This document shows positions 1-64,000 of a DNA stretch of 64,000 bases, in pieces. The translations under genes were made by a program, and so were the position numbers. A model generated the notes under the pieces. That model ran no database searches, was not told the origin of the DNA, and saw only the letters and a list, made by a program, of their open reading frames with translations. Location: positions 1 through 64,000 of IMG/VR virus record IMGVR_UViG_3300037067_012889; one strand, given 5' to 3'. The number at the start of each line of letters is the position of its first letter. Within the stretch, counting starts at the first letter, position 1. This stretch comes from a virus. Taxonomy: Duplodnaviria; Caudoviricetes.

Positions 1-1
1 A

Positions 2-283
2 GGGAATCAGAGATGCTACTTAGGTGAAACATTTCACATGGGGTTGAAAAGATTGACGCTGCAGCTGCAACATGGTCAGATTTTATCAGAGGACCAGTCG
101 GCTACGCATCAAACAACACCCAGACGAGTTATAAAATTCGTTTCTAGAGTATTCCAATCACATGCAGATGGTTATATTAACCTAACACCGCGTATTATAC
201 CACTACCTTATCAACACCCAAGAGCATCTGGCTTGGGAATGGCTCAACAATTCTGGAGTAAACCGGGTGGGCCTAAGTGGTAA
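2..283 (+). CDS. hypothetical protein, 5'-truncated by window edge
   Basis: The frame of ORF 38..283 is open back to base 2; its stop abuts the convergent gene at 284. Confidence 0.5.
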   Translation, partial: GNQRCYLGETFHMGLKRLTLQLQHGQILSEDQSATHQTTPRRVIKFVSRVFQSHADGYINLTPRIIPLPYQHPRASGLGMAQQFWSKPGGPKW

Positions 284-1633
284 TTAGGCTTCAAGATCTA
301 CTGCAACGCCGTGTGCTATTAGTTGAACCCCGATTGTTTGTTGATAGTTCTTAATATCTTTAGGTGTGCATTTCAAGAATTTCGCCATACGATTCTTGTG
401 CGGTATTCCTTGATTTACGCGTGGCGTGTCTGGGAATTCTTGGACAAATTCTTGATAAATAGGTCCAACCCCATATAACAGTTGAAAGACAGCCTTGCAA
501 TCACCATCCGGTAAGCACTTCTGGACGTGAGCAATTATCTCACGCATTTCGATGCCATGTACATTATCTTCAGTCATGTGCTGGTCCTCTAATTGCGATA
601 TTACATCGACAGAATCACCGTCATCGCTACGGTGACCGACGACATTATTCACAATTTGAACTTCTGAATTGACAGATGCCGAAAATTCCGCATACGGAGC
701 TTGCCCTTGCATGTCGCGTACTACGATATAATTGGGGTCGATAGCAACTTCGCCACCGAGAGCAACTAGGTGCTCCTTAATTTCCCAAAAACGTGGATAG
801 AAATCGGATGGCGACAGCAACAATGGATCACACGCAATAGCATAGCAGGCGGTATCTAATGGGAATGATTTATTGCGTTCTGGACATCCATTGTATACGT
901 GAAAAGCTTTAATATCGGTGAGTAGCAGATTAATTGCGTCTGCTGCAATTTTGTCAGCCGGGCCGATCAATATCTCTATACGCTTTTGGTGTTTAGTTAT
1001 CGGATTTTCTAATAATATTTGTCTGAAATAATTCCATATAAACGAGCCAAAAAATTTCTTCAACTGTTCTGGGTCGTTTAATATTCTCTCGGGGTCTTCT
1101 ACTTTTTCAGCACCACGAATTGCTGTTATACAGCTTTTAATAAGTGGCGGACGTTTGCATTCTCTCTGCAAACGATTAACAACAAAGAGATATTCGCTCT
1201 GGGTGAGCGGATCATTCATAGCGAAAATGCTTTCGCATGGATCTGATATCAAACACCCATCACAGACAGGACAGAAATCGAAGCACCTGTTAAATGGAGT
1301 TGGGCGACCGCTTTGGCTAAAGAATGAAGTACTATGGCACAAGGAACATTCGAACTTATAATCAGTATGATACAGTAGATGTACAAGACCACGCCAAACC
1401 GCAATTTGAAATTCTTCTTGTGCTGCGTTTTGGTTGTCGTGATAATCGGCAGCGATCGTTGATCCTAGCTGATAAATGAATTCTTGACGATGACCGGCAA
1501 GCACTTCGTGGTTGCCGACAATGACCATCAATTCGTCGATTCTCGCCCGTTCTTCCTTCGTCAGATTCTTCATCGTGACGTTTGCGAGTGACCCACGCAA
1601 GAAGACCTCCGAGAGTTGTCTTACTTTGGACAT
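284..1633 (-). CDS. sigma-factor-like protein with Cys-rich insertion
   Basis: Region-2-like helices (AAQEEFQIAVWRGL ... KKFFGSFIWNYFRQIL) are split by CxxC pairs; C-terminal region-4-like HTH (VQKCLPDGDCKAVFQLL ... MAKFLKCTPKDIKNY). Confidence 0.5.
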   Translation of the reverse strand: MSKVRQLSEVFLRGSLANVTMKNLTKEERARIDELMVIVGNHEVLAGHRQEFIYQLGSTIAADYHDNQNAAQEEFQIAVWRGLVHLLYHTDYKFECSLCHSTSFFSQSGRPTPFNRCFDFCPVCDGCLISDPCESIFAMNDPLTQSEYLFVVNRLQRECKRPPLIKSCITAIRGAEKVEDPERILNDPEQLKKFFGSFIWNYFRQILLENPITKHQKRIEILIGPADKIAADAINLLLTDIKAFHVYNGCPERNKSFPLDTACYAIACDPLLLSPSDFYPRFWEIKEHLVALGGEVAIDPNYIVVRDMQGQAPYAEFSASVNSEVQIVNNVVGHRSDDGDSVDVISQLEDQHMTEDNVHGIEMREIIAHVQKCLPDGDCKAVFQLLYGVGPIYQEFVQEFPDTPRVNQGIPHKNRMAKFLKCTPKDIKNYQQTIGVQLIAHGVAVDLEA

Positions 1634-1686
1634 ACAAACATTCCTTCGTGTGTATTAGAAAGTCAAGAAAAGAAAGGGAATTCGCA

Positions 1687-2331
1687 ATGGCTAAATATTG
1701 TGATACACAGGTTCTCGAACGTAACTGGTTTGAATGGTTAGTTTCTAGTAATACACCAAGCATTGAACATCTGCGCATCAAAAAAGTATTATGGACTCTC
1801 ATAATAGGCATACTACCGGATAGTAAAATACAAGATCCTTGTTTCGCAACACGATTGCATTACATTATTTCTGACGATATTATTTTCTGCACAACAGACG
1901 ATATTGTGACGTGGGTCATGCCTGGCAATTTGAACGTGGAGCAGCTCAAGGCACAAGGATATTATCTTGAACCTACGATGACAGAGAGTTGGCAAGCCAT
2001 GCTGCAAGACATTGCAAAGATGTGTAATGGTGTTGCAAGCAAATTCAACCAACAATCTGCAGAAGAAACAAACAACCTCGCAAGCGAAGCTCTTGTTCAA
2101 GTGATAAGTAAGATTGCTCGTGGGAGGCTTAGATATACCCCTGGAAGAGCCCCCGTATTCAATCTTTTGACAACAACAATCCATCGTTGTATATATAGTA
2201 TTCTGAGTAAAGATACGAGGCAGAAAAAGAATTTCGCCGCCTTTGCGGATCATTTAGCCGTCGAAGAAGCTGGCGCGGTGCGAACAAGCTATAGTAGAAC
2301 ACATCAAAAAGCTCGTGTCAAGATCGATTAA
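1687..2331 (+). CDS. T4 gp55-like phage sigma factor (region 2 only)
   Basis: DIAKMCNGVASKF, NLASEALVQVISKI and YTPGRAPVFNLLTTTIHRCIYSILSKDTRQKK follow the gp55/sigma region-2 pattern; start chosen after purine-rich AAAGGGA. Confidence 0.6.
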   Translation: MAKYCDTQVLERNWFEWLVSSNTPSIEHLRIKKVLWTLIIGILPDSKIQDPCFATRLHYIISDDIIFCTTDDIVTWVMPGNLNVEQLKAQGYYLEPTMTESWQAMLQDIAKMCNGVASKFNQQSAEETNNLASEALVQVISKIARGRLRYTPGRAPVFNLLTTTIHRCIYSILSKDTRQKKNFAAFADHLAVEEAGAVRTSYSRTHQKARVKID

Positions 2332-2336
2332 CGAGC

Positions 2337-2352
2337 TTCCGGTATACCGGAA
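2337..2352. promoter_or_regulatory. perfect 16-bp palindrome TTCCGGTATACCGGAA
   Basis: Seen directly in the gap between the sigma-like gene and 2364. Confidence 0.5.
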
Positions 2353-2363
2353 AATATTATTTT

Positions 2364-3320
2364 ATGATTTTAAATCTACGAGTACGGCCGATAAATAACG
2401 CTAAACGTGAAATAATATTACCACGTGCAGCGAGAACTGTAATCAAGCAACAGCCCGCTGTTACTAAGGTATTGCGTGCAGCGATGCGTCCAAAGCCGGT
2501 GACACCGGTAAAGATGACACCTGCGGTCAATCGTCGAATGCCGGTTATGCCAAAGAGGGGTATCGCCGGAGCAGCTAAGCCGGTAGTTGCCAATTCGAAA
2601 CCCAAAAAACCGATCACGAAAATAATTACTCGTGATCCGCCAGAAGGTAGCACGAAAAAACTACGCGAGCTGCATAATACTTGTGTTGGTCGCATATTGG
2701 TTATCATCGGCAATGGCCCGAGTGTTTTGGAAGTCGATACAGCACGATTATCCGAAAATCCGCGTGTCGATGTTATGTCGATAAATAAACCAGACCTTCG
2801 AGTATGGCCCACAAAATACTGGTTGTTCTGTGATATTTCGCAGCTAAAAAGGCATAACGAGCTATGGGCTAGATATAATGGCTACATATTCAACTCAACC
2901 ATGATTAATGAATCTAGACCGGGAACAATCTTTGTAAAAAACATCCCTGGTTTTGGATTTAGTACCGACTTGGCAAGCGGATTCAATATCGGAAGATCGA
3001 GCGTCTATGCAGCAATGCAAGTAGCATTATGGTTAGGATATGATAAGATATATATTTTCGGTATTGATATGGGTGCTGTCACTGTCGATGGTAAAGAAAT
3101 GCTACACTTCTACGGTGTTAACTTAGATTGCACAGCAGATAGCCGTAAAAAAAGGTTCGCCGAAGAAGCCAAATATTACGAAGACGCAGCACGAACATTA
3201 CCTGAGGAAATTAGGAAAAGATTCTATTTTTGCAGTTCATATAATCGATTTAAATTCCTGGATTATTACAATAGGTTGGATCACCACGCAGCTCTAAAAA
3301 TGATTTGTGACAATGTGTAA
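2364..3320 (+). CDS. MAF/DUF115-like or sialyltransferase-related glycosyltransferase-fold protein with basic N-terminal extension
   Basis: IIGNGPS and ALWLGYDKIYIFGID motifs; about 95 aa K/R/P-rich leader. Confidence 0.65.
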   Translation: MILNLRVRPINNAKREIILPRAARTVIKQQPAVTKVLRAAMRPKPVTPVKMTPAVNRRMPVMPKRGIAGAAKPVVANSKPKKPITKIITRDPPEGSTKKLRELHNTCVGRILVIIGNGPSVLEVDTARLSENPRVDVMSINKPDLRVWPTKYWLFCDISQLKRHNELWARYNGYIFNSTMINESRPGTIFVKNIPGFGFSTDLASGFNIGRSSVYAAMQVALWLGYDKIYIFGIDMGAVTVDGKEMLHFYGVNLDCTADSRKKRFAEEAKYYEDAARTLPEEIRKRFYFCSSYNRFKFLDYYNRLDHHAALKMICDNV

Positions 3321-3327
3321 ATAAATT

Positions 3328-3975
3328 ATGCTAACTCAAAACCTGACTTGTCCATATTGTAGTTCAGAATTTTCAGCAGCTGTATGGGTTGATGGTAAAT
3401 GTGATAAATGTGGTGGCAATTACTATTGGTCGATGGAATTCAATAAAGATCTGACCGATGGTTGGCATGTCATAGAATGGGACAAAAAGAAGTCGATTTA
3501 TATCGCCTCTACATTATCAAATTGGGAACGTGTCAGGGCATTCGTTAGATGTTTTAAGAGGTTAGATATTCCTATAGCATTCGATTGGACGACATATGGA
3601 GAAGAAATCTTCTCTATAAGGGCACCACGTGATTTAGATCCAATATCGTTACGTCAGAAAGCTTTTTGTGAATATAATGGCGTATCGTCGGCGTCATATG
3701 TGTTTGTAATAGAACCAAGCGGACGTGGGACAAATTTCGAATTTGGTATAGCATATCAACGATTTAAAGCCACAAATAACCCAATAATTACAATCCTAGA
3801 CGAAACAGAGACGACAACGCCAGTTAGTTTTCATTATTTGCCAGGTATCAAAAGAACAAAACATGTTAAAAATGCCATTATTGACATTCTGAAACATTTC
3901 GACATTTACATCAAAGATACAGATATCGAAATGCTTGTCCATGATTTGGAGAATTATGATGTTGGATCAGAATAA
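3328..3975 (+). CDS. zinc ribbon fused to nucleoside 2-deoxyribosyltransferase / dNMP N-glycosidase-like domain
   Basis: CPYC...CDKC at the N-terminus; IYIAS and GRGTNFEFGIAY (catalytic-Glu motif GTxxExGxA). Confidence 0.65.
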   Translation: MLTQNLTCPYCSSEFSAAVWVDGKCDKCGGNYYWSMEFNKDLTDGWHVIEWDKKKSIYIASTLSNWERVRAFVRCFKRLDIPIAFDWTTYGEEIFSIRAPRDLDPISLRQKAFCEYNGVSSASYVFVIEPSGRGTNFEFGIAYQRFKATNNPIITILDETETTTPVSFHYLPGIKRTKHVKNAIIDILKHFDIYIKDTDIEMLVHDLENYDVGSE

Positions 3976-4149
3976 AATGCCGTCGAAACCGATCATACCA
4001 GACGGCACTAAGCAACAGAAGACGTTTGCTGGTCCTCATGGTGGTGGAATAGCTTACAATCAGTTATCGGTTGGCAATGATTTCGTCGTCCATAATGCTA
4101 TTCCTGGACACACCCAAAAGCAGAACGTTGAAATCTCAAAACAGAAATA

Positions 4150-4506
4150 ATGCTTATCGAAGAGCTATTGGCCGTTCGTAATCAAATTGCCTCAGCGGCA
4201 CAGGAAGTTTACGATGCTTGGGATCAGGACGAAGATGGAATCGATATCGAAGTAGGTGGCGGAGGTATTTGTGATGAAGTGCAATCTGCCATATCTGACG
4301 TAATAGCATCTAATATAGAATGTGATATAGAAGATGGTGGTTGGGAAGGCGACGATCACGCCAATCTTATCATATCCAGAGGCAACGAGAGATATTTAGT
4401 CGACATCCCGGCACGAGTATACGAGACGGGCGGTGGGATGAACTGGCGCAAAATACCAGATGTCAATATCACAACAGACGACATTATTATCGTTTCTGTT
4501 GATTAA
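4150..4506 (+). CDS. acidic hypothetical protein
   Basis: 118-aa ORF, TAATG-coupled to the upstream ORF. Confidence 0.65.
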   Translation: MLIEELLAVRNQIASAAQEVYDAWDQDEDGIDIEVGGGGICDEVQSAISDVIASNIECDIEDGGWEGDDHANLIISRGNERYLVDIPARVYETGGGMNWRKIPDVNITTDDIIIVSVD

Positions 4507-4529
4507 TTACGTCGTTATTATTGTTCTTG

Positions 4530-4561
4530 AATTGACGTAATGTATTTAAATGACGTCAATT
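4530..4561 (+). promoter_or_regulatory. GTATTTAA promoter-like motif flanked by inverted repeat AATTGACGT/ACGTCAATT
   Basis: Motif at 4542-4549; 9-bp arms at 4530-4538 and 4553-4561, upstream of 4569. Confidence 0.55.
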
Positions 4562-4568
4562 AACAAAA

Positions 4569-5270
4569 ATGGACATAACAATGCTCTATTACATAAGCCA
4601 AAAACTTGAATTAGACATCATGCAGGCGAGCGAGTTAAACGAAGCTATGGAATTAGCTCACGTTTATAGGATGAATGCAGTAGTAGTTCATCCAGACTTA
4701 GTCGCAGATGCATCAATGCAACGAGTTAGAAGACAAGCCAAGTATAAAATTTTAACTACTGTAGATTGGCCGAAGGGTGATAAAGCCGGTGTCAGTAAAT
4801 TCCATAGCATGTCAATCAATGCACTGTCGTGCGACGGATTCGAGATAGCACTCGGTATATTACCACAAGGTATGGCAAAAGCAGAGTCATTGGCAATAAC
4901 CAATTTCATTAGGACAAATCTGCCGCAAGCTACTGAAATCAGATATGTGTTAGGGTGCTTGTCTAGAGAACAAGCTGATGTCGATAATCTATGTATGGGA
5001 ATTAGAGAAACACCGGCTCCGAACTTATTGCGCACAGACATTAATTTACGTTGTGCACAAGCTAAAGCTAATATTTCTGCACATAATACGTCGTTGGCCG
5101 CAATTCTAGCATGTATTAATCGGCCAATTAAGCTGTGCGGTAATATAAACTCCGCTAAGATAATAGCTTCATGCAAGGCTGCTAGATATGGTGTAAGCCT
5201 TAAGCAAGCTCAAACTATAATAAAAGAATTAAAAGAGAATCCAAGTAAGATCGAAAAAATCTTCAAATGA
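4569..5270 (+). CDS. deoxyribose-phosphate aldolase (DeoC)-like TIM barrel, degenerate active site
   Basis: AVVVHP, TTVDWPKG, IKLCGNI and RYGVS occur in DeoC order; the Schiff-base KTSTG motif appears as RTDIN. Confidence 0.65.
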   Translation: MDITMLYYISQKLELDIMQASELNEAMELAHVYRMNAVVVHPDLVADASMQRVRRQAKYKILTTVDWPKGDKAGVSKFHSMSINALSCDGFEIALGILPQGMAKAESLAITNFIRTNLPQATEIRYVLGCLSREQADVDNLCMGIRETPAPNLLRTDINLRCAQAKANISAHNTSLAAILACINRPIKLCGNINSAKIIASCKAARYGVSLKQAQTIIKELKENPSKIEKIFK

Positions 5271-5479
5271 CTAATAGCACCGTCAAAGTTGGTATGTTGG
5301 TGCGCATCTACAATCAAGAACACATTTGGCACGGTGAAATAGGTATCATTCGTGCAACCAAGAGTGGATTTAGCAGAATTGAGCTATTAGGACAATTAGT
5401 ATGGATGCCTAATCATTGGTTGGTTGAGACTGAAGAAGATCGACCTATGGCTCAGGGGACGAGAGATGATCGAATTTGA
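5267..5479 (+). CDS. small SH3/KOW-like beta-barrel protein
   Basis: VKVGMLVRI...WHGEIGII pattern; ATGA overlap with upstream gene. Confidence 0.5.
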   Translation: MTNSTVKVGMLVRIYNQEHIWHGEIGIIRATKSGFSRIELLGQLVWMPNHWLVETEEDRPMAQGTRDDRI

Positions 5480-5804
5480 TATTATCGATGAATTGGGAGA
5501 TAGCGCCGAGCTATTGACAAAATCAGACGTTTGGCTTACAGCAGTAGAAACGAAACTAAGCCAAAGTCTAACGAATCTGTTACACGATTTAGAACAAATT
5601 CAAACAGCAATCAGGATTAAACAGAGACTCCAACAGAATAACAGAGTTGCTATAAGGCGACAAGTACGAAATGGTAGAATGTCTGATGAAGTTATCGAAA
5701 TCTTGCCGCTACCAAGAGCAATACAATTAGCAAATAAAACTGATCGAGATCAGATTAATATATGGGCTGCAGACGGCTATGATGTTCAGGCTGTTATGAG
5801 CTAA
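5466..5804 (+). CDS. hypothetical protein
   Basis: ORF with SD-like GGAC/GAGAG before the ATG. Confidence 0.55.
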   Translation: MIEFDIIDELGDSAELLTKSDVWLTAVETKLSQSLTNLLHDLEQIQTAIRIKQRLQQNNRVAIRRQVRNGRMSDEVIEILPLPRAIQLANKTDRDQINIWAADGYDVQAVMS

Positions 5805-5830
5805 TCGGTAGATTTAGAACAATCAACAAG

Positions 5831-6346
5831 ATGAATCATGTAGGGTATGCTGAGATGGCATATGAGACGCACGATGTGGCATTAATCTGTCTTAACGGAC
5901 ATATTATTAACAGTTCATCTGAGCGTTGTCCAGCTAGAAATTCTTCATTTTGCACTATATGCGGTAAACCAACTATATCAAAGTGCCTATATTGTAATAC
6001 AAACATACGTGGCAGCACGACATACCATGGTAATGTAATTAAGAAACCGCGTCCCATCGGTGTCGCACCAGCCTATTGTGAACACTGCGGAGGAATCATG
6101 CCATGGACAGAAGGTAAATTAGAATCAGCCAAAGAAGCTATAGGCTGGTGCGAAGAGCTAGATGACAAAATAAAGGGTGAGTTGATCAAATCTCTGCCAG
6201 ATATTGCAAAGCAAACACCACGCACTAACTTAGCAGTTGCTCAATTTCAGAGAGCATTAAGAATTGTATTAGATTGTAAAGATTTACTAAAGACACTAAT
6301 CACAGATATAGCAGCGAAGGTCATAGCTGATAAAATCATATCGTAA
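5831..6346 (+). CDS. DUF2321-like zinc-binding protein
   Basis: ICLNGH, FCTICG..TISKC..C..NIRG, YCEHCG..MPWT, TPRT pattern. Confidence 0.75.
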   Translation: MNHVGYAEMAYETHDVALICLNGHIINSSSERCPARNSSFCTICGKPTISKCLYCNTNIRGSTTYHGNVIKKPRPIGVAPAYCEHCGGIMPWTEGKLESAKEAIGWCEELDDKIKGELIKSLPDIAKQTPRTNLAVAQFQRALRIVLDCKDLLKTLITDIAAKVIADKIIS

Positions 6347-7214
6347 TTTTATGTCTCGACTTACCAGACGATGCGTTTAATCTATCCAATTCACTTAACA
6401 ATATCTTAATCTTATCCCCAGTGTCTGAATCTAATCTATTGGTTCCAGGTGGCAATGAATGACGTAACATGGCTATTTTTAAAGCGATTTCTGCTTGCTC
6501 CCTTTTAAGTTGCAAATATGGTATGATTTTCGGCAATATCTCACGCTGTTTATCGGCCATCAGCCTAATGGCCCTAAGTGGCCTTTTATTACCTTTTCCG
6601 CCACCAGAACGTAAAGATCCAACTCCAAGCTGACCTCCCAAATAATCTATCGTTAGCAAATGCGCTAATGAGATTTTATATATTGGTTTTATGGAATGAC
6701 CACCAAGACCAAAACGTCCATTAATGATGGTCCCATCACCATCGGTCATACCGGCCAACCACGGCCAACTAAATATGTGTTCTCTAGGTTCTACATCATT
6801 TATTGCTTTCTTGCCGACTTGATTTAGCTGTCGAACTTTTTTGTAATATGAATGCCATAATTGTGATTCAGCTTCGGAATAAAAAGAATTCTGACCATTT
6901 TTGATATTCAGTGCTGCGAGAGCTAACTTAGCTTGTGGTTGTTTAGTATAAAGATATGGTATTAACTTCGGAAGCAGCAATCGCAATTGGCTACCAGTTA
7001 TTCGGACTGACAATTTTGATGGACGCGGTTGATAATGGCATTTAAGTATTTCACAAACCTTTGGTATGATGATGCTGTCTGTCGTTAGGATTTTGAGATA
7101 ACATCTTCGTATTTTACAACAATGACGTTTTCTTTCGGCCTTAGCATAAGTAAGTATAAAAGAGCCTTCCGCATCAATTACACCACACAACCATTGTATT
7201 TCGTGGTCAAACAT
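6336..7214 (-). mobile_element. free-standing double-motif LAGLIDADG homing endonuclease
   Basis: WLCGVIDAEGSF and WLAGMTDGDGTI; repeated PYLxxKxxQA; start 7214 (MFDHE) follows a minus-strand GTATTTAA at 7229-7236. Confidence 0.9.
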
Positions 7215-7254
7215 ATTATATGTTTGACTTAAATACACAATCAGGATTAAGCAC

Positions 7255-8472
7255 ATGAAAAGCCCATTTCATAAAAACAACACAGGCGGAATGGTAGTAG
7301 TTACGACAGATGGTGGTGCTGGCTCATCTGGTAAAGGTTCCCTCAATTCTTGGCTAGCCGACAAATATCCATTCCACCTGGCCACAAACAACTGGTGCAC
7401 GAATGCTGGCCACTATACCGAACTCGATAATGGGACAAGGATACTCGTCCAACATATACCATCAGCATTTATCAATAAAAACACACAGCTCTACATCAAT
7501 GCTGGTGCGGCGATCGATTTGAAGACGCTTTTTAATGAAGTCTCTAACTTGGAATCTTTGGGATTTCCAATCCGTGATCGTCTTACTATCCACCCGCTCG
7601 CCAATGTAATTACCGAAGAAAATAAACAATATGAACGTGAAACTATCAAGACCGGTAGCACGTTCAAAGGATGTGGTGCTGCTATCGCAGCGAAGGCTAT
7701 GCGATTGCCTCGACAGAAACTCGCCAGAGATTACGAAGAGTTACACGAGTTCTGCACGATTGCCGATTTAACAACAGAGTTGAATCGCCGCATAGCAAAA
7801 CAAGGTATGCGAGTTCTTGTTGAAGGATCACAAGGTGTCGATCTTGATCTTAACTTCGCCGAATATCCATATTGCACATCGCGACAAACACATCCGACAC
7901 AATTGGTCGCTGATGCTGGTCTTCCTGGTAGAGCCATCACGAACGTCGTTATTAATTTGCGCACGAATCCAATACGCATCAGTAATGAATCGGCCGCTAC
8001 TGGTGAACAGTGCTACACAGGCAATTATTGGGAAGCAAGAGAGATTGGATGGGAGGAAGTCGCAAAGCAGGCCGGATATGATAATTTCGATGAATTTGTC
8101 GAAGAGTACAGATATGCAATGATGACATCTGTCACCAAAAAAGTTAGACGAATCTTCGAATTCCCGACTGAGAGAGCCAAATATGTTAATGCTCTTGCTG
8201 GCGGTCTTCTCGAAGAAGGCAATGTTCTTTATAGCCTCAATTTCATCAATTTTGTCGATAGAACCGTCAAAGGCAAGACGACATACGAAGAGGTCTTCAC
8301 GCCCAAGGTCATTAATTGGTTGCGAATGCATCTGCAACCGGTGCTAGAAAACAATGGCAGGTATGTTGATCGTGTGAACGAAAGCTGTGGTGATTCGTCG
8401 GACATGTCGCAATTCTTCGGATTACACTGGGTCAGAACCGGACCGAAGCACAGCCAAATAGTCGAGCTATGA
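7255..8472 (+). CDS. purZ: N6-succino-2-amino-2'-deoxyadenylate synthase (PurZ)-like; adenylosuccinate synthetase family
   Basis: DGGAGSSGKG (Ser at the PurA catalytic Asp), NAGH, GSTFKGCG, VEGSQG, YPYCTSR, TSVTKKVRRIF, LNFINF (instead of PurA TKLD). Confidence 0.8.
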   Translation: MKSPFHKNNTGGMVVVTTDGGAGSSGKGSLNSWLADKYPFHLATNNWCTNAGHYTELDNGTRILVQHIPSAFINKNTQLYINAGAAIDLKTLFNEVSNLESLGFPIRDRLTIHPLANVITEENKQYERETIKTGSTFKGCGAAIAAKAMRLPRQKLARDYEELHEFCTIADLTTELNRRIAKQGMRVLVEGSQGVDLDLNFAEYPYCTSRQTHPTQLVADAGLPGRAITNVVINLRTNPIRISNESAATGEQCYTGNYWEAREIGWEEVAKQAGYDNFDEFVEEYRYAMMTSVTKKVRRIFEFPTERAKYVNALAGGLLEEGNVLYSLNFINFVDRTVKGKTTYEEVFTPKVINWLRMHLQPVLENNGRYVDRVNESCGDSSDMSQFFGLHWVRTGPKHSQIVEL

Positions 8473-9281
8473 GCGTTAAACTAGCTGCTTATATGGACGA
8501 GGTTTTCGATGATCCAGACAAGGCTGGTTGGTTATTAATATCAAAGAAAATCACTAATGTCTGCCTTCGTCGTGCTTGGTGTCGCGACATATCAAGTATG
8601 CCAGATAATGCTATAGGTATACTTGATAACACGCTAACTAAATACGGTTTGTCGCCAGTAATGTTATCTACCGACATAGGTTGTGTAGATCCTGAGAAAC
8701 TGGCTGCCGAAGAACAAAAATTTATCAGAGCTTTACAAATATGCAAATTTTTGAAATGCAAGGCGATTCGTGTCGGTCTTGGCACTACATCGACAAATAA
8801 AAATGCCAGTGAATATGTCCAAAAATGGTTATCGCTCACTTCAAAGCTAAGCATATCATATGACATGTTGTTGCTATTCGAGCCAGAAAGTACAAGCTAT
8901 TATAACCAGCCAGCATCAATCGCGGTCTTCCTAAGCAAATTCAGAAGATGGCAATTGCTACTAGATCCAGCACTACTTGTAATCAGATCAAAAATCAATC
9001 CGTTCGTAAAGTATTGGTCTTTATTGAAATCGCGAACAAGTTTTATCGATATTCATGATTTCAAGAGTGGGAATTCTGCGAAACCAGCTGGATTGGGTGA
9101 TGCACAGCTAGATATTCTGATTGCGGATGCTCTGGTCAACAACTTCACAGGGTGGTTTTGTTTAGAACCGGGTCTTGGTCGCCGATATGGCGATGCGATG
9201 ACCAAAGATAAGACATTCTTATGCGCCCTTGACGCATTTCAAGCACTACTACAAAGAGTACAGTTACCAAAAATTTTATAG
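8469..9281 (+). CDS. sugar phosphate isomerase/epimerase-like (xylose isomerase/AP endonuclease 2 TIM barrel)
   Basis: LAAYMDE, LLFEPE, LLDPA, IHD, PAGLGD and CLEP motifs; ATGA overlap with purZ. Confidence 0.75.
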   Translation: MSVKLAAYMDEVFDDPDKAGWLLISKKITNVCLRRAWCRDISSMPDNAIGILDNTLTKYGLSPVMLSTDIGCVDPEKLAAEEQKFIRALQICKFLKCKAIRVGLGTTSTNKNASEYVQKWLSLTSKLSISYDMLLLFEPESTSYYNQPASIAVFLSKFRRWQLLLDPALLVIRSKINPFVKYWSLLKSRTSFIDIHDFKSGNSAKPAGLGDAQLDILIADALVNNFTGWFCLEPGLGRRYGDAMTKDKTFLCALDAFQALLQRVQLPKIL

Positions 9282-9289
9282 GTAGGTGA

Positions 9290-9511
9290 ATGATGGCAAT
9301 CAATATTTCCGAAGCAATGGTTCAGATGCGTAAAGCTGGCCCACGCGGTATTAGAGCTATACCAATGGCCGGACAAGATGTCAATTCTGGAACATATAAA
9401 ATAGAAATCTTCCGTGGTGTCGGACAATGGGATAGCATATTAGAGGGGCTTCCTAAAGCCACAGCCGATAGTCTTATCAGCCAAGCTACAAGTCGAGTCA
9501 TAATGGAGTAA
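9290..9511 (+). CDS. hypothetical protein
   Basis: ORF with AGGT SD. Confidence 0.65.
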   Translation: MMAINISEAMVQMRKAGPRGIRAIPMAGQDVNSGTYKIEIFRGVGQWDSILEGLPKATADSLISQATSRVIME

Positions 9512-9524
9512 ATCGGTCCAAGCT

Positions 9525-9881
9525 ATGACTAGTTTACTTGATACGAGATTAGTCTGGCTGCGCGAAAAGCTAGCTAAGAATACAAATATCCCAAATTGCA
9601 GTGCTGAACTAATAGGTGTCTATGATCCGATTTCAAGAATCATCACAATATCACTCGTTTTAACTATTGACGGCACCGAATATAGAGTTATTAGGTGCCA
9701 TAAGCCTGTTGTATTACGGCAGACAAGTGACGAGATAACAGAGCTACGCATTCTACATCGCAACATGATTGCCCATATGGTGCAAACATATGGCGACATA
9801 GAATGGTCTGTAATCGTAAGAAAATTCTTGAAGTGGTCGACAAACCCAACGCATAAAGCCGTTATGCAGCAATGGGTTTAA
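9525..9881 (+). CDS. hypothetical protein
   Basis: Co-oriented ORF filling the operon. Confidence 0.55.
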   Translation: MTSLLDTRLVWLREKLAKNTNIPNCSAELIGVYDPISRIITISLVLTIDGTEYRVIRCHKPVVLRQTSDEITELRILHRNMIAHMVQTYGDIEWSVIVRKFLKWSTNPTHKAVMQQWV

Positions 9882-9936
9882 TTGTATTCCTGTGAAACGT
9901 CCGTCGCCAGAGTACCTTATATGGGATCCAAGGTGA

Positions 9937-10584
9937 TTACAGGATAATTCCAAAGAACTTTTCGTCGCCTCTGTTATATCTGCAATGATAGACCTCACCG
10001 TACTTCGATGCTATCTCTACGGCCGTATGTCTTCTGAGCGTTTTTATTCCCAGCGACACTCTACACACCACAATTCCCAGTGGCTCAACCTTGTCGTTTG
10101 CTAGGTTTATGCTTACATTCGATTTCAGCTTGATGCTCACTTCGAAGAAGCCATCCTTCTCGCATTTCTTATACCAGACTAGGCTATATCCATCTTCATA
10201 ACCTTCTTTTTCAAACTCACTTGCTCGTCCTTTTCGTGCAACAAGTTTCGAGCCACACTTACCGCACCACACCTGCTGGTGTGTACTATATGCCATGCAA
10301 CGGTTACAAATGACATAGGTATATATTTCTTCATTTCTCGAACTTGGACGGTAAAATGCTACTTTAACCAGTTGCTTTTTATTTTCTTCGGATAGCCCCC
10401 TAACCTCGTCCACCCTGTAGGCCGCACCAACATGTCCGTATTTAGAGACACATTTCGTCGCCTCCTCTTCGGATGTCGCAGTCACAGATAACTCTACCCT
10501 ACATAGACCCCTCAAATTAAGGGCTTCTATGTTGGCGTCGTCAAGGCGTACAACAATATCATATTCAATATATTCGGGCATCAT
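9937..10584 (-). CDS. hypothetical protein with duplicated domain flanking a zinc finger
   Basis: GLCRVELSV..VSKYGHV and GIVVCRVSLGI..ASKYGEV repeats around CNRC/CGKC; GGAG SD. Confidence 0.65.
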   Translation of the reverse strand: MMPEYIEYDIVVRLDDANIEALNLRGLCRVELSVTATSEEEATKCVSKYGHVGAAYRVDEVRGLSEENKKQLVKVAFYRPSSRNEEIYTYVICNRCMAYSTHQQVWCGKCGSKLVARKGRASEFEKEGYEDGYSLVWYKKCEKDGFFEVSIKLKSNVSINLANDKVEPLGIVVCRVSLGIKTLRRHTAVEIASKYGEVYHCRYNRGDEKFFGIIL

Positions 10585-10661
10585 TGCTCCGTAGTATCGC
10601 TGTAGTTATAGCATGACGAGCGACTACAGTTAATTAAGATACGGAGCAGCTCTGAAGTACA

Positions 10662-10925
10662 TTACCACTTCTGAGCATTCTTAGCAAAGACTGCTTGCTT
10701 CTTTGTTGCCTTCGAAGCCTTGCTACCGGGCTTTAAAACCTGATTAGCATAGCCAGCAACGCTTTTCCCAGCTTTATCAGCTTTGGCTGTGAATTTTCCT
10801 CTATTGGCTGGCTTGATTGTACCAGTCTTCTTTTCTGATACCACTGGTACTTGGTTGATGGTTATCTTCGGCTGTGCAGCCGCTCCGATAAAGCCGGATC
10901 CGAGTAAAACTGTCGGTGTGTTCAT
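10662..10925 (-). CDS. small basic phage protein
   Basis: IKPANRGKFT...KKQAVFAKNAQKW; AAGG SD. Confidence 0.65.
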   Translation of the reverse strand: MNTPTVLLGSGFIGAAAQPKITINQVPVVSEKKTGTIKPANRGKFTAKADKAGKSVAGYANQVLKPGSKASKATKKQAVFAKNAQKW

Positions 10926-10926
10926 G

Positions 10927-11880
10927 TTATACCTTCTCACCAGGTTTCAATACAGGTTTTGGAGCATACTTTTGTTTGAATTCTTCAAAATCTTCTGGAT
11001 ATGGACGTCTCGGAAGATTCTCTATCTTAAGCCTTATACCCAGCTTCTTTGCATAATCACGCACTTTGCGTGCCCAATATTTTTCATCTTTATTGCTCTT
11101 GGAAGATTCGGCCATGCATTTATTTATAAACATAGCCAATTCATAGACGCGTTTGAATTGTAGTGGTTTTTTCTCTTTGACCGTTTTTGTTGCCTGATTT
11201 TTATTAGAAGATCTTAGTTTACGATCAACATTTATCACATCTATATTATGTGATAACATAGATATGGCCGTTGTGGCAATTCTTGCATTGTTACTAGCAC
11301 GTATCAATTGCACGCCCTTATGGACGCGTTTTTTCGGATCTAGCATATCTAATGCAGTCGATATATGCTGACCTATACCCTCCATAGCATATTCACGTCT
11401 AGTTTTTCTCCTTTTTCTCGGTCTTGGAGACGCCCCGCTAAATAGTTGCGCAAATAATTTGTCAGTATCTGCTTCGTTGTTGCCAGTACGTTTGGCATAT
11501 AATTCGGCCATCCTGGCTTCTGTATCTTCAAGATCTCTATTAATCATAGGGCCGATTTTTGCCCTGGCTTTTACAATTAGTTCTGCGCGTTCTCTTGGTG
11601 TTGCTTTTCCTCCGTGCTTCTTATTTATCGCATCTGCCGCAGACTTCCACCATTTCTCTGCTTCCGGAGAATCGTCTAATAATGATACGTCTAACTCCTT
11701 AGCTGCATTGACATAATTCAACATTCCGAGCTGTTCAACGACCTTGTCATGGCCAGCTACCCATGTTTGAAATTTTGTTATCCCAGTGGCAACTAAATCA
11801 GAAAGAATCCCTTCGATAATTAGGTATTCTCTATTCAGTTCCAGTGCTTCGTCAAGACGATTTATATTTTCCAGTTTCAT
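10927..11880 (-). CDS. hypothetical protein, possibly virion-associated
   Basis: 317-aa ORF with Glu-rich MKLxx leader. Confidence 0.7.
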   Translation of the reverse strand: MKLENINRLDEALELNREYLIIEGILSDLVATGITKFQTWVAGHDKVVEQLGMLNYVNAAKELDVSLLDDSPEAEKWWKSAADAINKKHGGKATPRERAELIVKARAKIGPMINRDLEDTEARMAELYAKRTGNNEADTDKLFAQLFSGASPRPRKRRKTRREYAMEGIGQHISTALDMLDPKKRVHKGVQLIRASNNARIATTAISMLSHNIDVINVDRKLRSSNKNQATKTVKEKKPLQFKRVYELAMFINKCMAESSKSNKDEKYWARKVRDYAKKLGIRLKIENLPRRPYPEDFEEFKQKYAPKPVLKPGEKV

Positions 11881-11985
11881 TGATCATCTACACTACTAAA
11901 GAGTAATGCTATATAATACGGGAAAAATATTATTGTGGCAAAACAGTCCATGTGATAAAATTTGGCAGCGACGTATTTAATAATT

Positions 11986-12387
11986 ATGACAAAAACCCCG
12001 CGTCTATTAAAGGTTCCATTCTACGTCATCGCATACAGTGCTAATAGATTATTCTCTGTAAGTGATGATAAGAATATATTTATCTTGCCAGTTTTTTCGG
12101 ATGCTGAGATAGCTGAGAAATATCGACAATACTTCGCAAGAACATTCAAACTAAAATTGCAACTTTGTGTTGTGGAGAAAGCGGAAAAAGGTCTCAGCTT
12201 AATTCAATGTGCGTCAATATCGTGTCCGTCGCTTAGATATGTTGCGATAAATCCATTACCACCGAGGATGGGTACAGCACAGACGGAACTGAAGACAATC
12301 CAGACATTAATTAGGTCTCTTCAAAATCAATATCAAAAGGTGCGTAATCATCAGACTCCTCGTAAGAAGGAGGATTCTGAGGTATAG
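11986..12387 (+). CDS. hypothetical protein
   Basis: ATG 5 nt after GTATTTAA (11973-11980). Confidence 0.6.
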   Translation: MTKTPRLLKVPFYVIAYSANRLFSVSDDKNIFILPVFSDAEIAEKYRQYFARTFKLKLQLCVVEKAEKGLSLIQCASISCPSLRYVAINPLPPRMGTAQTELKTIQTLIRSLQNQYQKVRNHQTPRKKEDSEV

Positions 12388-12458
12388 GAGATGGTTGAGG
12401 ACTGTAAGACTCATGAATAGGTATCACCTCTTCATCATCTATATTAGGATTATTATTC

Positions 12459-12701
12459 ATGTCAAATGCTCCCTACCCGCCATACGCTCCGGTTCTGAAA
12501 AAAGTTCCTATAGTTGGCGGTTTTGATCGCACATGTGTCGTCATAGAATTATGTACAAATGGGCCATTATCACCGGCACGAATAGCACAAATCGAAGACC
12601 AGATCGAACTCGTATTAGATAAGTTCAACGACATTTACAAATCAGATGTCATTGGACCACACAGATTTACGACTCAACTAAAAACGGCTTTACAATTATA
12701 G
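12459..12701 (+). CDS. hypothetical protein
   Basis: ORF with AGGA SD. Confidence 0.55.
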   Translation: MSNAPYPPYAPVLKKVPIVGGFDRTCVVIELCTNGPLSPARIAQIEDQIELVLDKFNDIYKSDVIGPHRFTTQLKTALQL

Positions 12702-12742
12702 TTATAATATTTTATAGTATTTAATCTACGAGAAGGAATAGC

Positions 12743-13420
12743 ATGCAGATACGATTACTGACGTCTGACGGAGGAGTTTCGGCCGATCTTTATGAAGTAG
12801 TTGGTCCTGCCGATAGGAAAAATTGCATTTATGTATCAGATAGCAATGGCAAACAACTACGTATTCACAAAGAACGGATACTACCAGCCGACGCACTTGG
12901 GAAAATAGTTGCAGTCAGAAATGGCGACAAACTAAAAACTATGTGCCCAACTTGTTCGAGAGTGTTGGTCGTTGAAAAAGACTTCGCAGAATGCCCAGTA
13001 CACGGCAAGCTAGCCATAACAAGCAACGAACTAAATAACCTGGACGGTAAGTCCACAGAACAACAGGAAGAAAGACAAATGCCAAAAACAGACACGGCCA
13101 CTATGGTTGATTTTGCGGTTGTCGCACAATACGGCGTTGAAGTATGGACCAAGCAGCAGCTGAAATTCAGCGATCCCCATACAGACGTCCAATCACATGT
13201 TTTGCTTGGAGACAACCCTCCTCGCAAATTGTGCTTCAACACTTATAACGGAGCATTAGGAAAGAAGAAAGCTGGTGCCGAAGAAGCTTTCTTCGCACAA
13301 CTGCAGTCTTTTAAAGATGGTACAGCGTCCACTCCATCAGGCACGTCTGTGTATCCATTAAAGGGCACTTTAGACGACGCACGCAAGAAGCTTGAAAAGG
13401 CTGGATACGTCAAAAAGTAA
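12743..13420 (+). CDS. zinc-ribbon-containing hypothetical protein
   Basis: CPTC...CPVH; AAGGA SD; GTATTTAA at 12717-12724. Confidence 0.7.
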   Translation: MQIRLLTSDGGVSADLYEVVGPADRKNCIYVSDSNGKQLRIHKERILPADALGKIVAVRNGDKLKTMCPTCSRVLVVEKDFAECPVHGKLAITSNELNNLDGKSTEQQEERQMPKTDTATMVDFAVVAQYGVEVWTKQQLKFSDPHTDVQSHVLLGDNPPRKLCFNTYNGALGKKKAGAEEAFFAQLQSFKDGTASTPSGTSVYPLKGTLDDARKKLEKAGYVKK

Positions 13421-13472
13421 TACGTTGTGCTCGCAAGATCTAGCTATAAATCTACTACAGGAGGATATAGAG

Positions 13473-13700
13473 ATGCTAGTATTATCTCGCAAAAGAGACG
13501 AAGTTATCATGATTGGCGACGATATTAGTATAATCGTCGTCGATATACAGGGCGATAAGGTGCGGTTAGGAGTTGAAGCACCACATGAAATCCCAGTGCA
13601 TCGCCAAGAAGTTTATGATGCAATCCATCGCGAAGATGAAGAAATAAAGAAATCTAAAAAAGCGGCAGATGCGTTAGATGCATCAGATGAAGCAGAGTAA
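13473..13700 (+). CDS. csrA: carbon storage regulator CsrA
   Basis: MLVLSRKRDEVIMIGDDI...VRLGVEAPHEIPVHRQEVY; AGGAGG SD. Confidence 0.95.
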   Translation: MLVLSRKRDEVIMIGDDISIIVVDIQGDKVRLGVEAPHEIPVHRQEVYDAIHREDEEIKKSKKAADALDASDEAE

Positions 13701-14068
13701 TGGATGACAACGTCATCAAACGCCGCATCACGGCACGTGAAAAAGCACGTGCCGTGATTTCTCTATTGGTAGAAGAAGCTTCAAGTATCACACTAGATAC
13801 TATCGCTCTTGAAGCTTTTTGGGACGAGGTGAGGAAATCGCTACCACCTGTCCAAAATACATATTGTTCATCTGATCAGCCAATGACAGATGAGCAAGCT
13901 CGTATATTTGGATCATCTTTAATGCCATTCGGCGAATTCAAAGGAAAGGCAGTCAATACTATACCTTTTGATAGACTCGAATGGTATAGCGATTCTAAAT
14001 TTCAAAAACAATTAATTCGCTATTTAAACAACCCGGCAATTAAAGCGGAGAGAGACGAATGGGAATGA
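13700..14068 (+). CDS. DUF3820-like (MPFGKYKG motif) protein
   Basis: MPFGEFKGKAVNTIP..LEW. Confidence 0.65.
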   Translation: MDDNVIKRRITAREKARAVISLLVEEASSITLDTIALEAFWDEVRKSLPPVQNTYCSSDQPMTDEQARIFGSSLMPFGEFKGKAVNTIPFDRLEWYSDSKFQKQLIRYLNNPAIKAERDEWE

Positions 14069-14259
14069 TCATACCAAGTCCGCCCGTGCGTGGTCCGGGT
14101 CAAACTGATGAAGAATGGCACGAATTTTTAAGAAAATATCGTACTGAGGTAGTCGATCCAATCGGCATACATATCAAAACACAAGCGTCTTTCGGTCTTA
14201 TGGGCCTCATTAGTACCGCAATCATAACGATAATTATGTTGTACTTACTTGGCAGATAA
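14059..14259 (+). CDS. small membrane protein
   Basis: C-terminal hydrophobic helix. Confidence 0.5.
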   Translation: MGMIIPSPPVRGPGQTDEEWHEFLRKYRTEVVDPIGIHIKTQASFGLMGLISTAIITIIMLYLLGR

Positions 14260-14261
14260 AC

Positions 14262-14897
14262 ATGATCCATGTCCTGGGCGATAGTCACGTTTGTTTTTTT
14301 AATGGATGCAATGGCATTACTGATCCATATCCATATGTCCATAGTAATCCTCCGTTCATGACGTATCGATTAGGCGCTCCAATAGCCTATAATCTTGGCA
14401 AGTTTGGTACAATGTATCGGGCCAAAGAAAAGTTGGCAGAGATTTTGCCAAAGATTCCCGCTACAGATAGATTGCTTTTCAGCTTCGGAGAAATCGACTG
14501 TAGGTATCATATCAAAAACCAATCAATAAAAAAGGGTATAGATGTAGAGATCGTTGTAGCAGACTGTATCAGTCGATATATCAATGCTATACAACAATTA
14601 AATGTCCTTGGACATCGAGTTGGCGTGTGGGGGCCAATTGCATCGACACATTTAGAGGAAAAAGATGCGTCTTCGGATTGTTGGATAAAAGGTGATCACC
14701 TAGAAAGAAACAGAATAACAAAGCTATTTAATTCACATTTAAAGATAAAATGTTTAGAAGCTGGCATAATGTTTTTTAGCATTTTGTCTGATTTGATTCT
14801 TGCAGACGGGACCACAGATAGTCAATATTACGCAGATCCCATGCATTTATCACAAACAGCAATGTCGTTAGCAAAATCAGCATTGGAGATAGAATGA
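14262..14897 (+). CDS. SGNH/GDSL hydrolase-family protein
   Basis: LGDSH, FGEID.R.H and D.MH motifs. Confidence 0.85.
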   Translation: MIHVLGDSHVCFFNGCNGITDPYPYVHSNPPFMTYRLGAPIAYNLGKFGTMYRAKEKLAEILPKIPATDRLLFSFGEIDCRYHIKNQSIKKGIDVEIVVADCISRYINAIQQLNVLGHRVGVWGPIASTHLEEKDASSDCWIKGDHLERNRITKLFNSHLKIKCLEAGIMFFSILSDLILADGTTDSQYYADPMHLSQTAMSLAKSALEIE

Positions 14898-15457
14898 TAC
14901 ACCACGCAGGTTTATTCCAGAAATACAGAAATGACAGAAACGTCTTTGTCGAGACGGGTACATATTACGGGCTTGGTGTACAACTAGCTATAAATGCTGG
15001 TTATCGACATGTATCCAGCGTCGAATTATCGCCAGCACTATTTAAAAATGCTGTCGATATGTATAAAAATGAACCACGAGTTCGTATCTATCATGGAACA
15101 TCTGAGTCTCAATTATGGGATATGATTAAAGATGTTAATGAAGAAATAGTGTTCTGGCTAGATGCACATCGTGCCGATGGCATCATGGGACCAGAAGCCA
15201 GCCCGATACTTAAAGAGTTAGCGATAATTAAACGCCATCCAATAAAAACACATGTCATCGTGATCGATGATGTCAGAGACATGGGGACAGAACATTTTGG
15301 GATGGTGACGCAACAACAAGTTATTGAATCGGCGATGTCAATTAACCCTGAATACTCTATAGTATATGAAGACGGATCCATTAATGAACATCAAATCTTC
15401 AAAAATGACATTCTAGTCTTTTACAAGACACGCCAATTTTCCCAAACAAACTCATAG
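14894..15457 (+). CDS. class I SAM-dependent methyltransferase-like protein
   Basis: FVETGTYYG, SVELS, FWLDAH, VIDD. Confidence 0.8.
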   Translation: MIHHAGLFQKYRNDRNVFVETGTYYGLGVQLAINAGYRHVSSVELSPALFKNAVDMYKNEPRVRIYHGTSESQLWDMIKDVNEEIVFWLDAHRADGIMGPEASPILKELAIIKRHPIKTHVIVIDDVRDMGTEHFGMVTQQQVIESAMSINPEYSIVYEDGSINEHQIFKNDILVFYKTRQFSQTNS

Positions 15458-16053
15458 TCATATGTCAGATGATGAGTTTCTGACAAACGCGATTTAATAT
15501 TATCTCTTCTTCTCACAGCGTCATCAACAAATTGATGAAATTGTACTTGAATATCATCAACATGATTTGTTAATCCTGCATCTATCATGTGATCTAACAA
15601 ATCATATTCTGCACCTTCAATATTTATTTTCATCAGTCTTACGCGGCCGGACGCTGTTCTCAACTGGTCGTATACAGAATCTTGGTCACATATGGCGCGG
15701 AAGATATTTTCTACAGACACTATTTCAACTTTATCTTGACGTCCTGAATGTACAAATAAACTTGAGCTGTCTTGATTGACAGAAATGTCACAATATGTAT
15801 GCTTTGGGCCTATACCACTGTTATATATAATAGCATTCGTGTCGGCCAATGCCAACTGTGTTATATTGAAGTATTCTCTTATCGGTTCAAATGCCAATAT
15901 TCTACACTTATAGCGATCATAAATCCGTCGACTCCAACTGCCATGATATGCACCACAGTCTATAACAAGATCTTCTGGTTTTATGTCATAATCTAGTCTT
16001 AATGTCTCATCACCACGATCTGCGGACCAACGATCAAAATCTGGCATTTTCAA
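15421..16053 (-). CDS. FkbM-family methyltransferase
   Basis: IDCGAYHG, AFEP, KINIEGAEY, QVQFH. Confidence 0.9.
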   Translation of the reverse strand: MKMPDFDRWSADRGDETLRLDYDIKPEDLVIDCGAYHGSWSRRIYDRYKCRILAFEPIREYFNITQLALADTNAIIYNSGIGPKHTYCDISVNQDSSSLFVHSGRQDKVEIVSVENIFRAICDQDSVYDQLRTASGRVRLMKINIEGAEYDLLDHMIDAGLTNHVDDIQVQFHQFVDDAVRRRDNIKSRLSETHHLTYDYEFVWENWRVL

Positions 16054-16784
16054 TCTTTCAAATGTAAATCTGTAATTCGGCTACCACAATTACGACTATC
16101 GACCATTCTAGGCCAATTGCCTTCAACAAAATCGATATCTTGCATGCCGACTCGATCTTCGACCATGGGGCTAAATACTCTACCACTGCCCAAAACAGCG
16201 GCCCACCAACTAAAAGAAGAATTGGCACGCAGCAATATCTGTGCATTCATCAACAATGCAAAATCTTCCATAAAAGAAAGGCCAAATGACAACAAATCTT
16301 GCGATATTGTGCGTCTTCCTTCTTGGACCCAATTAACATTATTAACATCTAAGTTGTAATTTTTACATGCCGCAATGTAAGACGCCTCGCTAACTAAACA
16401 AAATATGTTACCGAGACCGACATAGTCGCCACGGCGCACATGGGCTGCAATAGGCAAATGGGTCGTAAATCTGTGCTTCCACTCGCTTCGTAATTGAAAC
16501 CATGTCCTTAATTTAGATCTAGACATAAAATTTATCGCTTCTTGAAATTGGAAATAACCATTAAGTATTATGTTCGTTCTGCCATTTGGGATTTCATCAA
16601 AGCCAGAATATGGTAAGTCGAGACTAAGTGATTTATTGGATAAAACAAATATTTTTTGTCCTATCCAGTCAGGGGTTAGCAGAGTTGCTCCATATGTTTC
16701 GGCATAAGCACGCGCAAATGCATATTGAAAAAGTTGGTTTCCGAATCCACCAATAAATTTTATACCGACGACGGAGTTTGTCAT
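16050..16784 (-). CDS. alpha-1,2-fucosyltransferase-like (GT11)
   Basis: GGFGNQLFQY, GYFQ, HVRRGDY, ANSSFSWWAA. Confidence 0.9.
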   Translation of the reverse strand: MTNSVVGIKFIGGFGNQLFQYAFARAYAETYGATLLTPDWIGQKIFVLSNKSLSLDLPYSGFDEIPNGRTNIILNGYFQFQEAINFMSRSKLRTWFQLRSEWKHRFTTHLPIAAHVRRGDYVGLGNIFCLVSEASYIAACKNYNLDVNNVNWVQEGRRTISQDLLSFGLSFMEDFALLMNAQILLRANSSFSWWAAVLGSGRVFSPMVEDRVGMQDIDFVEGNWPRMVDSRNCGSRITDLHLKD

Positions 16785-17610
16785 GCTTCAAATAGGGTTA
16801 TGTGATATTAATTTTGCGCACGTCTTTTCATCGAGTGGATGGAACTTGCCAAAACATTTTGAATGGTGTAGGACGACTCAACATAAGATTTGTTTTTTTA
16901 CCGATTATTGTCTACACGCGGCCACATCATCAAAATCGAAGCGAAAAATTGCATGGCTACTTGAGCCGCCAGCAGTTTACTCAGAGAGTTATGATTATGT
17001 CCGAAAACACATTGGCATTTTTGACTATGTCCTGACATACGATCGAACATTGATAGATAACAGCAAGGTATTGTATTATCCGTGCGGTGGCTGTTGGATA
17101 CCCGACATAGGAGATCAAAGAAGTCTACCATGTGCTGTAAACATCCACGAAAAGCGGCTTTTAGCTTCGATCATAGTATCAGATAAAAATCAAACTGACG
17201 GTCATCAATTACGGCACGCTATTGCTAAACGATATCAACAGTTATCTGCATTCGGTCCGAGCTATAAACATTTAGAATATAAAGAGAATGCTTTAATAGA
17301 TTTTATGTTTTCAATTGTTGTCGAGAATTCACGTTTCGATGACTACTTTACTGAAAAATTGATTGATTGTTTTGCAGTCGGTACTATCCCGATTTACTGG
17401 GGCACTAAAAATGTTGGCCAACACTTTAATACAAACGGCATGTTGACATTCAATGATCTGGACGATCTTGACAAAATAATGTCGCAGCTTACACCAGATC
17501 TATACTACAGTCGCCTACAACATATACAAGATAATTTTCAAAGGCATCGTCAATATCGCGTAGCAGAGGACTGGATATTCGAAAATTATCCTTATTTATT
17601 TAGTACGTGA
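16783..17610 (+). CDS. alpha-1,3-fucosyltransferase-like (GT10)
   Basis: FSIVVENS..DDYFTEKLIDCF..GTIPIYWG. Confidence 0.9.
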   Translation: MLQIGLCDINFAHVFSSSGWNLPKHFEWCRTTQHKICFFTDYCLHAATSSKSKRKIAWLLEPPAVYSESYDYVRKHIGIFDYVLTYDRTLIDNSKVLYYPCGGCWIPDIGDQRSLPCAVNIHEKRLLASIIVSDKNQTDGHQLRHAIAKRYQQLSAFGPSYKHLEYKENALIDFMFSIVVENSRFDDYFTEKLIDCFAVGTIPIYWGTKNVGQHFNTNGMLTFNDLDDLDKIMSQLTPDLYYSRLQHIQDNFQRHRQYRVAEDWIFENYPYLFST

Positions 17611-18212
17611 TCTACATTTTGTCTAAAATGAAAATCGGTCTTACATCCCAATATATCTGAAAAACCAGGAGATTGATAAAATAGCATCGGATATAATCCA
17701 TACGCTTTGATATGACTGAATTGTCTTGAATAAACGACGTCAATAGGTAAATTATTACCAATATGTACCTTTACACACTCTATCAGAGGTCGTAAATACT
17801 TGCCATTAACAGCATATGCGTGTGTCGTCAATGCATCGTTCAATAACAATACATGCGGCGCAACACGTGGTGGAGGTAAATTGGCCTCCGGATTTAAATT
17901 AAATCCTAGATATATCATATCCCAATCAGTAGGTATTTGTTTACTAGCAGCCAACCAATTTGGCATCCAATCAGCATAAAGTTCTGCATCATCTTCAAGA
18001 ACAAGAATATTATTAGCATTCTCGTCTAGTGCTTTTTGTAATATGGCGAGATGTGATTCGTAGCACCCAATCCACCCAGGATTCTTGTCGATAGCTGAAA
18101 ACCTCTTAGCTTTTGTAATATCGGCACGTTCTAGTTGCTTTTGTATGGCTATCCATCTATCTGGGCGTTTATCCAAATTTAGTATGTAAATATGGTCGAA
18201 AAATTTTTGCAT
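17592..18212 (-). CDS. glycosyltransferase family 25
   Basis: YILNLDKRPDR, GCYESH, LEDD, THAYAV; start moved to MQKFF. Confidence 0.9.
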   Translation of the reverse strand: MQKFFDHIYILNLDKRPDRWIAIQKQLERADITKAKRFSAIDKNPGWIGCYESHLAILQKALDENANNILVLEDDAELYADWMPNWLAASKQIPTDWDMIYLGFNLNPEANLPPPRVAPHVLLLNDALTTHAYAVNGKYLRPLIECVKVHIGNNLPIDVVYSRQFSHIKAYGLYPMLFYQSPGFSDILGCKTDFHFRQNVDHVLNK

Positions 18213-18235
18213 AGTATTAAGAGATTTCTTGTACC

Positions 18236-18838
18236 ATGATTGACAAACTCTCTGCCAAGACAAAATTTCCATTGATAATTACCGCCTATACCATATCAAG
18301 TCATCTCGGTGATTATTATAAACGATGCGTAATAAGGTTGATACGTAGTTGCATTAAATTCAACTTGTCACACCTTGTTCTTCCATTAGAACCTCAGGAC
18401 AGCTGGGATGCCGGGTGTGCCACAAAAATAGTCGTAATCCAGCAGATGCTAAAACAATTACAAAGACCATTATTGTGGTTAGATGCAGATGCCGAAATTT
18501 TCGTATACCCGAGTATGTTTGAAGATATCGGCTGTGAGATGGCATTATCATCAATCTGTGGTCATTGGCTGACTGGTACATTATATTTCACACCAAGTGC
18601 ACTGCCATTCATAGAAACATGGAAACAATGGACGGGACCAGTTGTTGATGAAGTCGCATTGATGAAATTATATAAGTCCTCGCCACATAGTCGACCGAGT
18701 ATGATAATGTTGCCAGAATCGTATAATACTGCGATATACGCATCATATGACACAAGTAAAGTCGTAATAGGGCACCACATGCGACCAGATGTAGCACCAA
18801 GTCGTGGAGTAGTGGCGAACCCGATCCCAGAATTATGA
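18236..18838 (+). CDS. nucleotide-diphospho-sugar transferase
   Basis: LLWLDADA (DxD), GTLYF, DE, LPESYN. Confidence 0.8.
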   Translation: MIDKLSAKTKFPLIITAYTISSHLGDYYKRCVIRLIRSCIKFNLSHLVLPLEPQDSWDAGCATKIVVIQQMLKQLQRPLLWLDADAEIFVYPSMFEDIGCEMALSSICGHWLTGTLYFTPSALPFIETWKQWTGPVVDEVALMKLYKSSPHSRPSMIMLPESYNTAIYASYDTSKVVIGHHMRPDVAPSRGVVANPIPEL

Positions 18839-19548
18839 ATAATGTCGCTTTTTTAATACCAATATTACTAGAATGTTCAGAGCGTGAGCGAAATCTTATC
18901 GACCAATTACATTATCTACTATCATTTAATGCACATATCTACTTATACGAATGTGACATATCACCAAAAGTCCCTAATATTGTAGACACTAGCCACATAC
19001 AATATAAATTTATAGAATGTGACATATTCCACCGCACGCATTTATTGAATATGATGGCGCGTGATGCTGCAGAATTCTCAGTAATTGTACTTCATGATGT
19101 TGATGTTTTTATCGGCATACAACAATTTATCGATGCTAACGAAAGCATTTTAAACAATTCATTCGATTTCTGTTATCCATACACTGTCTGGCGATGGATA
19201 GCCAGATATACAGGTAATTCAGATAAAGAAATTGGAGAAGAATTACATGGGTCTACTGGCGGTAGCATATTATGCAATAGATCATCATTTATTAAGGCAG
19301 GGATGGAGAATGAGAATTGCATTTCTTGGGGAATGGAAGATATAGAACGATTTGGTCGGTGGTTTACACTCGGATACAAAATAGGTAGAATAGACGGAGA
19401 TCTCTATCATGCTTCGCATCCTAGGAATATGAATTCTGGTATAGAGAACCCGTACTACGAACACAACAAAGAAGAATCAAATAAAGTGAATGCTATGAGC
19501 CAGCAAGAACTTGAACAATATATTAAAAGTTGGCCATGGTGTAATTAA
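18835..19548 (+). CDS. galactosyltransferase-like (GT7 C-terminal/GT2)
   Basis: HDVD, GGS, GMENE..ISWGMED, LYH..H. Confidence 0.85.
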   Translation: MNNVAFLIPILLECSERERNLIDQLHYLLSFNAHIYLYECDISPKVPNIVDTSHIQYKFIECDIFHRTHLLNMMARDAAEFSVIVLHDVDVFIGIQQFIDANESILNNSFDFCYPYTVWRWIARYTGNSDKEIGEELHGSTGGSILCNRSSFIKAGMENENCISWGMEDIERFGRWFTLGYKIGRIDGDLYHASHPRNMNSGIENPYYEHNKEESNKVNAMSQQELEQYIKSWPWCN

Positions 19549-19811
19549 TTGCTGACTTGTTTCCAATAAGCAACCACGACCGGCTTAGAACTCACAATTA
19601 TCTTACGCATCAACAAGTTACTTGTTGTGTTATAATAATACCAATTACGATGTGTAGCGGCATCTGGCTCAAATGGTGTCATTTCGACAACAGTACCACC
19701 ATTTAATTCAATACCATGACGATTGGCATTCCCTGATACGGTTATAGTCCCGCGCCGAATCATAAGATCTTCAAGAAATGCATTTGTAGTTCTAAGTGGT
19801 TCTACCATCAT
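19545..19811 (-). CDS. hypothetical protein
   Basis: GAGG SD. Confidence 0.6.
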   Translation of the reverse strand: MMVEPLRTTNAFLEDLMIRRGTITVSGNANRHGIELNGGTVVEMTPFEPDAATHRNWYYYNTTSNLLMRKIIVSSKPVVVAYWKQVSN

Positions 19812-19861
19812 TACCTCATCACTTTATCTTTTAACAAAATATATTCTATAGGAGAACAACC

Positions 19862-20584
19862 TTGAATAATCAAAAAATGATTGCATCATTAATATCCGAA
19901 ACAATAGATATATCGCCTCAGCAGCTGTTACACCAATTTATTTCAAACAACGAATATATCTACTATGAATCATTTCGCGCATTTTGCGAAAGACAAGGCG
20001 TAATTGTAGAGCATTGTGAATTCTTAGACTTACTAAATGCCGACCAGCTATATATGTTCAACGAACATTCAGATGAAGCTGGGCAGTATTGGGCTCCGGC
20101 TATAGTTGAGGGCTATGTCCTGAACGCAACACCGGGAGATTTCGGCGATGACCAAATAGAAGGAATTACAAAACCAGCTTTTGGAGATGGTGCCGAACAA
20201 CAACCGTTAGAATTCGATCCATTATCGAATGATCAAATAGGATCTGGTGCATCTGAATCAGAGCCAGATGAATCCGAATTAGAGCCAGAAGCGGACCAGG
20301 ATTTACCAGACTTTGACACAAGAATGCGCCATAGGCCGAGTAGGAGTGTGAAAGAACTTGAAAGCTATGAGCCAGATGGCAATCTTATAGAGCAAGACAA
20401 TGGCCCGTTAATATCAAAGCTATACGGTTTAGTCGATACTTGGCAAAATGGTGGTATCAACCAGCAGACGTTCGAGTCAGAATTAAACAAAATTGCTGCA
20501 GAACCAACTCTTCGAAACAGCAGTGTCGATGTGTGGCCGATGGTACAAAGGATATTAGCTGCTAAATCGCAGCGAGGATTATAA
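19862..20584 (+). CDS. acidic hypothetical protein
   Basis: AGGAG SD with TTG start; IASLISE motif. Confidence 0.65.
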   Translation: MNNQKMIASLISETIDISPQQLLHQFISNNEYIYYESFRAFCERQGVIVEHCEFLDLLNADQLYMFNEHSDEAGQYWAPAIVEGYVLNATPGDFGDDQIEGITKPAFGDGAEQQPLEFDPLSNDQIGSGASESEPDESELEPEADQDLPDFDTRMRHRPSRSVKELESYEPDGNLIEQDNGPLISKLYGLVDTWQNGGINQQTFESELNKIAAEPTLRNSSVDVWPMVQRILAAKSQRGL

Positions 20585-21466
20585 CTATTTTTTATCGATC
20601 CTGTTTTCAATATTATTCATATCATCATGATAACGTGAATCTGTACGATCCATTCTATTGTCGAATGTATGCAATTGATCAATTAGCATATCTTGTTTGG
20701 CTTGCAACTTAGCATCATTTTCAGATGACTTAACAGCATGCTCTAATCGCCAACTACGTAATTCTTTAAGAATTTCCAATATTCTGTTATCATAATCTTC
20801 ATAATTTTTACGGTCAAGTTTTATCTCTATTTGCAGCTTATCATCCAATCCCTGTATTTTGGAATCGGTAGTTTGTTGCATCAATGTCATTTCACGCTGC
20901 AGCGTAGTATCAAGCTTAGCTAAATGACTACTAGTTTCGGACGCGAAAGCATCTGATTTGCCTTTTTCGTATTGATTTGCAAACATTCGTTCCGTAACAA
21001 CAGCCGTGTCGTTTTGTAACCGAACTATGTTGGCGGCCTGGCCACTAAACAACATGCTGACTACAGCACCGGCCATACCTAAGACGGTCAAACCCATAGC
21101 TACAAACGCAAAAATGCTTTGCCATTGTGGCTTTGCATTTGTGGTTAGGCGATCGGTGACTGTGTTAAGCTGATCATTGAACCCATCACGCATTTTAGTA
21201 AGTGTATCGCCAATCATCTCTCGGAAACTTCCGAGTTCTCTGCCCATTGTACTGATATTGGCAGATACTTCCTGGATGTCGCGAGTCAATGATTCTACAA
21301 CACCCTCTAGACGTCCAACACGAGTGTCCATCCGATGATCTGGTTCTGTGGCTTGCATTTTCTCTGCCGGAAATACCACATCTTTAAACGGGCAATCGTC
21401 GTGCTTATTCACAGGTGCCATACCAAACCCCATTAAAGTTAGTGTTAGCCAGAGGATACTACACAC
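20585..21466 (-). CDS. coiled-coil membrane protein
   Basis: Heptad-rich regions flank one TM helix (IFAFVAMGLTVLGMAGAVVSMLF); start uncertain. Confidence 0.7.
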   Translation of the reverse strand: MCSILWLTLTLMGFGMAPVNKHDDCPFKDVVFPAEKMQATEPDHRMDTRVGRLEGVVESLTRDIQEVSANISTMGRELGSFREMIGDTLTKMRDGFNDQLNTVTDRLTTNAKPQWQSIFAFVAMGLTVLGMAGAVVSMLFSGQAANIVRLQNDTAVVTERMFANQYEKGKSDAFASETSSHLAKLDTTLQREMTLMQQTTDSKIQGLDDKLQIEIKLDRKNYEDYDNRILEILKELRSWRLEHAVKSSENDAKLQAKQDMLIDQLHTFDNRMDRTDSRYHDDMNNIENRIDKK

Positions 21467-21847
21467 TATAAAATTTTAATGGAGCATTATTTTATAATGG
21501 CCCAGAATGAAGTACTTCTAATTAGGTATGCACTACTTGTAGAGTATGTTGAAAACTACTACGATACGCAAAGGTCCAGGATTGTGAGTAACGATTCTGG
21601 ACCCGCTGCATACCATTCATTTTCAACAATTAATAGTGCTAGATCTTCGATGTCGATCGATGTTGCTACGACGAAGCCTGTCTTAGATCTGAGCATCATT
21701 TTAGCAGAATCATCCTTAAACATGCCAAATGAGCCTATCAGCTGATCATTGCAGCTACATATCTCAACTTCGCTACCACGTGGTACACGATCGACGTTGC
21801 GTTTAATAACCCAAAATTGTGTGTCCGACCTGATGAGCGTCCTGTTT

Positions 21848-22072
21848 TCACGCATGTGCTCGCCCTTCAAATGTATGCCCGCATCCACACGTTTGATAGC
21901 ACATGTAAAGATATCCCTTGCACTCAGGACATCGTCTCTTATATGGGCCAGGAGACGGAAAAATATTAACGCCATTGATGCTTCTGAAAAATATATGGCC
22001 ACAGCCACATTCTTTAACAGAGCTACTCATTGACACACCACAGTCAGGGCAAGTTTTATATCCCGTAGGCAT
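21848..22072 (-). CDS. double zinc-ribbon protein
   Basis: Two CPxC...CxCGH units. Confidence 0.7.
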   Translation of the reverse strand: MPTGYKTCPDCGVSMSSSVKECGCGHIFFRSINGVNIFPSPGPYKRRCPECKGYLYMCYQTCGCGHTFEGRAHA

Positions 22073-22318
22073 ATCGCATCACATTACGATTATTTAACCG
22101 GATCTGGGCTATCTACACCAATCCGCTCGACCATGAATGAAAATGGCGCATCGTCCGTACTATGCACATAAACGATACCGATTTTCTTGACTTTCCGACG
22201 CTTCTCAAGTTCCGCAAGCGTTTCTGTCCGTTTCTTCCACTTAGCAAGATATTTCTGCTTCTTGCTTGGCTTCGACTTCATAATACTTGGTTGTGTCTTT
22301 ACTTGTTTTGACTTCTTG

Positions 22319-23236
22319 TTACTCATCACCAATCCTTGAGACTTTTGTGATTACTTCTTTGTGAACGATACAGCCTTTTCTATATCGTATTAATGGTATC
22401 GCTCTGCCCTTGCCGGTCCAATACAACGCAAGAGGACTAGGTCCACGCACATGCGGTATCGTTTCGATTTTCCTGCCGACATTCCAGCCGACCTTACCGC
22501 GACGAACGGCGCGATCGATTATGGCTTGATCTGGATTACGTTCATATTTTGCTTTGTCCTTATCGAGTACATCCGGCTCGATAATAGCCGGGTCGTTCTC
22601 AAGCAGACACAATGTACATACCAGCTTAATAATCTCTGCTTTTGTCGATGATGGAATTCTTATACCAAAGTTAGAGCTTGGGTCTTCATGTAGCATGTTA
22701 CTAGCATCTTCAACAGTCATGCCATCTTGTATTGGCATATTAAGATATGTCAACACAGGAAAATCCTTTAGAACTGGCTCTGTTGCAAGACCGCATGATC
22801 CGAGTGTTTCGCCAAAATCGACCCAAATTGAAATACCTTTGTACTCTTGAGCATTCGATTGCAACGTAACCGGGCCGCAGAGCAGAGAGCGAATCACATA
22901 ATGTGATTCGCCAATATCAAACGACACTTTGTGATCGGTCTTTGGGAAGCATATGGCGAATGTCCGTAGGCGTGATGGCAATTTAATCAATCCAGCATCG
23001 ATGGAGAGATTCAGTTTCAGGAGCATCGGGATAATGGTTGGGTATACCCGATAGTACGGGTATCTATCAATTTCCCACCACCCCTCTAGCAGTTGTTGTC
23101 GCACTGCCGCCGCATCTCGTAATATACTGGCGGAAAACCCCAAAGATTTGACATAAAAATCCGTTATGTCAATCTTCTGGTCGGGATGTAGCCGGTTGAT
23201 ATTGGATCTATACGTATTGTATTGCCAGAATTGCAT
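22319..23236 (-). CDS. conserved-looking phage hypothetical protein
   Basis: C-terminal PHVR...LYWTGKG motif; start MQFWQ with GAGGA SD, downstream of TGCTATAAT at 23252-23260. Confidence 0.7.
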   Translation of the reverse strand: MQFWQYNTYRSNINRLHPDQKIDITDFYVKSLGFSASILRDAAAVRQQLLEGWWEIDRYPYYRVYPTIIPMLLKLNLSIDAGLIKLPSRLRTFAICFPKTDHKVSFDIGESHYVIRSLLCGPVTLQSNAQEYKGISIWVDFGETLGSCGLATEPVLKDFPVLTYLNMPIQDGMTVEDASNMLHEDPSSNFGIRIPSSTKAEIIKLVCTLCLLENDPAIIEPDVLDKDKAKYERNPDQAIIDRAVRRGKVGWNVGRKIETIPHVRGPSPLALYWTGKGRAIPLIRYRKGCIVHKEVITKVSRIGDE

Positions 23237-23413
23237 ATTTTCCTCTGTCATATTATAGCACCAATTAATTAATTCGTTAACTAGTGCTACTAACGTATTT
23301 AACCTCCGGATACGTTTCTGATATATCTCCGATGTTTTCTTTTTACTCGGTGTTGTGTTGAGACGTTTGCCAAAGAAGACTAAGAGAAATACAAAGGGCG
23401 CAAAGGAGCATAT

Positions 23414-23665
23414 ATGCAATCGTTTAGCAATGCCGAATTTATGCAATGGGCAAAAGACAAGAAACTATCGTTCATTTCACAGAATAGCTGGTCGTCGGCA
23501 GCCGGTATATTACCTCCGGATGAAGCAGTCCTTAATAAAGCAGTTGCCTCACACGTAAACCTCTATGAAAACGTTAAGAAAGAAATATTCTTAGCTATTT
23601 TCATCGTACCAGAAGGTAGTGATCCGTTAGTATTAGTATTTAAGCATCTGGCTGTCTTGAAATAA
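23414..23665 (+). CDS. hypothetical protein
   Basis: AAGGAG SD. Confidence 0.6.
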   Translation: MQSFSNAEFMQWAKDKKLSFISQNSWSSAAGILPPDEAVLNKAVASHVNLYENVKKEIFLAIFIVPEGSDPLVLVFKHLAVLK

Positions 23666-24091
23666 TCCTATAGATTATTATTTCGAATGATCTCAGAGTC
23701 ACACAAAACGGCGATTCGTCAACAGTGGGCTATCTCCGACAAAGCAAACGATTTAAATGTATTTGAATTCAGACAATTCCTACTTGCTCTAGATGATGCT
23801 GAGACAAATAAAGAGCTTGAAGAATTAAAAAGTCGGTGGTCAAAATTAGGCCAAAACCAAACTTGTCTAAGTATAATTGGAAGATAAGCGTACATCCGCA
23901 GCAGTGTAATACCAAACCGTTCTATGCGATAGCCGAACGGTCTAAAGGTAGCGAAAAATGGATTGTCAACGGAGAAGGCAAGACGCCGCAAGAAGCAATA
24001 AATAATCTAATGATTCGTCTGAATACCAGCGAATTCAACAAATAGCCTTCAGTGAAACTTTAACCCATAACTTCATTATCGGAGATTTAAC

Positions 24092-24289
24092 ATGCCCGTA
24101 AACAAAACATGTGTCATGCTTGATGAAGAAGACGAAGAATTAGACGACGATGAGTATGACGACGACGACGAAGACGAAGACTGGGATGATGACGACGACG
24201 AAGACGAAGAAGAAGACAATAACGACTGGGATGACGACGATGACGATGATTGGGACGATGATGACGATTTTGACGACGATGACGAATAG
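24092..24289 (+). CDS. poly-Asp/Glu micro-protein
   Basis: GGAG SD; about 55-aa D/E tract with spaced W/Y/F; mixed GAT/GAC codons. Confidence 0.7.
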   Translation: MPVNKTCVMLDEEDEELDDDEYDDDDEDEDWDDDDDEDEEEDNNDWDDDDDDDWDDDDDFDDDDE

Positions 24290-24300
24290 TTAAGAATCCC

Positions 24301-24531
24301 ATGAGACGTCGGCAAAAAGAAATAATGGCGATGCAGCGCCAGGCTAAAATCTGGACTGCATCGCTTCATAGAGTTGACGATTATACTGGTAAATTCGAAA
24401 AGACTATCGGTAGGTTTAGAAAGAAGCACGCACAAGATTGCGGACACACTAATTGTTCTAGATGCGCCCGAGACACAACTAAGTACCAATTACTAAAAAG
24501 AATACATATCAGAGAAATCAATCTAGATTGA
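24301..24531 (+). CDS. basic hypothetical protein with Cys motif
   Basis: HAQDCGHTNCSRC. Confidence 0.55.
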   Translation: MRRRQKEIMAMQRQAKIWTASLHRVDDYTGKFEKTIGRFRKKHAQDCGHTNCSRCARDTTKYQLLKRIHIREINLD

Positions 24532-24820
24532 TTATACGCTCTTGCGAGCACGTGTTATTCTTGTGCAGATAATAGTTATATCCCTGTGGCGGCTCTGGTC
24601 GCAATTGCTTCATCTTTATTGGATCTGGCCATCCTGGCGGTTTAGCGTATCCATCGCCACCACAATCAGGACAAACAATTGTTCGCCAGAAAGCCCACCA
24701 TGGAGCATTGGGATCTTTTATGCAACCAAGCCCAGCGGAGCGAGTAGAAGAACCACAAGTGGAACAGAAATTAACTCCCATACCATATAAAATACAAAGA
24801 TAGCCTCACGCTGCCTTCGC

Positions 24821-25561
24821 TTAACGTCGCTTCTTGAGATATTCAGAAATCTCTTGGGCCAATCTCTTTTGATAAGCTTCGGCAGTGAAAACGCCCTTTG
24901 GTACACTCTTCTGTATCGATCGGTTTAGTGGTTTCAACTTACCTTCACAGATATGGAGGATTGCACCGGTAACACTCGGTTCTGCAACCGCGTCCCATGT
25001 GACAAATCGATAGCCCTCGGTGACATAATATGTCTCTTGACCACCTTGATCACGGACATCCATATCACCAATACCACGTGAAGAGATACCGATACGTCCA
25101 CGCTTAATTAGCGTTTTCAACTGCTGACCATATGGTAATTCGTCAACAATTTCGGCTTCACCATAAACATTCTTGCCTTCCATCCATATTTTGGTCAGAA
25201 GATGGGAAATTCTATCTAGATGAATCTTGGCATCAGAAGGATGATCAAATTCGCCCCAAACAGATCTATTTGATAAGTCTTCTTGGATGGCTTCGACGGC
25301 TTCACGGACAACAGGTCGTGGATAAACACGGCCGTTAGCGTTCAGATCGTCTGCAACCTGGAAAATACCAGTCACACGAGTCACCGGAGCTCCGCCAAGA
25401 ACACCCTCACCAATTACTTGCTTTGTGTCGAGAATTTTTAAAGGCCAAACATCTTGCAGCAACTGCATTCCTTCTGGCATAAAACCGGTCTGGGCAACAA
25501 GACCACGGTTAAAGCTAGTTTTCGGATTGTAACGACCAGTTTGTGTTCTCGTCAGCAGCAT
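24821..25561 (-). CDS. prohead core protease (T4 gp21-like, peptidase S77)
   Basis: NANGRVYP, GEFDHP, SH, GISSRGIG, WDAVAEPS; GGAG SD before MLLTR. Confidence 0.93.
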   Translation of the reverse strand: MLLTRTQTGRYNPKTSFNRGLVAQTGFMPEGMQLLQDVWPLKILDTKQVIGEGVLGGAPVTRVTGIFQVADDLNANGRVYPRPVVREAVEAIQEDLSNRSVWGEFDHPSDAKIHLDRISHLLTKIWMEGKNVYGEAEIVDELPYGQQLKTLIKRGRIGISSRGIGDMDVRDQGGQETYYVTEGYRFVTWDAVAEPSVTGAILHICEGKLKPLNRSIQKSVPKGVFTAEAYQKRLAQEISEYLKKRR

Positions 25562-25686
25562 GCTAGTACTCCCAGATATAGTATCATTACTATATATCTT
25601 TGATAAACACATATGAAAATGAATAGCCCATAGAATTTGTCATCACAGACTGACACCACCAAATATACTGTAAGCAGAGGTGTGAA

Positions 25687-26088
25687 ATGGGACAAGATAG
25701 AAAACAAAACGAACTTAATCGATATAATGCTATAGCACAGAAGAATGCTTGGTCATTCCAAGATGTTTCTCTTGAAGAACTACCAGATTCTACAAGGAAA
25801 TATGTCGAGACTTTTCTAGTGCATCTCGGAGTGTCCTTCAAGTTACATAAGCCGGTAATAGGGAATACTTACGTCTTTGGTATTGATAACGATCTTGTGC
25901 GTTTCTTGATTCATAATGCTGCCTCTGGCGAGCATATGTGGGGCAATAAAGACTTTGATAATATCGACAACAACACCGCCTTGGCCCATTTAATGGGCTC
26001 AAAATACGGCGGCGAAGAGATAGTGCATAAGCTATTTAATAAAATAGATACGGCGATAGACAGGGCAGATAATTTCAAGAATAATTAG
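25687..26088 (+). CDS. hypothetical protein
   Basis: GAGG SD. Confidence 0.6.
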   Translation: MGQDRKQNELNRYNAIAQKNAWSFQDVSLEELPDSTRKYVETFLVHLGVSFKLHKPVIGNTYVFGIDNDLVRFLIHNAASGEHMWGNKDFDNIDNNTALAHLMGSKYGGEEIVHKLFNKIDTAIDRADNFKNN

Positions 26089-26093
26089 AAACA

Positions 26094-26348
26094 TTATCGT
26101 TTTACATTTCGCGCAGATAAAATATCAGCTGAGATGCCTTCGAGGGTTTTAAAAGCATCAATACCGTGTATAGTCATCAAATCATTAATAGCTTCGAGAG
26201 ACACTTCCCATCCGACTGGCTGTTCGTCCCCACAACATGTTGGCCATGTATTAGCGAACGCAACACGTATTTTATCGAGATGGCAAACCACAGTATTGCC
26301 GTACAGTATGCATGACATTATTTCATCTATATTGGTAAGCATCAACAT
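26094..26348 (-). CDS. hypothetical protein
   Basis: Preceded by minus-strand GTATTTAA (26355-26362). Confidence 0.55.
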   Translation of the reverse strand: MLMLTNIDEIMSCILYGNTVVCHLDKIRVAFANTWPTCCGDEQPVGWEVSLEAINDLMTIHGIDAFKTLEGISADILSARNVKR

Positions 26349-26549
26349 AACATATTAAATACATATAGGAGCTTGATATGTCGAAGTGGACACCCGAAAC
26401 AGAAGAAATGTGGCGGAATAGACTAAGAGAAATGAATAGCGAAAGCCAACCTTTTCGTTCTTTTATCAGATGTATGGTAGATGAAGAAATAGTAGAAGCA
26501 TTCTCGTCATCTCTTGACGAAATTGATCGTCTAAGACAACAACTATCTT

Positions 26550-26774
26550 TTACTTCGTCGTCGTTGTAGTTGTTGTCTTGAATCTCACAATCATATCTTG
26601 TATGAAAACCACACCGATAGATATGATCGATACGATCCAAACAGCAGACAAACCAAACGCCTTCAAAGCATTCCTAATTGGTTCATTTGGATTTGCTGCT
26701 TTCGTCGTGGCATAAAAAGGGGCCGCAGACGCCACCCAGCCACCTAGGTACGCAGCGATTAAAAATTCGATCAT
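26550..26774 (-). CDS. small two-TM membrane protein
   Basis: Two hydrophobic segments; GAGG SD. Confidence 0.6.
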   Translation of the reverse strand: MIEFLIAAYLGGWVASAAPFYATTKAANPNEPIRNALKAFGLSAVWIVSIISIGVVFIQDMIVRFKTTTTTTTK

Positions 26775-26828
26775 AGTACCACCTCTTTCTTTCTATCTTA
26801 TCTTTTATTTACGAGAGTATGTATATTT

Positions 26829-27632
26829 ATGCAAAAATTTCCACCGGTCATTAGAATTGAAACTACTAATGCGTGCAATGCACATTGTATAATGTGCCCG
26901 CATATAAATATGGTTCGGCCCACGCATATTATGCCGGACGAATTATTTGAGAAGATAATCGATGAATGCTCGCATAATAGACTATCAGAAATGCATTTGC
27001 ATAACTTTGGAGAACCGTTGTTGGATTCCGGATTAGAAGATAAGATAAAACTGGCTAAAAAGAAGTGCAAGGTGCACACCAAGATCTTCACGAATGGATC
27101 GCTTCTAACTACAGACAGAGTGCAGAAATTGTTAGACAGTGGCATCGACGAAATAAAGATAAGCGTTGATGGATCAACTCCAGAAGAATATGAGAGAACA
27201 AGACCGCCGTTAAAATGGCTGGAAATATCTGATAATATAAAAAATCTAATTAAGATACGCGACTTATTAAGACTAAAGACTAAAATTTATGTTACTTGTT
27301 GTACCGACCACAGTGCAGCATTACTATTAGACTTCCCGACTAAATTTGCACTTGGTCCGAAACATAATTGGGGCGGGCAGTATGGTAATGATGCAAAGGG
27401 CAAGTTCATAAAATGCAACAGATTATGGAGAACATTTACGATTTTAGTCGATGGATCGGTAGCACAATGTCATGCAGATATACATGGAAGATATACTCTT
27501 GGCAATGTCTATCAACAGACAATAAGAGATGTATGGAATAGTCAAGAATATAATGCTATTCGGAAATTGCACGAAGAATCACAACAATCGAAACTGGGGT
27601 TGTGCTGCAATTGTTCACAGTGTAGAAGATGA
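26829..27632 (+). CDS. radical SAM protein with SPASM/Twitch domain
   Basis: CNAHCIMC, GEPLL, FTNG, ISVDG; C-terminal C..LW...DGSVAQC...GN...C..C. Confidence 0.92.
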   Translation: MQKFPPVIRIETTNACNAHCIMCPHINMVRPTHIMPDELFEKIIDECSHNRLSEMHLHNFGEPLLDSGLEDKIKLAKKKCKVHTKIFTNGSLLTTDRVQKLLDSGIDEIKISVDGSTPEEYERTRPPLKWLEISDNIKNLIKIRDLLRLKTKIYVTCCTDHSAALLLDFPTKFALGPKHNWGGQYGNDAKGKFIKCNRLWRTFTILVDGSVAQCHADIHGRYTLGNVYQQTIRDVWNSQEYNAIRKLHEESQQSKLGLCCNCSQCRR

Positions 27633-27652
27633 TTATATCAACCCAGCAAGTT

Positions 27653-28099
27653 TCATAGTCCTGCTACCTTTAATTTGAATTCTGGTTTACCAAACTTCTC
27701 ATGCATACCGCTTTCCCTATTACCTGTGAAAAATCGAATGCTTGGATGTCGCCTCGCTACTTGAGAGAGTAGTTTCCTTAGATTGGCGTATCCAGGTATT
27801 GGACTATCACTATCAGATCGATGAGGGCCTTTTCCGATCCAATCGATCCACGCTATCCCAGTTCTGTCATTGATTATTAATTCTATTCTGACATCGATGC
27901 CAAATTTCAGACCAAGTCTATTAGTCGATTCTAAGAACGCAAGATATGTGATAAATTCAAGCTTATCACCTTTACGTGCGCCGACTTCTCTATTTAGATA
28001 AAAATTATTTGGCGATATCTCTTTATATGATTCAATAACGTCGATCTGCCAATTTGCAGATGTGTTGTGATGGGATTCTGATAATAACAATAATCGCAT
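27653..28099 (-). CDS. hypothetical protein
   Basis: MRLLLLSES leader. Confidence 0.6.
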   Translation of the reverse strand: MRLLLLSESHHNTSANWQIDVIESYKEISPNNFYLNREVGARKGDKLEFITYLAFLESTNRLGLKFGIDVRIELIINDRTGIAWIDWIGKGPHRSDSDSPIPGYANLRKLLSQVARRHPSIRFFTGNRESGMHEKFGKPEFKLKVAGL

Positions 28100-28112
28100 A
28101 TGCTAGATTTGA

Positions 28113-28568
28113 TTATCCCGTAGCAGATTTTAGACATTCTTCTATTTCTCGATTGCGTGCGAAATGCGATTCTACCCAACCGGTACCCCTGATAGAATGC
28201 CTTTTAGCAGCAACCGCCGACGAAGACCAACTATCTCGTTCCCCAAGTAACCAATAAAGACCTTTAGTGTTTTCAATAGTATAGATGCTTTTGCCCTGAT
28301 AACTCATTCCGGTCCGTTCAGCAACAGGAAGATCTTTTAAACTTGTTTTCGGCTTCTCTTTGTCTTTCGGTTGCTGTAACGTCACGTAGGCTCTGAGTTT
28401 GACGATCTCAGTGGCCGCTTTGTGCAGAAGACTAAATAGTATACAAGATTCGCAAACATGGCCTACTTCTGGATCACATTTACAATTGCGACTATCTGAA
28501 AATAATCGCTCAGCTATTTCTCGTAAATCGCTTGGCAATGTCTGAACATTACTATTTGGATCTGTCAT
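28113..28568 (-). CDS. hypothetical protein with Cys motif
   Basis: CKC..GHVCESC; ATGA coupling. Confidence 0.6.
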   Translation of the reverse strand: MTDPNSNVQTLPSDLREIAERLFSDSRNCKCDPEVGHVCESCILFSLLHKAATEIVKLRAYVTLQQPKDKEKPKTSLKDLPVAERTGMSYQGKSIYTIENTKGLYWLLGERDSWSSSAVAAKRHSIRGTGWVESHFARNREIEECLKSATG

Positions 28569-28838
28569 ATGTCAGATACCTCCGCGTGATGTTTTAAAGC
28601 GTTTCTGATACCATCTAAAAAGCTTTCATCGACCTCGCCCCACGTTTCTTCAACTCTCCAACCATCATCCCATTGTTGATCGTTACGCAGTTTTATTATT
28701 TGCCCTTGTATAGCAAATTTTTTCGGAATATAAGAAACAATAACGCGATCACCCTTACGCAGCCTGCATTGGCGATATGGTTCGTTTTTATTCTTAACAG
28801 ATGTCGCAGTTATCGGTCTAGTCAATGGTTTCATTGGA

Positions 28839-29333
28839 TTATTGTTCTGCTGGCATAACAAAAGGCTTTAATGGGGCAGTAGCGACATTAGTTATCGCAG
28901 CTTTCGCAATTAAACACCTAGAAATGAACTCGTTATCTTCTTCTGTTAGATTCCATCCTTGTGTTGAGATCGATGGTTCAATTGACTCTGGATCGCATAC
29001 TATTGGATTCTTAGCCCTACAATCAGGGCATACAATACGTGCTGGTTTTTTCACGATGCCATCAGCTTCAACAATGCCGCCTTGTAATAAAAGCTTACCG
29101 CACCCATCGCACTTCGGACACGCCCTTTCAGCAAAACTGAGGAGCATCTCAATTGCGACAACTGCTTCGTCGATGAAGCGTGATTCTTCGGTAGATGTCC
29201 AGTTCTGACCTTCTTCATGCCCGTCATGGCATTCACAAGCTGGCTCAAGCATACCACATTGTGTGCAAGTATGCTTAGCGTCAGACCACGATTTCAGGCG
29301 CTCTAATAGATGTGCGAAGTCAATCACAATCAA
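28839..29333 (-). CDS. zinc-finger hypothetical protein
   Basis: Several CxxC pairs; coupled to the rarA stop. Confidence 0.6.
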   Translation of the reverse strand: MIVIDFAHLLERLKSWSDAKHTCTQCGMLEPACECHDGHEEGQNWTSTEESRFIDEAVVAIEMLLSFAERACPKCDGCGKLLLQGGIVEADGIVKKPARIVCPDCRAKNPIVCDPESIEPSISTQGWNLTEEDNEFISRCLIAKAAITNVATAPLKPFVMPAEQ

Positions 29334-30466
29334 CTCCAGTCTTCTGGCTTAAAGTATTTCCTGTCGATACCGATATATTCACTTTGATTAGCACCATCGC
29401 AATAAGAGCCGTGCCCAAGCATCGCAGCACCTGGATAATGGCAATCTTTTAACGATTTTGGTACTTCGATATTCACACCATGTCTCACATCATTAACGGC
29501 AGCACGAATCGCATCATGTGAAGTTTTATCGCGTTTGCTCGTTGCAATTAAGCACACTGCCTGTGCCATCACCAAGTCGCATTCTGGTCGTCCAATCTCA
29601 CATGCGGCAGTATAAGCAGCGTGTGCGACAGCGGTACAAATCGGGTTTGAGTAAGCATCCTCGGCGGCACACACTAACAATCTACGTGCTATGTATCTAG
29701 GATCTTCGCCCGATTCAAGCCATTTTGACAGCCAATAAATTGCGGCATCAACATCACTTGCTTGTATGCTGCCCTGAAAAGCACTGGCATAATCATATTT
29801 GTCGCTTTCTGATCGTCTATAGTATTTTGATGGTGCTATCTTTTTGACGTTATTTAAATTTATACTTGGGTTGAAATTGTATGCTGCTTGTAAAATTGCC
29901 AATGCTTTTCTGGCATCTCCACAAGAGACTCTAGCCATATATAGAATAGCTTCCTTGTTTGTTACTATTGAATCATCTGATTTCTTAAGATGTTTAATCC
30001 CATTAACAATCAGCTTGATCAAGTCAATCTCTTGCAGTGGTTCTAAAGCGAAAATTTGGCATCTCGATAACAACGATGCACGCATTGTTAGAAATGGATT
30101 GTCGGCACTAGCGCCAATGAAGCGAATGCGAGATGTCTCAAGATATGGCAATAATACATCTGCCTGGCTGGCAGTTAATCTGTAGCAGTCATCGACAAAA
30201 ACTATTGTCTCTTTGTCAGTGTCGAGAACTTTCCGTAGTTCTTTGACCGTAAATGTTGTGGCATTAAACTTATGGATTATATGCTGTTGTTCGATAACAT
30301 TGACTATACTTGTTTTACCAATGCCTGGTACCCCATACAAAATAAAACTGCCAAATGTGTTCGCCTCAATCGATTCTCTGAACGCAGATCCAGGCATAAC
30401 GAGATGTTGCTGGCCGATTACTTCGTCGAAAGTCTTTGGGCGAAGTTGTAGAGCTAGTGGTTGCAT
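29330..30466 (-). CDS. rarA: replication-associated recombination protein A (RarA/MgsA)
   Basis: PLA..LRP..FDEVIGQ, GVPGIGKT, NPF..LLSRC, SAFQGSIQASD.DAA.YWL, DPRYIARRL...AAED, VP..LKD.HY. Confidence 0.95.
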   Translation of the reverse strand: MQPLALQLRPKTFDEVIGQQHLVMPGSAFRESIEANTFGSFILYGVPGIGKTSIVNVIEQQHIIHKFNATTFTVKELRKVLDTDKETIVFVDDCYRLTASQADVLLPYLETSRIRFIGASADNPFLTMRASLLSRCQIFALEPLQEIDLIKLIVNGIKHLKKSDDSIVTNKEAILYMARVSCGDARKALAILQAAYNFNPSINLNNVKKIAPSKYYRRSESDKYDYASAFQGSIQASDVDAAIYWLSKWLESGEDPRYIARRLLVCAAEDAYSNPICTAVAHAAYTAACEIGRPECDLVMAQAVCLIATSKRDKTSHDAIRAAVNDVRHGVNIEVPKSLKDCHYPGAAMLGHGSYCDGANQSEYIGIDRKYFKPEDWS

Positions 30467-30533
30467 TGTAAACCTATCTGCCTATGGCACGCATTTGCAC
30501 GTATTGGTTAAATACATTATTCAAACATAGTAT

Positions 30534-30947
30534 ATGAAATTATCGATACTACATTCGCCGCGTCCGATTTGTGAAGCCGAAGAAAAGAAGCATTGGGGAT
30601 TCCACTTGATGCTTGATTTGAGTGGTTGTAATGATAATATCAAAAATGGCAAAAAGTTAAAAGAATTTGTAAAGGATTTAGTTGAAGCTATCGACATGAT
30701 TGCTGTCGGCAAACCAACAATGAAGAGATTCGGCAGAGATGGGTTAATGGGGTATTCGATAGTTCAGTTAATAGAGACGTCTAGTATAACATTCCATCTG
30801 ATAGAAGAGACGATGACGGCCTACCTCGACGTATTCTCTTGTAAGGATTTCGATCAGCAGACAGTTGTTGATATGGTCCAAGAAAGATTCGAGCCAGAAC
30901 ATATAAAGAAGAAATTTATCTATCGCGATGCACCAAAAGCTGAATAA
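30534..30947 (+). CDS. speD: S-adenosylmethionine decarboxylase proenzyme (phage type)
   Basis: WGFHLMLDLSGC, QLIETSSITFH, YLDVFSCK. Confidence 0.9.
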   Translation: MKLSILHSPRPICEAEEKKHWGFHLMLDLSGCNDNIKNGKKLKEFVKDLVEAIDMIAVGKPTMKRFGRDGLMGYSIVQLIETSSITFHLIEETMTAYLDVFSCKDFDQQTVVDMVQERFEPEHIKKKFIYRDAPKAE

Positions 30948-31750
30948 GATAATTCAATAAACCGTTTAATTATTTCTGCATTCGCTTTGACGCGCATATC
31001 AAAATCGATTCTACCGCCAGTCTCCGTTGTTGCGGTAAATGGTATTCCTGACTGGTGCATATAGGATTCATATGACCCATCGATATCATTAAACACTAGA
31101 CCAGGCTCTTCGACAACATCGTCAACTTTTTGGTGTTTGAGTTGACCTTCTTCCTCGTCGTTTAATGCACCAACTGTGGTATCTAGCATACCAGTAGAGG
31201 TATCGTGATATTCAGAACAACACGTTCTCATACTTTCAGAGAACTGTGATGGCTTATCTGAATGCTCATATGTAAAAATGTGGAACGTCTTTTTATCAGG
31301 ATCCTCGTGTAGTGAAATGAATCCGTCGCTCGCTAAACTTTTGAGAAGTTTATCATGTTGTAATAGTATTTTGCCTTCGTCTGACACCGGGCGGCTTCCG
31401 TCGAAGCCCCTGTTTGGATTGTGTCCAGCACGACCATCACGATTGTTCTTATCAAATCCAACAGGATTAACTAGTGGTATAAACGATAGATTGATGTTTG
31501 TCGTATAACTATTTAAAAATTGTAAGACGCCAAATGGCCCTGCTTGCTCGTTTCCATGAAAACCTGAGGCAATTAACAAATTTGGCCTTGGTTTCTTTTC
31601 TTTCTGTGTTAATAGTATTATGGGTTTGCCAGCGACAGTACCCAATACCTGTTTAGTGTATCCTCTAACTGACTTCAAGCCAGCAAGAATCTGATTGGTT
31701 GTGTGATGGCCAGCCAGGGCTTCTTCAAGTAATTTATAAAATGTGTACAT
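30920..31750 (-). CDS. M14-like metallo-carboxypeptidase / succinylglutamate desuccinylase family
   Basis: GFHGNE, NP.G, NPNR.F, ISLHED, TTET. Confidence 0.85.
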   Translation of the reverse strand: MYTFYKLLEEALAGHHTTNQILAGLKSVRGYTKQVLGTVAGKPIILLTQKEKKPRPNLLIASGFHGNEQAGPFGVLQFLNSYTTNINLSFIPLVNPVGFDKNNRDGRAGHNPNRGFDGSRPVSDEGKILLQHDKLLKSLASDGFISLHEDPDKKTFHIFTYEHSDKPSQFSESMRTCCSEYHDTSTGMLDTTVGALNDEEEGQLKHQKVDDVVEEPGLVFNDIDGSYESYMHQSGIPFTATTETGGRIDFDMRVKANAEIIKRFIELSYSAFGASR

Positions 31751-31818
31751 ATTATAGTTTTGAATACTCAGAATTATTGGTTGTCTAAAGCGTATTTCAA
31801 ATATGTAAGGCCACGGTT

Positions 31819-31850
31819 TCCCGCCACGGTCCATCTAGACCATGGCGGGA
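31819..31850. promoter_or_regulatory. GC-rich hairpin in a divergent intergenic region
   Basis: TCCCGCCA...TGGCGGGA with inner GGTC/GACC. Confidence 0.45.
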
Positions 31851-31881
31851 CCGGTTTCGTTATAATAATAAGGAATCACTA

Positions 31882-32070
31882 ATGTTATCAGACGCCTATA
31901 TCACAGCAACCTGTGATAGCTGTGGAGAACGGCAGGAATTAGAACTTACAGCAACAGCTCGCGGATGGGATGAACGTAATATTGCCGGGAAATTAAAAGA
32001 ATATGATTGGTTAGTAGACGGAGACAGACATATCTGCCCCGACTGCCAAAGCAATGAGAATAAGAGTTAG
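31882..32070 (+). CDS. small zinc-finger protein
   Basis: CDSC...CPDC; AAGGA SD. Confidence 0.65.
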   Translation: MLSDAYITATCDSCGERQELELTATARGWDERNIAGKLKEYDWLVDGDRHICPDCQSNENKS

Positions 32071-32122
32071 TCTTTTATTGTGATCTCGTTATTATAGTGA
32101 AAACTAAAATAAAGGATAACAT

Positions 32123-32695
32123 ATGCAATTGGATAATTTATCTGGGACGACTACAGAATCTGACGACACCACATTAATTCCATTTCCGGAATTGCGCCAG
32201 GTATACCATTATGATTGCGTAGCATGCGCGTTGACATGCATACTCGCCGCTAACAATATTAATGTTCGCGAAGATGAAGTTATTAGAATCGCCGGAACTA
32301 CAGAAAAGGATGGGACAGATCCACCGGGCGTGTTCAAAGTCTTGGAGCATTTTGAATTAAAATATCGTGCTGGTTCGATGGTTCTACAAGATATCAAATC
32401 AGCAATTAAAAATGGGCACCCGGTCCTTCTAATGCTACAGGCATATCGTGATAATCCCACCATACCATATCAAGATTGTTGGGATGACGGCCATGGCGTA
32501 GTTTGTATTGGATACGGAGATGAGAAATTCATCTTCGAAGATCCAGCCAGCTATACTCGTACATGGCTAAGTGAAAATGAACTGCTAACTCGATGGCACG
32601 ATACTGACGTAAATGGCACACGTCTTATGTCATGGGGATGCGAAATATTACAAAGGCCACAATTTGAATCTGGAAAAGTCGTCAGGATGGAATAA
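32123..32695 (+). CDS. C39-family cysteine peptidase
   Basis: RQ....DC.ACAL, GHGVV.IG, EDPA. Confidence 0.85.
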   Translation: MQLDNLSGTTTESDDTTLIPFPELRQVYHYDCVACALTCILAANNINVREDEVIRIAGTTEKDGTDPPGVFKVLEHFELKYRAGSMVLQDIKSAIKNGHPVLLMLQAYRDNPTIPYQDCWDDGHGVVCIGYGDEKFIFEDPASYTRTWLSENELLTRWHDTDVNGTRLMSWGCEILQRPQFESGKVVRME

Positions 32696-33114
32696 TGCAA
32701 CTTAATGGTTTACAAGGGACGATCATAGAATCGATAAGAAATCTCGAAGTATACCATGGCGGCTCTCCTGCTAAGGGCAAGTTAGTTACCTATTATACTA
32801 CATCGGAAAAGATGGCACAAAGCTATGTCGAGATGTTCAATGATAGGTTCGGTAACACTGGAAGGGTCCACAGATCGACAATTACTATAAGTAATCCAGC
32901 TCCACCGGAAATCATCGATCTGGAAGCGAAAAAGGTTGGTGTGAATATTGATGACTATACCCCGGCAAGCGTCTTTGATTCCAATCTACAAGGGTATAAT
33001 GAGGTTGCTAGGCTGGTAATAACCCTCAAAAAGCGGGGTTATGATGGTGCAATACTAAAAGATATAGGATATGGTATAGGTATTGTAGAGGATGTCTACA
33101 TTGTCCTTAGTTAA
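32695..33114 (+). CDS. ADP-ribosyltransferase-fold (ART-PolyVal-like) protein
   Basis: VYHGG, YYTTS..MA.SY and GYDGAI motifs. Confidence 0.6.
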   Translation: MQLNGLQGTIIESIRNLEVYHGGSPAKGKLVTYYTTSEKMAQSYVEMFNDRFGNTGRVHRSTITISNPAPPEIIDLEAKKVGVNIDDYTPASVFDSNLQGYNEVARLVITLKKRGYDGAILKDIGYGIGIVEDVYIVLS

Positions 33115-33194
33115 TGATTGATTTCTTTTGTGCTAGAACAGTCTAACCATTTGGTGCCACAGTAGTATCACTATCCTTTCTACCGGAGGTCGTC

Positions 33195-33536
33195 ATGAGA
33201 ACGTTATTAGCATGTTTGGTGCTGCTTCTCACAACCAGTGTAGCCAATGCGGCTTGGCAAGAAAAGGTGTTTGATGAAAAGTACCAAATAAAGGTATATC
33301 CCGCACCTACTTGGGAAGTATGTGACCACGGGAGCCTCCATCTCGTTCAACCGGCTCCATATTGGGAAGAACGAACCAGGACAGTGCGTCAATGGTACTG
33401 GGTAGCAGATCCACAACCCATATATGTGCATCCACAGGTCTACTCAACATCTCCAATCTACGTATGTCCACAGACTATCTGCGTGTGCCCGCAAACCTAT
33501 GTGTGTCCGCAACCAACATATTTTTATAGTTGGTGA
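33195..33536 (+). CDS. exported small protein with xxVCPQ repeats
   Basis: Signal peptide ending ANA-A; GGAGG SD; C-terminal IYVCPQ/ICVCPQ/TYVCPQ. Confidence 0.7.
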   Translation: MRTLLACLVLLLTTSVANAAWQEKVFDEKYQIKVYPAPTWEVCDHGSLHLVQPAPYWEERTRTVRQWYWVADPQPIYVHPQVYSTSPIYVCPQTICVCPQTYVCPQPTYFYSW

Positions 33537-34401
33537 TGTGTTCAGAATGTCGGAAATAGTATTTAATTCTCCGGAGAAGGAGAATAATATGCCGACACCT
33601 GAACCGACGCCCGAGCAAAAAAGTATGATAGAGCAATCGCGGGAAGCGTTCAAAAAGGGCGAATACATATTGCTCAAGGACTACATTTCTGAATTACGTG
33701 AAAAAGCGATCCTTAAACGGATAACAATAGTAACGGCTCAACAAAAGAGTAAGTGCGAATTGGCCATAGATATAATGACCAACGGGCCTGTTGTTGCCGT
33801 ATCAGTCCTTGAACATGGCGGATATAACATAACAGTCAAGTCAGGAGTGGCATTGATATCGACCGTCTATAATGGAATGTCATTGGCTGACGCGATTATA
33901 TCGGCTAGTACAGATTATGAACTTAAATCAGAATAACATTCACATCACACAATGCTGCTGTTCGAACCATCATTGTGTAGCGGCTGCAGCGTGGGAAGAA
34001 CCTCACTACACATTAGAAACGATGGTGGCTGTGTTCAAAAACAGCATCGCTACCGCTATCAATAACAGACTAATCAATCCATGGTGCGGCATTTGCCACA
34101 ATGACACGTTCATCTACATTGACGAAGTAGTCACATCTAGTTTTGAGGACGCGGTACAGCGTGCGTTAGAAATCCAGGCCGAAAGTTTCAAAGCGAAGCG
34201 GGAATTAGACATATTAAGGAACTGACCTGGATGACAGTCAGAGATTTACGAGAACTATTGTTACTGTGGCGAGAAGCAAACAAGCGTCTAGATTTGATCG
34301 AAAGCATCCATATGTCCGGTGGTGATGCTTTCGATTTAGAATGCAAGCTCGATGAAAGATTGGGTCGCGTTCTAGAATTGCTCAAGAAGGAATCTTGATA
34401 T

Positions 34402-34665
34402 ATGCCCGGTCCAATAAGCGACTCATATGATCCGGTTTGGGGAACGGCCAGTAATGCCAGTGAAGTTCGTGATGGAATACACGAAATGGACGTCGTGTTG
34501 ACGCATATGATAAAAACCCTCGCTCACAGCGAAGAGGCACCACGTTATATTCTGAATGAAATCAGAAGAAAAGACCATACTAAGATCCAGGTCGAATTAA
34601 CAGAACGTCAAATGCGAATATTACGCTACGCTTGCCGTGTAGCACTCGACGAAGAGGACATATGA
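34402..34665 (+). CDS. hypothetical protein
   Basis: AAGGA SD. Confidence 0.6.
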   Translation: MPGPISDSYDPVWGTASNASEVRDGIHEMDVVLTHMIKTLAHSEEAPRYILNEIRRKDHTKIQVELTERQMRILRYACRVALDEEDI

Positions 34666-35162
34666 TCATGTTCAAAGTTATGCAGTTTGAACCGAAGACG
34701 CTGCGATGGTGGTACTCGCAGCGTTCTAAGATCGATATGAACCCTTCCTACCAATGGCGTGGTCGCTCTTGGTCACAAACAGACAAAGCACTTCTGATAG
34801 ATTCAGTCCTTAATGAATACGACCTACCGAAGTTCTATCTTATCGACTTCACTTTCGGCCATACTAAACTGAATGTGAAAGGTATACCCTATGCCATTAT
34901 CGACGGCAAACAACGTTTTGAGACTCTATTCGACTTCTTCGATGGAAAACTTGTTCTAGGGAATGACTTTGTATTCCAACAGAACCGCTCATTAAAGCTA
35001 TCTGGGCTTGGATTTGCGGACCTAAGAAAGAGCTACCCCGAAGTCGCAGATATTTTCGATAGCCACAACCTGTCTGTCATGCGCGTTGTGACCGACGACA
35101 AAGACAAGATTGGTGAATTGTTCACCCGACTGAATCATGGTGAGCCGCACGTCTTAGTTTAA
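34662..35162 (+). CDS. DUF262 (GmrSD N-terminal, ParB-like) stand-alone domain
   Basis: PSYQWR..WS, LIDSVL..Y.LP, IIDGKQR, LFTRLN. Confidence 0.85.
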   Translation: MIMFKVMQFEPKTLRWWYSQRSKIDMNPSYQWRGRSWSQTDKALLIDSVLNEYDLPKFYLIDFTFGHTKLNVKGIPYAIIDGKQRFETLFDFFDGKLVLGNDFVFQQNRSLKLSGLGFADLRKSYPEVADIFDSHNLSVMRVVTDDKDKIGELFTRLNHGEPHVLV

Positions 35163-35184
35163 TGAAAGATTGGGTCGAATTTTG

Positions 35185-35646
35185 ATGTATGACTGTGGTG
35201 AAACAGAATGTTTCGGGCAACCAATCAATGGAAAGCTTCTTGTCGTAGGAAAATCGGCTGCTGGTGATTTTACCAGTTGCAGACCATGGGCATGCATATC
35301 AATCGGATGCGAACCGGGCGATTGGCCAAAAATCAACAAATGTCAACTCATAGATTGTCTGCAAATCGCATTTGCCGATATCGATCAGGCCGATAAAGAT
35401 AAAATCCTGTTCAGCGAAGAACACGCTCGACAAATTTGGGAGTTTGTCGAGCGTACTTGGGACAAGGTTGATTTATTGTTGATTCATTGCCTTGCTGGGG
35501 CATGTCGATCACCAGCTGTTGCCGCTGCTATCGCAAAGGTTAAGTATGGCGATGATAGTCTTTATTTCAAATTCTATGCACCAAATATGCTTGTCTATCG
35601 TATAATGATAGAATGCGCATTCACCAAGGGACTTATTAATGTCTGA
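35185..35646 (+). CDS. protein tyrosine / dual-specificity phosphatase-like
   Basis: IHCLAGACRS (HCx5R). Confidence 0.85.
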   Translation: MYDCGETECFGQPINGKLLVVGKSAAGDFTSCRPWACISIGCEPGDWPKINKCQLIDCLQIAFADIDQADKDKILFSEEHARQIWEFVERTWDKVDLLLIHCLAGACRSPAVAAAIAKVKYGDDSLYFKFYAPNMLVYRIMIECAFTKGLINV

Positions 35647-35986
35647 TTATCTTCATATCGCTAGCGATGATGACAACGACGATTCACAATCAGATCTGAA
35701 AGAAGAATTCACCAAGGAAGATCTAACTCCCGGTACGCTAGACAATCCGAAGAAATTTGGTCTTTTTGATATTAAGACCAAAACATGGATGGGCTCAACC
35801 GTCGCTCCCCTCACATTCGGAAAGCATATAGTTGCGCAAATCTCTGCGCAGCTACTTTGTGAGAGGATGGAAGTACCGCTAGGACGAATCGTAGTTAAAC
35901 CATATATCGACGCTAGAAAAAAGGTCGAAGATATTCATCTAAACGTCTCTTTTGAAGACGCCTGGGAGAGGTTGACAAAAGAATAA
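35639..35986 (+). CDS. hypothetical protein
   Basis: Coupled ORF. Confidence 0.6.
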   Translation: MSDYLHIASDDDNDDSQSDLKEEFTKEDLTPGTLDNPKKFGLFDIKTKTWMGSTVAPLTFGKHIVAQISAQLLCERMEVPLGRIVVKPYIDARKKVEDIHLNVSFEDAWERLTKE

Positions 35987-35988
35987 TA

Positions 35989-36732
35989 ATGTTACCGCAT
36001 ATTATCCCATATAACAAAGCGAACGTCGCAAAAGATCAGCCATGGCTATCTGACGTCGATCCGAATTACTTGGATATGCTAGATATATTCGGATATAACA
36101 CAGACATAGAACCATGTGTTCTGCAAGATCTGATTACTAGAGCAGATGAAGGCGATCAATACGCCTATCAGCAGATCTACCCTCTTTCGCATTTCATATT
36201 AACCACAGATTATCGTATCGTCCAAGAACCAAACGTATTGCGGTGGGGAGTTTTCTTGGAAAAAGCTGAACACCGTTCGATAGACATCACGACAATATCT
36301 GTCGGACGAGACCATAAGCACGGCACTCCATCGTTTAAGACTGAATATGTTTGTGTCTCAACCGTCTTTATTGGTGCTAGTGAAAATGAACTATTTGAAA
36401 CGAGGATTTTCGGCGGTCCACTAGATGGTGCATGCTGGCGTCACAAAACTCTTATCGATTCCAAAACAAAGCATTGGAAAATTGTCCAGACTGTCCGTAG
36501 TTTGAATCGACACATGAAGCGTCATGGGAAATCATTCAGAAAAGATTGGCTGAGATTGCAAAAAGTACATCGGCTTGCGAGTATTCGTGGTTTCGGATGG
36601 CTTAGTAAGCATGTAGATGTTCTGGAAAATCTATATATCAGACTCGGACGTGTGCCTGGCCGTCCGCAAGTCCCGCAACCAAACATTATGCGCACAATGA
36701 TCCAAATATTCATACCAAGGGAATCATTATGA
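35989..36732 (+). CDS. hypothetical protein
   Basis: VSTVFIG...LFETRIFGG motif typical of phage hypotheticals. Confidence 0.65.
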   Translation: MLPHIIPYNKANVAKDQPWLSDVDPNYLDMLDIFGYNTDIEPCVLQDLITRADEGDQYAYQQIYPLSHFILTTDYRIVQEPNVLRWGVFLEKAEHRSIDITTISVGRDHKHGTPSFKTEYVCVSTVFIGASENELFETRIFGGPLDGACWRHKTLIDSKTKHWKIVQTVRSLNRHMKRHGKSFRKDWLRLQKVHRLASIRGFGWLSKHVDVLENLYIRLGRVPGRPQVPQPNIMRTMIQIFIPRESL

Positions 36733-37115
36733 GTTTTCCGCCACGTTTCCTACATAGTCACGATCATCTTCAACAAAATCCGGATCATGAGCACGTTGTA
36801 GTTGATCGCGAAGATTGGATTGAAGCACGGAAAGCTTTAGGGCTTCCATCGCAATTAACTGAGGAAGATTGGAACGAATACGATTTTTGCGTCTTCTTAA
36901 TTGATGGGACAGTCATTAATCAAGAGATTACAGATGCATTGTTTGTGGCTGGGTGCGACGATGGAACAATCGCCACTTCAGGCACTCGTGCCTGGATCAG
37001 ATTCACAAGGAAAGCCGAGTCGCTCAGAGCTGCTATCAAATCGGCAGTCCACGATATAGAGAAAGCCAAATGTGTCGTTGTAGCCCATGTTGAAATTGAG
37101 ACTAATACATTATGA
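36729..37115 (+). CDS. conserved hypothetical protein (AGCDD motif)
   Basis: LFVAGCDDGT...FTRKAESL..AI.SA..D. Confidence 0.65.
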   Translation: MSFPPRFLHSHDHLQQNPDHEHVVVDREDWIEARKALGLPSQLTEEDWNEYDFCVFLIDGTVINQEITDALFVAGCDDGTIATSGTRAWIRFTRKAESLRAAIKSAVHDIEKAKCVVVAHVEIETNTL

Positions 37116-37729
37116 TCTACTTCACTTCCGACATGCACATACGACACGGAAACGTGTTAAAGCATATGCCGCTCAGGGCCGCTGCTTTCGGCAACATAGA
37201 TACTATGGGCGAGCACTTTATCGATGAGTGCAATCGCGTCGTGAAGCCGAATGATGAATTACGTATACTTGGTGATTGGATTTGGGGTGCCAGTTGGTAT
37301 GGACATTACCGTGCGAAGTTCAAGGTACGCAAAATTCATGTAGTAGGTGGCAATCATGATTATCGATCTATTTCAAAGTATGTCTCGTCGTACAAAGAGA
37401 TCGATTACACTAAAATCGATGGCATCAGGTTTCACTTATCACATTATCCGATATTCTCTTGGCGTGGCCGTGAAAGGCCGAAGTCGATACATCTATATGG
37501 ACATTCTCACGGCAGGAGCGAAGCATTCTTGAACGAGCATTTTCCAGGAAGAAGAGCAATGGATATCGGAATAGATAACGCATTCACACTGCTTGGAGAA
37601 TGGCGACCATTTTCGCTCGATGAAATATTATCTATATTAAAGATCACCCGATGCCCAATTTGTAATAAAATCGATCCGAGGCACGATAAAACGTGCCCAA
37701 ATTTTGTCAGTATACAGCGTGGTATTTAA
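37112..37729 (+). CDS. calcineurin-like metallophosphoesterase
   Basis: SDMH, LGD, GNHD, SHYP, GHSH. Confidence 0.9.
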   Translation: MIYFTSDMHIRHGNVLKHMPLRAAAFGNIDTMGEHFIDECNRVVKPNDELRILGDWIWGASWYGHYRAKFKVRKIHVVGGNHDYRSISKYVSSYKEIDYTKIDGIRFHLSHYPIFSWRGRERPKSIHLYGHSHGRSEAFLNEHFPGRRAMDIGIDNAFTLLGEWRPFSLDEILSILKITRCPICNKIDPRHDKTCPNFVSIQRGI

Positions 37730-37740
37730 AAGGAACACAT

Positions 37741-37813
37741 GGGCCAGAAGCATAATGGTTTATGCAAGACACTCATAATGTCGGGATTGCAGGTTCGAGT
37801 CCTGCCTGGCCTA
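37741..37813 (+). tRNA. tRNA with CAT anticodon (Ile2 or Met)
   Basis: Acceptor GGGCCAG/CTGGCCT, anticodon loop CTCATAA, T loop TTCGAGT; no CCA. Confidence 0.88.
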
Positions 37814-37835
37814 CTCAAGCCCACTTTGGGCTTGA
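37814..37835 (+). other. hairpin directly 3' of the tRNA
   Basis: CTCAAGCCC-ACTT-T-GGGCTTGAG. Confidence 0.55.
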
Positions 37836-37903
37836 GGCGGTTAATTGGTACGCTTGACGTGCAAAGGGAAAACTCTTAACCGCCTATTTTTACAATCAAG
37901 ATT

Positions 37904-38077
37904 ATGCTTTGCGAAGATTGTCATCAAGAGATTGCGCCAGAGCGTTTGGAATATCTTCCAAATACTAAATATTGTGTAAAATGTGCTGTAAACCATCCAC
38001 CGCCTACACCAGATCCAAATATTTTGTGTGCAAAGGCTAGTGCATCGTGTTCTAATGGATTTGCTCCGAAGGACTAA
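37904..38077 (+). CDS. TraR/DksA-type C4 zinc-finger protein (57 aa, absent from ORF track)
   Basis: Hand translation: MLCEDCHQEIAPERLEYLPNTKYCVKC... Confidence 0.8.
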   Translation: MLCEDCHQEIAPERLEYLPNTKYCVKCAVNHPPPTPDPNILCAKASASCSNGFAPKD

Positions 38078-38078
38078 T

Positions 38079-38438
38079 GTGGAATATACTACACTAAAAG
38101 TTCGAAAGGACGATGTAAAAGCCGTTCGTGAATTTCTGGCGGAACGAAGGAGACAGCGTGCACATGACAAAGCAGTTAAACGTTACCTTGCTAAAGCCTA
38201 TAAATTTCTAAACGCCAATAATGACAGAAGACTAGCCTACGTCAAAAGAAGGCCAAAAACAGAATTTCATTGGTGTCATATTATGGACCAAGAATTAGCG
38301 ATGTGGGCATCACTCGCAAGGCTCGTCAAAAAGGATGAATATATCGACATGTGTGCCAGACGAGGATTTGGCCCAGCACAACGGCGATTTCTAGAAGAGG
38401 GACTGGAATCAATCGGATTAAAAGGTTGGACATCTTAA
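38079..38438 (+). CDS. hypothetical protein
   Basis: GTG start after AAGGA within ORF 38028..38438. Confidence 0.55.
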   Translation: MEYTTLKVRKDDVKAVREFLAERRRQRAHDKAVKRYLAKAYKFLNANNDRRLAYVKRRPKTEFHWCHIMDQELAMWASLARLVKKDEYIDMCARRGFGPAQRRFLEEGLESIGLKGWTS

Positions 38439-38601
38439 TGCCAGAAACCACAGAAACTCAATTCAAATGCCCAAACTGTGGATTCGTTGGATCTCTTGAA
38501 CATTTTGATGTATGTGGTGCTGATGATGGCAAGATGTTCTGTACACAATGCTCGTTGGAAGATGAGATGATAGAATTAGACGAAAACGGAAATCAAGTGC
38601 C

Positions 38602-38859
38602 TTGATGAACGAGAAACGCATTGCCAAAGAAAAATTAAAACCAAAGAAAAGACCAGAAACTGTCTGGTGTAGTTTTAACTTCTATGACAATCAAGAGGCA
38701 AAACCATTACAAGTGGGCGGCAAACGCCCCAATCACGTACGCTGTCCCAAATGTGGCAGAAGGTTAACCCCACAAACAGTTACTCATACCGGTTGTGGTG
38801 AACCCTTTGAACCATCATATCTTATACCGAAACACAAAATACCATATTCGAAACGATAG
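38602..38859 (+). CDS. basic zinc-finger hypothetical protein
   Basis: CPKCG, PKHK. Confidence 0.55.
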   Translation: MMNEKRIAKEKLKPKKRPETVWCSFNFYDNQEAKPLQVGGKRPNHVRCPKCGRRLTPQTVTHTGCGEPFEPSYLIPKHKIPYSKR

Positions 38860-38930
38860 CCGGTGTAGCTCAGTGGTAGAGCAGCTGATCTGTAATCAGC
38901 TGGTCGTGGGTTCGACTCCCTCCACCGGCT
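38859..38930 (+). tRNA. tRNA-Thr(TGT)
   Basis: Acceptor GCCGGTG/CACCGGC, anticodon stem GCTGA/TCAGC with loop TCTGTAA, T loop TTCGACT. Confidence 0.85.
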
Positions 38931-38960
38931 CTGTGCAGCATATTAACTAGATAGTCTTCT

Positions 38961-38971
38961 CGTGCTATAAA
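38961..38971 (+). promoter_or_regulatory. extended -10 promoter (CGTGCTATAAA), likely leaderless transcript for 38977
   Basis: TGn-TATAAA 5 nt before the ATG; motif recurs across the window. Confidence 0.65.
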
Positions 38972-39133
38972 ATAATATGACAATGATATATAAGAAAATG
39001 TCTGGTACAGAAGCTAACCAGCTAATTGATTGGGCTGAAAAACACAACGTAGATTGGGATATATGGAATGCTGGTCAAACACTTTCCAATCACAATATCC
39101 AATGGGAAGTTGGTTTGAATAGATGGCCAGAAG

Positions 39134-39180
39134 AAACCATCACAAAACCATCACAAAACCATCACAAAACCATCACAAAA
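39134..39180 (+). repeat. 4 x 11-bp tandem repeat AAACCATCACA
   Basis: Four perfect copies in the 3' end of ORF 38977..39192. Confidence 0.95.
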
Positions 39181-39422
39181 AGTCTAACATAACCATGCCA
39201 GAATATACGCTACACTCGCTATTCGACCCAGACTCGATGTGCTCAGATCCTCGCAATTTTGTCGATACGCCAACAAAAGATGGCCGGATGATTCGCACTA
39301 CATGCAGGGTGTGCGGATCATTTGTCGGATATAGACCGGTAGAAGTCATCAAAAAGACAAGAAAGCGTGTAGGAAAAACTACAAAAATGTTGGCGATCAT
39401 ATAGTCAATGTGCCATGCCAAC

Positions 39423-39496
39423 GCTCCCGTAGCTCAGTGGACAGTAGCAGCGAGCTTCTACCTCGCAGGTCGTCCGTTCGAATCGGACCGGGAGTA
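39423..39496 (+). tRNA. tRNA-Arg(TCT)
   Basis: Acceptor GCTCCCG/CGGGAGT, anticodon stem GCGAG/CTCGC with loop CTTCTAC, T loop TTCGAAT. Confidence 0.9.
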
Positions 39497-39533
39497 CTTG
39501 ATTAGACAGTAGTGTTCTAATCAAAATTATGTA

Positions 39534-40034
39534 ATGAAAAGCACATTTTTGATTTGTACACATTGTGGAAAGAAATTCATCAGCAACAAAGACCGTATAC
39601 CGAAAACACCATTTTGTTCTCAGAAATGCAGAATAATATGGCAGCAATCGCTAAGACGGCAACAAATAACTCATGGAGCCACGTCGCGATGTGCTAAATG
39701 CGGTGATACCAAACCAATAATAGAGTTCAATTCGAAAGGGAAAAGGATACAATCATATTGTAGGACTTGTTTGAGCACTTACCAGATGAGGCGATGGAAT
39801 AAGAAGAAACTATTAGCTATCGAATACCTGGGAGGAGTTTGCAAGTCTTGCGGGAAAGGCGGTCATCCGGCGACATTCACATTTCATCACCGGGACAATA
39901 AAGAATTCGAGTGGGCGAAGCTTAAACAGAAATCATGGGATAAGATTCAAAAAGAGCTTGACAAATGCGATTTACTGCATGGCGACTGTCATGTTATGTT
40001 GCATATTAAGCCGGAATTATGGAACGACCTTTAG
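39534..40034 (+). mobile_element. HNH-type homing endonuclease with zinc fingers
   Basis: CTHCG..FCSQKC, CAKC..CRTC, YLGGVCKSCG...FHH...KCDLL..DCH..LH. Confidence 0.8.
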
Positions 40035-40121
40035 GATCGGTGGCCGAGTGGTTATAAGGCGGTGGTCTTGAAAATCACTGTAGGTGAAAATCTACCGGGG
40101 GTTCGAATCCCTCCCGATCCG
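40034..40121 (+). tRNA. tRNA-Ser(TGA)
   Basis: Acceptor GGATCGG/CCGATCC, anticodon loop CTTGAAA, long variable arm, T loop TTCGAAT. Confidence 0.92.
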
Positions 40122-40808
40122 CTACGAATTTCACTGAGTATGTGAGAAAAGGATGGCTAATAGAAATCCACTGACAGATCCACGACGAGGAGATATTATC
40201 TCGGCCAATAATTGCGATATTGGCCGAGAAGTAAATCATGGCGACAACTTCAGGGTTGACTATAGCCCATGGAAGGGTGGAGGAGCAGAATATCACCCTG
40301 ATGGTACATGCTCACTTGAAACTTGGCGTCGTTGGTGTCGCGAGCACAAGGCAGCGGTAGTGAAGAAAGGTGAGTGAAATGGCTGATGCTCCGAAAACAC
40401 GCTTCAAAGTATTTTTTGATCGTATTGATACTCCCCATCACGAAGAAGCGATGAATAAGCTATTAGAGCGTGTTAACAATTGGGAGCTAGAAGGAAACAG
40501 GACTATTGTTGCATGGGAGTGGCGTCATATGTCCGAATCCGGGCTTCCAAGTCGCACCTATGTCGAAGTCGAAGTCATATATCGAGAAACATAAATGAAA
40601 CTTTCGCAAGCAATTAGGGAATTAACACAGATACAAAGCCGAGTTGGTGATATTGAATTCAAAATCATTATTCGAGGCGAGATCATAGAGCGAGACACAG
40701 AACAATGTTTCGCCACAGAAAATTTCCACATTGTAGCGGTCGCCAAGGATTTTTGTCCACCGGATTTGTTTGTCACGCCATTGCATTTAGATGCACTAGG
40801 AGAATTAA

Positions 40809-41207
40809 ATGATCAGTGTAGTGGACGAATTAGTTAATGCTCTCAAAGCCCAACATGTCGAAAGCACTGAATCTGGCGAATCAGATGATGCCATTGTACA
40901 AATCGCCAAAGAGCATGCTGAATGGATGGCTGCTAACAATAATCTGACGCACGACGGATTCGAAGATCGACAAGCAAAGGCTATTAGCGAGGTTTCTGAT
41001 GTCAGAAATTTTGCCGAAGTTGTTGCGATGAATGGCGAAGAGACAGCACAAGATGCCGCAGCCAGCATGGTTCAACAATGGCTACACAGCCGTCCGCACA
41101 GACTCATTATTAATGGCCACCATGATTTGTATGGGTACGCTATGGCCAAAAATGACTCCGGCAAATGGTACGCTTGTGGATTTTTGTGCGATGCGTTACC
41201 GGGATAA
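40809..41207 (+). CDS. CAP/SCP domain protein
   Basis: A..HA.WMA, LTH, AEVVA, WLHS.PH...I, WYAC. Confidence 0.85.
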   Translation: MISVVDELVNALKAQHVESTESGESDDAIVQIAKEHAEWMAANNNLTHDGFEDRQAKAISEVSDVRNFAEVVAMNGEETAQDAAASMVQQWLHSRPHRLIINGHHDLYGYAMAKNDSGKWYACGFLCDALPG

Positions 41208-41503
41208 GTGATATGGCTAAAAAATCAAAGACAAAGAAAACGACACCAAAGCTTCCATTTCTTGCGCCGCTGGAACAGAAGTTTTCATTCGACACCGAAG
41301 CAGTACTACTTATGGCGGCACTTGGCTTTGTCATAAGAAATGCGGTGCAAGACTCTGCTGTTGAGATGTCTAAAGATAAGATGTGCATCTCAAAATCCAC
41401 AGTGACTAAAGCCATCGAAGCTGTTGGTCTCGGTGACTGGATAGCGAAAATCGAAGAAAAAGTCGATATGAAATGCCATTGAGAGAATCAGACAGGGCTA
41501 AGC

Positions 41504-42388
41504 ATGAGCATAACAGTATCGATAATCGGCAGGAATGAAGAAGACAATATCAGTCGTTGTATCAAATCTGTATTGCCTATTGCCGATTTAGTTGTCTATG
41601 CCGACACTGGCAGCACAGATTCTACTGTAGGAATTGTAGAGTCTTTAGCTAATAAAACACATAAAATTACGATACGCCATATTACATTCGACGATTTCGC
41701 ACAAGCACGTAATGAAGCGAAGAAAGGCGTTCCTGGCGACTGGATCCTACAAATCGATGCCGACGAAACGCTAAACAATGCATCAAAATTGCATACACTT
41801 TGTGGGCCAGATGAGTTCAAAGAGGCATACCTATTTTCACAAGAGCATCTGATACTCGGCGGCAATAAGACGTCTGTCGTAATGCGCCTATTCAAAAACC
41901 GCGAGCATTATCAATATGTCGGCTGCATTCACGAGATGCCAGAAAACATCCAGGTCACTGGACCAGATAAAGCCATTGAGCCTTTTGCATTCATTCAAGG
42001 TATCTATTTTGCTCATTATGGCTGCGTCGATGAACAGTTACGACGCGCGAAAGTCTCAAATCGCAATCTCGAACTACTTATTAAAGATCTGCGTGTAAAT
42101 CCAGATAGATCATATAATAAGTATCTCATGATTCGAGATTACCTCAACATCTATAAATGGCGAACAGCGGCAAATGGCTTTCGATGCACATACAATTCAA
42201 TTGAACATCAACTACTTTGTGCAATTATCAGAGATCACGACCAATACAAGGATATCGTATTACCACGATATCAAGAGCTAGCTAGTGAAGTGTGTGCTAC
42301 GGCATATTCCCTATTAGCACAACAGGAAATGCAACTTATCGAGACTGATCTGCAACCGACTGCTCTATTATCTTTAGGATTGTCGTAA
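41504..42388 (+). CDS. glycosyltransferase family 2
   Basis: RNEE, DTGSTD, DFAQARN, IDADE, IHE, HYG. Confidence 0.9.
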   Translation: MSITVSIIGRNEEDNISRCIKSVLPIADLVVYADTGSTDSTVGIVESLANKTHKITIRHITFDDFAQARNEAKKGVPGDWILQIDADETLNNASKLHTLCGPDEFKEAYLFSQEHLILGGNKTSVVMRLFKNREHYQYVGCIHEMPENIQVTGPDKAIEPFAFIQGIYFAHYGCVDEQLRRAKVSNRNLELLIKDLRVNPDRSYNKYLMIRDYLNIYKWRTAANGFRCTYNSIEHQLLCAIIRDHDQYKDIVLPRYQELASEVCATAYSLLAQQEMQLIETDLQPTALLSLGLS

Positions 42389-43035
42389 TGCCGCCACCAA
42401 GAGTTACATGCTGCATTTGTGGGCAAGAAGTCAACAAAGCACAGACATTATATATCGGCGACGGTAAGAGAGCATGTCGTACACACGACGGAACAGTAGA
42501 GAAGAACAAGCTTGAAATCGATAAACTGAAACGAGAGAAAGAAGCTGAAATCAAGAAAGCTGCACAGAAAAAACAAAGAAAAGAATTTACTGCAAAACCA
42601 AAATGTGTTCTGTGTGGTCAAGTTGGAATGCTGCAAGAAGATTGGTATACTCGATTGATGATCGAGATGAAGAAATATGAACTAACGCACGGAAAACATA
42701 TTAATCCTTTCTCGGATGAAATAAAAAGAGCAGCCAATGTTCTTATTGGCATTCCTTGTCTTTTCTATGTAATGTGGCGTGGCAAAAACACACACATCAA
42801 GATACCTTTTGATGCGTACGAATTCGTCAAAATGCAACAGATGATGAATCCTGTCGCAGATCCTGTATTGCTAATCTGCCAAAACTGCGTCACCGAAAAG
42901 GGATTTACCACTTATTCGCAAGAACGCCAAGATAGTATGGGTGAGTTGTTTTTACATGCCGCCCAACTAATTCATGCTGTTGTGGTACCAGAGATTGAGA
43001 AAGCAGCGATACGTGAAATAACAGAGTCGAACTAG
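42388..43035 (+). CDS. zinc-finger hypothetical protein
   Basis: CCIC..C.TH, CVLC, CQNC. Confidence 0.65.
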   Translation: MPPPRVTCCICGQEVNKAQTLYIGDGKRACRTHDGTVEKNKLEIDKLKREKEAEIKKAAQKKQRKEFTAKPKCVLCGQVGMLQEDWYTRLMIEMKKYELTHGKHINPFSDEIKRAANVLIGIPCLFYVMWRGKNTHIKIPFDAYEFVKMQQMMNPVADPVLLICQNCVTEKGFTTYSQERQDSMGELFLHAAQLIHAVVVPEIEKAAIREITESN

Positions 43036-43043
43036 GTGCGGAT

Positions 43044-43787
43044 ATGAGAATCAAGTCGGACTTTCACGATTATTATGATTGTATTCAACGCTTTGGTCAG
43101 GATCGAAGTCTTCTATATGTTCGTAAGAAAGTTGATTTTCCACTTGAAACTGAATTAAAATCAAGAACGATACCATTTCTCGTTCCAGCGCTTGGATATG
43201 GATGCGGATATATTAGAGCTGGTGATCTGCCGAATAGCATGAGATTCTATGTTGTTGGCGTTGCCGGAAAGATATGGCCGGTATTCAAGCTTTCCTGGGA
43301 TTACGCTGAGAACGCAATGCCTTTCGAGACGTTCTGTTATAGTCTCGCAGACATTGATAAAATTATCGCAACTCGGTGCAATAAGAAAGCACAAGAAACA
43401 TTTCATGAAGTATCGCTCGGTCGCAAAAGCAGATATAGCATGAAAGTCAGACACGACGATTTTACCAATTTTTTCGATAAATGGCAAGAGAGGATTCAAC
43501 AAGAGCGAACAATGACCATGATGGGTATGCTTTTTCAGCAGTATCCAGTTTGGAATCTCGAAGCACGACGAAATAATTGGTATGTTTGTTATAATTGCCC
43601 ACTAAAGAATTTCAAATTCTTCAAAGTAATGGATCCAGCAACAGTATTTCAAGAAATCTCAATGTTCTTAGGAGGCATAGCAATACCGCAAAAAACAATC
43701 CCGGTCCCTTCTGATAAGGACATGGTCAGTATTAAAGGGTTTGACAAATTCAGCTTTCGCAAGGATAAGAAGAACAAGAAGAAATGA
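43044..43787 (+). CDS. conserved-looking phage hypothetical protein
   Basis: MRIKSDFHDYYD ... DP..VFQEISMFL ... KGFD..SFR. Confidence 0.75.
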   Translation: MRIKSDFHDYYDCIQRFGQDRSLLYVRKKVDFPLETELKSRTIPFLVPALGYGCGYIRAGDLPNSMRFYVVGVAGKIWPVFKLSWDYAENAMPFETFCYSLADIDKIIATRCNKKAQETFHEVSLGRKSRYSMKVRHDDFTNFFDKWQERIQQERTMTMMGMLFQQYPVWNLEARRNNWYVCYNCPLKNFKFFKVMDPATVFQEISMFLGGIAIPQKTIPVPSDKDMVSIKGFDKFSFRKDKKNKKK

Positions 43788-44152
43788 AAATCACAGAAAA
43801 GAATTTGCCAATTGCTCTTGCTTTATATCTGACACGCAGCGACGTAGAACAACACCTATGGAATAAGACAGCGACTTGGCGATTCATTAGTGGTGTCGAT
43901 AAACGACATCCACAACGAACAGCCGTCTGCACCTTTGCCGATGCCGTAGCAGCGTTCTTACTCAATGAAATCGGTGATTACTTCGGCGATTGGGTACCTT
44001 GTTCGATGGAACAAATCCCAAATTGCAATAACGGAAGAATAGTTGAAGTATTCGACACGGACATCAAACACCGAACCATCAATATCCTATCTAAGGAAGA
44101 ACTAGACATAATGGTCGCGGATGGGTTCGATCCCATCGGCTATAAGAAATAA
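43784..44152 (+). CDS. hypothetical protein
   Basis: ATGA-coupled ORF. Confidence 0.6.
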   Translation: MKITEKNLPIALALYLTRSDVEQHLWNKTATWRFISGVDKRHPQRTAVCTFADAVAAFLLNEIGDYFGDWVPCSMEQIPNCNNGRIVEVFDTDIKHRTINILSKEELDIMVADGFDPIGYKK

Positions 44153-44153
44153 C

Positions 44154-45158
44154 ATGAATTTAGATCAACTAAAAGCAATATTGGCGTCTCCAAAAACAGC
44201 TATGGACTTGTTTGGCGATGACCCAGACAAGACTTATCGTGAATGGGCTTTGATTTGCCATCCGGACCGTTTTGTAACTAGCACAGATGATGTAAAGGAA
44301 TACGCCAAAAATGTTTTCACGCTGCTTGAAAAACGCCGTGAAGAATTAAAGACGCCACCTACGATTTGGAAGTCCCCGGATTTCGAATATCATCTTGGAC
44401 CACAGATCGGAAGCGGCGAAGTTTCAAAGGTCTATCTCGCCACACAGAAGAAAGGCGGCGACTCAAAGCCGGTCGTTCTTAAAGTCGCTCACGTTAAAGA
44501 GGCGAACGAATACATCGAGAAAGAGGCCAAGATTCTCGCCGATATACGTGTTCAAGCCGGTGATCGGAAATATAGCGAATATGTGGCCAAACCGATCGAG
44601 CTTTTCACGCACGACGAGCTTCGAATTGCTGTCCAGCAGCACTATGATGGATACTACACCGTCAACGAGTACATGACGAAATATCCAAATGGCGTGGGCG
44701 GCAGGCATGTTGCGTGGATGTTCAATCGGACACTCACAATTCTCGGTTTCATACACGCTATCAATTACATGCATTGTGCCCCGATGCCGATGCATTTGCT
44801 GTTCAACAATGTCAATCGTGGCTGCAAGTTGATAAGTTGGGCTAGCTGCTGTCGTATGGAGCAGAAGCTTTCAGTCGTGCCGTTGTCCCACAAAACATGG
44901 TATCCGAAGCTGGAAATCACAAAACAGTACCCAGCAACACCAAGCCTTGATATCTATTTGGCGTCGAAAACGATGTTGGAAATGTGCAAACAACACAAGC
45001 CGGGCGAAGTTCCGTCGAAATTGATTGTGTTTTTGGAATCGTGCGTTAATCCGAAGCCACTACAAAGACCACAAGACGCTTGGAAATTATTAGACGAATG
45101 GAAACATCTGCTTAAGTTGGTCTATGGACCTCCACGATATGACGCTTTACCAATGTAA
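44154..45158 (+). CDS. J-domain (HPD) fused to protein-kinase-fold domain, probable pseudokinase
   Basis: YREWALICHPDRF; IGSGEVSKVY, VVLK, EKEAKIL; catalytic loop HCAPMPMH and ISW in place of HRD/DFG; DIY. Confidence 0.85.
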   Translation: MNLDQLKAILASPKTAMDLFGDDPDKTYREWALICHPDRFVTSTDDVKEYAKNVFTLLEKRREELKTPPTIWKSPDFEYHLGPQIGSGEVSKVYLATQKKGGDSKPVVLKVAHVKEANEYIEKEAKILADIRVQAGDRKYSEYVAKPIELFTHDELRIAVQQHYDGYYTVNEYMTKYPNGVGGRHVAWMFNRTLTILGFIHAINYMHCAPMPMHLLFNNVNRGCKLISWASCCRMEQKLSVVPLSHKTWYPKLEITKQYPATPSLDIYLASKTMLEMCKQHKPGEVPSKLIVFLESCVNPKPLQRPQDAWKLLDEWKHLLKLVYGPPRYDALPM

Positions 45159-45194
45159 CTAATCCGTGTTCCCCTAACCTATGGAGTGATTACT

Positions 45195-46175
45195 ATGGGT
45201 GGTACTAGATGGTCTGACGACCATTACAAAGATCGTGTTACAATGCGGGCCGCAACCGGCAAGCCTACTTTCGCCTATGATAGTGCGATGAGATCGGCAC
45301 CAGTCAGTGCCCGCAAAGTCCACGACAGCCTCAACCCGTTCGGCGTGAAATTCCGCGAAAGCCGCGACAGCGATGCCCATCCGACAAGCTTGGCTATCGG
45401 CGTTCTCTTCGACGAAACCGGCTCCATGGCACGAGTTCCGGTACAGTTCCAGACCGCATTGCCACAATTGATGGGTCTCCTGATGCGGAAGGGTGTCGTC
45501 GAGCATCCGCAAATCTTGATTGGTGCCTTCGGAGACGCCAGTGGTGGCGGCGAGCGTGCTCCGCTGCAAGTCGGTCAATTCGAATCCGGCATCGAGATCG
45601 AAGACTGCTTGACCAACATCTATCTGGAAGGCCAGGGCGGCGGTCAGAACACCGAGAGCTACGAGTTGGCTATGTACTTCATGGCTCGACATACGGCACT
45701 CGACTGCTTCGAGAAGCGGAACAAGAAGGGCTACCTCTTCTTGACCGGCGACGAGTTGTATTATCCGCAGGTGAAGGCCGAAGAAGTCAAGCGGCTTATC
45801 GGTGACACCCTGCAGGAGAACATCCCCGTCGAGACGATTATGGAAGAATTGCAGACGATGTATGACGTCTACTTCCTGATTCCACGTGGCACCAGCCATT
45901 ATGACGCGCCGTGGCTGCTGGAAGGCTGGCAGAAGCTTCTCGGGCAGCAAGTCTTGCGACTCGACGACCCCGATGCCATCAGCGAAGTCGTCGCGAGCAC
46001 GATCAGCCTCGCCGAGGGCTATGATCTCGATTCGGTTGGCCGTGGCCTTGATGAAGCCGGTGTTTCCAAGGACCGGCGTGCCTCAATCACCAAGGCCCTC
46101 GTGCCCTTGGCTGATTCGGCTGGTCGTAAGATCGTTAAAGGTTCCGTTTCTGGAACCGGGTTGGCGAAGATCTGA
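45195..46175 (+). CDS. vWA (MIDAS) domain protein
   Basis: FDETGSM, GQFE, GGGQ..ESY, FLTGDE; visibly GC-rich codon usage. Confidence 0.9.
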   Translation: MGGTRWSDDHYKDRVTMRAATGKPTFAYDSAMRSAPVSARKVHDSLNPFGVKFRESRDSDAHPTSLAIGVLFDETGSMARVPVQFQTALPQLMGLLMRKGVVEHPQILIGAFGDASGGGERAPLQVGQFESGIEIEDCLTNIYLEGQGGGQNTESYELAMYFMARHTALDCFEKRNKKGYLFLTGDELYYPQVKAEEVKRLIGDTLQENIPVETIMEELQTMYDVYFLIPRGTSHYDAPWLLEGWQKLLGQQVLRLDDPDAISEVVASTISLAEGYDLDSVGRGLDEAGVSKDRRASITKALVPLADSAGRKIVKGSVSGTGLAKI

Positions 46176-46194
46176 AGTAGATGAATATTACTTC

Positions 46195-46226
46195 ACGGGA
46201 GTGCCAATCAAAGTTGGCACTCCCGT
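46195..46226 (+). terminator. 13-bp stem-loop after the vWA gene (terminator or mRNA stabiliser)
   Basis: ACGGGAGTGCCAA / TTGGCACTCCCGT; no long U tract. Confidence 0.6.
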
Positions 46227-46252
46227 TCCATATAAAAGTAAGGATACGATAA

Positions 46253-47458
46253 GTGAGACGTGCTGTAATAACTGTCGGTCTTGGGTTTGGTGATGAAGCC
46301 AAGGGGGCCACATGTGATTATTTATGCAGAAGGCTTAAAGCCGATCTTGTCGTTCGCTATTGTGGTGGGTGCCAGGCTGCACACAATGTAGTATTGCCGG
46401 ATGGAACACACCACACTTTTAGCCAATTTGGTTCTGGAACTTTTTCTGGTGTCTCGACCTATCTAGGACCAGATGTGATTATTTCACCATTGGCAATGGT
46501 GAATGAAGCTAATCATCTAATTGACATCGGACTACGGAATCCGTGGGCCAGTTTGCGTGTTGATGAGCGATGCCTAATAGCAACACCATATCATCAATCT
46601 CTAAACAGATTCAGAGAACGAAATAGAGGTAATGAGTGTCACGGCTCTTGCGGTATGGGAGTTGGCGCGACACGAGAGCATGCTATATATTATAATGACG
46701 ATGCACTTAGAGTACAAGACTTAGCATCTTATAGTAATACTATAACAAAACTGAGAAAAATACAACAATGGGTCCATGAATCTGCAGGGCATCCAATAAC
46801 AGATCATATGGATTCATATAGCGTTTATGATCGTCTACATGATGCATCTTCTAAAATGCCTATCGTCAGAGAGATGCCAAGATTCAAAATGGCTATATTC
46901 GAGGGTGCTCAAGGTATTCTTCTTGACGAAAATCATGGTTGCCATCCCTATACTACTTGGTCAACAGTCACGCTAAAACACGCCATCGAATTGCTTCGAA
47001 ATACAGACATAGAAGTTAATGTTATGGGGTGTATTAGATCGTACATGACGCGGCATGGAGCTGGTCCGCTATCACTAGAGAACCCAAATTTGATCGGTGC
47101 CGCCGACGCTAGTAATCCGCCAAATGAATGGCAAGGACGTATGCGATATGCTCCGCTTGACTTAAATATTTTAAGTCACTCGAAAGAAGTTTTAGGTGGA
47201 AAGCTTCATAATGTTTCATTGAGTTGTTTAGATCATATCGACGGTTCAATTCCTGTAGTTGATAAAGATATCGAGCATGTAAGCTCAGTAGAGCTTATTA
47301 AAAAAATTGAAAGAGTATTAGCACCGGTCGCTATTACGGGGCGTGGGCCATGTTATACCGATCGCTGCATGGGGAGCTTGTCGTGGCATTCTTTAGAAGA
47401 AACAATCGAGGTGAATGATGGCCAAAGATTTACGGTCTGCAATAGCACAAGCACGTGA
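46253..47458 (+). CDS. adenylosuccinate synthetase-like paralogue (divergent PurA)
   Basis: GFGDEAKG, VRY.GG.QAAH, HGSCGMG, FEGAQG, HPYTT.S, Y.TRHGAGP, SCLD; aspartate loop reads NEWQGRMR. Confidence 0.9.
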   Translation: MRRAVITVGLGFGDEAKGATCDYLCRRLKADLVVRYCGGCQAAHNVVLPDGTHHTFSQFGSGTFSGVSTYLGPDVIISPLAMVNEANHLIDIGLRNPWASLRVDERCLIATPYHQSLNRFRERNRGNECHGSCGMGVGATREHAIYYNDDALRVQDLASYSNTITKLRKIQQWVHESAGHPITDHMDSYSVYDRLHDASSKMPIVREMPRFKMAIFEGAQGILLDENHGCHPYTTWSTVTLKHAIELLRNTDIEVNVMGCIRSYMTRHGAGPLSLENPNLIGAADASNPPNEWQGRMRYAPLDLNILSHSKEVLGGKLHNVSLSCLDHIDGSIPVVDKDIEHVSSVELIKKIERVLAPVAITGRGPCYTDRCMGSLSWHSLEETIEVNDGQRFTVCNSTST

Positions 47459-47646
47459 TGTATGGCTCGATTCAGACGAAGGGCGTCGATGTTGTGAAGG
47501 AACTGCAACAGGTACATATCTCCGAAATCGAATTGAAACTGCATTTGTCGCAGGTGCTACGATAAGAGAGAGCCAAATCGAAGCTAAAATTGTCGAAGCA
47601 CAGGCGAATTTGGCCGCAGCTGTCGAAGCATTAAAAGTCATCTAAA

Positions 47647-47820
47647 ATGCGAAGTCTCAGATACGAGCAACATTGTAAGGATGCTAAGACGGCAATAGAT
47701 GCCTTATTTGCTGATCGTTCAGTAGAACAACATCAGACGCTTTGTGCATTACAAGATTTACAAGACCACATCTGTATCCTGATCGACGCTATCAAATCCG
47801 ATCTGAATAGCAAAGACTAG
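47647..47820 (+). CDS. small helical hypothetical protein (57 aa, not in track)
   Basis: Hand translation MRSLRYEQHCKDAK...DLNSKD. Confidence 0.55.
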   Translation: MRSLRYEQHCKDAKTAIDALFADRSVEQHQTLCALQDLQDHICILIDAIKSDLNSKD

Positions 47821-47822
47821 AT

Positions 47823-48126
47823 ATGAGACTTCGAACAGCCATCAAAATTCAGAGGATGTATGAAGAACCCATAACTAAATGGCCGATTACGATATAAGGG
47901 TATTAGATGGCCATATAACATAAAGCAATATACAAAATCTGCTACTATTTGCAAGCGGCATCTGATGGATAGTAGGGTCCCATATATTCCATCAAATCGC
48001 GAACTTGAAGAACGAGCCGAAATACAAATATGTTTATTAGCAGACCTGCTTATCGATGAACCAGAATGCGAAGAATTTAAAGAACAGGCATTGCTGGAAC
48101 TTGAACGCGGCAGAATTAAAAAATGA
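47823..48126 (+). pseudogene. frameshifted hypothetical gene
   Basis: Frame stops at 47897; the +1 frame is open from about 47875 to 48126. Confidence 0.45.
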
Positions 48127-48160
48127 TGAGATTCGTGCTAACATAACATGGAGGACAATT

Positions 48161-48583
48161 ATGCTATTAGAACAAGCTTTTCCAAAAGGCACCAGGGGCG
48201 CAGAGCGTGGGAAATATTTTCCGCCAAAAGGAACTCTCGGCGATGATTTTTATGCCCTAAAGGACAGTGGGTGTATTCAGGCTGAGAATGATTCGCTCAA
48301 AAGCATGTTCAGTGTGGTGATGAGCATGACCCTGCGCAATCCGTGCAACGGCTGCCCAGTCTGGGATAGGAAAGGACCAGGATGCGTAGCTTTTCAGAAG
48401 CACCACTCAGCCTATCTTCATTGGAAGAAAGAGCATGATGCTGAAATCGCCTACAACACGACTCCCCAAAATGCCCCGAGTGGACACAAGTTCGAAGGCA
48501 TGAATATGAAGAAAATCGCTAGCGAGCTTGGTATTAGCCTAGGAGAAGCACGACGCCGCAAATCGGCGGGCACATTGTTCTAA
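48161..48583 (+). CDS. Cys-motif protein with C-terminal HTH
   Basis: GGAGG SD; PCNGCP; MKKIASELGISLGEARRRK. Confidence 0.65.
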   Translation: MLLEQAFPKGTRGAERGKYFPPKGTLGDDFYALKDSGCIQAENDSLKSMFSVVMSMTLRNPCNGCPVWDRKGPGCVAFQKHHSAYLHWKKEHDAEIAYNTTPQNAPSGHKFEGMNMKKIASELGISLGEARRRKSAGTLF

Positions 48584-48651
48584 TCGTAGAGGAACAAATG
48601 GAGCCAAGCGAAATCAAGCAAGGCGTAACCACCATATAGGAATAGAAAGAA

Positions 48652-49005
48652 ATGAACGAGTTGCTCATCATTGCCGTATTTGGCGATTCTTTCGCAACAA
48701 GATTCATGCAAGATGCCGATGTGTTCGAACATTTCAAGATTATTGCAAAGCCCGTACATTTAAAACTGACCTTAAAGCCGGGCTGCACAAAAATCAAAGC
48801 TTTGGTCGATACGCGAGATCTACTGGAAGAGAACGGCCAACGTGTCGCAGCCGTATTCATCCCAAATGATCCAGAGGGAGCGTGGAGAGATGATAAGATT
48901 CTCTCCATAAGTGATGGCACAAAATGGTGCACACTCAACGATTGCCTTGATGCTTATGGTTTCGTGCAGCCAGAAGCCATATTACAAGAGAAAGCTGAAA
49001 AATGA
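48652..49005 (+). CDS. hypothetical protein
   Basis: Co-oriented ORF. Confidence 0.55.
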   Translation: MNELLIIAVFGDSFATRFMQDADVFEHFKIIAKPVHLKLTLKPGCTKIKALVDTRDLLEENGQRVAAVFIPNDPEGAWRDDKILSISDGTKWCTLNDCLDAYGFVQPEAILQEKAEK

Positions 49006-49164
49006 GCTTCAAGAAAGCAGTAACGTTCCCACGTGAATTGCGAGAGAAAGCCAAAAAAGAAAAATTGGCCCTCGTCTGTATCTCTGTCCCAGGTATGGAG
49101 TATGTCGGTGCACTTCCGGACGAATTGGCATCTAAACTCATCAACTGGACGACCGAGAACATCT

Positions 49165-49956
49165 TCAAGAGAGACCACAAATCGAAAGCATAACCTCGTT
49201 TAATTCGCTCTTCGATATCGATCTCTGACCAACAGTATTGTTGTGGTCCCATTTAAAACGATTCAATCCAGCTATAACTGAATCGATGCGTTTCTCATCT
49301 TCTAACTTTATATAATAGTGTGCAGTCGACGCCACTGACAATTCTTTACTTGCCTTGCCCGCATACATACCTACTCTTCTTACACAGAAATGTGCTTCAT
49401 TTCTCCTCACATAGGAGAATCCGACCGGTGCGGCACGATGTTGTTTTGGTCTGGGAACATTTTTATTTTCCCAGATTTGAAACACTACGGGCACTTCTTG
49501 TACTTTTCCATCTAATGTAGCGTTCTTTAACGGAACGTCTATCTGTTTCACCAGATGGTAATTCTTAGGCACTCTCGCCTGTATGCTGTCCTTCTTATAT
49601 GACAATGGCAAGATGAATGCGATAGTATCAGCTATTTCAGCACATTTCTTGATAAATGCGAGAGCTAATGATCCATTTGTACCAAAAGGTGGATTACCTA
49701 TACATAATATGTCTTTGCGATCTACTGGTCCGACGTAGCCTAGTCGTAAGAAGTTATATTTTACTATCGACGAATGTTTTGGGTCTATGTCGAAGGCAAC
49801 ACATCCTGGTATTTGGCAAGAAAATGAGCCATCTCCAGCCGATGGCTCAATCACTAATTTAAATCTGGATGTATCGACTTCATCGATTAACTTCTTTGCT
49901 ATATCTGGAATAGTAAAAAATGTACATTGGCTGCTTTTTCTTATATGAATTCCCAT
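49165..49956 (-). CDS. DNA amino-methyltransferase (N6-adenine type, NPPF)
   Basis: FFT, IEPSAGDGSF (motif I), IGNPPFG (motif IV), AFILP. Confidence 0.9.
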   Translation of the reverse strand: MGIHIRKSSQCTFFTIPDIAKKLIDEVDTSRFKLVIEPSAGDGSFSCQIPGCVAFDIDPKHSSIVKYNFLRLGYVGPVDRKDILCIGNPPFGTNGSLALAFIKKCAEIADTIAFILPLSYKKDSIQARVPKNYHLVKQIDVPLKNATLDGKVQEVPVVFQIWENKNVPRPKQHRAAPVGFSYVRRNEAHFCVRRVGMYAGKASKELSVASTAHYYIKLEDEKRIDSVIAGLNRFKWDHNNTVGQRSISKSELNEVMLSICGLS

Positions 49957-49982
49957 GTATTTAAAATACCATAGGAGTAATT

Positions 49983-50357
49983 ATGAAACATACAGAGACA
50001 CCATGGGAAGTCCGGAAGGCTAAGACTAATAGTAGATTTTCTGAAAGTTGGCGTGAAATCTATGCTGGCCGCATACCAGTTGTATGCGCCACCTCATATG
50101 ATTCTAGTAGAGATGGAACCATCTGCGGTGTTCATATCAACGATTACGATGCTGAATTTATTGCATGCGCATGCAATAATCACGAAGAGCTATTACGAGT
50201 CTGTGAAATGTTAGTCCGCGACATAGAGGCAGATCCGATGGCCGCAGCTTATTTTGATTTGCGACACATCGAGGCCGCACAAGTTATATTGACTAAAGTG
50301 AAGAAATGCGAGCTTCAGATTCCACACCAAACAAGCTCAGCATCTGCTACATCATAG
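49983..50357 (+). CDS. phage hypothetical protein (HTxxPW / AEFIA..CN motif)
   Basis: MKHTETPW...DAEFIACACN; AGGAG SD; GTATTTAA at 49957-49964. Confidence 0.7.
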   Translation: MKHTETPWEVRKAKTNSRFSESWREIYAGRIPVVCATSYDSSRDGTICGVHINDYDAEFIACACNNHEELLRVCEMLVRDIEADPMAAAYFDLRHIEAAQVILTKVKKCELQIPHQTSSASATS

Positions 50358-51465
50358 ACAAGCTGAAGCACGCGATTCAACTCTGCGATAGTTTTACTCT
50401 CTGTAACACGCGGTGCAAGTCTTGTAAGTGGCCAAGCCTTAGAAATTTCGGCGGCGATCAAATCTTTCACATCCTGAGGGCATTCTTCCTCGTAATGTGA
50501 CAAGTCATGGTTCTCATTGCACTTCTCAAGGACTTTGGCTAACTCAATCCTATATCGCCAATTTGTCATCGGTCAAAACCTTGTGTTAATCTTGTCTATG
50601 TCGGCTCGATAGCCAGGCAGTTCGCCAGCTAATGCTCTAAGGATCTTACCGACCTTCATATCTTGGTCGCTATCCCAATAATCAAAAGCCTCTGCGGCAA
50701 TCTTCCGAATTGATAGTAATTCCTCACATTCAGTCGGAATATCAATCGTATATAGAAACTGGCGAAAATCATCGATCGTCAAATCGCGTCGTTCAACGAT
50801 CTGTGCAATTACAATCTCTGGTAATTTCATGTTCGGTGCCTGCCACGTTCTAGTACTGGGCGTCGATTCTTGCGCTCTTCTTGTTTTGCCAATTCTTTAG
50901 CACGAGCAGAATTTCCGCTCATCTTATTGTCAGAGATTACCTGATCTATAGTCTCCCACATAAATTCTCGTTCACATTCGCCGAGAGGCCATTCTTTATC
51001 TCCAACACGCAACACTACATCGATAGTCATATGATTTGAAGAAATAACAATGTCGAATTTATTGGTTACACCATATGCTTTCAACATTCGTCTTTTGCAT
51101 TCGGCGAATGATGAGAGACCTATTCCATTCGTCATGGTGATATATGCCATATCATTTACAACGGCATTAATATGACAATATAATATCGCTCCACAGATAG
51201 GGCGAACTTCCACACAGACAGAATGAGTTTCTTTGACATTATCTTGATCACATTCAGTCTCAGTGTCGCTTTCAACGCTGTCTTCATCGTCGATAAAATC
51301 CATTACAACTCCGCAAGAAAATTTACAGTGGTAAATATGATGGCTCAGGAGCACATCATGCACAGGCTCAAACGATTATTGTGTTTTAGAAAACGTAAAA
51401 AGGCCATATGTTTTCGGTGGCGTATTGGCCCGGTTGAAACATCACCGAAAAATGGAGAAGTTACG

Positions 51466-51846
51466 ATGAGTATTGTCCTTAAAGACACCCAGAGAGTTTC
51501 CATTAGTGTATCGCCGGTTGATGCAAAGGGGAACCCAGCAAAAGTGGACGGAGCACCTTCTTGGGCAGTAGTTGGCCCCGCAATCGTCACACTTGTGCCA
51601 TCCGACGACGGGTTGACATGTGTCGCAACAACAACCGGTGATTTGGGCACAACCCAAATCACGGTGTCGGCAGACGCCGATGTTGGCGAAGGTGTGCAAA
51701 CCATCTCTGGCCTACTGGACGTCGAAGTTGTTGGTGGTGTTGCCGTCAGTTTGAGTGTTGCTGCTGGCGTTCCTGAGGAAATTCCTACCACGCCAGAAAC
51801 CACTACGACGCCAGCACCAGTTGCGACCGATGCACCGGCTGCGTAG
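51466..51846 (+). CDS. Ig-like domain protein, possible virion decoration
   Basis: Beta-rich VSPVDAKGNPA..PSW..GTTQITVSAD; P/T/A tail; GGAG SD. Confidence 0.7.
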   Translation: MSIVLKDTQRVSISVSPVDAKGNPAKVDGAPSWAVVGPAIVTLVPSDDGLTCVATTTGDLGTTQITVSADADVGEGVQTISGLLDVEVVGGVAVSLSVAAGVPEEIPTTPETTTTPAPVATDAPAA

Positions 51847-51869
51847 TTTCATTGCTATTTGATTATCGT

Positions 51870-51905
51870 GCCGCCCTGCCAGCTTAGCTGGCAGGGCGGC
51901 TATTT
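51870..51905 (+). terminator. 14-bp GC stem-loop terminator
   Basis: GCCGCCCTGCCAGC-TTA-GCTGGCAGGGCGGC followed by TATTT. Confidence 0.75.
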
Positions 51906-51997
51906 AGAACGTACGTGGCAGTGGTACTACATTTCGCCGTTTGTACTGCTGATCTGGTAAATCTCGTGGTGGTATATCATCTCGAATGATATAGAAT

Positions 51998-52750
51998 TTA
52001 TTGTTCATCTTTGTCGTGTGATCTCTTCTGATCTTCCATGTTTCTGATTGCGTTGTCTGAACAAGCAACAATATCAAGTGGACCTATCCACATAGGCTCT
52101 CTCGATACTGACAATTTGTCCATTACAATATCCCTCGGATCCAACAATCCAATTCTGCCCTTCGATCCAGATGGGAGTCGAATCGATAGTGCAGTGATCA
52201 TGTTGTCATGACAAAAGCTCGCTGCAATCTTTTGTTCTTCTGCCGACAGATTATCAAATTCCGACATGTCTATCAGACCGTTTGGTGATCTTGACTGCAG
52301 CATTGGCCGCGATCCGAATCGCAGCGGTTGAAATAAAATTACTTTATCACCAGATGAAAGATCTTCGCGCTCTATCAGATTGCGGAGTTTGAATCTTTTG
52401 ACGCTCTCGCTAAGATTAGGCATCAAGACAATGCTATATCTATCATCAGTAACGGCCCAATCTAGTGTGAACCATTTATCGGGCCGATTGTCGGACCATT
52501 CATAAAGATCACGATAAACTTCCGCAGCATCCGGTATCAAAAAGACCGGTGCAAAAGGCGAGCTACCTTCAACAGAACTATCAGATACCCAGATACAGCT
52601 GGCTGCCTCTGCGATAACAGAGGCGTCAGAGACAATTTGATATATGTCAGTGATCTGTTTTTTAGATGGGTCATTAATTATAGATTTATCTGTCCGCCTA
52701 CAGCACATTGGGAAATATGATACAATAATTTGCATACTAGACTCTTGCAT
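51998..52750 (-). CDS. hypothetical protein
   Basis: 250-aa ORF in a minus-strand run. Confidence 0.65.
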   Translation of the reverse strand: MQESSMQIIVSYFPMCCRRTDKSIINDPSKKQITDIYQIVSDASVIAEAASCIWVSDSSVEGSSPFAPVFLIPDAAEVYRDLYEWSDNRPDKWFTLDWAVTDDRYSIVLMPNLSESVKRFKLRNLIEREDLSSGDKVILFQPLRFGSRPMLQSRSPNGLIDMSEFDNLSAEEQKIAASFCHDNMITALSIRLPSGSKGRIGLLDPRDIVMDKLSVSREPMWIGPLDIVACSDNAIRNMEDQKRSHDKDEQ

Positions 52751-53441
52751 AACTCACCATCGGCCTTGTCTCAGGTATGGTTCAAGTGCTTTCAATTCTA
52801 CAATATGGCCTTCTATCGCATCCAATGCCTTATCACACGCAATACCATTTCTAAAATTATACATATGTCCTTCCATAGACATAAGAATCACGACATGCTG
52901 ATCAAATGGGTTTTCTTGCTTCCAATGCTCTCGCCAGTTCTTTTCACACATCATCTATTAACCCAGTGTGTACGATATTGACGTTTGATTGTATCAAACT
53001 TCCAAACTTTATACTGCGATTTTCTGCAAAGAGTGCATGCTCTTACCTGTGGAACAATTTTATTATTGCCGCATGCAGGCCCTTCAACTATTGTCCGCCA
53101 TTTATGTTGGCACATAGTAACTCTGGTCGCCATTTATATTGTTTTAGCACGAACGACGAACACGCTTAGCCCAGGCGACCATTATTATTATTCGCTTTGT
53201 TTGCCTAAAGTATCGACTGGCACATATTCGGAAAATCCAAACAAACTGCGCCATGATACTAGATATAATTTACCCCAATTCCGGCGAAAGAAGCATCGCC
53301 ACGGAACTCCACCACCAAGTGTTAGGCGTTTTTTCCAAAATGGGACCCATTGCTGTCTAAGAAGACACCATCGATAAAAGCCATATGGGCTTCGTTTTAG
53401 CCATCTGAGCTTAAACGGGCACCCATAAATAGTCAGATGCA

Positions 53442-53914
53442 TTATGGTACTTCCTCGACAGCGATCGCCTGATCACTGTCTAGATACCACCCCTGAATAT
53501 CTTCCATAGTAGTAAGATTTTCTGGTATTTCGCTGTCGAGTGCCTTCGCCGCTTCTTCTGGCGAACTAGCCATATCAACAAACTTGATTTTGACTTCTTG
53601 CGTAAAAAGATTCGCTATCGCTACTGCAAAACGGCTCATAGTGTTCCCTCCTGTCCACAGACTTCATCCCACTCTTTTTTGATGGCCTCTAATTCTTCTG
53701 ACGTTATAGATTCTGGATCAAAATGAAAATCATTGTGGTTCTGATCCATCACGGAGTAGCCGTGCTCTATCGAGAATAGCTCGCCGAAAAAATCAAAAAC
53801 AACAACTGCACCATATTCTTCATAGTCGCTCCATGAATTTTCATAGACGACTTCGAGATTCTCAAAGCCACTAGGACAATCGTCTTCAAGACACTCCAAC
53901 AAAGTCATATTCAA
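53442..53914 (-). CDS. two small acidic hypothetical proteins (53636..53914 and 53442..53639)
   Basis: ATGA-coupled; TGCTATAA on the minus strand at 53943-53950. Confidence 0.6.
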
Positions 53915-53956
53915 CTTTTCAATTATTGTTCCCGCCTATCGGTTATAGCATAGAGG

Positions 53957-54346
53957 TTAATCTGAGTTAACCTCTTCCGTTGTCCCGAGTAATTTCAACT
54001 GATTTTTCGTAAGTTTAGACGCCTTCCTAAGCATAACTTTACCACTAGCAATGGCACGAATATATGCCATACCATCGATTCCGAGGAATACTTTCCCGTT
54101 AATAAACGTATCTTGGACCCTGACTGTTGGTAAAAACCCTTTACCGTCAAAGCTTTCAACGTGGCAAATTGCCAAACCGTCCTCATTCTTTGCACGTAAA
54201 AAATCTTCAGCATGTATGACAACACAACACTCAGTCGGAATTTCACCTCTCGTATCCAGATCACTGCGCCACACTTGTCGCATTTTCGAATTCATGATGA
54301 CTCTCTGTGACTTTGTATAATACCTATGCTCAGATACTGATGTCAT
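53957..54346 (-). CDS. hypothetical protein
   Basis: 129-aa ORF. Confidence 0.55.
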   Translation of the reverse strand: MTSVSEHRYYTKSQRVIMNSKMRQVWRSDLDTRGEIPTECCVVIHAEDFLRAKNEDGLAICHVESFDGKGFLPTVRVQDTFINGKVFLGIDGMAYIRAIASGKVMLRKASKLTKNQLKLLGTTEEVNSD

Positions 54347-54357
54347 ATTGGTATTTA

Positions 54358-54437
54358 AATTAAAAAGTCATCGGTGTCGTGCTAAAACCAATCAGACAAT
54401 TAAAAAATCGTCGGTGTCGTGCTAAAACCAGTCAGAT
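54358..54437 (+). repeat. 2 x 40-bp tandem repeat, each containing CGTGCTAAAAC promoter-like motif
   Basis: Period 40; TCGGTGTCGTGCTAAAACCA is identical in both copies. Confidence 0.9.
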
Positions 54438-54461
54438 AAGCATTATAGGAGATATTGAGAA

Positions 54462-55178
54462 ATGTGCGAACCCTGCCACAGCATTGTACAATATCCAGAT
54501 CACGATGACGACGATCGATCGTCTGGGACGCCGACCGAACAGCGCGTTTCCAAGATGAAACTTGGGGAATGGCTTCGGAAAATTGGCCAATGGCTCCATT
54601 TGTCCAAAATGGGCGAAGGCCATACCGAAGCTGTTCAGAAGATGAGCCATCAATCGGAACTCTTCCTCCCAGCGGCCCAACTCTACCTCCCAACTCCAAC
54701 CCTCTACGAAGTGAATTGGTGGGAGCGCACATTGCACATCGACGGTGCATTCCGTGGCGGATTCAATGGAATTGGAAGAAATGGCCTCGCGAGGTACTCT
54801 GCCGAAAATATGGCTGCTCGTAGAGGAGTCAACCAACTTCTCGAACAAGAGGCCAAAAAAGCGGCGCAACAATATGCGAATGCTGTCTCTATCGGCAGTA
54901 TGACTGCATTGCGCAGGTTTCTCACAACATCTATGGAAAAGAGTGTAATGCCGTGGAGGTACATTGAGCTGTTTAAGGAAATGCTTAATGCAGCCGGTCA
55001 AAACAAGTTCCTTCAAAAAATCGGGTCACTTACAATGCGACGTGGCCGTATCGAAACGAGGAATGCCAAAAATGCTACTAAAGTTATGATGTGGTTCACT
55101 CGGAAGCGCGAGTTCCTTATCCCCGAATGGGCAGACGACAAGCGTCTGTGGGTGCCAAACAAGTCCGTCATGGAATAG
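54462..55178 (+). CDS. basic hypothetical protein
   Basis: AGGAG SD; alternative start at 54555. Confidence 0.7.
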   Translation: MCEPCHSIVQYPDHDDDDRSSGTPTEQRVSKMKLGEWLRKIGQWLHLSKMGEGHTEAVQKMSHQSELFLPAAQLYLPTPTLYEVNWWERTLHIDGAFRGGFNGIGRNGLARYSAENMAARRGVNQLLEQEAKKAAQQYANAVSIGSMTALRRFLTTSMEKSVMPWRYIELFKEMLNAAGQNKFLQKIGSLTMRRGRIETRNAKNATKVMMWFTRKREFLIPEWADDKRLWVPNKSVME

Positions 55179-55426
55179 GACGCCGGGTCATAGCCTTAGT
55201 CTGGTACGCACCCGTCGCTTTACAGCCCATTCCACTAATGGTTGTCAAGAAAGGAGCAAATACAACTCGGTTGCCACTTGGAAAATAGTGGCCGTCGTGA
55301 CCGACCAGAAAAGGTCTGTGGGATTGCCCATATAGGTAGTTCTAGTTTCTAGACCGTGATAATAAGTCTAGAATTATTATCACACCAGTCGAACAAGCTT
55401 GAACCCTATCATCTGGTGGTGTCTTA
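55176..55426 (+). ncRNA. candidate multi-helix structured ncRNA
   Basis: Closing helix 55176-55184/55418-55426 encloses at least six hairpins and an 8-nt loop-pairing element. Confidence 0.55.
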
Positions 55427-55459
55427 AATATTAAAATTAAATGAAGAACGAAAAATGTG

Positions 55460-55496
55460 GGCAGCGGGGAGTAGAACATCACTACTCCCCGCTGCC
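55460..55496. terminator. 15-bp perfect stem-loop
   Basis: GGCAGCGGGGAGTAG / CTACTCCCCGCTGCC. Confidence 0.7.
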
Positions 55497-55674
55497 GTAT
55501 TTGAAATGTATGGTTATATTGGTCGACCCCTGTGCTCATGGTCCGCATATCTGGTGGCCAGCCAACATGTGGTGTTATCTTGGTTCCTATATCGATTTCC
55601 TCCGATTAGAGAAGACGCATATTATAGCTAGACGAAATGTCTATTACTTTTCTAAAATAGAAAATTGCTAAGAT

Positions 55675-56475
55675 ATGTATACGACAACTCCGCGTTTGAT
55701 TGCATATCGTGGTATGTCCAAGACAGTTAGAGATTGGGCGATTTTTCTCGGCATACCAGAGACCACTATTCGTGGCAGAATAGCAAGGGGATTGCGGAAT
55801 CCAAGTGAGATTCTGAGTGCGACCTATGCAGCAAACTATGACCATTTAGCACGAACTATTACCTATAATGGTAAAACTCAGTCAGTACAAAAGTGGGCAC
55901 AGGAGCTCGATTTACCGGCAGTCACAATTCATAGGCGAATCAAAATAGGCATTACAAACCCAGAAACACTGCTTTGTACAGACAGACTCGCCAGCAAAAG
56001 GGAAACGATAGAGTACGAAGGCCAATTATGTTTAATTAAAGAATTAGCGGCCACTCGCGGGATTTCAACTACACAGCTACGTAAGCGACTAAAGCATGTC
56101 TCTGTCGAAGAAGCCCTGTCACCGTCATATACTTATCCTGTACGCAATTACCCAGCAACAAGATATACTTGTAATGGCGAAACATTAACGATGCGTGAGT
56201 GGGCAAAAAAGCTCGGATGTACTAGACAATGCATCCATTTACGTCTAAAATCATATCCGCCAGAAATTGCATTAGATCCGATAAAATGGGCGAAATATCC
56301 CATGCATATTGGTCATAGTGGTGGAAAAGTAGCGAAAAGATATGCTTGTAATGGTAAGTCGTTAACCATTCGAGAGTGGGCAAAAAAGCTTGGATATCGA
56401 GAATGCACAATATACGAGCGCTTAAAGAAATATCCAATAGAAATCGCACTAAAGAAACGCAAATGGCTCCGATAG
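55675..56475 (+). CDS. tandem HTH-repeat DNA-binding protein (homing-endonuclease-type accessory repeats, no nuclease domain seen)
   Basis: Five repeats of (Y/C)xGxxxTxxEWAxxLGxxxxTIxxRL. Confidence 0.75.
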   Translation: MYTTTPRLIAYRGMSKTVRDWAIFLGIPETTIRGRIARGLRNPSEILSATYAANYDHLARTITYNGKTQSVQKWAQELDLPAVTIHRRIKIGITNPETLLCTDRLASKRETIEYEGQLCLIKELAATRGISTTQLRKRLKHVSVEEALSPSYTYPVRNYPATRYTCNGETLTMREWAKKLGCTRQCIHLRLKSYPPEIALDPIKWAKYPMHIGHSGGKVAKRYACNGKSLTIREWAKKLGYRECTIYERLKKYPIEIALKKRKWLR

Positions 56476-56876
56476 GTGAATGCGTTTTCTGCGGCTATTG
56501 CTGTAAGAAGGCTCCCTGTGGCTGGGGAGCGTTGGCTAAAGATGGTTCGTGTGCAAAACTCATTCCACACCCGATACTGCCATGTCGATTTATCTGTGGC
56601 ATCTATGACGAAATCATCGGTAAGCCTACATCCGAAATCAGCCCTGCGTTTGGTGCTGGCTGCTGTTGCGGCCTGAATTCTCTTCGTAGGCATATCATAT
56701 TTATCAATAAAATAATATGCAATGGATGACACATATTGCTATCGGTGCGGAGACAAGGTAATACCAAACGTAGACGCCATATTAGATTATGGTGATAATT
56801 ACCTATGTGCTATATGCCACTACATCGAATTTGATGTCTTCCCGACAGGAATGACACCAACCGATTATCCAGAAAA

Positions 56877-59800
56877 CTACCACTCTTCATCGTCGTCATC
56901 TTCGCCGCCGATAGCGGGCACGTAATTAATTACGACTTCCTTGATTTTCTCGTAGTATTCGACTTCATTTGCCGTGCCATCATATCCATATGCACGTGCA
57001 CTGGAAAGCAATTTGTCGATTGTCCATCCATCGATATCGACGCCACGCTCGATGACATATTCAGAGATGACCCTGACCCAGCTAGGCCAAAGATTGCTTG
57101 GGACTTTTAAATCTTCCTTATAATCTTCCCATAATTCGCCATCGTCATCGATGTATTCTTCGAGGAATTTTATGTGTTGCTCTTCGTACCAGACTACTTT
57201 AATCGCTTCGTATACTTTATTTTCAATAGCACGAATTGGTTTCATCAATCTGCGCTTTTCTGTCCTAATCTTTTCAACCTTGCACTCTTCAATAGCAGCC
57301 AATGCCACGTTCTCATCAAAAACGATAAGCGCGTTATTTTTCCATTGCGGATTATTCAGATCCACTGAACGTCCGCTACAACACGATAGTTTGAAGCTCA
57401 AACCATCTTTTTTACACCACCTGATGTTGACGGTAGAATATTCAGGACCTTCAACACATCTGGTTAATAATTTTTTCGCCAGTGCTGCGTGATATTGCAA
57501 GAAATAGAGAGTAAGCCTTTCTTTCTCTTCTACTGTAATAGCAAGCGGCTTCATCCATATTCGACGTCCGTCTTTGCGTCTCCAATCAGTGAACGCCGAA
57601 CGATCATCTGCATCTGGTGCAATTGCTTTTTCCAATTCGGCCAACGCATATTCTGCGGCTTGCTTCCGCTCCATGTCGGTCAGATGTTCCTGTGGTCGTG
57701 CCCCGATGAGCCACTCACTCCATCGTGCGTGATTCCATATCAGCTGCCAGCTTTCATGACGCTTATCGACGACGGTCCATTCTTTCACAGACACCATGCG
57801 TACAAACACACCACAATCAAAATGGATGATGTTGGTGCCATCAGTTGATGCCAGCACGGACCCAAGTTGAGTATCGGCACACAACTTCCAAACTTCCTCC
57901 CTGGCCCAAATGTTTTCAGCATTCTCGCACCGTAACACTACGTAGCTCCGATCGGGTCGATAGAAGACGGCCATCGTTTTGTCGTCGCAAAGTTTGCCGA
58001 CAGCCTGCTCATGTGCTTCCGTCAAAGCTCCGTCATTTAGTAGCTTCCGACGACCGAATTCAACAACGATCATTCTCAATGCTTTCGAATCGTCAGACGT
58101 TAATGCACGGTGTTCTCGCGTCTTGAATTTCCACCATTTTATCAATGCATCAATGCTTCTCTCCGCCCTCGCAAATGAAACGTCGTGCTTTTTAGCAATT
58201 TCGCTAACAAGCAATTGGCGAAATGGTGCTTCTTCGGCTGCTTCTCTCTTTTTAATCGCCAATGCCGCCTTTAATAGCGGTATCATACTGAGATAGCGAT
58301 GACGATTCGTTCGCGACCTGATATAGAACTCAATGTCGGAGGCAGTAACGCTGTCGATATTGATGATGAAGTCGTCAGTTAAACAGATGCGATAACTCAC
58401 ACGTGGTCTATTAGCGTCCGCATAGTCAGATTGGTATAAGAATTTAAAGCTTCTTTCATCAATCTTTCTATCGAGAACATATATCTCATGGTCGTTCGGC
58501 CAGCTGGCCCATCTATTGCTCTTTCGGTCTTCCAAGCCATGCTGCCGAGAGTAAAAACTGTCGAACTCGCCAATGATTCTGCATCCTACTTCCAACTCAT
58601 TGTTCACATTGGCGAGCCAATCTTTATAACTCGGCCTTCCATTTCCAAGCAAGTTCTCAGCGTCATACAGTAACGTTATGTACTTCTGGCCATCCAGATT
58701 ACAGACGTTGATTTGCTCATTGATCGGCAATGGATGAAACACTTTTGTGCGATCGAGCAGACCCTGGATCAGAATCAATGCCGTATAAAATCGGCGTTTC
58801 TTCGCTTCGGCCCTGTCCATAGCCTGCATATACTTTGCAGACCCTGGGATTAATGGTTCTCGCTTCTGCTCGCGCGTATCCCAATCCGTGTGCGTTTCGT
58901 AGAAGAAGTGTTCGAACTCGTCTTTTCGTGGCAAAAACACTTCATCGACCCATAGCGTCGTATAGATTCGATATAAGTTGTCGCCATTACGAATAAGAAT
59001 GTAAAGGCACTTGTTCAGACGATTCAATTCACCGTTGACAAGCGGATTGTCGTCGTAAAACTTATCATTACGCCGAGGCTTGATTGCCACGACGCCTTTA
59101 GTTTCAGGCAACACCTGTTGCAGGTGAGATGGCTCACATATCCATCGATCGAATTCGGATATTTCTTTGAAATCGACACCGCCACGCTTGGCCATGTCTT
59201 CTGCAGCCGCACTTTCTTCATCCATGAATAACACTTGCTGCCTGATGACTATTTTCTCGTCATCGGGTGCTGGCTCACCTTTCGCCAATCGGATGATCTC
59301 TTCGTCCTGCCCCAAGTAAGCATTGATCATATAGATTGCTTCTTGGGCCATTTCGATTTGTCGAGTTAGAGCATCCGTTTTCGCTCTCAGGATCAATTCT
59401 TGCTCTTTAATCAGCGTCTGCAGAGCAGAATGCCGTTTTGCAATTTGATTCTTCGTAACAGCAAAAACGGTTTTTACTCTTTTCAGATTCTTAGCAGCCG
59501 TTGTTGGATTCGCACGGCTCGCCATTGCGATTAGATCTGTCCCGGTCGGCTGTTGTGATTCGACCGGATGTGCATCGTCAGCTAGCAATTTCGGTGTTGA
59601 AGCCGATTCGATAAGGTTGTCCTGACGATCGCCGACAGCATGCAGACTCGACATTAGGGCGACGAGTTCTCTTTGTCGTTCCTCGACCCCATCTGGGGCA
59701 TATTCGAAGTGGTCTAGAAATACTTCGAGCGTGAACGTCCAAGTACTGTCGCCCTTAATGAGCGTTACTTCGTCTCCTTGGACACCCGAAAGATACCACA

Positions 59801-59882
59801 GGCTACCGACTTCACATCGGCTACCATCACGATCCTCGGATTCATCGATACATTCAGTAAGTTTGTAATATCCTTGTTCCAT
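56877..59882 (-). CDS. large hypothetical protein (1001 aa) with N-terminal coiled coil
   Basis: Uninterrupted ORF; TGCTATAAC 5 nt upstream of the ATG. Confidence 0.85.
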   Translation of the reverse strand: MEQGYYKLTECIDESEDRDGSRCEVGSLWYLSGVQGDEVTLIKGDSTWTFTLEVFLDHFEYAPDGVEERQRELVALMSSLHAVGDRQDNLIESASTPKLLADDAHPVESQQPTGTDLIAMASRANPTTAAKNLKRVKTVFAVTKNQIAKRHSALQTLIKEQELILRAKTDALTRQIEMAQEAIYMINAYLGQDEEIIRLAKGEPAPDDEKIVIRQQVLFMDEESAAAEDMAKRGGVDFKEISEFDRWICEPSHLQQVLPETKGVVAIKPRRNDKFYDDNPLVNGELNRLNKCLYILIRNGDNLYRIYTTLWVDEVFLPRKDEFEHFFYETHTDWDTREQKREPLIPGSAKYMQAMDRAEAKKRRFYTALILIQGLLDRTKVFHPLPINEQINVCNLDGQKYITLLYDAENLLGNGRPSYKDWLANVNNELEVGCRIIGEFDSFYSRQHGLEDRKSNRWASWPNDHEIYVLDRKIDERSFKFLYQSDYADANRPRVSYRICLTDDFIINIDSVTASDIEFYIRSRTNRHRYLSMIPLLKAALAIKKREAAEEAPFRQLLVSEIAKKHDVSFARAERSIDALIKWWKFKTREHRALTSDDSKALRMIVVEFGRRKLLNDGALTEAHEQAVGKLCDDKTMAVFYRPDRSYVVLRCENAENIWAREEVWKLCADTQLGSVLASTDGTNIIHFDCGVFVRMVSVKEWTVVDKRHESWQLIWNHARWSEWLIGARPQEHLTDMERKQAAEYALAELEKAIAPDADDRSAFTDWRRKDGRRIWMKPLAITVEEKERLTLYFLQYHAALAKKLLTRCVEGPEYSTVNIRWCKKDGLSFKLSCCSGRSVDLNNPQWKNNALIVFDENVALAAIEECKVEKIRTEKRRLMKPIRAIENKVYEAIKVVWYEEQHIKFLEEYIDDDGELWEDYKEDLKVPSNLWPSWVRVISEYVIERGVDIDGWTIDKLLSSARAYGYDGTANEVEYYEKIKEVVINYVPAIGGEDDDDEEW

Positions 59883-59957
59883 GATTAGTTATAGCATCAT
59901 AAAACATCTTTATTAATTATGGCAACAAATTGTGCTATAAATGTTTGGGAGATAATA

Positions 59958-60170
59958 ATGGAAATACCTGGCGTCCTGGAAATCGATCACGAACGTGGTG
60001 TCGTTTACTTCCACACCGATGATAGCAAAGCATTGAAAGTATATGGTGCTACGACTATCTTACGTATCTGTGGTCTTGGTAAAATACCCAAGAAGGCCAT
60101 GGATGTTACTCTACGGCCAAAAGAACAACTTAACACAGATGTCTGTGCAATCGTTGCGTATTCTACCTAA
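59958..60170 (+). CDS. hypothetical protein
   Basis: GGAG SD after TGTGCTATAA (59931-59940). Confidence 0.6.
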   Translation: MEIPGVLEIDHERGVVYFHTDDSKALKVYGATTILRICGLGKIPKKAMDVTLRPKEQLNTDVCAIVAYST

Positions 60171-60568
60171 CTATGCTCTTCCAAGAATCGATCAATGATC
60201 TTGGCAATGCTGCTGTCGTCGATTACTTGCGTTCGATACGCCGTCAACAATGATGTCAAATCTATTTCATCAGCCAGCTCTTTAGTCTCTTCTAAACTGA
60301 CATATTCTCCCGACTCACCAGCGGGGACATTGTCCATTAACGGTCCAATTATCCTCCTCGCCCCGGTTATTCCTATAGTGATCCAGAGTGAACCTTCCGT
60401 AAGTCCTTCTATGAAAATTGCATTGTCTCGAATGTGTGGTGGAAAATCGTCTCGATTTTTACAACCGATGAACGACAATAATAACTCTACATTGCCATTC
60501 TCAGTCGGCATGAGAATGGCAATGGAATTTTTAGAAGTGACGCCATTAATTCTGTTTGGTTTGTCCAT
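60167..60568 (-). CDS. hypothetical protein
   Basis: Preceded by minus-strand TGCTATAA (60575-60582) and GTATTTAA (60604-60611). Confidence 0.65.
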   Translation of the reverse strand: MDKPNRINGVTSKNSIAILMPTENGNVELLLSFIGCKNRDDFPPHIRDNAIFIEGLTEGSLWITIGITGARRIIGPLMDNVPAGESGEYVSLEETKELADEIDLTSLLTAYRTQVIDDSSIAKIIDRFLEEHS

Positions 60569-60638
60569 AGTATGTTATAGCACAACAGAAGAAGGCTGTT
60601 AACTTAAATACCTAATCGTGCTATAACGAGGTAGAACA

Positions 60639-60800
60639 ATGATCGCGACATGTCGATGCTGTGCTGGACATGAATTTGTGAGCCGCGTGATCGAGGATTC
60701 ACCAGAAATTAACGTAATGGAAGTAGCAACCGAGACATGTCCAGTCTGTGACACGGATTCGTTTGAGATTGTGAATATCGAATATGATGACGCTGACTAA
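60639..60800 (+). CDS. small acidic zinc-ribbon protein (53 aa, not in track)
   Basis: MIATCRCC..H...CPVC; GAGG SD; CGTGCTATAA at 60617-60626. Confidence 0.6.
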   Translation: MIATCRCCAGHEFVSRVIEDSPEINVMEVATETCPVCDTDSFEIVNIEYDDAD

Positions 60801-61143
60801 GAACATGGGAATTATCAGACATATCTGTCGATCAATTTTTTACAGCATTAGGAATGCACTTTTCTATCGCAGTGAATGGATGCCTGCCAATAGGAATCCC
60901 AATTCCTATGCACGGAAGCACATTAACGACGCTATTTCTAGCAATTCAAAGGAACAGATATTTCTCTTCGCTACGAATTATATGTTGATGGGTATCGGTT
61001 TGATTGTGACTGAAAAACCCGGCAATCATCTGGCCTGGATTTATCTGACTAAACGCCAAAAAGAGGTTATGAATAAAGTCCGAAGCGTAGGTGGTTACAA
61101 TATTGATTTGTTATAATTCAAAAATACTCCAAGGAGAATTATC

Positions 61144-61572
61144 ATGAATTATAACCTTGACGAAGCCAAGGATCTCACTACCACTTCTGACATGAACCCC
61201 ACTAAATGGCTTTACGAGCACTATGAAGATCTGAAAGGAATGGATGCTTCCGAACTTGGTCCTTTTCTCCTTCGCAGCATTCCACAGATGGGTGCATTTA
61301 GCCCACAAGCCGTTAAGAAGTTTACGATTGCCGTCCGACAGCTTACTTCACGAGACGACACAGTGGGTCTTCTGACCTATATCACGAATTTCATGATGAA
61401 GGGCATTGACCCGAGTCTAGGCGTCGTCCATGCCGGTCATTACCGCGAAGAAATTCAGATTATTGCTAATGTAATTACCGAGGATGTAAATGAGAAGATT
61501 TCTCCCAGATTCTTCGAATTGAAGAAAATGGTCGAAACCGACACAGGTTTGCGCCTCGTGCTGCGTCGTTAA
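61144..61572 (+). CDS. hypothetical protein
   Basis: AAGGAG SD; IIANVITED motif. Confidence 0.7.
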   Translation: MNYNLDEAKDLTTTSDMNPTKWLYEHYEDLKGMDASELGPFLLRSIPQMGAFSPQAVKKFTIAVRQLTSRDDTVGLLTYITNFMMKGIDPSLGVVHAGHYREEIQIIANVITEDVNEKISPRFFELKKMVETDTGLRLVLRR

Positions 61573-61602
61573 TGGCTATTTTTTCTCGTGCTATAATATA
61601 GT

Positions 61603-62082
61603 ATGAGAGAACAACTAATATCCGAGATAGAACATGCCATTTCAAAGCTTGATGACAGACCCGGATTATGTCTCTATTATGCTAAAGAGACAATAGCCAT
61701 CTTGGCCCGCCACGGCTACAAGGCTATCATCCAAGCTGGATCGCTACAATGGCCCTGCTTGCGTCCAGAGGACGACGACGGCATCATCTCAACGCACTTC
61801 GCTTATATGTGGAGTCCTGGCGATCCAATCAGTGCCCTCTCTGTAGCTCTAGGAAATCTCCCAGAAATACATTGCTGGGTTGGATTGTTAGAAGAGCAGG
61901 AAATAGTCGATTTCAGTATCAGGCATCTAAAGAAAGCGGCAGCCGTACATGGCGTAAGGTGGACGGCTGCCGACCCGCCTCCATATCTCTGGTGTCCGGT
62001 GAACGAGATACCCGACGATGTCCGGTACATCCCAAATAGGGAAGCATCTATGTATGCTTCTATTCTGCTAAAGCGATTATAA
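61603..62082 (+). CDS. hypothetical protein with possible Cys-His-Asp (transglutaminase-like) triad
   Basis: CLYYA, QAGS, HCWV, IVDFS; leaderless arrangement after TGCTATAAT (61589-61597). Confidence 0.6.
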   Translation: MREQLISEIEHAISKLDDRPGLCLYYAKETIAILARHGYKAIIQAGSLQWPCLRPEDDDGIISTHFAYMWSPGDPISALSVALGNLPEIHCWVGLLEEQEIVDFSIRHLKKAAAVHGVRWTAADPPPYLWCPVNEIPDDVRYIPNREASMYASILLKRL

Positions 62083-62103
62083 CCATTCTAAGCAGAGATA
62101 AAC

Positions 62104-62742
62104 ATGTCTTATAAAATCTTTGGGTTATATCCAGAGGATTACAACTTAATCCATTCGATTGATTTATCGGTACTGACCGATCTGATTCCGCACATCGATC
62201 TACGACCGGATCAGAAAGAATGTGATGCCCCTTTGCGGCTGAAAATACCGGATGAGCTTGAAAAGGCAATCAGACGTGTAACGAAGATGAAGACAAAGAG
62301 AACCGATCACAAATATCTCTACGTCCTGTTAACCGCAGCACGTTGTTATCGTGCTAAATATCCGATACCAGACGATTGGAAAGAGCCAGATTGCGGCAGT
62401 TATGCGAAAGCTGAACGCGACCGACGCCAAGAAGAAGAAACAGACTTAAATAGGAATAAGATTGTCCTGCGGCTACCACCAAAAGACAGAGAATTGTTAC
62501 TAAATCTTGGTCGTGGTCGCCAAGACATTATTACCCGCCATGCGGCCCTTTGCGAATTGGTGCCGATTGTTAAGAGCCTTGACGACACTGGTGCATTTGA
62601 AACAATCAAAAAACACAATAGAAAGTCGTATAGAGTCGACATCCCAAATGAACTTGAAGCGGCAATTGCACAAAGAGTATCTGATAGTACAGCATTCTTG
62701 ACTATTCTGCTTACTGCCGCTAAATTCTATTATTATGGCTAA
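62104..62742 (+). CDS. internally duplicated ribbon-helix-helix-like protein
   Basis: LRLKIPDELEKAI...VLLTAARCY and YRVDIPNELEAAI...ILLTAAKFY. Confidence 0.6.
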   Translation: MSYKIFGLYPEDYNLIHSIDLSVLTDLIPHIDLRPDQKECDAPLRLKIPDELEKAIRRVTKMKTKRTDHKYLYVLLTAARCYRAKYPIPDDWKEPDCGSYAKAERDRRQEEETDLNRNKIVLRLPPKDRELLLNLGRGRQDIITRHAALCELVPIVKSLDDTGAFETIKKHNRKSYRVDIPNELEAAIAQRVSDSTAFLTILLTAAKFYYYG

Positions 62743-62745
62743 GAG

Positions 62746-63036
62746 TTGCCAATCGGAGCAAAAATGCAATCTGACCAAAATGCAGAACTGTCACCACGAC
62801 GTTTAACAGCCAACTGGTCTGACGATTCCTTGTTTTTCACCCATGTCTGGCGTGATGAAACAAGCATGTTTGACGATCATCCAAGCGTCCGATGGGAAGG
62901 CGGCGGCGAGTATTATAGCCGCGAATTCAAATGCCGCGTACCGAAAGCATTTGAAAACTGTGATGAATTGATTGACATGTTCATCGAATGGATGACCGAC
63001 AACGCTACCGAAACAAAAGGTTTCTGGGTCAATTAG
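62746..63036 (+). CDS. hypothetical protein
   Basis: Last ORF before the non-coding block. Confidence 0.5.
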   Translation: MPIGAKMQSDQNAELSPRRLTANWSDDSLFFTHVWRDETSMFDDHPSVRWEGGGEYYSREFKCRVPKAFENCDELIDMFIEWMTDNATETKGFWVN

Positions 63037-63442
63037 TTGGCGAATAATATCTAAATGAATTTACGTGAAACGTATTCTTCCATATCGTTGTATCTGTACG
63101 TGCACTAAAGTCATTCATTGGCCCACCATATAACTGAGAAGCTGGCCGACGTGGAACGGAAACATTTTACCAATACGCGAAGCGTACGGCGGTATATGGT
63201 AAAATCGATTATCACATTGGCACACCACCTCTACGTGGTATACTCGGCCTTTCATGTGCGGAAAATTTATTCGAGCGGAAATTCGATATCGGGTCCTCCT
63301 GTATATTATTCATTTTTTCGCCGGGAACATAACTTAATTTGGTATCCTGGGCATTGAATATCGGCCCTGGAGGTGGGATGAGCTTGGCAACTTCCTATTT
63401 TCCAACTTCCCCATTTTCCCAGCTTCCCTCTCCTGCCAGCTC

Positions 63443-63538
63443 TAAACGGTCATACTTAAATGGTTATACTTAAATGGTTTATGACTGGTTATGTGACTGA
63501 AAGAAATACCACGGTTATATGACTGAAAGAAATACCAC
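63443..63538. repeat. 14-bp (about 2.7 copies) and 26-bp (2 copies) tandem repeats
   Basis: TAAA(C/T)GGT(C/T)ATACT from 63443; GGTTAT(G/A)TGACTGAAAGAAATACCAC at 63487-63512 and 63513-63538. Confidence 0.9.
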
Positions 63539-63843
63539 CTAACAGTAGTATATAGCCTTCACATATGCGGAAAATATATTCGATACAGAGAAAGACCTGG
63601 CCCCGGTCCACCAAATACGGTATCTTTGGGGCATAGTTACCCCACTATATGGGTAGAGTATACATACATTCCATTATAGGGGAGTATATCCCTTCGGGCG
63701 GCTGCATATCGCGACGAGGCCGATCGTTTAACTGGAAACAGGCACCTGCGTCGTGCTATAACGGTGTGGCGGGGGAGGGTGACGCGAGACCGGGTTTTCT
63801 GGTCCGGCTCTCCGAGACCTGCCAACACACAGGAATCCGTACC

Positions 63844-64000
63844 ATGACGAAGAAAGAACTCCAAGCCATTACCGACAGCATCGTGGCCGCCGTGTTGCTC
63901 AAGGGCACCGAAGGCAAGGACGACGCGTACGTACCAACCCCGTCCGAAGAGGACCAAGCCCGCACCCTGGTCGGCATGACGATTCGAGCCAACCGCCAGA
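63844..64000 (+). CDS. hypothetical early-type protein, 3'-truncated by window edge
   Basis: MTKKELQAITDSIVAAVLL... open to the end; AGGA SD; CGTGCTATAA at 63752-63761; GC-rich codons. Confidence 0.65.
   Translation, partial: MTKKELQAITDSIVAAVLLKGTEGKDDAYVPTPSEEDQARTLVGMTIRANRQ

Follow-up and report, generated by a model that had tools for sequence, protein, structure and literature searches.

The window analyzed here, a stretch of 64,000 nucleotides, belongs to an uncultured jumbo phage whose genome record spans 363,885 bp (~364 kb). It carries a conserved module made up of genes for an MptE-like protein, an NDT-superfamily protein, a DERA-like protein, small open reading frames (ORFs), PurZ and, usually, a sugar-isomerase-like barrel, with the following features in and around it:

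2364 to 3320, plus strand: MptE-like/GT42-like protein, 318 aa (PF01973, 4.9e-4), with which the conserved module opens
3328 to 3975, plus strand: NDT-superfamily protein, 215 aa (AF2 fold match and PF05014 matches of syntenic homologues)
3935 to 4150, plus strand: small conserved ORF, 60 to 71 aa (homologues in the relatives L005 to L007 and L012)
4569 to 5270, plus strand: DERA-fold (DeoC-like) TIM barrel (AF2 model; Foldseek and VIA matches to DERAs)
5267 to 5479, plus strand: small conserved ORF, 70 aa (homologues in L005 to L007, L012, L028, and L033)
5424 to 5804, plus strand: conserved protein, ~113 to 126 aa (found in all lineages checked)
5831 to 6346, plus strand: DUF2321 zinc-ribbon protein (PF10083, 5e-37)
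6336 to 7256, minus strand: LAGLIDADG homing endonuclease (PF00961, 1.9e-4; phrog_5046, 1e-21)
7255 to 8472, plus strand: PurZ-type succino-amino-deoxyadenylate synthetase, 405 aa (phrog_1211, NF038379)
8469 to 9281, plus strand: xylose-isomerase-like (AP_endonuc_2) TIM barrel, 270 aa (weak PF01261 match, 8e-5)
9290 to 9511, plus strand: conserved ORF, 73 aa (homologues in L014, L015, L016, and L028)

The same gene order recurred in all 12 contexts with enough flank, which span three deep PurZ lineages, and purZ lay at most ~3 kb from the DERA-like gene in every one of them, indicating that the module is not a chance assembly. At least eight genes are kept together, and the co-occurrence of the NDT and DeoC-like genes with purZ, raised in the initial annotation, extends far beyond close relatives. 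The region also holds two mobile insertions: the DUF2321 gene, which lies outside the module and is absent from L005 to L007, and the LAGLIDADG gene, which abuts the purZ start on the opposite strand and was present in the window and in L005 and absent from L006 and L007. The initial annotation had passed over the mobile nature of these two genes, together with the MptE-like gene, the small ORFs and two dUTPase paralogues that are possible dAMP suppliers.

The MptE-like protein consists of a basic, Pro-rich N-terminal portion of ~100 aa followed by a strongly conserved core (GNGPS and G-x-D-M motifs), with weak collinear matches to Cst-II sialyltransferase motifs and an Atlas structure that reached a TM of ~0.8 to MptE-like/WaaZ Kdo-transferase clusters. 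Alignment marked it as the best-conserved member of the module, with 39 to 45% identity in lineages where PurZ shares 30 to 34%. Among the small ORFs, the one at 3935 to 4150 is 77 to 82% identical in L005 to L007 and 47% identical in L012, with relatives starting ~7 codons later, while the one at 5424 to 5804 (probable start, 5466) is 33 to 75% identical across all lineages checked and had no match in Pfam or NCBIfam. A MazG-like identity for the latter was ruled out, as its alignment lacks the EExxE/ExxD cluster.

The synthetase was matched best in NCBIfam by the PurZ model NF038379 (1e-51), as well as by phrog_1211 (2.8e-47) and the PDB PurZ entries 6FKO and 7ODX, bearing out the purZ call of the initial annotation. 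Its GAGSSGKG motif places Ser25 at the position of PurA Asp13, the ATP motif NF-x-N-F/Y is present, and S14, P233, Y244, W252, T262, and F295 (phiVC8 numbering) are common to this protein and canonical PurZ. By these signature residues and the tree, the predicted enzyme is of the PurZ type rather than the PurZ0 type. The Ser-for-Asp13 exchange and the ATP-stacking NFxNY/F motif are likewise found in S-2L, phiVC8 and the PurZ/DUF550 phages, and the canonical clusters also place accessory nucleotide-pool genes beside purZ on the same strand. PurZ would condense dGMP with aspartate at the expense of ATP, and host PurB would presumably complete the conversion to dZMP, since a PurB of the phage's own was not found anywhere in the 364 kb. 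PurB is ubiquitous in hosts.

In contrast to the canonical purZ-mazZ-datZ(-dpoZ) clusters of S-2L, phiVC8 and the PurZ/DUF550 phages, DatZ (HD), MazZ/DUF550, DUF5664, and DpoZ are absent here, and the genome is ~8 times larger. DatZ and MazZ had been reported as unrecognizable in the window, and the search of the whole 363,885-bp record extends this result, with no DatZ/HD, MazZ/DUF550, MazG or DUF5664 protein detected in either and no genome-wide match to the phiVC8 DatZ, MazZ, and DpoZ or the Ghobes DmtZ queries. The module would therein do without the triphosphate-level adenine exclusion that DatZ and MazZ/DUF550 provide in classical Z-phages and would use an NDT-superfamily enzyme instead.

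The fold proposed for this enzyme, an NDT/RCL-type protein with the motif GTNFEFGIA, was recovered in its AF2 model. An N-terminal C4 zinc ribbon (C8, C11, C25, and C28) precedes an NDT/DNPH1-fold core (residues 53 to 193, nucleotides 3484 to 3906). The protein itself had no direct match in Pfam, PHROG or PDB sequence searches; its core in the model (pLDDT, 76) aligned with structures of NDTs and of DNPH1/RCL, with Z scores of 11 to 12.6 (VIA Z, 12.6 to 7m5h, 11.9 to 7o62, and 11.2 to DNPH1), and syntenic homologues (BLAST, 1e-16 to 3e-10) matched PF05014 at 1.6e-6, 2.2e-5, and 1.4e-4. It thus shares the fold of DNPH1/RCL and the bacterial nucleoside 2-deoxyribosyltransferases (PF05014; 4P5D, 7M5H, and 7O62), along with a beta1 Tyr, a catalytic-position Glu in G-x-x-x-E-x-G after beta4 and an acidic residue (Glu115) in a D-L-N-G-like motif, but differs in its identity of ≤10%, its own score below the Pfam threshold, a Glu where those enzymes have Asp, and the extra zinc ribbon of this clade. 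Tyr58, Glu115, and Glu138, the last within GTNFEFG, are invariant in the alignments and, by motif comparison with NDT and RCL, form a putative triad at the positions of NDT Y7/D72/E98 and RCL Y13/D69/E93. TIR domains (SPARTA and RRS1) matched the model at Z scores of 11 to 11.5, on a par with NDTs, so that a TIR-like NAD(P)-cleaving or other anti-defense protein, placed next to purZ for reasons unrelated to nucleotide pools, was also considered. Such a role is highly improbable, however, as the homologues match Pfam NDT families and not TIR, the protein has the beta1 Tyr and the G(T/S)xxExG motif typical of NDTs, and the link with purZ is strictly kept in deep lineages, including where another NDT subfamily is substituted. 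For instance, the same slot in L033 is filled by a PF15891 member (7e-5), which argues that the module needs an NDT-type activity.

Considering the fold assignments, the absence of DatZ and MazZ and the co-occurrence with purZ, the role with the best support for the NDT protein is to split adenine nucleotides, or exchange their base, at the monophosphate level. The enzyme would most likely form a covalent intermediate through Glu138 in attacking the glycosidic bond of a deoxyadenosine nucleotide and would then free adenine or put another purine in its place, in the manner of DmtZ from PurZ0 actinophages; dNMPs and deoxynucleosides are both candidate substrates. The earlier proposal that dAMP could be destroyed or base-exchanged at this level is therefore supported as a reading, while its claim to be undescribed is outdated, as NDT-based adenine removal at the dAMP level is already described for DmtZ (PMC12884076), and a further Z-linked NDT has been reported (10.1101/2025.10.22.683976). 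DmtZ belongs to the NDT family, hydrolyzes dAMP and acts as a dR5P transferase; it was characterized as part of the DmtZ-DutZ-PurZ0 system of Ghobes and Wayne, two actinophages (Poubanne et al., NAR, Feb 2026, PMC12884076). In both systems, an NDT-superfamily enzyme accompanying a PurZ-group synthetase replaces DatZ, the enzyme has a Tyr/acid-or-amide/Glu triad, the 5'-OH-binding position lacks Asp and so leaves space for a 5'-phosphate, and dUTPase-family genes occur in the genome. On the other hand, the two enzymes share no detectable sequence similarity (hhalign probability, 0.2%; no phmmer match), the equivalent of DmtZ Asp12 is missing here (Ser64), no dUTPase is fused to the NDT gene or lies next to it, the partner synthetase is PurZ-type rather than PurZ0, and DpoZ is absent; moreover, none of the DERA-like, MptE-like and isomerase-like proteins of this module appears in the DmtZ paper (PMC12884076). 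NDT-M2 comes from dZ-enriched aquatic metagenomes (Yang et al., bioRxiv 10.1101/2025.10.22.683976). Like the protein studied here, it belongs to the NDT family; it shows a statistical association with dZ phages of aquatic metagenomes, and dA donors are its preference. NDTs of that type, however, were reported to co-occur with DatZ and PolA and not to be co-localized with the synthetase, whereas this phage lacks both DatZ and PolA and has its NDT gene ~3 kb upstream of purZ.

The DeoC-like gene (probable true start, Met5 at position 4581) encodes a barrel of DERA fold, as had been suggested. Its AF2 model (pLDDT, 93.2; pTM, 0.90) had DERA chains or DERA-derived designs as its top 48 structural matches (Foldseek, 5e-11; VIA Z, 22.1), its Atlas structure matched a PF01791 cluster at a TM of 0.79, and the eight-stranded barrel is the same as that of DERA (EC 4.1.2.4; 1JCL, 4XBK, and 6D33; Z, 20 to 22; rmsd, 2.4 to 2.9 over ~200 residues). 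In contrast, the family went undetected both with Pfam PF01791 and in a profile search of the PDB, profile-profile alignment to DERA was not significant, and HMM and profile methods thus do not recognize it as DERA. The family comprises ~220 clusters, is confined to purZ neighborhoods of uncultured phages, and was described in no paper that we found. The lack of the Schiff-base Lys noted earlier (RTDIN for KTSTG) was upheld: RTDIN ends strand beta6 where DERA has KTSTG, and Arg155 (nucleotides 5031 to 5033) occupies the Lys position, an equivalence drawn from strand order in the model and motif similarity. Position 155 is Arg in 128 and Lys in 6 of 134 family members, with co-variation. Lys188, Glu92, Arg125, and Asp16 take the places of DERA K201, D102, K137, and D16, so that D16, D102 (as Glu/Asp), K201 and part of the phosphate loop are kept and K137 is replaced by Arg. 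New invariants include Glu106 and Lys77 (134/134), while His41 and Lys69 are invariant only in a closer 32-sequence set.

Every strand carries at its C-terminal end a polar residue that is invariant or nearly so, the pattern of a working barrel, and the protein is an obligate companion in the module with a fully conserved catalytic face. Because Arg stands at the Schiff-base position, the barrel probably either catalyzes a reaction other than class I aldol cleavage or binds a phosphorylated sugar or nucleotide. Cleavage of dR5P by the DeoC mechanism is accordingly doubtful and, in the form first put forward, unlikely. A true aldolase that pulls adenine destruction forward, with the NDT converting dAMP to adenine and dR5P and the barrel using another lysine (Lys188 or Lys77) to split dR5P into glyceraldehyde 3-phosphate and acetaldehyde, would fit the DERA fold, the retained K201 and D102 equivalents, part of the beta7 Gly loop and one beta8 Ser (the DERA phosphate-binding loop by motif comparison), the invariance of Lys77, and the Lys-155 minority subclade that still adjoins purZ. 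We consider this scheme unlikely, given the near-universal Arg155 and the failure of PF01791 and PDB profiles to find the family; moreover, dAMP hydrolysis requires no pull, and Lys77 is located in the beta3-alpha3 loop helix, a position for which we know of no DERA-type catalytic role.

The barrel gene downstream was confirmed as coupled to purZ, its ATG overlapping the purZ TGA as ATGA, and this translational coupling recurs in several lineages. Besides matching PF01261 (6.8e-7 in the L015 homologue), the barrel scored 0.96 against clusters of that family in the Atlas feature comparison. The ligand set E150/D166/H196/E232 is kept here but has degenerated in L012 and L016, and L033 lacks the barrel.

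Taken together, we regard this region as the probable core of a conserved module that serves Z (2-aminoadenine) nucleotides in jumbo phages and put the probability of this, jointly with the whole explanation given above, at roughly 0.55; the substrates and reaction directions are those we infer, and Z would be present in the phage DNA. The arrangement would be a third, only partly described route to Z-DNA precursor pools. At least four conserved genes (those for the MptE-like protein, the barrel, the ~120-aa ORF and the 73-aa ORF) have no place in the NDT scheme, and thus the true pathway may differ. One possibility, to which we give low odds, is a tailoring pathway composed of PurZ, the DERA-like and MptE/GT42-like proteins and the isomerase-like barrel. 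It would act either on the deoxyribose-phosphate moiety or on the succinyl intermediate, in the latter case for example with a lyase independent of PurB, and would make something other or more than plain Z, such as a hypermodified purine or a recycled precursor. Several of the at least eight co-conserved genes have no role in known Z pathways, and the rank of the MptE-like protein as best-conserved member, the purZ-barrel coupling, the lack of a phage PurB and an Arg-rich DERA-like face (R52, R125, R155, and K188) that would suit a polyanionic ligand are consistent with such tailoring. However, no family in the module has a known purine-tailoring activity, host PurB is available everywhere, some lineages have decayed metal ligands in the barrel, L033 has no barrel, and PurZ bears the signature residues of an ordinary dGMP/ATP-using enzyme.

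For the module as a Z-nucleotide route, dAMP may be made from dATP by one of the two dUTPase paralogues of the 364-kb genome, as DutZ does; both lie away from the module and look like ordinary dUTPases, which counts against this supply, and the 99%-complete relative G002 also has two. Finally, the ORF at 9290 to 9511, which had no Pfam match, follows the barrel in most lineages and is 39 to 51% identical in L014, L015, L016, and L028.

The 363,885-bp IMG/VR virus record of which the window forms the first 64 kb was rated complete by CheckV, and near its start lies a same-strand gene run from 2364 to 9511, hereafter the module. The best reading of this region is a third accessory toolkit for the synthesis of Z-DNA (Z, 2-aminoadenine), in which a PurZ-type synthetase is probably paired with an independently recruited nucleoside 2-deoxyribosyltransferase (NDT) that would remove or exchange adenine below the triphosphate level, with substrates and Z content both predicted. 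On the same best reading, a re-tooled predicted enzyme of the deoxyribose-phosphate aldolase (DERA, or DeoC) fold and further partners would complete the toolkit. The genes concerned, together with two insertions and a PurA-like gene located elsewhere in the window, are as follows.

2364-3320, MptE-like protein
3328-3975, NDT-like protein
3935-4150, 5267-5479, 5424-5804, and 9290-9511, conserved small ORFs
4569-5270, DERA-like protein
5831-6346, + strand, DUF2321 zinc-ribbon gene, interrupting the module run and found only in the window genome
6336-7256, - strand, LAGLIDADG homing endonuclease gene, also interrupting the run
7255-8472, + strand, PurZ-type synthetase of 405 aa, a short, archaeal-type adenylosuccinate-synthetase homologue
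8469-9281, xylose-isomerase-like barrel
46253-47458, second PurA-like gene, with the Asp kept (GFGDEAKG)

The genes, folds and missing partners described in the initial annotation were confirmed overall, its interpretation gained support in part, and the co-occurrence with purZ that it proposed to look for among related phages was found. Twelve contexts extended far enough to be assessed, namely the window, three close relatives (L005 to L007) and eight diverged contigs. Every one had purZ within ~3 kb on the downstream side of the DERA-like gene, and nine had a verified NDT-type gene. The eight diverged contigs encode DERA-like proteins with 29 to 49% identity and PurZ proteins with 30 to 34% identity. 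A tblastn search of 50,697 GenBank phage records detected neither the NDT-like nor the DERA-like protein.

Analysis of the synthetase revealed the P-loop GAGSSGKG, which places Ser25 at the position of the PurA catalytic Asp13, a Ser (or Gly) in this position being characteristic of PurZ; the motif GS(S/C/T)GKG occurred in 8/8 jumbo-clade sequences. Its top family models were PurZ models (phrog_1211, 2.8e-47; NCBIfam NF038379, 1e-51), with the best match, NF038379, scoring 176 bits and thus lying under the model cut-off of 300. Considering the PurZ-discriminating residues listed in a preprint (10.1101/2025.10.22.683976), the reference alignment indicated that S14, P233, Y244, W252, T262 and F295 (phiVC8 numbering) are common to the window protein and canonical PurZ, that Phe and Ala occupy the Y298 and F12 positions, respectively, in the window protein, and that PurZ0 sequences deviate at positions 295 and 298. 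In the maximum-likelihood tree, PurZ0 formed a separate clade (support, 100/98). Outside it, jumbo-phage PurZ split into three deep lineages, which joined canonical PurZ and Bacillus phage vB_BpsS-140 in a polytomy. The second PurA-like protein, which matched PF00709 better than PurZ did (3e-49) and had a very long branch, grouped with E. coli PurA and was ruled out as part of the Z pathway; LR756503, a 735-kb phage matched in the PurZ search, encodes an ordinary PurA (GDEGKG).

A canonical Z cluster is composed of PurZ, DatZ, MazZ/DUF550 and DpoZ, whereas the window genome is without the last three. DatZ and MazZ had gone unrecognized in the window, and a search of the rest of the genome likewise found neither in 363,885 bp: for DatZ/HD, PF01966 had no match at an E value of ≤1 and phmmer with phiVC8 DatZ returned nothing, and for MazZ/DUF550, PF04447, PF18909 and the phiVC8 MazZ query all gave no match genome-wide. 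The sole MazG signal in the genome (PF03819, 13.5 bits) was at chance level, inside a 585-aa ORF. A conserved ~120-aa ORF upstream of purZ was considered as a hidden MazZ and ruled out, since it is devoid of the EExxE acidic motif of MazG. DUF5664, PurB, phiVC8 DpoZ-like and Ghobes DmtZ-like proteins were also absent from the whole 363,885-bp genome. One marginal HD-domain ORF (G002:C1:196245-196529, 22.7 bits, 216 aa) was observed in G002, a 99%-complete relative genome, ~50 kb from its purZ module, with none in the window genome.

Two intact dUTPase paralogues were identified outside the window (coordinates of the whole record, G000).

G000 170557-171063, + strand, dUTPase paralogue 1
G000 348531-348965, - strand, dUTPase paralogue 2

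With the two ends of the record joined, one of them would lie ~22 kb from purZ, and G002 likewise carries two dUTPases, one of which is ~17 kb from its purZ. In PurZ0 phages, the dAMP used by DmtZ is produced from dATP by DutZ, a dUTPase homologue (PMC12884076); given this precedent, the two paralogues are candidate DutZ-like feeders for the dATP-to-dAMP step, and their sequences contained nothing setting them apart from ordinary dUTPases.

The product of 3328-3975 had no match in Pfam, PHROGs, NCBIfam or PDB sequence (phmmer) searches, and its 19 close homologues were all located on large uncultured-phage contigs. The alignment revealed a zinc ribbon of the C4 type at the N terminus and, after it, a core in which Tyr58, Asp86, Glu115 and Glu138 are invariant, the last within a G-T-N-F-E-x-G motif. 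The NDT/RCL fold first proposed from the sequence was recovered in the AF2 model (pLDDT 76), residues 53 to 193 of which aligned to the NDTs 7m5h (Z 12.6) and 7o62 (Z 11.9) and matched DNPH1/RCL (4p5d, Z 11.2) and MilB (Z 10.3), consistent with a flavodoxin-like NDT fold. TIR domains aligned to the model at similar Z, and four observations favor an NDT. BLAST with the window protein detected syntenic homologues of 122 to 172 aa in the diverged loci (3e-21 to 3e-10), and those in L014, L016 and L028 matched PF05014 at 1.6e-6, 2.2e-5 and 1.4e-4; the Pfam NDT scores of the syntenic homologues were 28.7, 25.0, 22.5 and 21.5 bits against a gathering cut-off of 28.8. The motifs IY-x-A, E-Y-N-G-V and G-T-x-x-E-x-G parallel the triad region Y7/D72/E98 of Lactobacillus NDT and Y13/D69/E93 of RCL, and the putative triad of Tyr58, Glu115 (Glu for Asp) and Glu138, equated with the NDT triad by motif comparison and not by superposition, was invariant across both alignments (A1 and A3). 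Moreover, in the diverged locus L033 the place of the NDT gene, upstream of the DERA-like one, is taken by an NDT-superfamily protein of a different subfamily (L033:7209-7772; PF15891, 7e-5; PF05014, 2.7e-4), for which BLAST detected no relationship to the window NDT and which thus looks like a non-orthologous replacement. No relationship was detected between the window NDT-like protein and Ghobes DmtZ (gp53), with an hhalign probability of 0.2% and no phmmer match.

The DERA-like protein (4569-5270), which probably starts at Met5, had no match in Pfam, PHROGs, NCBIfam or PDB phmmer searches and thus falls outside PF01791. A word-indexed search yielded 41 homologues, and 220 cluster representatives were retrieved at an E value of ≤1e-3 among 1.84 billion proteins; as true DERAs far outnumber 220 clusters, the profile evidently falls short of them and the family is discrete. 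Its AF2 model (pLDDT 93; pTM 0.90; eight strands) is a TIM barrel of the class I aldolase DERA type. The best structural matches were all DERAs (Foldseek, 5e-11; VIA Z 20 to 22, top 22.1, with an rmsd of 2.4 to 2.9 over ~200 residues), the top 48 entries were DERAs or DERA-derived designs, and the Atlas TM to the PF01791 cluster was 0.79. With hhalign, the family alignment had no significant match to E. coli DeoC or to aligned DERAs of the E. coli type, only the beta3 WPKG/FPHG stretch being aligned, one DERA reference set was too uniform (≥80% identity) to help, and the PDB profile search gave a spurious L18 match as its sole result. Hence, the mapping of Arg155 and the other positions to E. 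coli DERA relies on strand order and motifs.

beta1, Asp16 in LELD, corresponding to D16
beta3, WPKG (no single residue), corresponding to FPHG
beta4, Glu92 in GFEI, corresponding to D102
beta5, Arg125 in EIRY, corresponding to K137
beta6, Arg155 in LLRTD, corresponding to the Schiff-base lysine K167
beta7, Lys188 in IKLCGN, corresponding to K201 and the Gly loop

The initial annotation had suspected that this barrel lacks the Schiff-base lysine, and indeed Arg155 terminates beta6 (residues 153 to 155) in the model, with Arg present in 128/134 diverse family members and Lys in the remaining six. Across the 134 members, E14, K77, E/D92, E106, R125, R155, K188 and Q213 were near-invariant and D16, H41 and K69 were variable, and the alignment of 32 sequences (A2) had a conserved polar residue at 8/8 strand ends. 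Such conservation suggests an active protein with altered chemistry rather than a decayed aldolase. In the six Lys155 variants (P0279, P0282, P0288, P0291, P0322 and P0324), Arg125 is replaced by Cys, Lys188 by Ile, Val, Thr or Ala, and Asp16 by Val, all together, indicating that positions 155, 125, 188 and 16 form one functional unit. One such variant (L033:7750-8421) remains within a purZ module, so the Lys155 subclade has the appearance of a coordinated active-site switch in a family that stays beside purZ.

The barrel encoded at 8469-9281 is translationally coupled to purZ, as first proposed, its start overlapping the purZ stop as ATGA, and its sugar-isomerase-like character is suggested by PF01261 matches under the cut-off of 31.1 bits, at 8e-5 (22.9 bits) in the window and 6.8e-7 (29.7 bits) in the L015 homologue, and by an Atlas value of 0.96 to PF01261. 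Its Glu-Asp-His-Glu metal-ligand set is intact in the window and degenerate (H to R, E to K) in L012 and L016, and the gene is missing in L033. The best-conserved module member is the protein encoded at 2364-3320, an MptE-like core of the GT42/Kdo-transferase type with a GNGPS motif; its basic, Pro/Val/Lys-rich, low-complexity N terminus (2364-2660, ~100 aa) occurs in all lineages with poorly conserved sequence.

The NDT-like protein probably removes or exchanges adenine, a role that the initial annotation had raised as a possibility, and the further suggestion there that removal at the dAMP level would be an undescribed route gives way to published precedent. PurZ0 actinophages use DutZ and DmtZ, the latter an NDT-family enzyme that frees adenine by dAMP hydrolysis and moves dR5P onto the Z base (Poubanne et al., PMC12884076), and PF05014 proteins, one with a dA preference, have been tied to dZ metagenomes (Yang et al., 10.1101/2025.10.22.683976); the central idea was therefore already established in principle. 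Neither source contains DERA-like, MptE-like or isomerase-like partners, or jumbo phages, and a full-text literature search for PurZ with an aldolase found nothing relevant. Next to DatZ/MazZ with PurZ and DutZ/DmtZ with PurZ0, the present module would be the third known Z-phage toolkit, in jumbo phages, combining an independently recruited NDT with a PurZ-type synthetase and no Z-specific family A polymerase. The DERA-like family (~220 clusters) appears dedicated to purZ neighborhoods and, with its catalytic lysine exchanged for arginine, lends itself well to the discovery of new barrel chemistry. Should the proteins function as proposed, they would provide compact parts for Z-DNA production in vivo and add to the published evidence that adenine exclusion evolved convergently.

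A more far-reaching and rather unlikely view is that the module, with at least eight genes, constitutes a self-contained, undescribed purine-editing pathway, in which the Arg-for-Lys DERA-like, MptE/GT42-like and isomerase-like proteins would perform new chemistry on deoxyribose 5-phosphate or the N6-succinyl intermediate. Jumbo phages would by this route, which has no characterized counterpart, turn their pool of adenine nucleotides into Z or a further-modified purine. For example, dR5P from dAMP might be recycled into dGMP or dZMP, or a lyase step might proceed independently of PurB.

Both insertions in the window module, the DUF2321 and LAGLIDADG genes, are missing in the close relatives L006 and L007, and the region upstream of purZ seems to be a preferred site of mobile insertions. 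The LAGLIDADG gene abuts the purZ start codon on the opposite strand with a 2-nt overlap, and the gene also occurs in L005. In addition, two diverged lineages (L015:5830-6528 and the contig encoding P0044) carry a NucS-type endonuclease gene 1 to 2 kb downstream of purZ and its barrel gene, and in one of them a large helicase/methyltransferase (Eco57I/MmeI-like) gene lies nearby.

Follow-up and report, generated by a model that had tools for sequence, protein, structure and literature searches.

Likely Z-containing DNA in giant phages: a divergent PurZ-type synthase in a 364-kb phage that may exclude adenine by a non-canonical route

Can a phage with hundreds of kilobases of DNA build its genome with 2-aminoadenine (Z) and, if so, by what route would adenine be kept out? 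To our knowledge, Z-DNA genomes have been chemically shown only in small siphoviruses and podoviruses, and we know of no such phage in which PurZ does not travel with DatZ and MazZ (or with DutZ and DmtZ), often together with a selective PolA. The question is raised here by a PurZ-type gene in the window, by which we mean the whole stretch of 64,000 nucleotides analysed (positions 1 to 64,000 of IMG/VR record IMGVR_UViG_3300037067_012889), since the original prediction was that a jumbo-type phage with tRNAs may replace some or all of its adenine with Z while the characterised examples are much smaller. The record is the 363,885-bp genome of an uncultured phage (CheckV completeness 100%) and five tRNAs lie in the window, so the jumbo-type label was well chosen; likewise, the cultured PurZ carriers that we sampled all have genomes of 38-83 kb. 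The virus had also been called T4-like, a description that stands for the virion genes (T4-type Gp23 capsid and tail sheath) and falls for replication, as inspection of the phage DNA polymerase returned a DnaE-type (family C) replicase at genome positions 320739-323549 and neither PolB nor PolA/DpoZ in the complete 364-kb genome. Megablast of the DNA against deposited phages gave no match, no literature tying PurZ to jumbo phages was found among searchable papers, and the supplement text of the NAR 2026 survey (PMC12884076) does not mention BpsS-140, jumbo phages or Myoviridae.

Judged from its sequence, this 364-kb phage carries a divergent, apparently intact PurZ accompanied by a different three-gene set instead of the usual helpers. 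These grounds make Z in the DNA of giant phages likely, an inference that we draw from the gene, and a non-canonical route may serve to keep adenine out. The features of the locus are collected in Table 1.

Table 1. Predicted features of the PurZ locus (positions in the window)
Feature	Position	Strand	Size and basis
MptE-like (DUF115/CstII-like nucleotide-binding) protein, first module gene	2364..3320	+	318 aa; PF01973
Zn-ribbon plus candidate NDT/nucleotide N-glycosidase-like domain	3328..3975	+	215 aa; motif GTNFEFGIA
TIM barrel with weak DERA/DeoC-like fold	4569..5270	+	233 aa; AF2 model pLDDT 69, Foldseek
DUF2321 zinc-ribbon protein, between module and PurZ	5831..6346	+	PF10083 5e-37
LAGLIDADG-type homing endonuclease, abuts PurZ start	6336..7256	-	PF00961 weak; PHROG 5046 1e-21
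PurZ-type (Ser-type, ATP-pocket) succino-2-amino-deoxyadenylate synthase homologue	7255..8472	+	405 aa, ATG start; profiles, pocket, trees
Xylose-isomerase-like TIM barrel (ketose 3-epimerase / AP-endonuclease-2 fold)	8469..9281	+	270 aa; start overlaps PurZ stop codon

The three motifs on which the prediction had been built are all present in the 405-aa product, namely GSSGKG at residues 23-28, TSVTKKVRRIF at 290-300 and LNFINF at 328-333. The protein matches PF00709 (2.3e-26, 93 bits, cut-off 27 bits) and PHROG 1211, '2-aminooxy adenylosuccinate synthetase' (2.8e-47), and its best NCBIfam model is that of PurZ, NF038379 (1e-51), with 176 bits falling below the curated cut-off of 300 (phiVC8 scores 397 and Ghobes 346). 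It reaches 148 bits with the archaeal-type PurA model NF003295 (cut-off 368) and 107 bits with TIGR00184 (cut-off 395), and by raw similarity to PDB entries P. horikoshii PurA comes first (5e-30, 108 bits), the solved PurZ/PurZ0 structures scoring 84-99 bits. PADLOC returned no match, whether for PurZ, for the genes beside it or for the bacterial AAA_18-PurZ0-like fusion. A second PF00709 gene in the window (46253-47458) is Asp-type, bacterial-PurA-like and part of a different module, and was rejected as part of the finding. Taking profile scores, pocket residues and phylogeny together, the protein is PurZ-type, as first proposed, and neither PurA-type nor PurZ0-type.

On alignment with E. coli PurA, the serine of the product falls on Asp13 (D14 with the initiator Met) and LNFINF lies opposite T-K-L-D-V 331-335; this serine, S24 in GAGSSGKG, is invariant throughout the query clade, and among 274 aligned proteins (the closest database matches) the Asp13 position holds Ser in 258, a gap in 12, Asp in two, and Gly and Ile in one each, similar to the survey of phage PurZ-group proteins in which Ser was present in 100% (PMC12884076). 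With S-2L and phiVC8 as structural references, and residue roles taken from PMC8342488 and further ones from the metaGPA preprint, about 20 of the 23 pocket positions mapped are kept. On the dGMP side these are S24 and T291 together with G134, S135, R150, Y206, C207, T208, R241 and I242, the last eight matching G130, S131, R146, Y203, C204, T205, R240 and V241 of S-2L, and I242 being the bulky residue that bars the ribose 2'-OH, where the reference enzyme has Val. On the ATP side they are N329, F330, N332, F333, G396 and P397, the references being N305, F306 and Q308 of S-2L and N297, aromatic 309, G335 and P336 of phiVC8. The position of N332 is occupied by a GTP-specifying Asp in PurZ0, short PurA and E. 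coli PurA, and with N329, F330 and N332 at the pocket and the GTP-type Asp absent, the residues agree with the earlier suggestion that LNFINF marks an ATP-using type. The main exception is the position of phiVC8 F12, which is Ala22 here and Ala all through the query clade; F12 is one of three residues of the 2-amino pocket, of which the other two (S24 and T291) are kept in the 405-aa protein, and a DatZ-linked member of the clade (P0096) also lacks an aromatic residue there, having Ser. Also, the position of S-2L T53 is Tyr.

Phylogeny had been named as a check, and in an IQ-TREE 'quick' run (67 rows, SH-aLRT support only, no bootstraps, alignment by the faster MAFFT modes) the Asp-type proteins, comprising E. 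coli PurA, the second PurA-like gene of the window and a short PurA passing NF003295 with 444 bits, fall outside the Ser-type group (support 96). Within that group the query clade (support 100) nests in an ATP-type PurZ clade (support 99) from which PurZ0 is excluded, and its sister there is the clade of phiVC8, PMBT28 and S-2L PurZ, a topology with which FastTree agrees. The protein thus groups with PurZ, apart from PurZ0 and from short "archaeal-type" PurA, the latter represented by a proxy only, a bacterial NF003295 member from a Rhizobium plasmid. A scan of genome contigs for a PurA outgroup returned only Ser-type proteins from gut MAGs, and similarly a homologue search seeded with the BpsS-140 protein returned only Ser-type proteins.

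The partners expected of such an enzyme are missing. Searching the complete genome by tblastn, custom HMMs, PF12917, PF13023, PF01966 and PF04447 revealed no DatZ (YfbR-like, HD_3 also included), no HD-domain protein of any kind, no MazZ/DUF550 and no real MazG either, while the same HMMs detect DatZ/MazZ partners beside PurZ in 31 other loci; the complete genome also holds no PurB and no NDT recognisable by Pfam. DatZ and MazZ are missing as well from 14 other large PurZ-bearing phage records. Within 8 kb of one member of the query clade (49% identical, on a 214-kb contig) lie both a PurB-like lyase and an HD hydrolase that resembles DatZ (E 9e-19). Furthermore, the phage has one NUDIX gene and two dUTPase-like genes distant from PurZ, both of which keep all five dUTPase motifs, as DutZ-type proteins likewise do, and these three genes could be a source of pyrophosphatase activity. 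A phage that neither removes dATP nor has a selective polymerase would be expected to reach no more than partial substitution.

The first gene of the module upstream of PurZ encodes the MptE-like protein, for which PF01973 matches five of six family members (best 1.2e-7) and the CstII match is weak (E 0.009). Enzymes of the NDT/N-glycosidase superfamily share a Rossmann-like fold and carry their catalytic Glu within the motif G-T/S-x-x-E-x-G-x-A, and in the second module protein the residues G134, E138, G140 and A142 of GTNFEFGIA are invariant in the family alignment; it has no Pfam match, PF05014 included, and its weak PDB profile matches on this motif are to the CMP N-glycosidase MilB (4jen, E 0.32) and BlsM (5vto, E 0.65), the hhalign comparison with Ghobes DmtZ being not significant (E 0.11). 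DERA is a class I aldolase, a TIM barrel with a Schiff-base Lys, and the top Foldseek matches of the third module protein are many DERA structures (E ~1e-4, TM 0.5-0.55); its Lys188, an invariant residue on a PIK-x-x-G strand, is only a candidate for a spatial match to the DERA Schiff-base Lys, and no match to this barrel was seen at the sequence level in Pfam or PDB sequence profiles. Among 113 PurZ loci, the NDT-like and DERA-like module accompanies PurZ in 15, spread over three PurZ subclades, with the two genes adjoining in all 15 and the MptE-like gene present in 13, and in none of the 15 does DatZ co-occur (DatZ loci, n=31). Because module and DatZ are mutually exclusive, a dedicated substitute is suggested. 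The best candidates for an adenine-excluding route of this kind are the NDT-like and DERA-like genes. The remaining neighbours are less constant. The xylose-isomerase-like barrel (PF01261 8e-5, below cut-off; AF2 pLDDT 69; Foldseek 4ovx 1e-8, TM 0.65-0.73) directly follows PurZ only in three close relatives, and PDB sequence-profile searches with both TIM-barrel neighbours gave noise only. The LAGLIDADG endonuclease is found in locus L056, is missing from L057 and L058, and is a variable insertion outside the pathway; the DUF2321 gene, with no counterpart in L056-L058, is a variable insertion too.

The reading that we favour, and to which we give somewhat better than an even chance, has the enzyme producing dZ nucleotides and the DnaE replicase inserting Z, so that the virion DNA carries 2-aminoadenine. 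The PurZ-type enzyme would join dGMP and aspartate with phosphate from ATP (or dATP) to form N6-succino-2-amino-deoxyadenylate. Conversion of this product to dZTP would fall to the adenylosuccinate lyase and kinases of the host, and the phage DnaE-type replicase would place Z opposite T, most polymerases being unable to tell A from Z (PMC8342488). The upstream module (MptE-like, NDT/N-glycosidase-like and DERA-like) would stand in for DatZ by releasing adenine from dAMP and cleaving the deoxyribose-5-phosphate left behind, making the removal of adenine irreversible. The fuller version, in which family-C jumbo phages have largely or fully Z genomes and keep adenine out with a nucleotide N-glycosidase acting on dAMP and a DERA-like aldolase that breaks down the deoxyribose-5-phosphate set free, the MptE-like protein perhaps feeding this route, is a good deal more tentative and on balance doubtful.

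How far Z would extend is also where the most substantial alternative arises, namely that PurZ is active while adenine is kept, giving hybrid DNA with minor Z, or dZTP/dSMP that disturbs host pools or defences. The absence of DatZ, MazZ and DpoZ from the complete genome, and of DatZ and MazZ from the 14 other large records, fits this well, as does the finding that a full Z-cluster in E. coli converts just ~4-12% of adenine (PMC8342488), and the roles proposed for the NDT-like and DERA-like proteins come from weak matches (E 0.1-0.65; TM ~0.53, pLDDT 69). We nevertheless consider it unlikely, given that the PurZ-linked module and DatZ exclude each other, that S-2L PurZ is itself able to consume dATP (PMC8342488), that one relative in the clade carries a DatZ-like gene, and that the dUTPase-like and NUDIX genes could provide the pyrophosphatase step.

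The identity of the substrate is open to dispute as well, and GMP, a 7-deazapurine or a modified guanine nucleotide might be used in place of dGMP, leading together with the sugar-acting barrels to a non-dZ DNA product. Ala at the phiVC8 F12 position widens the pocket, two sugar-type TIM barrels flank the PurZ gene, and Ser-type relatives occur in settings that are not phage-like, among them gut MAGs, where they are fused to NUDIX, and plasmids of Agrobacterium and Burkholderia, which carry AAA_18 fusions with DUF7002; there is also a Rhizobium plasmid 7-deazapurine cluster with folE, a short PurA-type gene, purB, queE, IMPDH, nitrile hydratase and queC. However, the enzyme of that cluster is Asp-type and outside the Ser group, no 7-deazaguanine genes were seen among the window proteins scanned, and the remaining dGMP-pocket residues are all kept, T291 and the 2'-OH-blocking I242 included, which together render this reading improbable. 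An ordinary auxiliary PurA that raises the supply of AMP or dATP from IMP would be in keeping with the label 'adenylosuccinate synthase' that source databases give to the homologues and with the frequency of purine-metabolism genes in large phages, for example the SAICAR synthase gene near one clade member. Such a role is very hard to reconcile with Ser for the catalytic Asp13 and Asn for the GTP-specifying Asp, with scores far under both PurA equivalog cut-offs, with nesting in the Ser-type clade and with the separate Asp-type PurA-like gene in the same window, and we give it almost no weight.

If the favoured reading of Z-containing virion DNA is true, Z modification reaches genomes of quite another size, copied by quite another replication machinery, and a family-C polymerase must copy Z:T pairs across hundreds of kilobases. 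There would also be a second, unrelated way to keep adenine out of DNA, whose enzymes could serve to produce Z-DNA both in vitro and in living cells, and for metagenomics it would mean that restriction-based and kinetic methods handle such contigs unlike canonical DNA.

It is instructive to place the enzyme among the systems already described. PurA (EC 6.3.4.4) differs by having the catalytic Asp where the query has Ser, and TKLD where it has NFIN. The short archaeal-type PurA (NF003295; P. horikoshii, 5K7X/2D7U) shares the short architecture and is thought ancestral to PurZ, but keeps Asp13, has Gly at the T262 position and retains the GTP-specifying Asp, and the NF003295 member in our tree lies outside the Ser-type group. 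The PurZ0 pathway (actinophages Ghobes and Wayne; PurZ0 with DutZ and DmtZ; PDB 7VF6; PMC12884076) is alike in its Ser-type enzyme and may have analogous helpers, pairing an NDT-like dAMP-destroying enzyme, DmtZ, which hydrolyses dAMP (PMC12884076), with dUTPase-family pyrophosphatases, of which the two dUTPase-like genes here might be counterparts. PurZ0 enzymes, however, have an Asp-containing LSFADQ or TFADY in place of LNFINF and form a clade to which the query does not belong, their loci have DutZ/DmtZ neighbours where the query PurZ has no adjacent dUTPase-like or DmtZ-like gene, and a DERA-like partner is a feature of the module and none is described for PurZ0 phages in PMC12884076.

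The closest protein from a cultured phage is the 'PurA' of Bacillus phage vB_BpsS-140 (MH884512), which is 37% identical, Ser-type with LNFANY, a member of the same ATP-type clade (support 99) and without DatZ or DpoZ nearby; it differs in its 55-kb siphovirus-size genome, its other subclade and its neighbours (RecA, helicase, primase, adk and dut), and no record of DNA composition was found for this phage. Classical PurZ (phiVC8/S-2L/PMBT28) is set apart by only 28-31% identity to the query, by its F12 in phiVC8 where the query has Ala, by the query's insertions at ~274-290 and ~370-390, by the 364-kb genome and DnaE replicase of the query phage, and by neighbours that are DatZ, MazZ and DpoZ rather than an MptE-like/NDT-like/DERA-like module. 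Yet classical PurZ and the query share the fold, Ser for Asp13, the TVTKKVRR loop, the dGMP pocket and an ATP-type pocket of N-F-x-N-aromatic and G-P, and the two are sister clades in the tree.

The reading frame under study lies in the PurZ clade and keeps the substrate pocket of that enzyme. The three motifs on which the original prediction rested (GSSGKG, TSVTKKVRRIF and LNFINF) are all present exactly as quoted, and the protein matches both Pfam Adenylsucc_synt (2.3e-26) and PHROG 1211, "2-aminooxy adenylosuccinate synthetase" (2.8e-47). Among NCBIfam models the dedicated PurZ model NF038379 scores highest (176 bits), ahead of NF003295, which describes short archaeal-type PurA (148 bits), and of TIGR00184 (107 bits), each under its curated cut-off. 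Across 274 aligned proteins, made up of five reference proteins from phages, the best 120 word-indexed homologues and the best 150 cluster representatives out of 1.84 billion, the column of PurA Asp13 holds Ser in 258, a gap in 12, Asp in 2, and Gly and Ile in 1 each. Pocket residues mapped onto the query from the S-2L and phiVC8 structures (PMC8342488; metaGPA preprint) show that the dGMP pocket is kept (S24, G134, S135, R150, Y206, C207, T208, R241, T291 and R298, with I242 standing for the Val that blocks the 2'-OH), as is the ATP pocket (N329, F330, N332, F333, G396 and P397), N332 replacing the GTP-specifying Asp of PurZ0, short PurA and E. coli PurA; the pocket deviates at two positions, with Ala22 where phiVC8 has F12 and Tyr54 in place of S-2L T53.

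The alternatives, PurZ0 and PurA, were weighed in two trees (FastTree, and IQ-TREE under LG+G4 with SH-aLRT support). In both, the Asp-type proteins (E. coli PurA, the second PurA-like gene of the window and a Rhizobium plasmid enzyme) fall outside. The Ser-type group has support 96; near its base PurZ0 splits off (Ghobes-like, with Dut and PolA neighbours), and the ATP-type proteins form one clade (99). There the query's own clade (support 100; P-loop GAGSSGKG) pairs with a gut-metagenome clade of NUDIX fusions, the two together being sister (95) to the phiVC8/PMBT28/S-2L PurZ clade. Because the query is placed inside the ATP-type clade, with the Asp-type proteins outside, it groups as a PurZ rather than a PurZ0 or a PurA, as originally predicted, archaeal-type PurA being represented in this comparison by the Rhizobium plasmid enzyme, which passes the equivalog NF003295 at 444 bits, and not by a genuine archaeal sequence. 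PurZ activity is likely. The second PF00709 gene of the window was considered as part of the same system and rejected, since it is Asp-type (GFGDEAKG, with LSCLDH at the position of PurA LTKLDV) and most similar to the PurA of bacteria (E. coli, 1e-27); a protein-kinase-like gene precedes it.

These searches also brought up wider relatives. The NUDIX-PurZ-like fusions (L029-L051, P0103-P0119; ~510 aa, P-loop QAGSCGKG, motif LNFAQY) form a large clade from gut Clostridia, Tenericutes and Saccharibacteria MAG and metagenome contigs and one 135-kb contig, with further NUDIX, NT5C, His_Phos and dUTPase_2/MazG-like genes as neighbours. Plasmids of Agrobacterium rubi (L137:3449-5741) and Burkholderia thailandensis (L138:3431-5774) encode an AAA_18 kinase-like domain fused to a Ser-type PurZ0-like domain with the GTP motif LTFADY, followed by a DUF7002 protein, with UvrD and PDDEXK genes nearby and no PADLOC match for the fusion. 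The short Asp-type PurA of Rhizobium leguminosarum plasmid pCC283b_4 (L139; NF003295, 444 bits) sits among folE, purB, queE, IMP dehydrogenase, nitrile hydratase and queC, a cluster suggestive of a pathway to a 7-deazapurine nucleoside of the toyocamycin/sangivamycin type.

The 64-kb window opens an IMG/VR record of 363,885 bp (CheckV 100% complete), so the expectation of a jumbo phage was borne out; "T4-like" is true of the virion only, because the capsid protein is Gp23-type (260 bits) and a tail sheath is encoded, while a Pol III alpha of the DnaE type is the sole replicase detected, with no PolB and no PolA/DpoZ homologue in the complete genome. Ribonucleotide reductase is encoded, and five tRNAs lie within the window. 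ARAGORN calls a 95-nt tRNA-Phe(GAA) at 57858-57952 (-), inside a same-strand 1001-aa ORF (56877-59882); either the call is spurious, or the tRNA has an intron, or the ORF is drawn too long. GT10 fucosyltransferase-like and GT2 genes occur at 16783-17610 and 41504-42388, and a clade relative has comparable GT2 and GT11 genes in the neighbourhood of PurZ.

In classical Z phages datZ, mazZ and purZ stay together (PMC8342488), and in PurZ0 phages dutZ and dmtZ are retained (PMC12884076). The complete genome has no DatZ (tblastn, HMM, PF12917, PF13023) nor any HD domain, no MazZ/DUF550 or real MazG, no PurB and no NDT detectable by Pfam, absences that are meaningful because the same HMMs recover DatZ, DpoZ, DUF550 or Dut beside PurZ in most small IMG/VR contigs. 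It does carry one NUDIX gene and two dUTPase-family paralogues with all five motifs (170557-171063, +; 348531-348965, -), one of which might have a DutZ-like purine dNTP specificity, a distinction that sequence alone cannot make. The helper-less pattern is general among large records with Ser-type PurZ-like genes: HD_3 or PF04447 domains above cut-off occur in 0 of 14 IMG/VR records of 107-395 kb (8 at least 90% complete), several with PurZ genes nested within the classical clade. Large phage records of this size range with such a gene, besides the query genome, include 13 (L056-L058, L069, L073, L086, L091, L092, L095, L104, L117, L119 and L129) in which no HD_3/DatZ or DUF550/MazZ domain lies above cut-off.

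Conserved gene order and the second PF00709 gene (window coordinates)
Feature	Position	Strand	Size	Remark
MptE-like protein	2364-3320		318 aa	first in conserved order
Candidate nucleotide N-glycosidase-like protein	3328-3975		215 aa	second
DERA-like barrel protein	4569-5270		233 aa	third, then PurZ
PurZ-type ORF	7255..8472	+	405 aa	ATG start
Xylose-isomerase-like barrel	8469-9281		270 aa	directly after PurZ; start overlaps PurZ stop
Second PF00709 gene	46253-47458	+	401 aa	2.5e-48

What accompanies PurZ is another module, its order conserved in three close relatives (PurZ 81-93% identical; contigs of 234-388 kb), with a DUF2321 gene and a LAGLIDADG endonuclease as variable insertions before PurZ. 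The 233-aa protein is modelled as a TIM barrel (pLDDT 69), its top structural matches being deoxyribose-5-phosphate aldolases (E ~1e-4, TM 0.50-0.55). The family of the 215-aa protein has an invariant G-T/S-x-x-E-x-G-x-A motif, on which the CMP N-glycosidase MilB (E 0.32) and BlsM (E 0.65) match in a profile search; since these and the hhalign match to Ghobes DmtZ (E 0.11) are weak, its assignment as a nucleotide N-glycosidase is tentative. The linkage of the module with PurZ is solid: of the 113 loci that carry a PurZ-like gene of the Ser type, 15 have a DERA-like gene, always adjoining one of two types of NDT-like gene and in 13 cases accompanied by an MptE-like gene, beside PurZ genes from three different subclades. 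No DERA-like locus has DatZ, and none of 31 DatZ loci has a DERA-like gene (Fisher p 0.01, the loci being non-independent and including near-duplicates).

The enzyme would turn dGMP, Asp and ATP (or dATP) into dSMP, host PurB and host kinases would complete dZTP, and the DnaE-type polymerase would incorporate it, most polymerases not discriminating A from Z (PMC8342488); whether virion DNA holds substantial Z is an even call. Adenine might be excluded, at least partly, by hydrolysis of dAMP to adenine and dR5P, the reaction of DmtZ in PurZ0 phages (PMC12884076), with cleavage of dR5P thereafter; possible sources of dAMP or dADP are PurZ itself, through its use of dATP, the MptE-like protein, and the NUDIX and dUTPase-like genes. 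Such a new exclusion route is the doubtful part of the scheme.

More than 2000 viruses are predicted by PurZ homology to harbour dZ-DNA, mostly unproven (PMC13128860), and a full-text literature search found no paper linking PurZ to jumbo phages. Among cultured phages the nearest protein belongs to Bacillus phage vB_BpsS-140 (a Ser-type "PurA", 37% identity), and the expectation that characterised carriers are much smaller held, every phage genome being 38-83 kb among 60 of 205 matching deposited records, sampled evenly down the ranking. The exception to the helper-less pattern came from a separate search: a 213.6-kb Logan contig (SRR26324619; L143), with a PurZ-like protein of the query clade at 49% identity, represents a large phage that has the classical dATPase, unlike the query genome. 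Its DatZ-like HD hydrolase (E 9e-19 to the DatZ HMM made here; PF12917 2.6e-12) and a PurB-like lyase lie within 8 kb of the PurZ-like gene, which ties the query clade to the Z pathway, and a DHH phosphoesterase is also near (L143 genes 695-1813, 8001-9110 and 14590-15186). In two further members of the clade (L145:9353-14560 and L027:8923-11146) PurZ has as its immediate neighbours a dCMP-deaminase gene on one side, which in one of the two is fused to an AAA_18 kinase-like domain, and a DnaE-type polymerase gene on the other, an adjacency that recalls that of PurZ and DpoZ in small Z phages.

Follow-up and report, generated by a model that had tools for sequence, protein, structure and literature searches.

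To our knowledge, two functions are established for enzymes of the PurA family, namely AMP synthesis (PurA) and synthesis of the Z base (PurZ). PurA itself is a P-loop NTPase of the SIMIBI class. In MoxR systems, a different kind of partnership is found, in which vWA adaptors with a MIDAS motif cooperate with ATPase motors. NrtR is an ADP-ribose-sensing repressor that regulates NAD, and ADP-ribose is a by-product of NAD-cleaving defenses. Members of the NrtR family also govern pathways other than NAD, for example pentose utilization (Rodionov et al. 2008, PMC2330246). PurA paralogs of the PurZ type make a non-canonical DNA base for the phages that carry them (PMC8342488), and PurZ has a serine at the position of PurA Asp13 (bioRxiv 10.1101/2025.10.22.683976).

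Here, we analyze a phage locus in which elements of these systems meet in three adjacent genes: a J-domain fused to a kinase fold, a vWA/MIDAS protein and a divergent member of the PurA family, called PurA-like below. The window, a stretch of 64,000 nucleotides (positions 1 to 64,000 of IMG/VR record IMGVR_UViG_3300037067_012889), belongs to a jumbo phage with a genome of 363,885 bp (~364 kb). The initial annotation of this DNA had called the module uncharacterized, and our literature search likewise found no paper on the function of a J-pseudokinase/vWA/PurA-like module.

Results

As first described, the three genes are contiguous and co-oriented, forming three ORFs on the + strand (Table 1). 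For the two genes with alternative starts, 44154 and 45195 are the likelier ones because relatives begin at the MNLDQL and MGG positions. Small ORFs 3′ of the PurA-like gene were without any Pfam match, and a nucleotide search with the trio against the phage collection returned zero matches. A separate PurZ-like gene lies at 7255–8472 in the same phage (NCBIfam PurZ, 176 bits). Residue conservation was read from family alignments of gene 1 (A1, 22 sequences), the vWA protein (A2, 27 sequences) and PurA-like (A3), the residues of the last being mapped onto E. coli PurA numbering.

Table 1. Positions of the three genes and their features in the window.
Feature	Position	Strand	Length or evidence
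Gene 1, J-domain + pseudokinase	44154–45158, or from 44121	+	334 or 345 aa
J-domain of gene 1	44154–44354	+	HPD conservation (A1), Pfam DnaJ in relatives, helical AlphaFold2 model
HPD motif of gene 1	~44259–44267	+	sequence ICHPDRF
Pseudokinase domain of gene 1	44355–45158	+	Pfam Pkinase, phrog_3043, Foldseek, A1
Gene 2, vWA/MIDAS protein	45195–46175, or GTG start 45186	+	326 or 329 aa; phrog_2971 (226 bits), AlphaFold2, vWA fold, A2
MIDAS motif DETGS	~45411–45425	+	A2
Stem-loop between vWA and PurA-like genes	46195–46226	+	13–14 bp, folding energy
Gene 3, PurA-like, predicted PurA-family GTP-dependent enzyme	46253–47458	+	401 aa; PF00709, NCBIfam scores, residue map vs E. coli PurA
P-loop GDEAKG	~46289–46306	+	A3

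The module is present in about 220 sequenced phages. The kinase, vWA and PurA-like proteins each match 202 Bixzunavirus mycobacteriophage records, that is, every Bixzunavirus record matched, and the order of the trio is kept in mycobacteriophage Nidhogg (genes 262–265, with zero Pfam matches for gene 264) and in the jumbo-phage contigs L002–L006. Two further phages, Rhizobium phage RHph_TM39 and Vibrio phage Va1, carry the vWA and PurA-like genes side by side. No pseudokinase is detectable in either, so a link to DnaK would be dispensable there. Pfam gave no match for ORFs upstream of vWA in these two phages. The PurA-like branch also occurs in at least 451 bacterial species, and in about 70 of 80 loci from Actinomycetota, Planctomycetota and Chloroflexota the order is nrtR, J-pseudokinase, vWA, PurA-like, with the vWA gene directly flanked by the other two members of the trio and nrtR upstream. 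The initial annotation had mentioned similar neighborhoods in bacteria and had named a lack of co-occurrence elsewhere as grounds for refutation; the trio clearly passes this check, recurring in the Bixzunavirus records, the jumbo-phage contigs and about 70 of 80 bacterial loci. Across phyla, PurA-like is strictly linked to a vWA gene in the loci compared, and the vWA tree broadly agrees with the PurA-like tree. Actinobacterial flanks outside nrtR and the trio vary, and flanking genes for gamma-glutamyltranspeptidase, an MFS transporter and PdxS are not conserved across the bacterial loci, where ORF clustering was muddied by high-GC shadow ORFs. The trio is a conserved unit in phages and bacteria and not a chance neighborhood.

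The first gene had been described as an HPD J-domain fused to a kinase fold, and both halves hold up. HPD is nearly invariant across the family (n=22); Pfam DnaJ (PF00226) detects 15 of the 22 members at E ≤ 0.1 (best 1.7e-4), with the window's own protein below threshold; and an AlphaFold2 model (pLDDT 91.6) makes the J region helical, with helices at residues 35–46 and 56–77. The protein scores 35 bits against Pfam Pkinase, matches phrog_3043 and, in Foldseek, resembles protein kinases with a TM-score of ~0.7 normalized to the target. The Gly-loop is retained and Lys121 and Glu135 are invariant (n=22). The HRD position reads H-C/G-A in the family, with Ala220 invariant (n=22) and HCAP in the window protein; the equivalent of Asn171 is His225, and the position of the DFG aspartate is Asp, Gly or Ser across the family and Ser (ISW) in the window protein. 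These residues agree with the earlier description of a pseudokinase that keeps the Gly loop, Lys and Glu, and the kinase of gene 1, lacking both catalytic aspartates, is, judging from its sequence, catalytically dead.

The second gene encodes a protein with no match to any Pfam family, VWA included, that nevertheless was annotated as a MIDAS vWA protein from the sequence. Apart from the match to phrog_2971, its AlphaFold2 model (pLDDT 84, with a disordered C-terminal tail) was matched to the vWA fold by Foldseek (E 3e-6) and to integrin beta I-like domains at Z 15.2 by VIA-align, where all 50 of the 50 best rows were vWA domains. The MIDAS motif D76-x-T78-G-S80 (here D76-E-T78-G-S80) is invariant in A2, an alignment with a mean column identity of 63%. 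Fold and motif together confirm the assignment. The GC-rich codons remarked on in the same annotation are real as well, although their suggested host-like character is conjectural: the gene has 56.7% GC and a GC3 of 67%, against 29–51% in the neighboring genes measured and 42% in the whole window. The vWA gene is likewise GC-richer than its module neighbors in phage and planctomycete loci L001–L008, L010 and L011, and is not so in the Nocardiopsis locus L024 (75% GC). We considered whether the vWA gene by itself had been acquired by recent horizontal transfer, which would account for its GC content, and rejected this, because the jumbo-phage clade sits alike in the vWA and PurA-like trees and because the vWA gene is GC-richer than its neighbors in most loci examined.

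Downstream of the vWA gene, the hairpin reported as 13 bp has 13 Watson-Crick pairs and one G-U pair, and the region 46160–46260 folds with a minimum free energy of −35.2 kcal/mol (z-score −5.75). The hairpin has no U-tract and terminator prediction made no call there. Two relatives (L002 and L003) have hairpins of different sequence at the same place, and a third (L004) has none. The over-expression of the vWA protein that had been suggested is not supported as stated.

The third gene is a divergent PurA paralog, as had been proposed. PurA-like scores 165 bits against Pfam PF00709, and it falls below every NCBIfam PurA cut-off, its best score being 132.9 bits against a cut-off of 402. It falls in phrog_1211, which is named after PurZ-type activity, and reaches 39 bits against NCBIfam PurZ (NF038379), for which the cut-off is 300. 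Bacterial genomes with the module encode a canonical PurA (560–620 bits) as well as the PurA-like paralog (~195 bits). By its sequence, PurA-like is neither housekeeping PurA nor PurZ.

The catalytic core of PurA is nonetheless visible. D14, K17, H44 and Q220 (E. coli Asp13, Lys16, His41 and Gln224) are invariant in A3, and the equivalents of E. coli Thr239, Asp333 and Gly416-Pro417 are also retained. Elsewhere the family has changed as a whole: N38Q, T128S/T129C, S240W, V273H and T300W/T301Q are family-invariant, R305 is replaced by hydrophobic residues, conservation is lost at R143 and R303, and R304 is deleted. These changes reach the IMP 5′-phosphate ligands, with Asn38 to Gln and Thr129 to Cys both invariant and the Arg143 position Tyr here and variable family-wide, and the aspartate loop Thr300-Thr301-Gly-Arg303-x-Arg305, which is not kept and reads W293-Q294-G. 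Remodeling of both substrate sites makes it very unlikely that PurA-like joins IMP and aspartate into adenylosuccinate. This accords with the earlier claim of a role unrelated to AMP synthesis. The accompanying ideas that the vWA protein presents a target and that PurA-like may modify protein are neither supported nor shown. A complex prediction for PurA-like and the vWA protein scored 0.00, which is evidence neither way.

These residues bear on the plainest account of the locus, in which PurA-like is an auxiliary metabolic gene that boosts the conversion of IMP to AMP and happens to lie behind two unrelated genes. Phages often carry nucleotide-metabolism genes, and the PF00709 match and the retention of the P-loop, Asp13, His41 and Gln224 would be expected of such an enzyme. 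However, the IMP-phosphate ligands (N38, T129, R143) and the aspartate loop (T300, T301, R303–R305) are altered family-wide, the score of 133 bits is far under the 402-bit PurA cut-off, the linkage to vWA is strict across phyla, and in bacteria the paralog exists beside a canonical PurA. We consider this account highly improbable. Genome modification, in which a PurZ-like or novel purine-modifying synthetase would make a non-canonical DNA base for the phage, could draw on the precedent of phage PurZ (PMC8342488), on the name of phrog_1211 and on the PurZ-like gene in the same phage. Yet Asp13 is kept (GDEAKG) where PurZ has serine (bioRxiv 10.1101/2025.10.22.683976), the guanine-specificity residue Asp333 is retained, the PurZ score is 39 against 300, and a bacterial chromosomal module behind NrtR does not fit modification of virion DNA; we find this reading very hard to credit.

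The invariant core is also relevant to the possibility of an assembly machine, with PurA-like acting mainly as a GTP switch. Together with the vWA protein and DnaK, it would remodel some other protein or load it with a metal or cofactor. Such a role would suit the SIMIBI class membership of PurA, the MoxR precedent of a vWA/MIDAS protein working with an ATPase motor and the chaperone brought in by the J-domain, but a pure switch would not need the PurA-specific chemistry of an invariant Asp13, His41 and Gln224, and there is no conserved client gene. On balance, we judge it quite unlikely.

The initial annotation missed the genomic context that ties the module to NAD. The gene upstream of the bacterial trio encodes a NUDIX domain and an NrtR winged-helix domain, and in actinobacteria nrtR is itself preceded by tandem TCTCA-N4-GAGA palindromes. 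In the planctomycete loci L009 and L010, the operon follows genes for NAPRTase, NadE, NrtR, NADAR, KptA and ADP-ribosylglycohydrolase. Vibrio phage Va1 has a NADAR gene 1.1 kb upstream of the module, and the Rhizobium phage has Nudix, PRTase_3 and HAD genes upstream of it. NrtR upstream of the bacterial trio, together with the nearby NAD/ADP-ribose genes, is therefore the best functional lead. This link is imported from bacteria and other phages, because the source phage has no nrtR adjoining the trio, no NrtR-type operator near the trio (the actinobacterial palindrome TCTCA-N4-GAGA has 9 matches in the window against 15 expected by chance, none of them near the trio), and no NAMPT or NMNAT (PF04095 and PF01467, for NAMPT/NAPRTase and NMNAT, were not found in the 363,885-bp genome).

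The same context raises the possibility of a conflict system. The bacterial operon would then be a stress or anti-phage module triggered by ADP-ribose, with a loose likeness to TerY or kinase/vWA systems, and phages would carry it for superinfection exclusion or as a decoy. Its bacterial spread is patchy, with 0 hits among 200 other Actinomycetota sampled and 10 among 200 Planctomycetota, the N-lobe of the gene 1 kinase has a weak likeness to defense kinases (PADLOC mad6, 39 bits; PD-T4-6), and NAD-cleaving defenses release ADP-ribose. However, PADLOC matched neither the vWA nor the PurA-like protein, a PP2C phosphatase (none among the flanking ORFs scanned) and an active kinase are both absent, and its retention in every one of the 202 records of lytic Bixzunavirus phages points to a function in phage replication. 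We think a conflict system unlikely, and the TerY-type analogy drawn initially is not supported as stated, given that the locus lacks both a PP2C phosphatase and an active kinase and that Pfam VWA does not match.

Other neighbors would fit nucleic-acid or nucleotide repair, in which deaminated adenine (inosine-type) would be re-aminated in RNA, a nucleoside or a dinucleotide such as deamino-NAD. The catalytic set for 6-oxopurine activation is kept and the 5′-phosphate ligands are lost, and RNA-repair or quality genes lie nearby, namely KptA in L009, a polynucleotide kinase in Nidhogg and a TROVE/Ro60-like gene adjoining the trio in L006. These neighbors are inconsistent across loci, however, and the module has neither a lyase partner for removing a succinyl-type adduct nor an assigned amine donor. 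We hold repair to be decidedly unlikely.

Discussion

We favor a model, with a probability of roughly 0.4, in which PurA-like works as a ligase powered by GTP, with a substrate linked to NAD or ADP-ribose. In this model, the enzyme depends on the vWA protein as an obligate partner, and the J-pseudokinase couples the pair to host DnaK. The starting points of the model are observed: the gene order, the family-wide residue patterns, the folds and the linkage to NrtR. Within it, we infer the substrate class, all protein–protein contacts, the recruitment of DnaK and the benefit to the phage. The trio would be a phage copy of a bacterial accessory operon consisting of nrtR, J-pseudokinase, vWA and PurA-like. 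PurA-like would be the catalytic subunit, binding GTP and using Asp14, His44 and Gln220 to transfer phosphate to an oxo or hydroxyl group on a substrate of the purine or ribosyl type, one that has no IMP 5′-phosphate handle, and the activated intermediate would be coupled to a nucleophile other than aspartate. We envision that the vWA protein uses its MIDAS metal to clamp PurA-like or the ligand that PurA-like binds, and that the J-pseudokinase serves as a nucleotide-binding, catalytically dead scaffold, through whose HPD motif host DnaK would be brought in to load the complex or reset it. Such recruitment would make the module a counterpart of the MoxR AAA+/vWA activases with Hsp70 as its motor. 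The bacterial operon lies behind the ADP-ribose-sensing repressor NrtR and would therefore switch on at NAD+ breakdown. Large phages would carry the module without NrtR control, presumably keeping or exploiting an NAD/ADP-ribose-derived nucleotide pool in infection, possibly against NAD+-depleting immunity.

A bolder version would make the trio a self-contained NAD-rescue or NAD-derivative pathway with which large phages counter NAD+-depleting immunity. Using GTP, PurA-like would activate an oxygen atom of ADP-ribose or of a related breakdown product and would couple nicotinamide or another nitrogen nucleophile to the activated molecule, so that PurA chemistry would have moved to a new substrate, with the vWA adaptor and J-pseudokinase harnessing host DnaK as an activase. 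We regard this version as speculative and, as a whole, unlikely.

PurA-like would be a third branch of the PurA family, one with rebuilt substrate pockets that is never without its vWA partner. The placement of NrtR would tie this branch to NAD breakdown, the currency of many anti-phage defenses, and its reaction, once worked out, could bring to light a nucleotide metabolite or a counter-defense route that is new. The trio could also be the first case of a J-domain pseudokinase and a vWA adaptor acting on an enzyme. Bixzunavirus phages, in which the trio is kept, are easy to engineer.

Among known systems, PurA (EC 6.3.4.4; E. coli 1ADE and 1KJX) shares fold and family with PurA-like, whose family profile matches 1KJX at E 5e-60, and the two have in common the GTP P-loop, the catalytic Asp13/His41/Gln224 and the guanine-specificity Asp333. 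PurA-like differs in its rebuilt IMP 5′-phosphate and aspartate sites, its pairing with vWA and its status as a second copy in bacteria. Phage PurZ, the N6-succino-2-amino-2′-deoxyadenylate synthase of Z-genome phages, is likewise a phage-borne PurA paralog with changed substrate specificity, but PurA-like keeps Asp, not Ser, along with the GTP-type Asp333, is not beside datZ or mazZ, and scores 39 bits as a PurZ compared with 176 bits for the phage's PurZ-like gene. NARP1 (Adps and Namat) and NARP2 (NAMPT and NMNAT) resemble the trio in being phage-borne and in a contextual link to NAD/ADP-ribose, although the trio proteins are non-homologous to theirs and belong to other families, and the NAD link of the trio is one of context. 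The TerY-P triad (vWA, Ser/Thr kinase and PP2C) similarly has a kinase-fold gene adjoining a vWA gene; in the trio, the kinase is predicted to be dead and carries a J-domain, and the constant partner is PurA-like. Finally, the MoxR AAA+/vWA systems (CbbQ-CbbO, NorQ-NorD, CoxD-CoxE, RavA-ViaA and the Mg-chelatase ChlI-ChlD) place a MIDAS vWA protein beside an enzyme and a recruiter of an ATP-driven remodeler, a likeness that is one of function only. The trio has no AAA+ gene, and the scan of flanking ORFs in the window gave no match to an AAA+ family; its motor would instead be host Hsp70, engaged through the J-domain–pseudokinase fusion.

Results

The phage of the window is a jumbo phage; its virus record is 363,885 bp long and complete according to CheckV. 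Genes for a J-domain pseudokinase, a vWA/MIDAS protein and a PurA-like enzyme lie head to tail on one strand (table), at coordinates that ORF calling shows to have been essentially right in the initial annotation. For genes 1 and 2 the likelier starts are 44154 and 45195, since the MNLDQL and MGG positions are where relatives begin. A family-2 glycosyltransferase gene and a DNA-methyltransferase-like gene (phrog_5172 and phrog_799) flank the trio distantly.

Coordinates of features in the window
Feature	Positions	Strand	Basis
306-aa ORF, probable homing endonuclease	6336-7256	-	
PurZ-like gene	7255-8472	+	
Family-2 glycosyltransferase	41504-42388		phrog_5172
Gene 1, J-domain + pseudokinase	44121/44154-45158	+	ORF call
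Gene 2, vWA/MIDAS	45186/45195-46175	+	ORF call
Stem-loop	46195-46226		
Gene 3, PurA-family enzyme	46253-47458	+	ORF call
DNA-methyltransferase-like gene	49165-49956	-	phrog_799

Evidence from phages, bacteria and phylogenetic trees establishes that the trio forms a unit. The initial annotation had proposed examining the neighbourhood across genomes, and the three genes do co-occur in other phages and in bacteria. Each of the proteins matches 201 Mycobacterium phage records and one from Mycolicibacterium, the trio being genes 262, 263 and 265 of phage Nidhogg with its order unchanged, and three of the five IMG/VR relatives are jumbo contigs of 234-388 kb arranged as in the window. The PurA-like gene directly follows the vWA gene in Vibrio phage Va1 and in Rhizobium phage RHph_TM39, where even a profile HMM detected no pseudokinase. 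Database searching gave 5,395 matches for the vWA family, some on megabase contigs, and a scan of species-representative genomes found a relative in 451 species. In about 70 of the 80 bacterial loci fetched, the order is nrtR (encoding a Nudix-type regulator), J-pseudokinase, vWA, PurA-like. The bacterial and phage kinase-like proteins are 31% identical over their full length and have the J-domain and H-G-A motif in common. The tree of the vWA proteins agrees broadly with that of the PurA-like proteins: both place the jumbo-phage clade beside a Planctomycetota-type clade, with the actinobacterial sequences as a separate group and the Rhizobium and Vibrio phages as a distant pair. The module is sparse, occurring in 10 of 200 Planctomycetota and 0 of 200 other Actinomycetota when these are evenly sampled, and a literature search found no paper describing it. 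A conflict system is one alternative account of a module with this distribution; we consider it unlikely.

The gene 1 protein matches Pfam Pkinase (35 bits) and phrog_3043, annotated 'kinase' (60 bits). In its AlphaFold2 model (pLDDT 91.6, from a 22-sequence alignment) the C-terminal 270 residues resemble protein kinases with a target-normalised TM-score of about 0.7. Neither Lys121 (VAIK-type) nor Glu135 (alpha-C) varies across the family; the HRD position has H-G/C-A, in which Ala220 is invariant, His225 stands at the Asn171 equivalent, and the DFG Asp position is D, G or S (ISW in the window copy). Because this pattern runs across the family, the missing catalytic Asp pair is a family trait rather than a lesion of the window copy, and the earlier description of a kinase fold without either residue (HCAP, ISW) holds. 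The N-terminal stretch of 75 residues is helical and contains YREWALICHPDRF. Its HPD motif is nearly invariant in the family, 15 of 22 members of which match Pfam DnaJ at E <= 0.1; the window's protein falls below this threshold.

The gene 2 protein had no match among Pfam, NCBIfam or PADLOC models, its sole profile match being phrog_2971 (226 bits; function not assigned). Its structural model (pLDDT 84, pTM 0.86) aligns with integrin beta I-like domains at a VIA-align Z of 15.2, with vWA domains filling all 50 of the 50 best rows, and Foldseek concurs on the fold. The family is unusually conserved (mean column identity 63%), and its MIDAS motif, D76-E-T78-G-S80, is invariant. The last ~16 codons encode a disordered Gly-rich tail, ending ...GLAKI in the phage of the window, and the bacterial proteins have a conserved C-terminal ...R-L in the family alignment; the tail looks like a docking peptide for some partner. 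In a subset of Bixzunavirus genomes (H115-H119, H140-H147 and others among the matched phage records) the vWA match falls in two pieces spanning ~1,720 bp, compared with 957 bp, so that the gene is split by an insertion of ~760 bp (an intron, an intein or a homing-endonuclease gene). On the 85-kb viral contig L006, the gene at 343-1980, immediately upstream of the trio, encodes a TROVE/Ro60-like protein that itself contains a vWA domain.

In the window, GC3 is 67% for the vWA gene, 51% for the kinase gene and 32% for the PurA-like gene. Among the phage and planctomycete loci examined, at low and high GC alike, vWA has the highest GC of the module's genes; this does not hold in a 75%-GC Nocardiopsis locus (L024). 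For the most part, then, the effect follows the gene and gives no pointer to a recent host-derived insert. Compared with the closely related jumbo-phage contig L003, the kinase is 89% and the vWA protein 95% identical; identity to the L003 and L004 vWA proteins is 93-95%, and to their PurA-like proteins just 64-66%. This drop marks the module as a mosaic whose breakpoint falls close to where vWA and the PurA-like gene meet, and the sequences suggest that a recombination junction lies between the two genes. In L003 a 726-bp insert (6990-7716) separates them; in L004 the spacing is 4 nt only. A stem-loop (z-score -5.75) occupies the junction in the window, and hairpins of unrelated sequence stand at the equivalent place in L002 and L003. 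The window's hairpin has no U-tract and was not called by terminator prediction. The vWA message may accumulate differentially.

The gene 3 protein scores 165 bits against PF00709, 133 bits against the top NCBIfam PurA model (cut-off 402) and 39 bits against the PurZ model (cut-off 300). We aligned the family profile to E. coli PurA to map its residues. Asp13, Lys16, His41, Gln224, Thr239, the guanine-specificity Asp333 and the C-terminal Gly-Pro are kept. The family-invariant changes are N38Q, T128S/T129C, S240W, V273H, T300W/T301Q and R305 to a hydrophobic residue; R143 and R303 are unconserved and R304 is deleted. By this pattern, GTP-dependent activation chemistry is preserved and the sites for the IMP 5'-phosphate and aspartate have been rebuilt. 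Canonical PurA accompanies the paralogue in all three bacterial genomes tested. Set beside these residues, plain AMP synthesis seems to us very improbable. Neither re-amination or repair nor a GTP-switch assembly machine is much more plausible.

The phage has a second PurA-family gene, with GSSGKG and Ser at the Asp13 position, whose top NCBIfam match is PurZ at 176 bits, under the 300-bit cut-off. Given this PurZ-like gene, the phage may produce 2-aminoadenine. Directly upstream, a 306-aa ORF, which probably encodes a homing endonuclease, has the LAGLIDADG-like motifs VIDAEGSF and MTDGDGT. PurZ has Ser in place of the PurA Asp13 (bioRxiv 10.1101/2025.10.22.683976), whereas the trio's enzyme retains Asp there; DNA base modification by the trio we regard as a very slim prospect.

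A functional lead, towards NAD and ADP-ribose, comes from the gene upstream of the bacterial trio, which encodes a NUDIX domain and an NrtR winged-helix domain. NAD metabolism is repressed by NrtR proteins, which respond to ADP-ribose (Rodionov et al. 2008, PMC2330246). At 20-180 nt upstream of nrtR, high-GC actinobacterial DNA (L022-L095) has AT-rich TCTCA-N4-GAGA palindromes, two or three in tandem, which are candidate operators of this NrtR paralogue. At two planctomycete loci (L009 and L010) the operon comes last in a series of genes related to NAD: NAPRTase, NAD synthase, a deoxyribosyltransferase-like gene, NrtR, NADAR, DUF4291, KptA and ADP-ribosylglycohydrolase. A NADAR-domain gene (L008 3209-3859) lies 1.1 kb upstream of the vWA and PurA-like pair in Va1; in RHph_TM39, HAD hydrolase, ComF-like PRTase_3 and Nudix genes precede the pair (L007 5-2269), with a HIRAN-domain gene immediately before vWA. 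In the window nrtR is absent at the trio and no TCTCA-N4-GAGA palindrome lies near it; the 363,885-bp genome lacks NAMPT/NAPRTase, NMNAT and HSP70 genes, and its single Nudix gene is distant. For this phage, then, the link to NAD is drawn from comparing it with other genomes.

Discussion

The best-supported reading, which we propose tentatively with a probability of roughly 0.4, takes the PurA-like enzyme for a GTP-dependent ligase whose substrate would be NAD/ADP-ribose-linked or of a nucleoside type and whose partners would be the vWA protein and the J-pseudokinase. We envision a scenario in which the vWA protein would be an obligate partner of the ligase and, by analogy with the MoxR-vWA activases, the J-pseudokinase would connect the complex with DnaK. 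NrtR would control the operon in bacteria, and phages would use the module free of that control. The proposed system would differ from those activases in its coupling to DnaK through the J-pseudokinase.

Follow-up and report, generated by a model that had tools for sequence, protein, structure and literature searches.

Does the PurA-like gene at positions 46253..47458 encode an adenylosuccinate synthetase of the ordinary kind, or has its active site been turned to another use? The gene lies in the window analysed here, a stretch of 64,000 nucleotides (positions 1 to 64,000 of the virus record IMGVR_UViG_3300037067_012889); its source is a giant phage, and all features described below are on the plus strand. 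The open reading frame encodes a putative ligase of 401 aa between a GTG start and a TGA stop, with a Shine-Dalgarno-like AAGGA element 8-9 nt 5' of the start, and it matches Pfam PF00709 (E 2.5e-48) and phrog_1211 (2e-63). Its AlphaFold2 model (pLDDT 88, pTM 0.89) has the PurA fold, with TM 0.75-0.80 in Foldseek to the long-form PurA of E. coli, mouse and fungi; the two substrate loops are the lowest-confidence parts of the model (pLDDT 56-77). The PF00709 match and the fold, together with the label 'adenylosuccinate synthase' that several sources give it, are what would be expected of an ordinary adenylosuccinate synthetase, carried as an auxiliary metabolic gene to raise AMP production in infection and having an aspartate loop that is simply divergent. 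The scores against narrower protein models speak against such an enzyme, however, as the protein reaches 114.8 bits with TIGR00184 (cut-off 395) and 132.9 bits with NF002223 (cut-off 402), or about one third of the cut-offs of these two PurA equivalogs. With the PurZ model NF038379 it scores 39.1 bits, the cut-off being 300.

The half of the active site that activates the purine is intact, and the first-pass annotation, made from the sequence without database searches, was right that the catalytic Asp and His of the GDEAKG-type site are retained. The P-loop GLGFGDEAKG (residues 9-18, 46277..46306) is invariant in the family and supplies Asp14 and Lys17, the counterparts of E. coli Asp13 and Lys16. 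The segment GGCQAAHN (46364..46387) supplies His44, equivalent to His41, along with Gln41 in place of Asn38 and Asn45 in place of Thr42, and Gln220 in FEGAQGILLD (46898..46927) corresponds to Gln224. This phosphotransfer set (P-loop, Asp13, Lys16, His41 and Gln224) is present throughout the family without exception. The equivalents of Arg272 and Thr239 are also kept, the latter as Thr235 in TTWSTVT (46952..46972), where Trp236 replaces Ser240.

The half that accepts the amine has been rebuilt. Mutagenesis of the E. coli enzyme has reportedly established the roles of Val273, Thr300, Thr301 and Arg303, and over the L-aspartate positions Val273, Thr300/Thr301, Arg303 and Arg305 the phage protein has His (for Val273), Trp-Gln and Met. 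The His is His268 of TRHGAGP (residues 266-272, 47048..47068), and it occupies this position in 121 of 121 database relatives and 74 of 74 viral-contig relatives. Beyond TRHGAGP, at the site of the GxTTGRxRR loop that binds L-aspartate, the sequence reads NPPNEWQGRMR (residues 288-298, 47114..47146) with no Thr-Thr pair, just as first described. The accompanying claim that the aspartate loop has been lost needs tempering: TTGRxRR is indeed absent, but a conserved motif, (N-)x-[WFY]-Q-G-x-hydrophobic-R, stands in its place in ~200 relatives, and a single loop Arg is conserved across the PurA-like family. Since Thr239 and this Arg remain, the protein may have some residual capacity to bind aspartate or IMP. 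The replacement of TKLD by SCLD (residues 324-327, 47222..47233) was likewise correctly read. Among the guanine-specificity positions, Asp333 is invariant (here Asp327), Lys331 is Cys in this protein and Cys or His in the family, and Ser414 has become Gly.

Alterations at Val273 and in the IMP 5'-phosphate pocket go beyond what the first-pass annotation had noticed. Of the phosphate ligands, Thr239 is kept, Asn38 is replaced by Gln, Thr129 is replaced by Cys and position 143 is variable. The segment HGSCGMGVG (46640..46666), which stands for canonical IGTTGRGIG, exchanges Ile126 for His, Thr128 for Ser, Thr129 for Cys and Arg131 for Met, and few if any family members depart from its His, Ser and Cys. 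Because the phosphate pocket is altered, the nucleotide substrate may differ from plain IMP. Asp231 and Arg143 of E. coli PurA are not conserved in the PurA-like family; both are dimer-interface residues in the E. coli enzyme, with Arg143 coming from the partner subunit.

These substitutions hold with few or no exceptions in 121 database relatives and 74 distinct viral-contig relatives, and N38, T128, T129, R143, V273, T301, R303, R305 and K331 are kept in 64 of 65 sequences of a canonical PurA control set, the sole outlier being a mis-extracted non-PurA ORF that was dropped before the tree was built. Because the relatives share the substitutions and canonical PurA keeps the standard residues, the pattern, as judged from these alignments, is more than chance. 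An ordinary adenylosuccinate synthetase would account for the retention of all phosphotransfer residues, one loop Arg and Asp333. It would not account for the consistent replacement of N38, T129, R143, V273, T301, R303, R305 and K331, each invariant in canonical PurA, or for the separate clade that the PurA-like subfamily forms, monophyletic and apart from canonical PurA (support 0.94). With the recognition positions replaced family-wide and the phosphotransfer residues invariant, the most economical reading would be the one originally proposed, that the acceptor differs from free L-aspartate. The protein thus appears rather likely to be a catalytically competent, neofunctionalised member of the adenylosuccinate synthetase superfamily.

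A further observation beyond the first-pass annotation is that the gene is one of a large conserved subfamily with vWA/MIDAS and J-domain pseudokinase neighbours. The vWA/MIDAS gene (45195..46175; phrog_2971 at 1e-66, vWA fold) is immediately adjacent to the PurA-like gene on the same strand. Its ORF opens at GTG 45186, and the probable start is ATG 45195 (MGG...), where residue 1 of the relatives aligns to query residue 4 and upstream of which lies GGAG. The protein begins with a conserved flexible tail, MGGTRWS (45195..45215): an MG start, then [GS]xx[WYF][SDN], is found in 136 of 150 vWA representatives, and mean pLDDT in the model rises from 62 over the first ten residues to 91 over the following ten. 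It also has a MIDAS-like motif, FDETGSM (DxTxS; 45408..45428), and D76, G79 and S80 show no variation among 32 sequences; none of the Pfam VWA models matches it at E<=0.01. The vWA/MIDAS gene is obligately linked to the PurA-like gene, which it adjoins in 76 of 80 viral loci (the other four are truncated upstream), and three independent natural fusions join vWA to PurA-like proteins.

The third gene of the module (44121..45158; PF00069 at 1e-8) encodes a J-domain joined to a pseudokinase, with HPD at 44256-44273, HCA for HRD at 44766-44804 and SW for DFG at 44826-44846. Across its family HPD is conserved and the HRD Asp is absent, and the gene is detectable in 54 of the 80 PurA-like loci. No fourth family recurs at these loci besides the vWA, PurA-like and J-domain pseudokinase families. 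A promoter and terminator scan around the three genes gave signals no better than shuffled sequence, and PADLOC matched neither the PurA-like nor the vWA protein and gave no more than weak kinase-family matches for the pseudokinase. An obligate linkage to a vWA protein and a pseudokinase would be superfluous for AMP synthesis. Moreover, the source phage lacks a PF00206 or PurB-type lyase gene, though host PurB could serve. Weighed with the replaced residues, this makes an ordinary adenylosuccinate synthetase, boosting AMP in infection, the least probable of the readings considered here.

With a pseudokinase and a vWA domain of the adaptor type as its partners, the protein might instead ligate nothing and be a nucleotide-sensing, GTPase-like regulatory subunit, which would bind GTP and an inosine-type nucleotide and switch an assembly of vWA protein, pseudokinase and DnaK. 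PurA belongs to the SIMIBI class of P-loop proteins, which includes regulatory GTPases, and distant SRP-GTPase fold matches did appear in the structure search. However, the Asp general base, the His general acid and Gln224, residues that serve chemistry and not binding, are invariant in ~200 sequences, and the new pocket residues are invariant too, as for a defined substrate. We consider a purely regulatory subunit quite improbable.

The window also contains a second PurA-family gene, of the PurZ/archaeal type, at 7255..8472, outside the module. Its P-loop reads GSSGKG, with Ser at the Asp13 position, and the nearest relatives of its product are archaeal PurA and PurZ. Of the earlier claim that one genome carries two differently repurposed PurA enzymes, the sequences bear out that two PurA-family genes are present, each altered in its own way. 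A PurZ-type base-modifying enzyme in the same genome, and an aspartate pocket remodelled around an intact catalytic core, would both suit a stand-alone enzyme that joins IMP (or dIMP or GMP) to another free amine and so makes a new N6-substituted purine for the nucleotide pool or for DNA. Yet the module and the PurZ-type gene occur together in three of three close relatives and in none of the 50 other carriers of the module; since the pairing is limited to the source-phage lineage, the two enzymes do not work as a pair, and the module's independence of PurZ weighs against the stand-alone enzyme. So does the fact that genes for downstream tailoring enzymes, kinases or polymerases do not recur at the module loci. 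An enzyme working by itself would also leave the obligate vWA partner, the fusions and the J-domain pseudokinase unexplained, and the retained Asp13 equivalent would argue against PurZ-type 2-amino-purine substrates. On balance we regard it as unlikely. The idea that the module is part of a Z-DNA pathway was rejected on the same distribution, with the close relatives serving as the positive control. ToyG-type PurA homologues, which act in 7-deazapurine antibiotic pathways, work alongside a lyase and a reductase; a pathway of this type was also considered and set aside, as neither a lyase nor a reductase recurs at the module loci.

The PurA-like protein is most likely a GTP-dependent purine C6 ligase that would dispense with free L-aspartate and act with its vWA partner. 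The chemistry of PurA is an NTP-driven activation of the purine C6 carbonyl followed by attack of an amine; to our knowledge, its one known nucleophile is L-aspartate and its known nucleotides are IMP (PurA) and dGMP (PurZ). In the phage enzyme, GTP would phosphorylate O6 of a hypoxanthine-type nucleotide, and C6 would then be attacked by a nucleophile, though not by free L-aspartate. Arg143 and Asp231, at the dimer interface in E. coli, have been lost, which suggests that the active site may be completed by the vWA partner and not by a second PurA subunit.

One possible acceptor, if a doubtful one, is ammonia or a small amine, which would yield AMP or an N6-substituted AMP. More tentative still is the N-terminal glycine of the vWA protein, which would yield a protein-linked purine nucleotide, and the larger share of the probability falls to some other acceptor. 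Were the glycine to serve, Met would be removed, the alpha-amine of the N-terminal Gly on the flexible vWA tail would attack C6, and host DnaK would be recruited by the J-domain pseudokinase. We know of no description so far of a conjugation of this kind, in which a purine nucleotide is linked to a protein through nitrogen.

The proposed vWA-assisted ligase probably serves to take over the host or to counter its defences, in connection with nucleotide or NAD stress, and not to supply AMP in bulk. Among other carriers, the module has a Nudix-NrtR gene as a neighbour in 11 loci and a NAMPT gene in 7, and fusions to NUDIX (Kitasatospora) and to DUF6939 occur. This NAD link is visible in those carriers and not in the genome of the source phage, which has no NrtR_WHD, NAMPT or DUF6939 gene and whose only NUDIX gene is ~120 kb from the module.

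Comparison with known enzymes helps to place the family. Relative to PurA (EC 6.3.4.4; 1ADE, 1CG0-1CG4, 1KJX), the protein is ~30% identical over its first 280 residues and has ~40 residues deleted in its C-terminal third. PurZ (N6-succino-2-amino-2'-deoxyadenylate synthase; phiVC8 6FM1, S-2L 7ODX, PurZ0 7VF6) is another PurA-superfamily protein that phages carry and have put to a new use. Its architecture is the short one of archaeal enzymes, Ser stands where PurA has Asp13, and aspartate is still a substrate; the present protein is of the long form and keeps the Asp. The model fits the PurZ structures with TM ~0.6, more poorly than it fits PurA.

The closest parallel for the whole module is in mycobacteriophage Bxz1/Rizal, where gp250, gp251 and gp253 (phrog_3043, phrog_2971 and phrog_1211) are the same three genes in the same order, except that gp252, a further small gene, separates the vWA gene from the PurA-like gene. 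Between Rizal and the source phage, identity is 38% for the PurA-like proteins and 41% (E 8e-69) for the vWA proteins, and the kinases are related at E 1e-20. The signature motifs are common to both, and the Rizal kinase also has HPD and lacks the HRD Asp; it keeps the DFG-type Asp (DW), whereas the clade of the source phage has SW. In Rizal, gp250 is annotated as 'kinase', gp251 as hypothetical and gp253 as 'PurA-like adenylosuccinate synthetase'. The genetic coupling of a vWA/MIDAS protein to a kinase-fold protein also recalls the TerY-P triad, which is said to consist of a TerY-type vWA protein, a Ser/Thr kinase and a PP2C phosphatase. The module differs from this triad in that PP2C is not recurrent at its loci, its kinase is without the catalytic Asp, and its third member is always a PurA-like ligase.

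A literature search found no paper characterising the vWA/PurA-like/J-pseudokinase module, and the 'adenylosuccinate synthase' labels on PurA-like phage genes are probably wrong. In this clade the part of the active site that activates the purine is preserved and the part that accepts the amine is rebuilt; the clade's reaction, once worked out, would define a third branch of the PurA enzyme family. It would also give a function to a module that hundreds of large phages carry, more than 200 of them sequenced mycobacteriophages that are readily manipulated, and might bring to light a new step, based on nucleotides, in the conflict between phage and host; in some carriers the module lies next to NAD-salvage and ADP-ribose-sensing genes. 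Members can be recognised by the signature carried by the present protein, namely HGSCG, TRHG and [WFY]-Q-G-x-hydrophobic-R plus the retained GDxxKG, His and Gln. The subfamily is present in at least 430 viral contigs and ~220 cultured phages, including Bxz1/Rizal through gp253, and the clade that holds the present protein is mostly viral. Some members, such as P0086 (918 kb) and P0273 from Kitasatospora, are on long, probably bacterial contigs.

The window covers the opening 64 kb of a viral record that is 363,885 bp long and is rated complete by CheckV, and the virus is therefore a jumbo phage. Two genes in the window match PF00709 (adenylosuccinate synthetase), at 7255-8472 and 46253-47458. 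The second, hereafter the PurA-like gene, is a plus-strand ORF of 401 codons with a GTG start, a TGA stop and an AAGGA element 8-9 nt 5' of the start, and its product matches PF00709 over residues 7-331 (Pfam, E 2.5e-48). Among solved structures its closest matches are E. coli PurA chains (E about 1e-27), and an AlphaFold2 model built with 99 relatives as input (pLDDT 88, pTM 0.89) superposes on long-form PurA of bacteria, fungi, plants and mammals with TM 0.75-0.80, the fit to archaeal PurA and PurZ being poorer (TM about 0.6). The protein scores only 115-133 bits with the NCBIfam PurA equivalog models, whose cut-offs are 395-402, and 39 bits with the PurZ model, whose cut-off is 300. All of the strings quoted for this ORF in the first-pass annotation are found exactly on translation: GDEAKG within GLGFGDEAKG (residues 9-18), His44 within GGCQAAHN, TRHGAGP (266-272), NPPNEWQGRMR, without a Thr-Thr pair (288-298), and SCLD (324-327).

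The active site was compared across two alignments, one of the target, E. coli PurA (locus L004), 120 database relatives and gp253 of mycobacteriophage Rizal, and the other of 74 distinct viral-contig relatives against 65 sequences extracted as canonical purA. In the numbering of the E. coli PurA literature, Gly12, Asp13, Lys16, Gly17, Asp21, His41, Gln224, Thr239, Thr271, Arg272, Asp333 and Gly416 are invariant in the family. In both alignments a set of replacements is uniform throughout the family: Asn38 is Gln, Thr42 mostly Asn, Ile126 His, Thr128-Thr129 Ser-Cys, Arg131 Met, Leu, His or Gln, Asp231 Trp, Tyr or Asn, Ser240 Trp or Arg, Val273 His, and Lys331 Cys or His; Arg143 is variable, and the loop Thr-Thr-Gly-Arg-x-Arg-Arg becomes x-[Trp/Phe/Tyr]-Gln-Gly-x-hydrophobic-Arg. 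The canonical residues at all these positions are kept in 64 of the 65 control purA sequences, the lone outlier being an extraction error. The position of a one-residue gap in the loop differs between the two alignments, and in either register only one of the three conserved arginines is left and the Thr pair is absent. The proposal that the aspartate-binding loop had been lost thus stands for the Thr pair and fails for the loop itself, as another conserved loop stands in its place.

In E. coli PurA, recognition of L-aspartate is reportedly determined by Val273, Thr300, Thr301 and Arg303, and a Thr301Ala change is said to abolish catalysis with aspartate and not that with hydroxylamine. The IMP phosphate is reportedly held by Asn38, Thr129 and Thr239 together with an Arg143 supplied by the partner subunit, and Arg143 and Asp231 are said to lie in the dimer interface. 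The replacement of Val273 and of three of the four IMP 5'-phosphate ligands had been missed in the first-pass annotation. The core phosphotransfer site is intact, and the acceptor and phosphate pockets have been rebuilt in a manner invariant across the family; what we suggest about pocket function draws on these E. coli roles together with the conservation control. That the protein is simply an ordinary PurA, as its fold and core might suggest, we consider highly improbable in view of this rebuilding.

A protein search with the target returned 6,963 matches at E<=0.001 among 8,000 scored candidates, and the family signatures were present in all 120 relatives inspected (40-85% identical). Annotated phages contribute 236 matching records, 201 of them from cluster C mycobacteriophages such as Bxz1, Rizal and Spud, whose homologue carries the label 'PurA-like adenylosuccinate synthetase', and a family-motif scan of IMG/VR found at least 430 viral contigs; the carriers retrieved are mostly large phages, on contigs of up to 512 kb. 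In a maximum-likelihood tree, with the window's PurZ-type protein (7255-8472) as outgroup and a canonical sample drawn almost entirely from Proteobacteria, 83 family members form one clade (support 0.94, stem 1.18), which takes in bacterial-labelled sequences such as those of a Gemmataceae MAG and a Kitasatospora fusion protein, and 25 canonical PurA sequences are set apart from it (support 0.985). Judged from sequence, the target is probably a functionally new variant of the PurA superfamily, and it belongs to an uncharacterised but widespread phage module; our literature search found no characterisation of the subfamily or the module.

Two plus-strand ORFs precede the PurA-like gene, a kinase-like ORF (44121-45158, 345 aa) and, directly upstream, a vWA partner (45186-46175, 329 aa). 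Rizal has the same gene order, with gp250 'kinase' (match to the kinase-like protein at E 1e-20), gp251 (41% identical to the vWA protein, E 8e-69), a small gp252 and the PurA-like gp253. Across 80 viral loci the vWA gene adjoins the PurA-like gene in 76, nearly always directly upstream and on the same strand, and in each of the four exceptions the contig ends just upstream; BLAST picks up the kinase in 54 of the loci. Three database proteins of independent origin (P0271, P0274 and P0275) join a vWA N-terminus to a PurA-like C-terminus in a single ORF, classical fusion evidence that the two form a physical pair. The PurA-like gene is thus obligately linked to the vWA gene and occasionally fused to it. 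All-against-all clustering of every ORF in the 80 loci gave no fourth widely recurring family. Near the module lie a calcineurin-like phosphoesterase (37112-37729), a family-2 glycosyltransferase (41504-42388) and a small protein that weakly matches sigma-70 region 4 (48056-48583), none of which recurs with it in other loci.

The vWA partner has no Pfam match. Modelling (pLDDT 89.5) gives it a vWA / integrin I-domain fold (Foldseek probability 1.0, with the NorD vWA among the matches), and it carries a MIDAS-type D-x-T-G-S motif; the family comprises 1,748 clusters at 50% identity. Its true start is probably ATG 45195, giving MGG..., because residue 4 of the ORF is where the first residue of its relatives aligns and this codon is preceded by a GGAG element. 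Of 150 vWA representatives, 136 open with MG and continue as [GS]xx[WYF][SDN], the majority of the other 14 appear N-terminally truncated or mis-started, and about half of all representatives end in R-[LIV]. Residues 1-10 of the model average pLDDT 62 and the next ten 91. The vWA gene (45195-46175) has GC 0.57 and GC3 0.68, the PurA-like gene GC 0.43 and GC3 0.32, and the window averages GC 0.42, a contrast that accounts for a long spurious ORF on the antisense strand (45174-45950). The vWA GC3 excess has a median of no more than +0.06 over 76 module loci, so that this lineage shows an extreme form of the contrast. Insertions of the intein type were noted in connection with P0156, P0278 and several mycobacteriophages: a Hint/intein-like insertion occurs in some vWA partners (e.g. 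P0156), several cluster C phages including LolaVinca, Iota and Cane17 give two-piece vWA tblastn matches spanning about 1.7 kb rather than the usual 0.96 kb or so, and an intein sits in one PurA-like protein, from Paenibacillus.

The kinase-like protein bears a J-domain signature at its N-terminus, and conservation of the HPD motif there leads us to predict recruitment of host DnaK. It keeps the beta-3 Lys and alpha-C Glu, the HRD position reads HG[A/S] or HCA in all members examined, and the DFG Asp is also gone in the target's clade, where the site reads SW; these motifs mark the protein as a pseudokinase, or else as a highly atypical kinase.

It seems somewhat probable that the PurA-like protein is a GTP-dependent purine C6 ligase that uses a nucleophile other than free L-aspartate and involves the vWA protein. 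A GTP-dependent 6-phosphoryl purine intermediate would form first, and C6 would then be transferred to that nucleophile, with the vWA partner serving perhaps as subunit, substrate carrier or the acceptor itself, and the pseudokinase linking the system to DnaK. Within this general reading a small amine or ammonia is one possible acceptor, the glycine at the N-terminus of the vWA protein is a slightly less likely one, and the rest of the weight falls to others. The first-pass annotation had proposed a stand-alone small-molecule enzyme with a different amine acceptor; the family-wide pocket rebuilding around an intact core supports part of that interpretation, and a stand-alone enzyme is itself unlikely for a protein so tightly tied to its vWA partner. 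A non-catalytic nucleotide sensor, which the invariant core does not favour, is less probable again.

Other carriers hint at a recurrent link to NAD/ADP-ribose metabolism. Nudix-NrtR is an ADP-ribose-responsive NAD regulator family, and in 11 of the 80 loci a gene of this type lies immediately 5' of the module. NAMPT lies inside the module in seven loci of the 80; examples of loci with one or other of these neighbours are L090 (4216-4989), L100 (4595-5992) and their relatives. A NUDIX domain is fused to the Kitasatospora homologue (P0273, 16 member sequences), and one relative (P0045) carries a fused DUF6939, for which there is a weak NADAR-type association. The present phage has no NrtR, NAMPT or PurB-type lyase, and its only NUDIX gene is far from the module; neither the PurA-like nor the vWA protein is covered by a PADLOC model.

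The view that one genome carries two differently altered PurA-family genes is borne out, as ORF 7255-8472 reads GSSGKG where PurA has GDEGKG and is closest to archaeal PurA and PurZ structures (6FM1, 7ODX, 7VF6). Both genes persist, with the same spacing of 37-40 kb, in the three phages most closely related to this one, and none of 50 other module-bearing viral records (27 at least 90% complete) has a PurZ-type gene at E<=1e-10, a search in which the positive control worked; the pairing is therefore a lineage trait. A role for the module in a Z-base pathway is ruled out by these 50 carriers. Between the window and the close relatives L005, L087 and L088 the PurA-like protein is only 62-65% identical, against 85-95% for the vWA protein, 62-89% for the pseudokinase and 87-92% for the PurZ-type protein, which is encoded far from the module; either evolution of the ligase is much more rapid, or recombination has exchanged one gene of the module. 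Finally, a 263-aa minus-strand ORF at 49165-49956, which has no Pfam match, reads EPSAGDGSF and then GNPPFG, which resemble motifs I and IV of N6-adenine (or N4-cytosine) DNA methyltransferases, a curious presence in a phage that may replace adenine by way of its PurZ-type enzyme.
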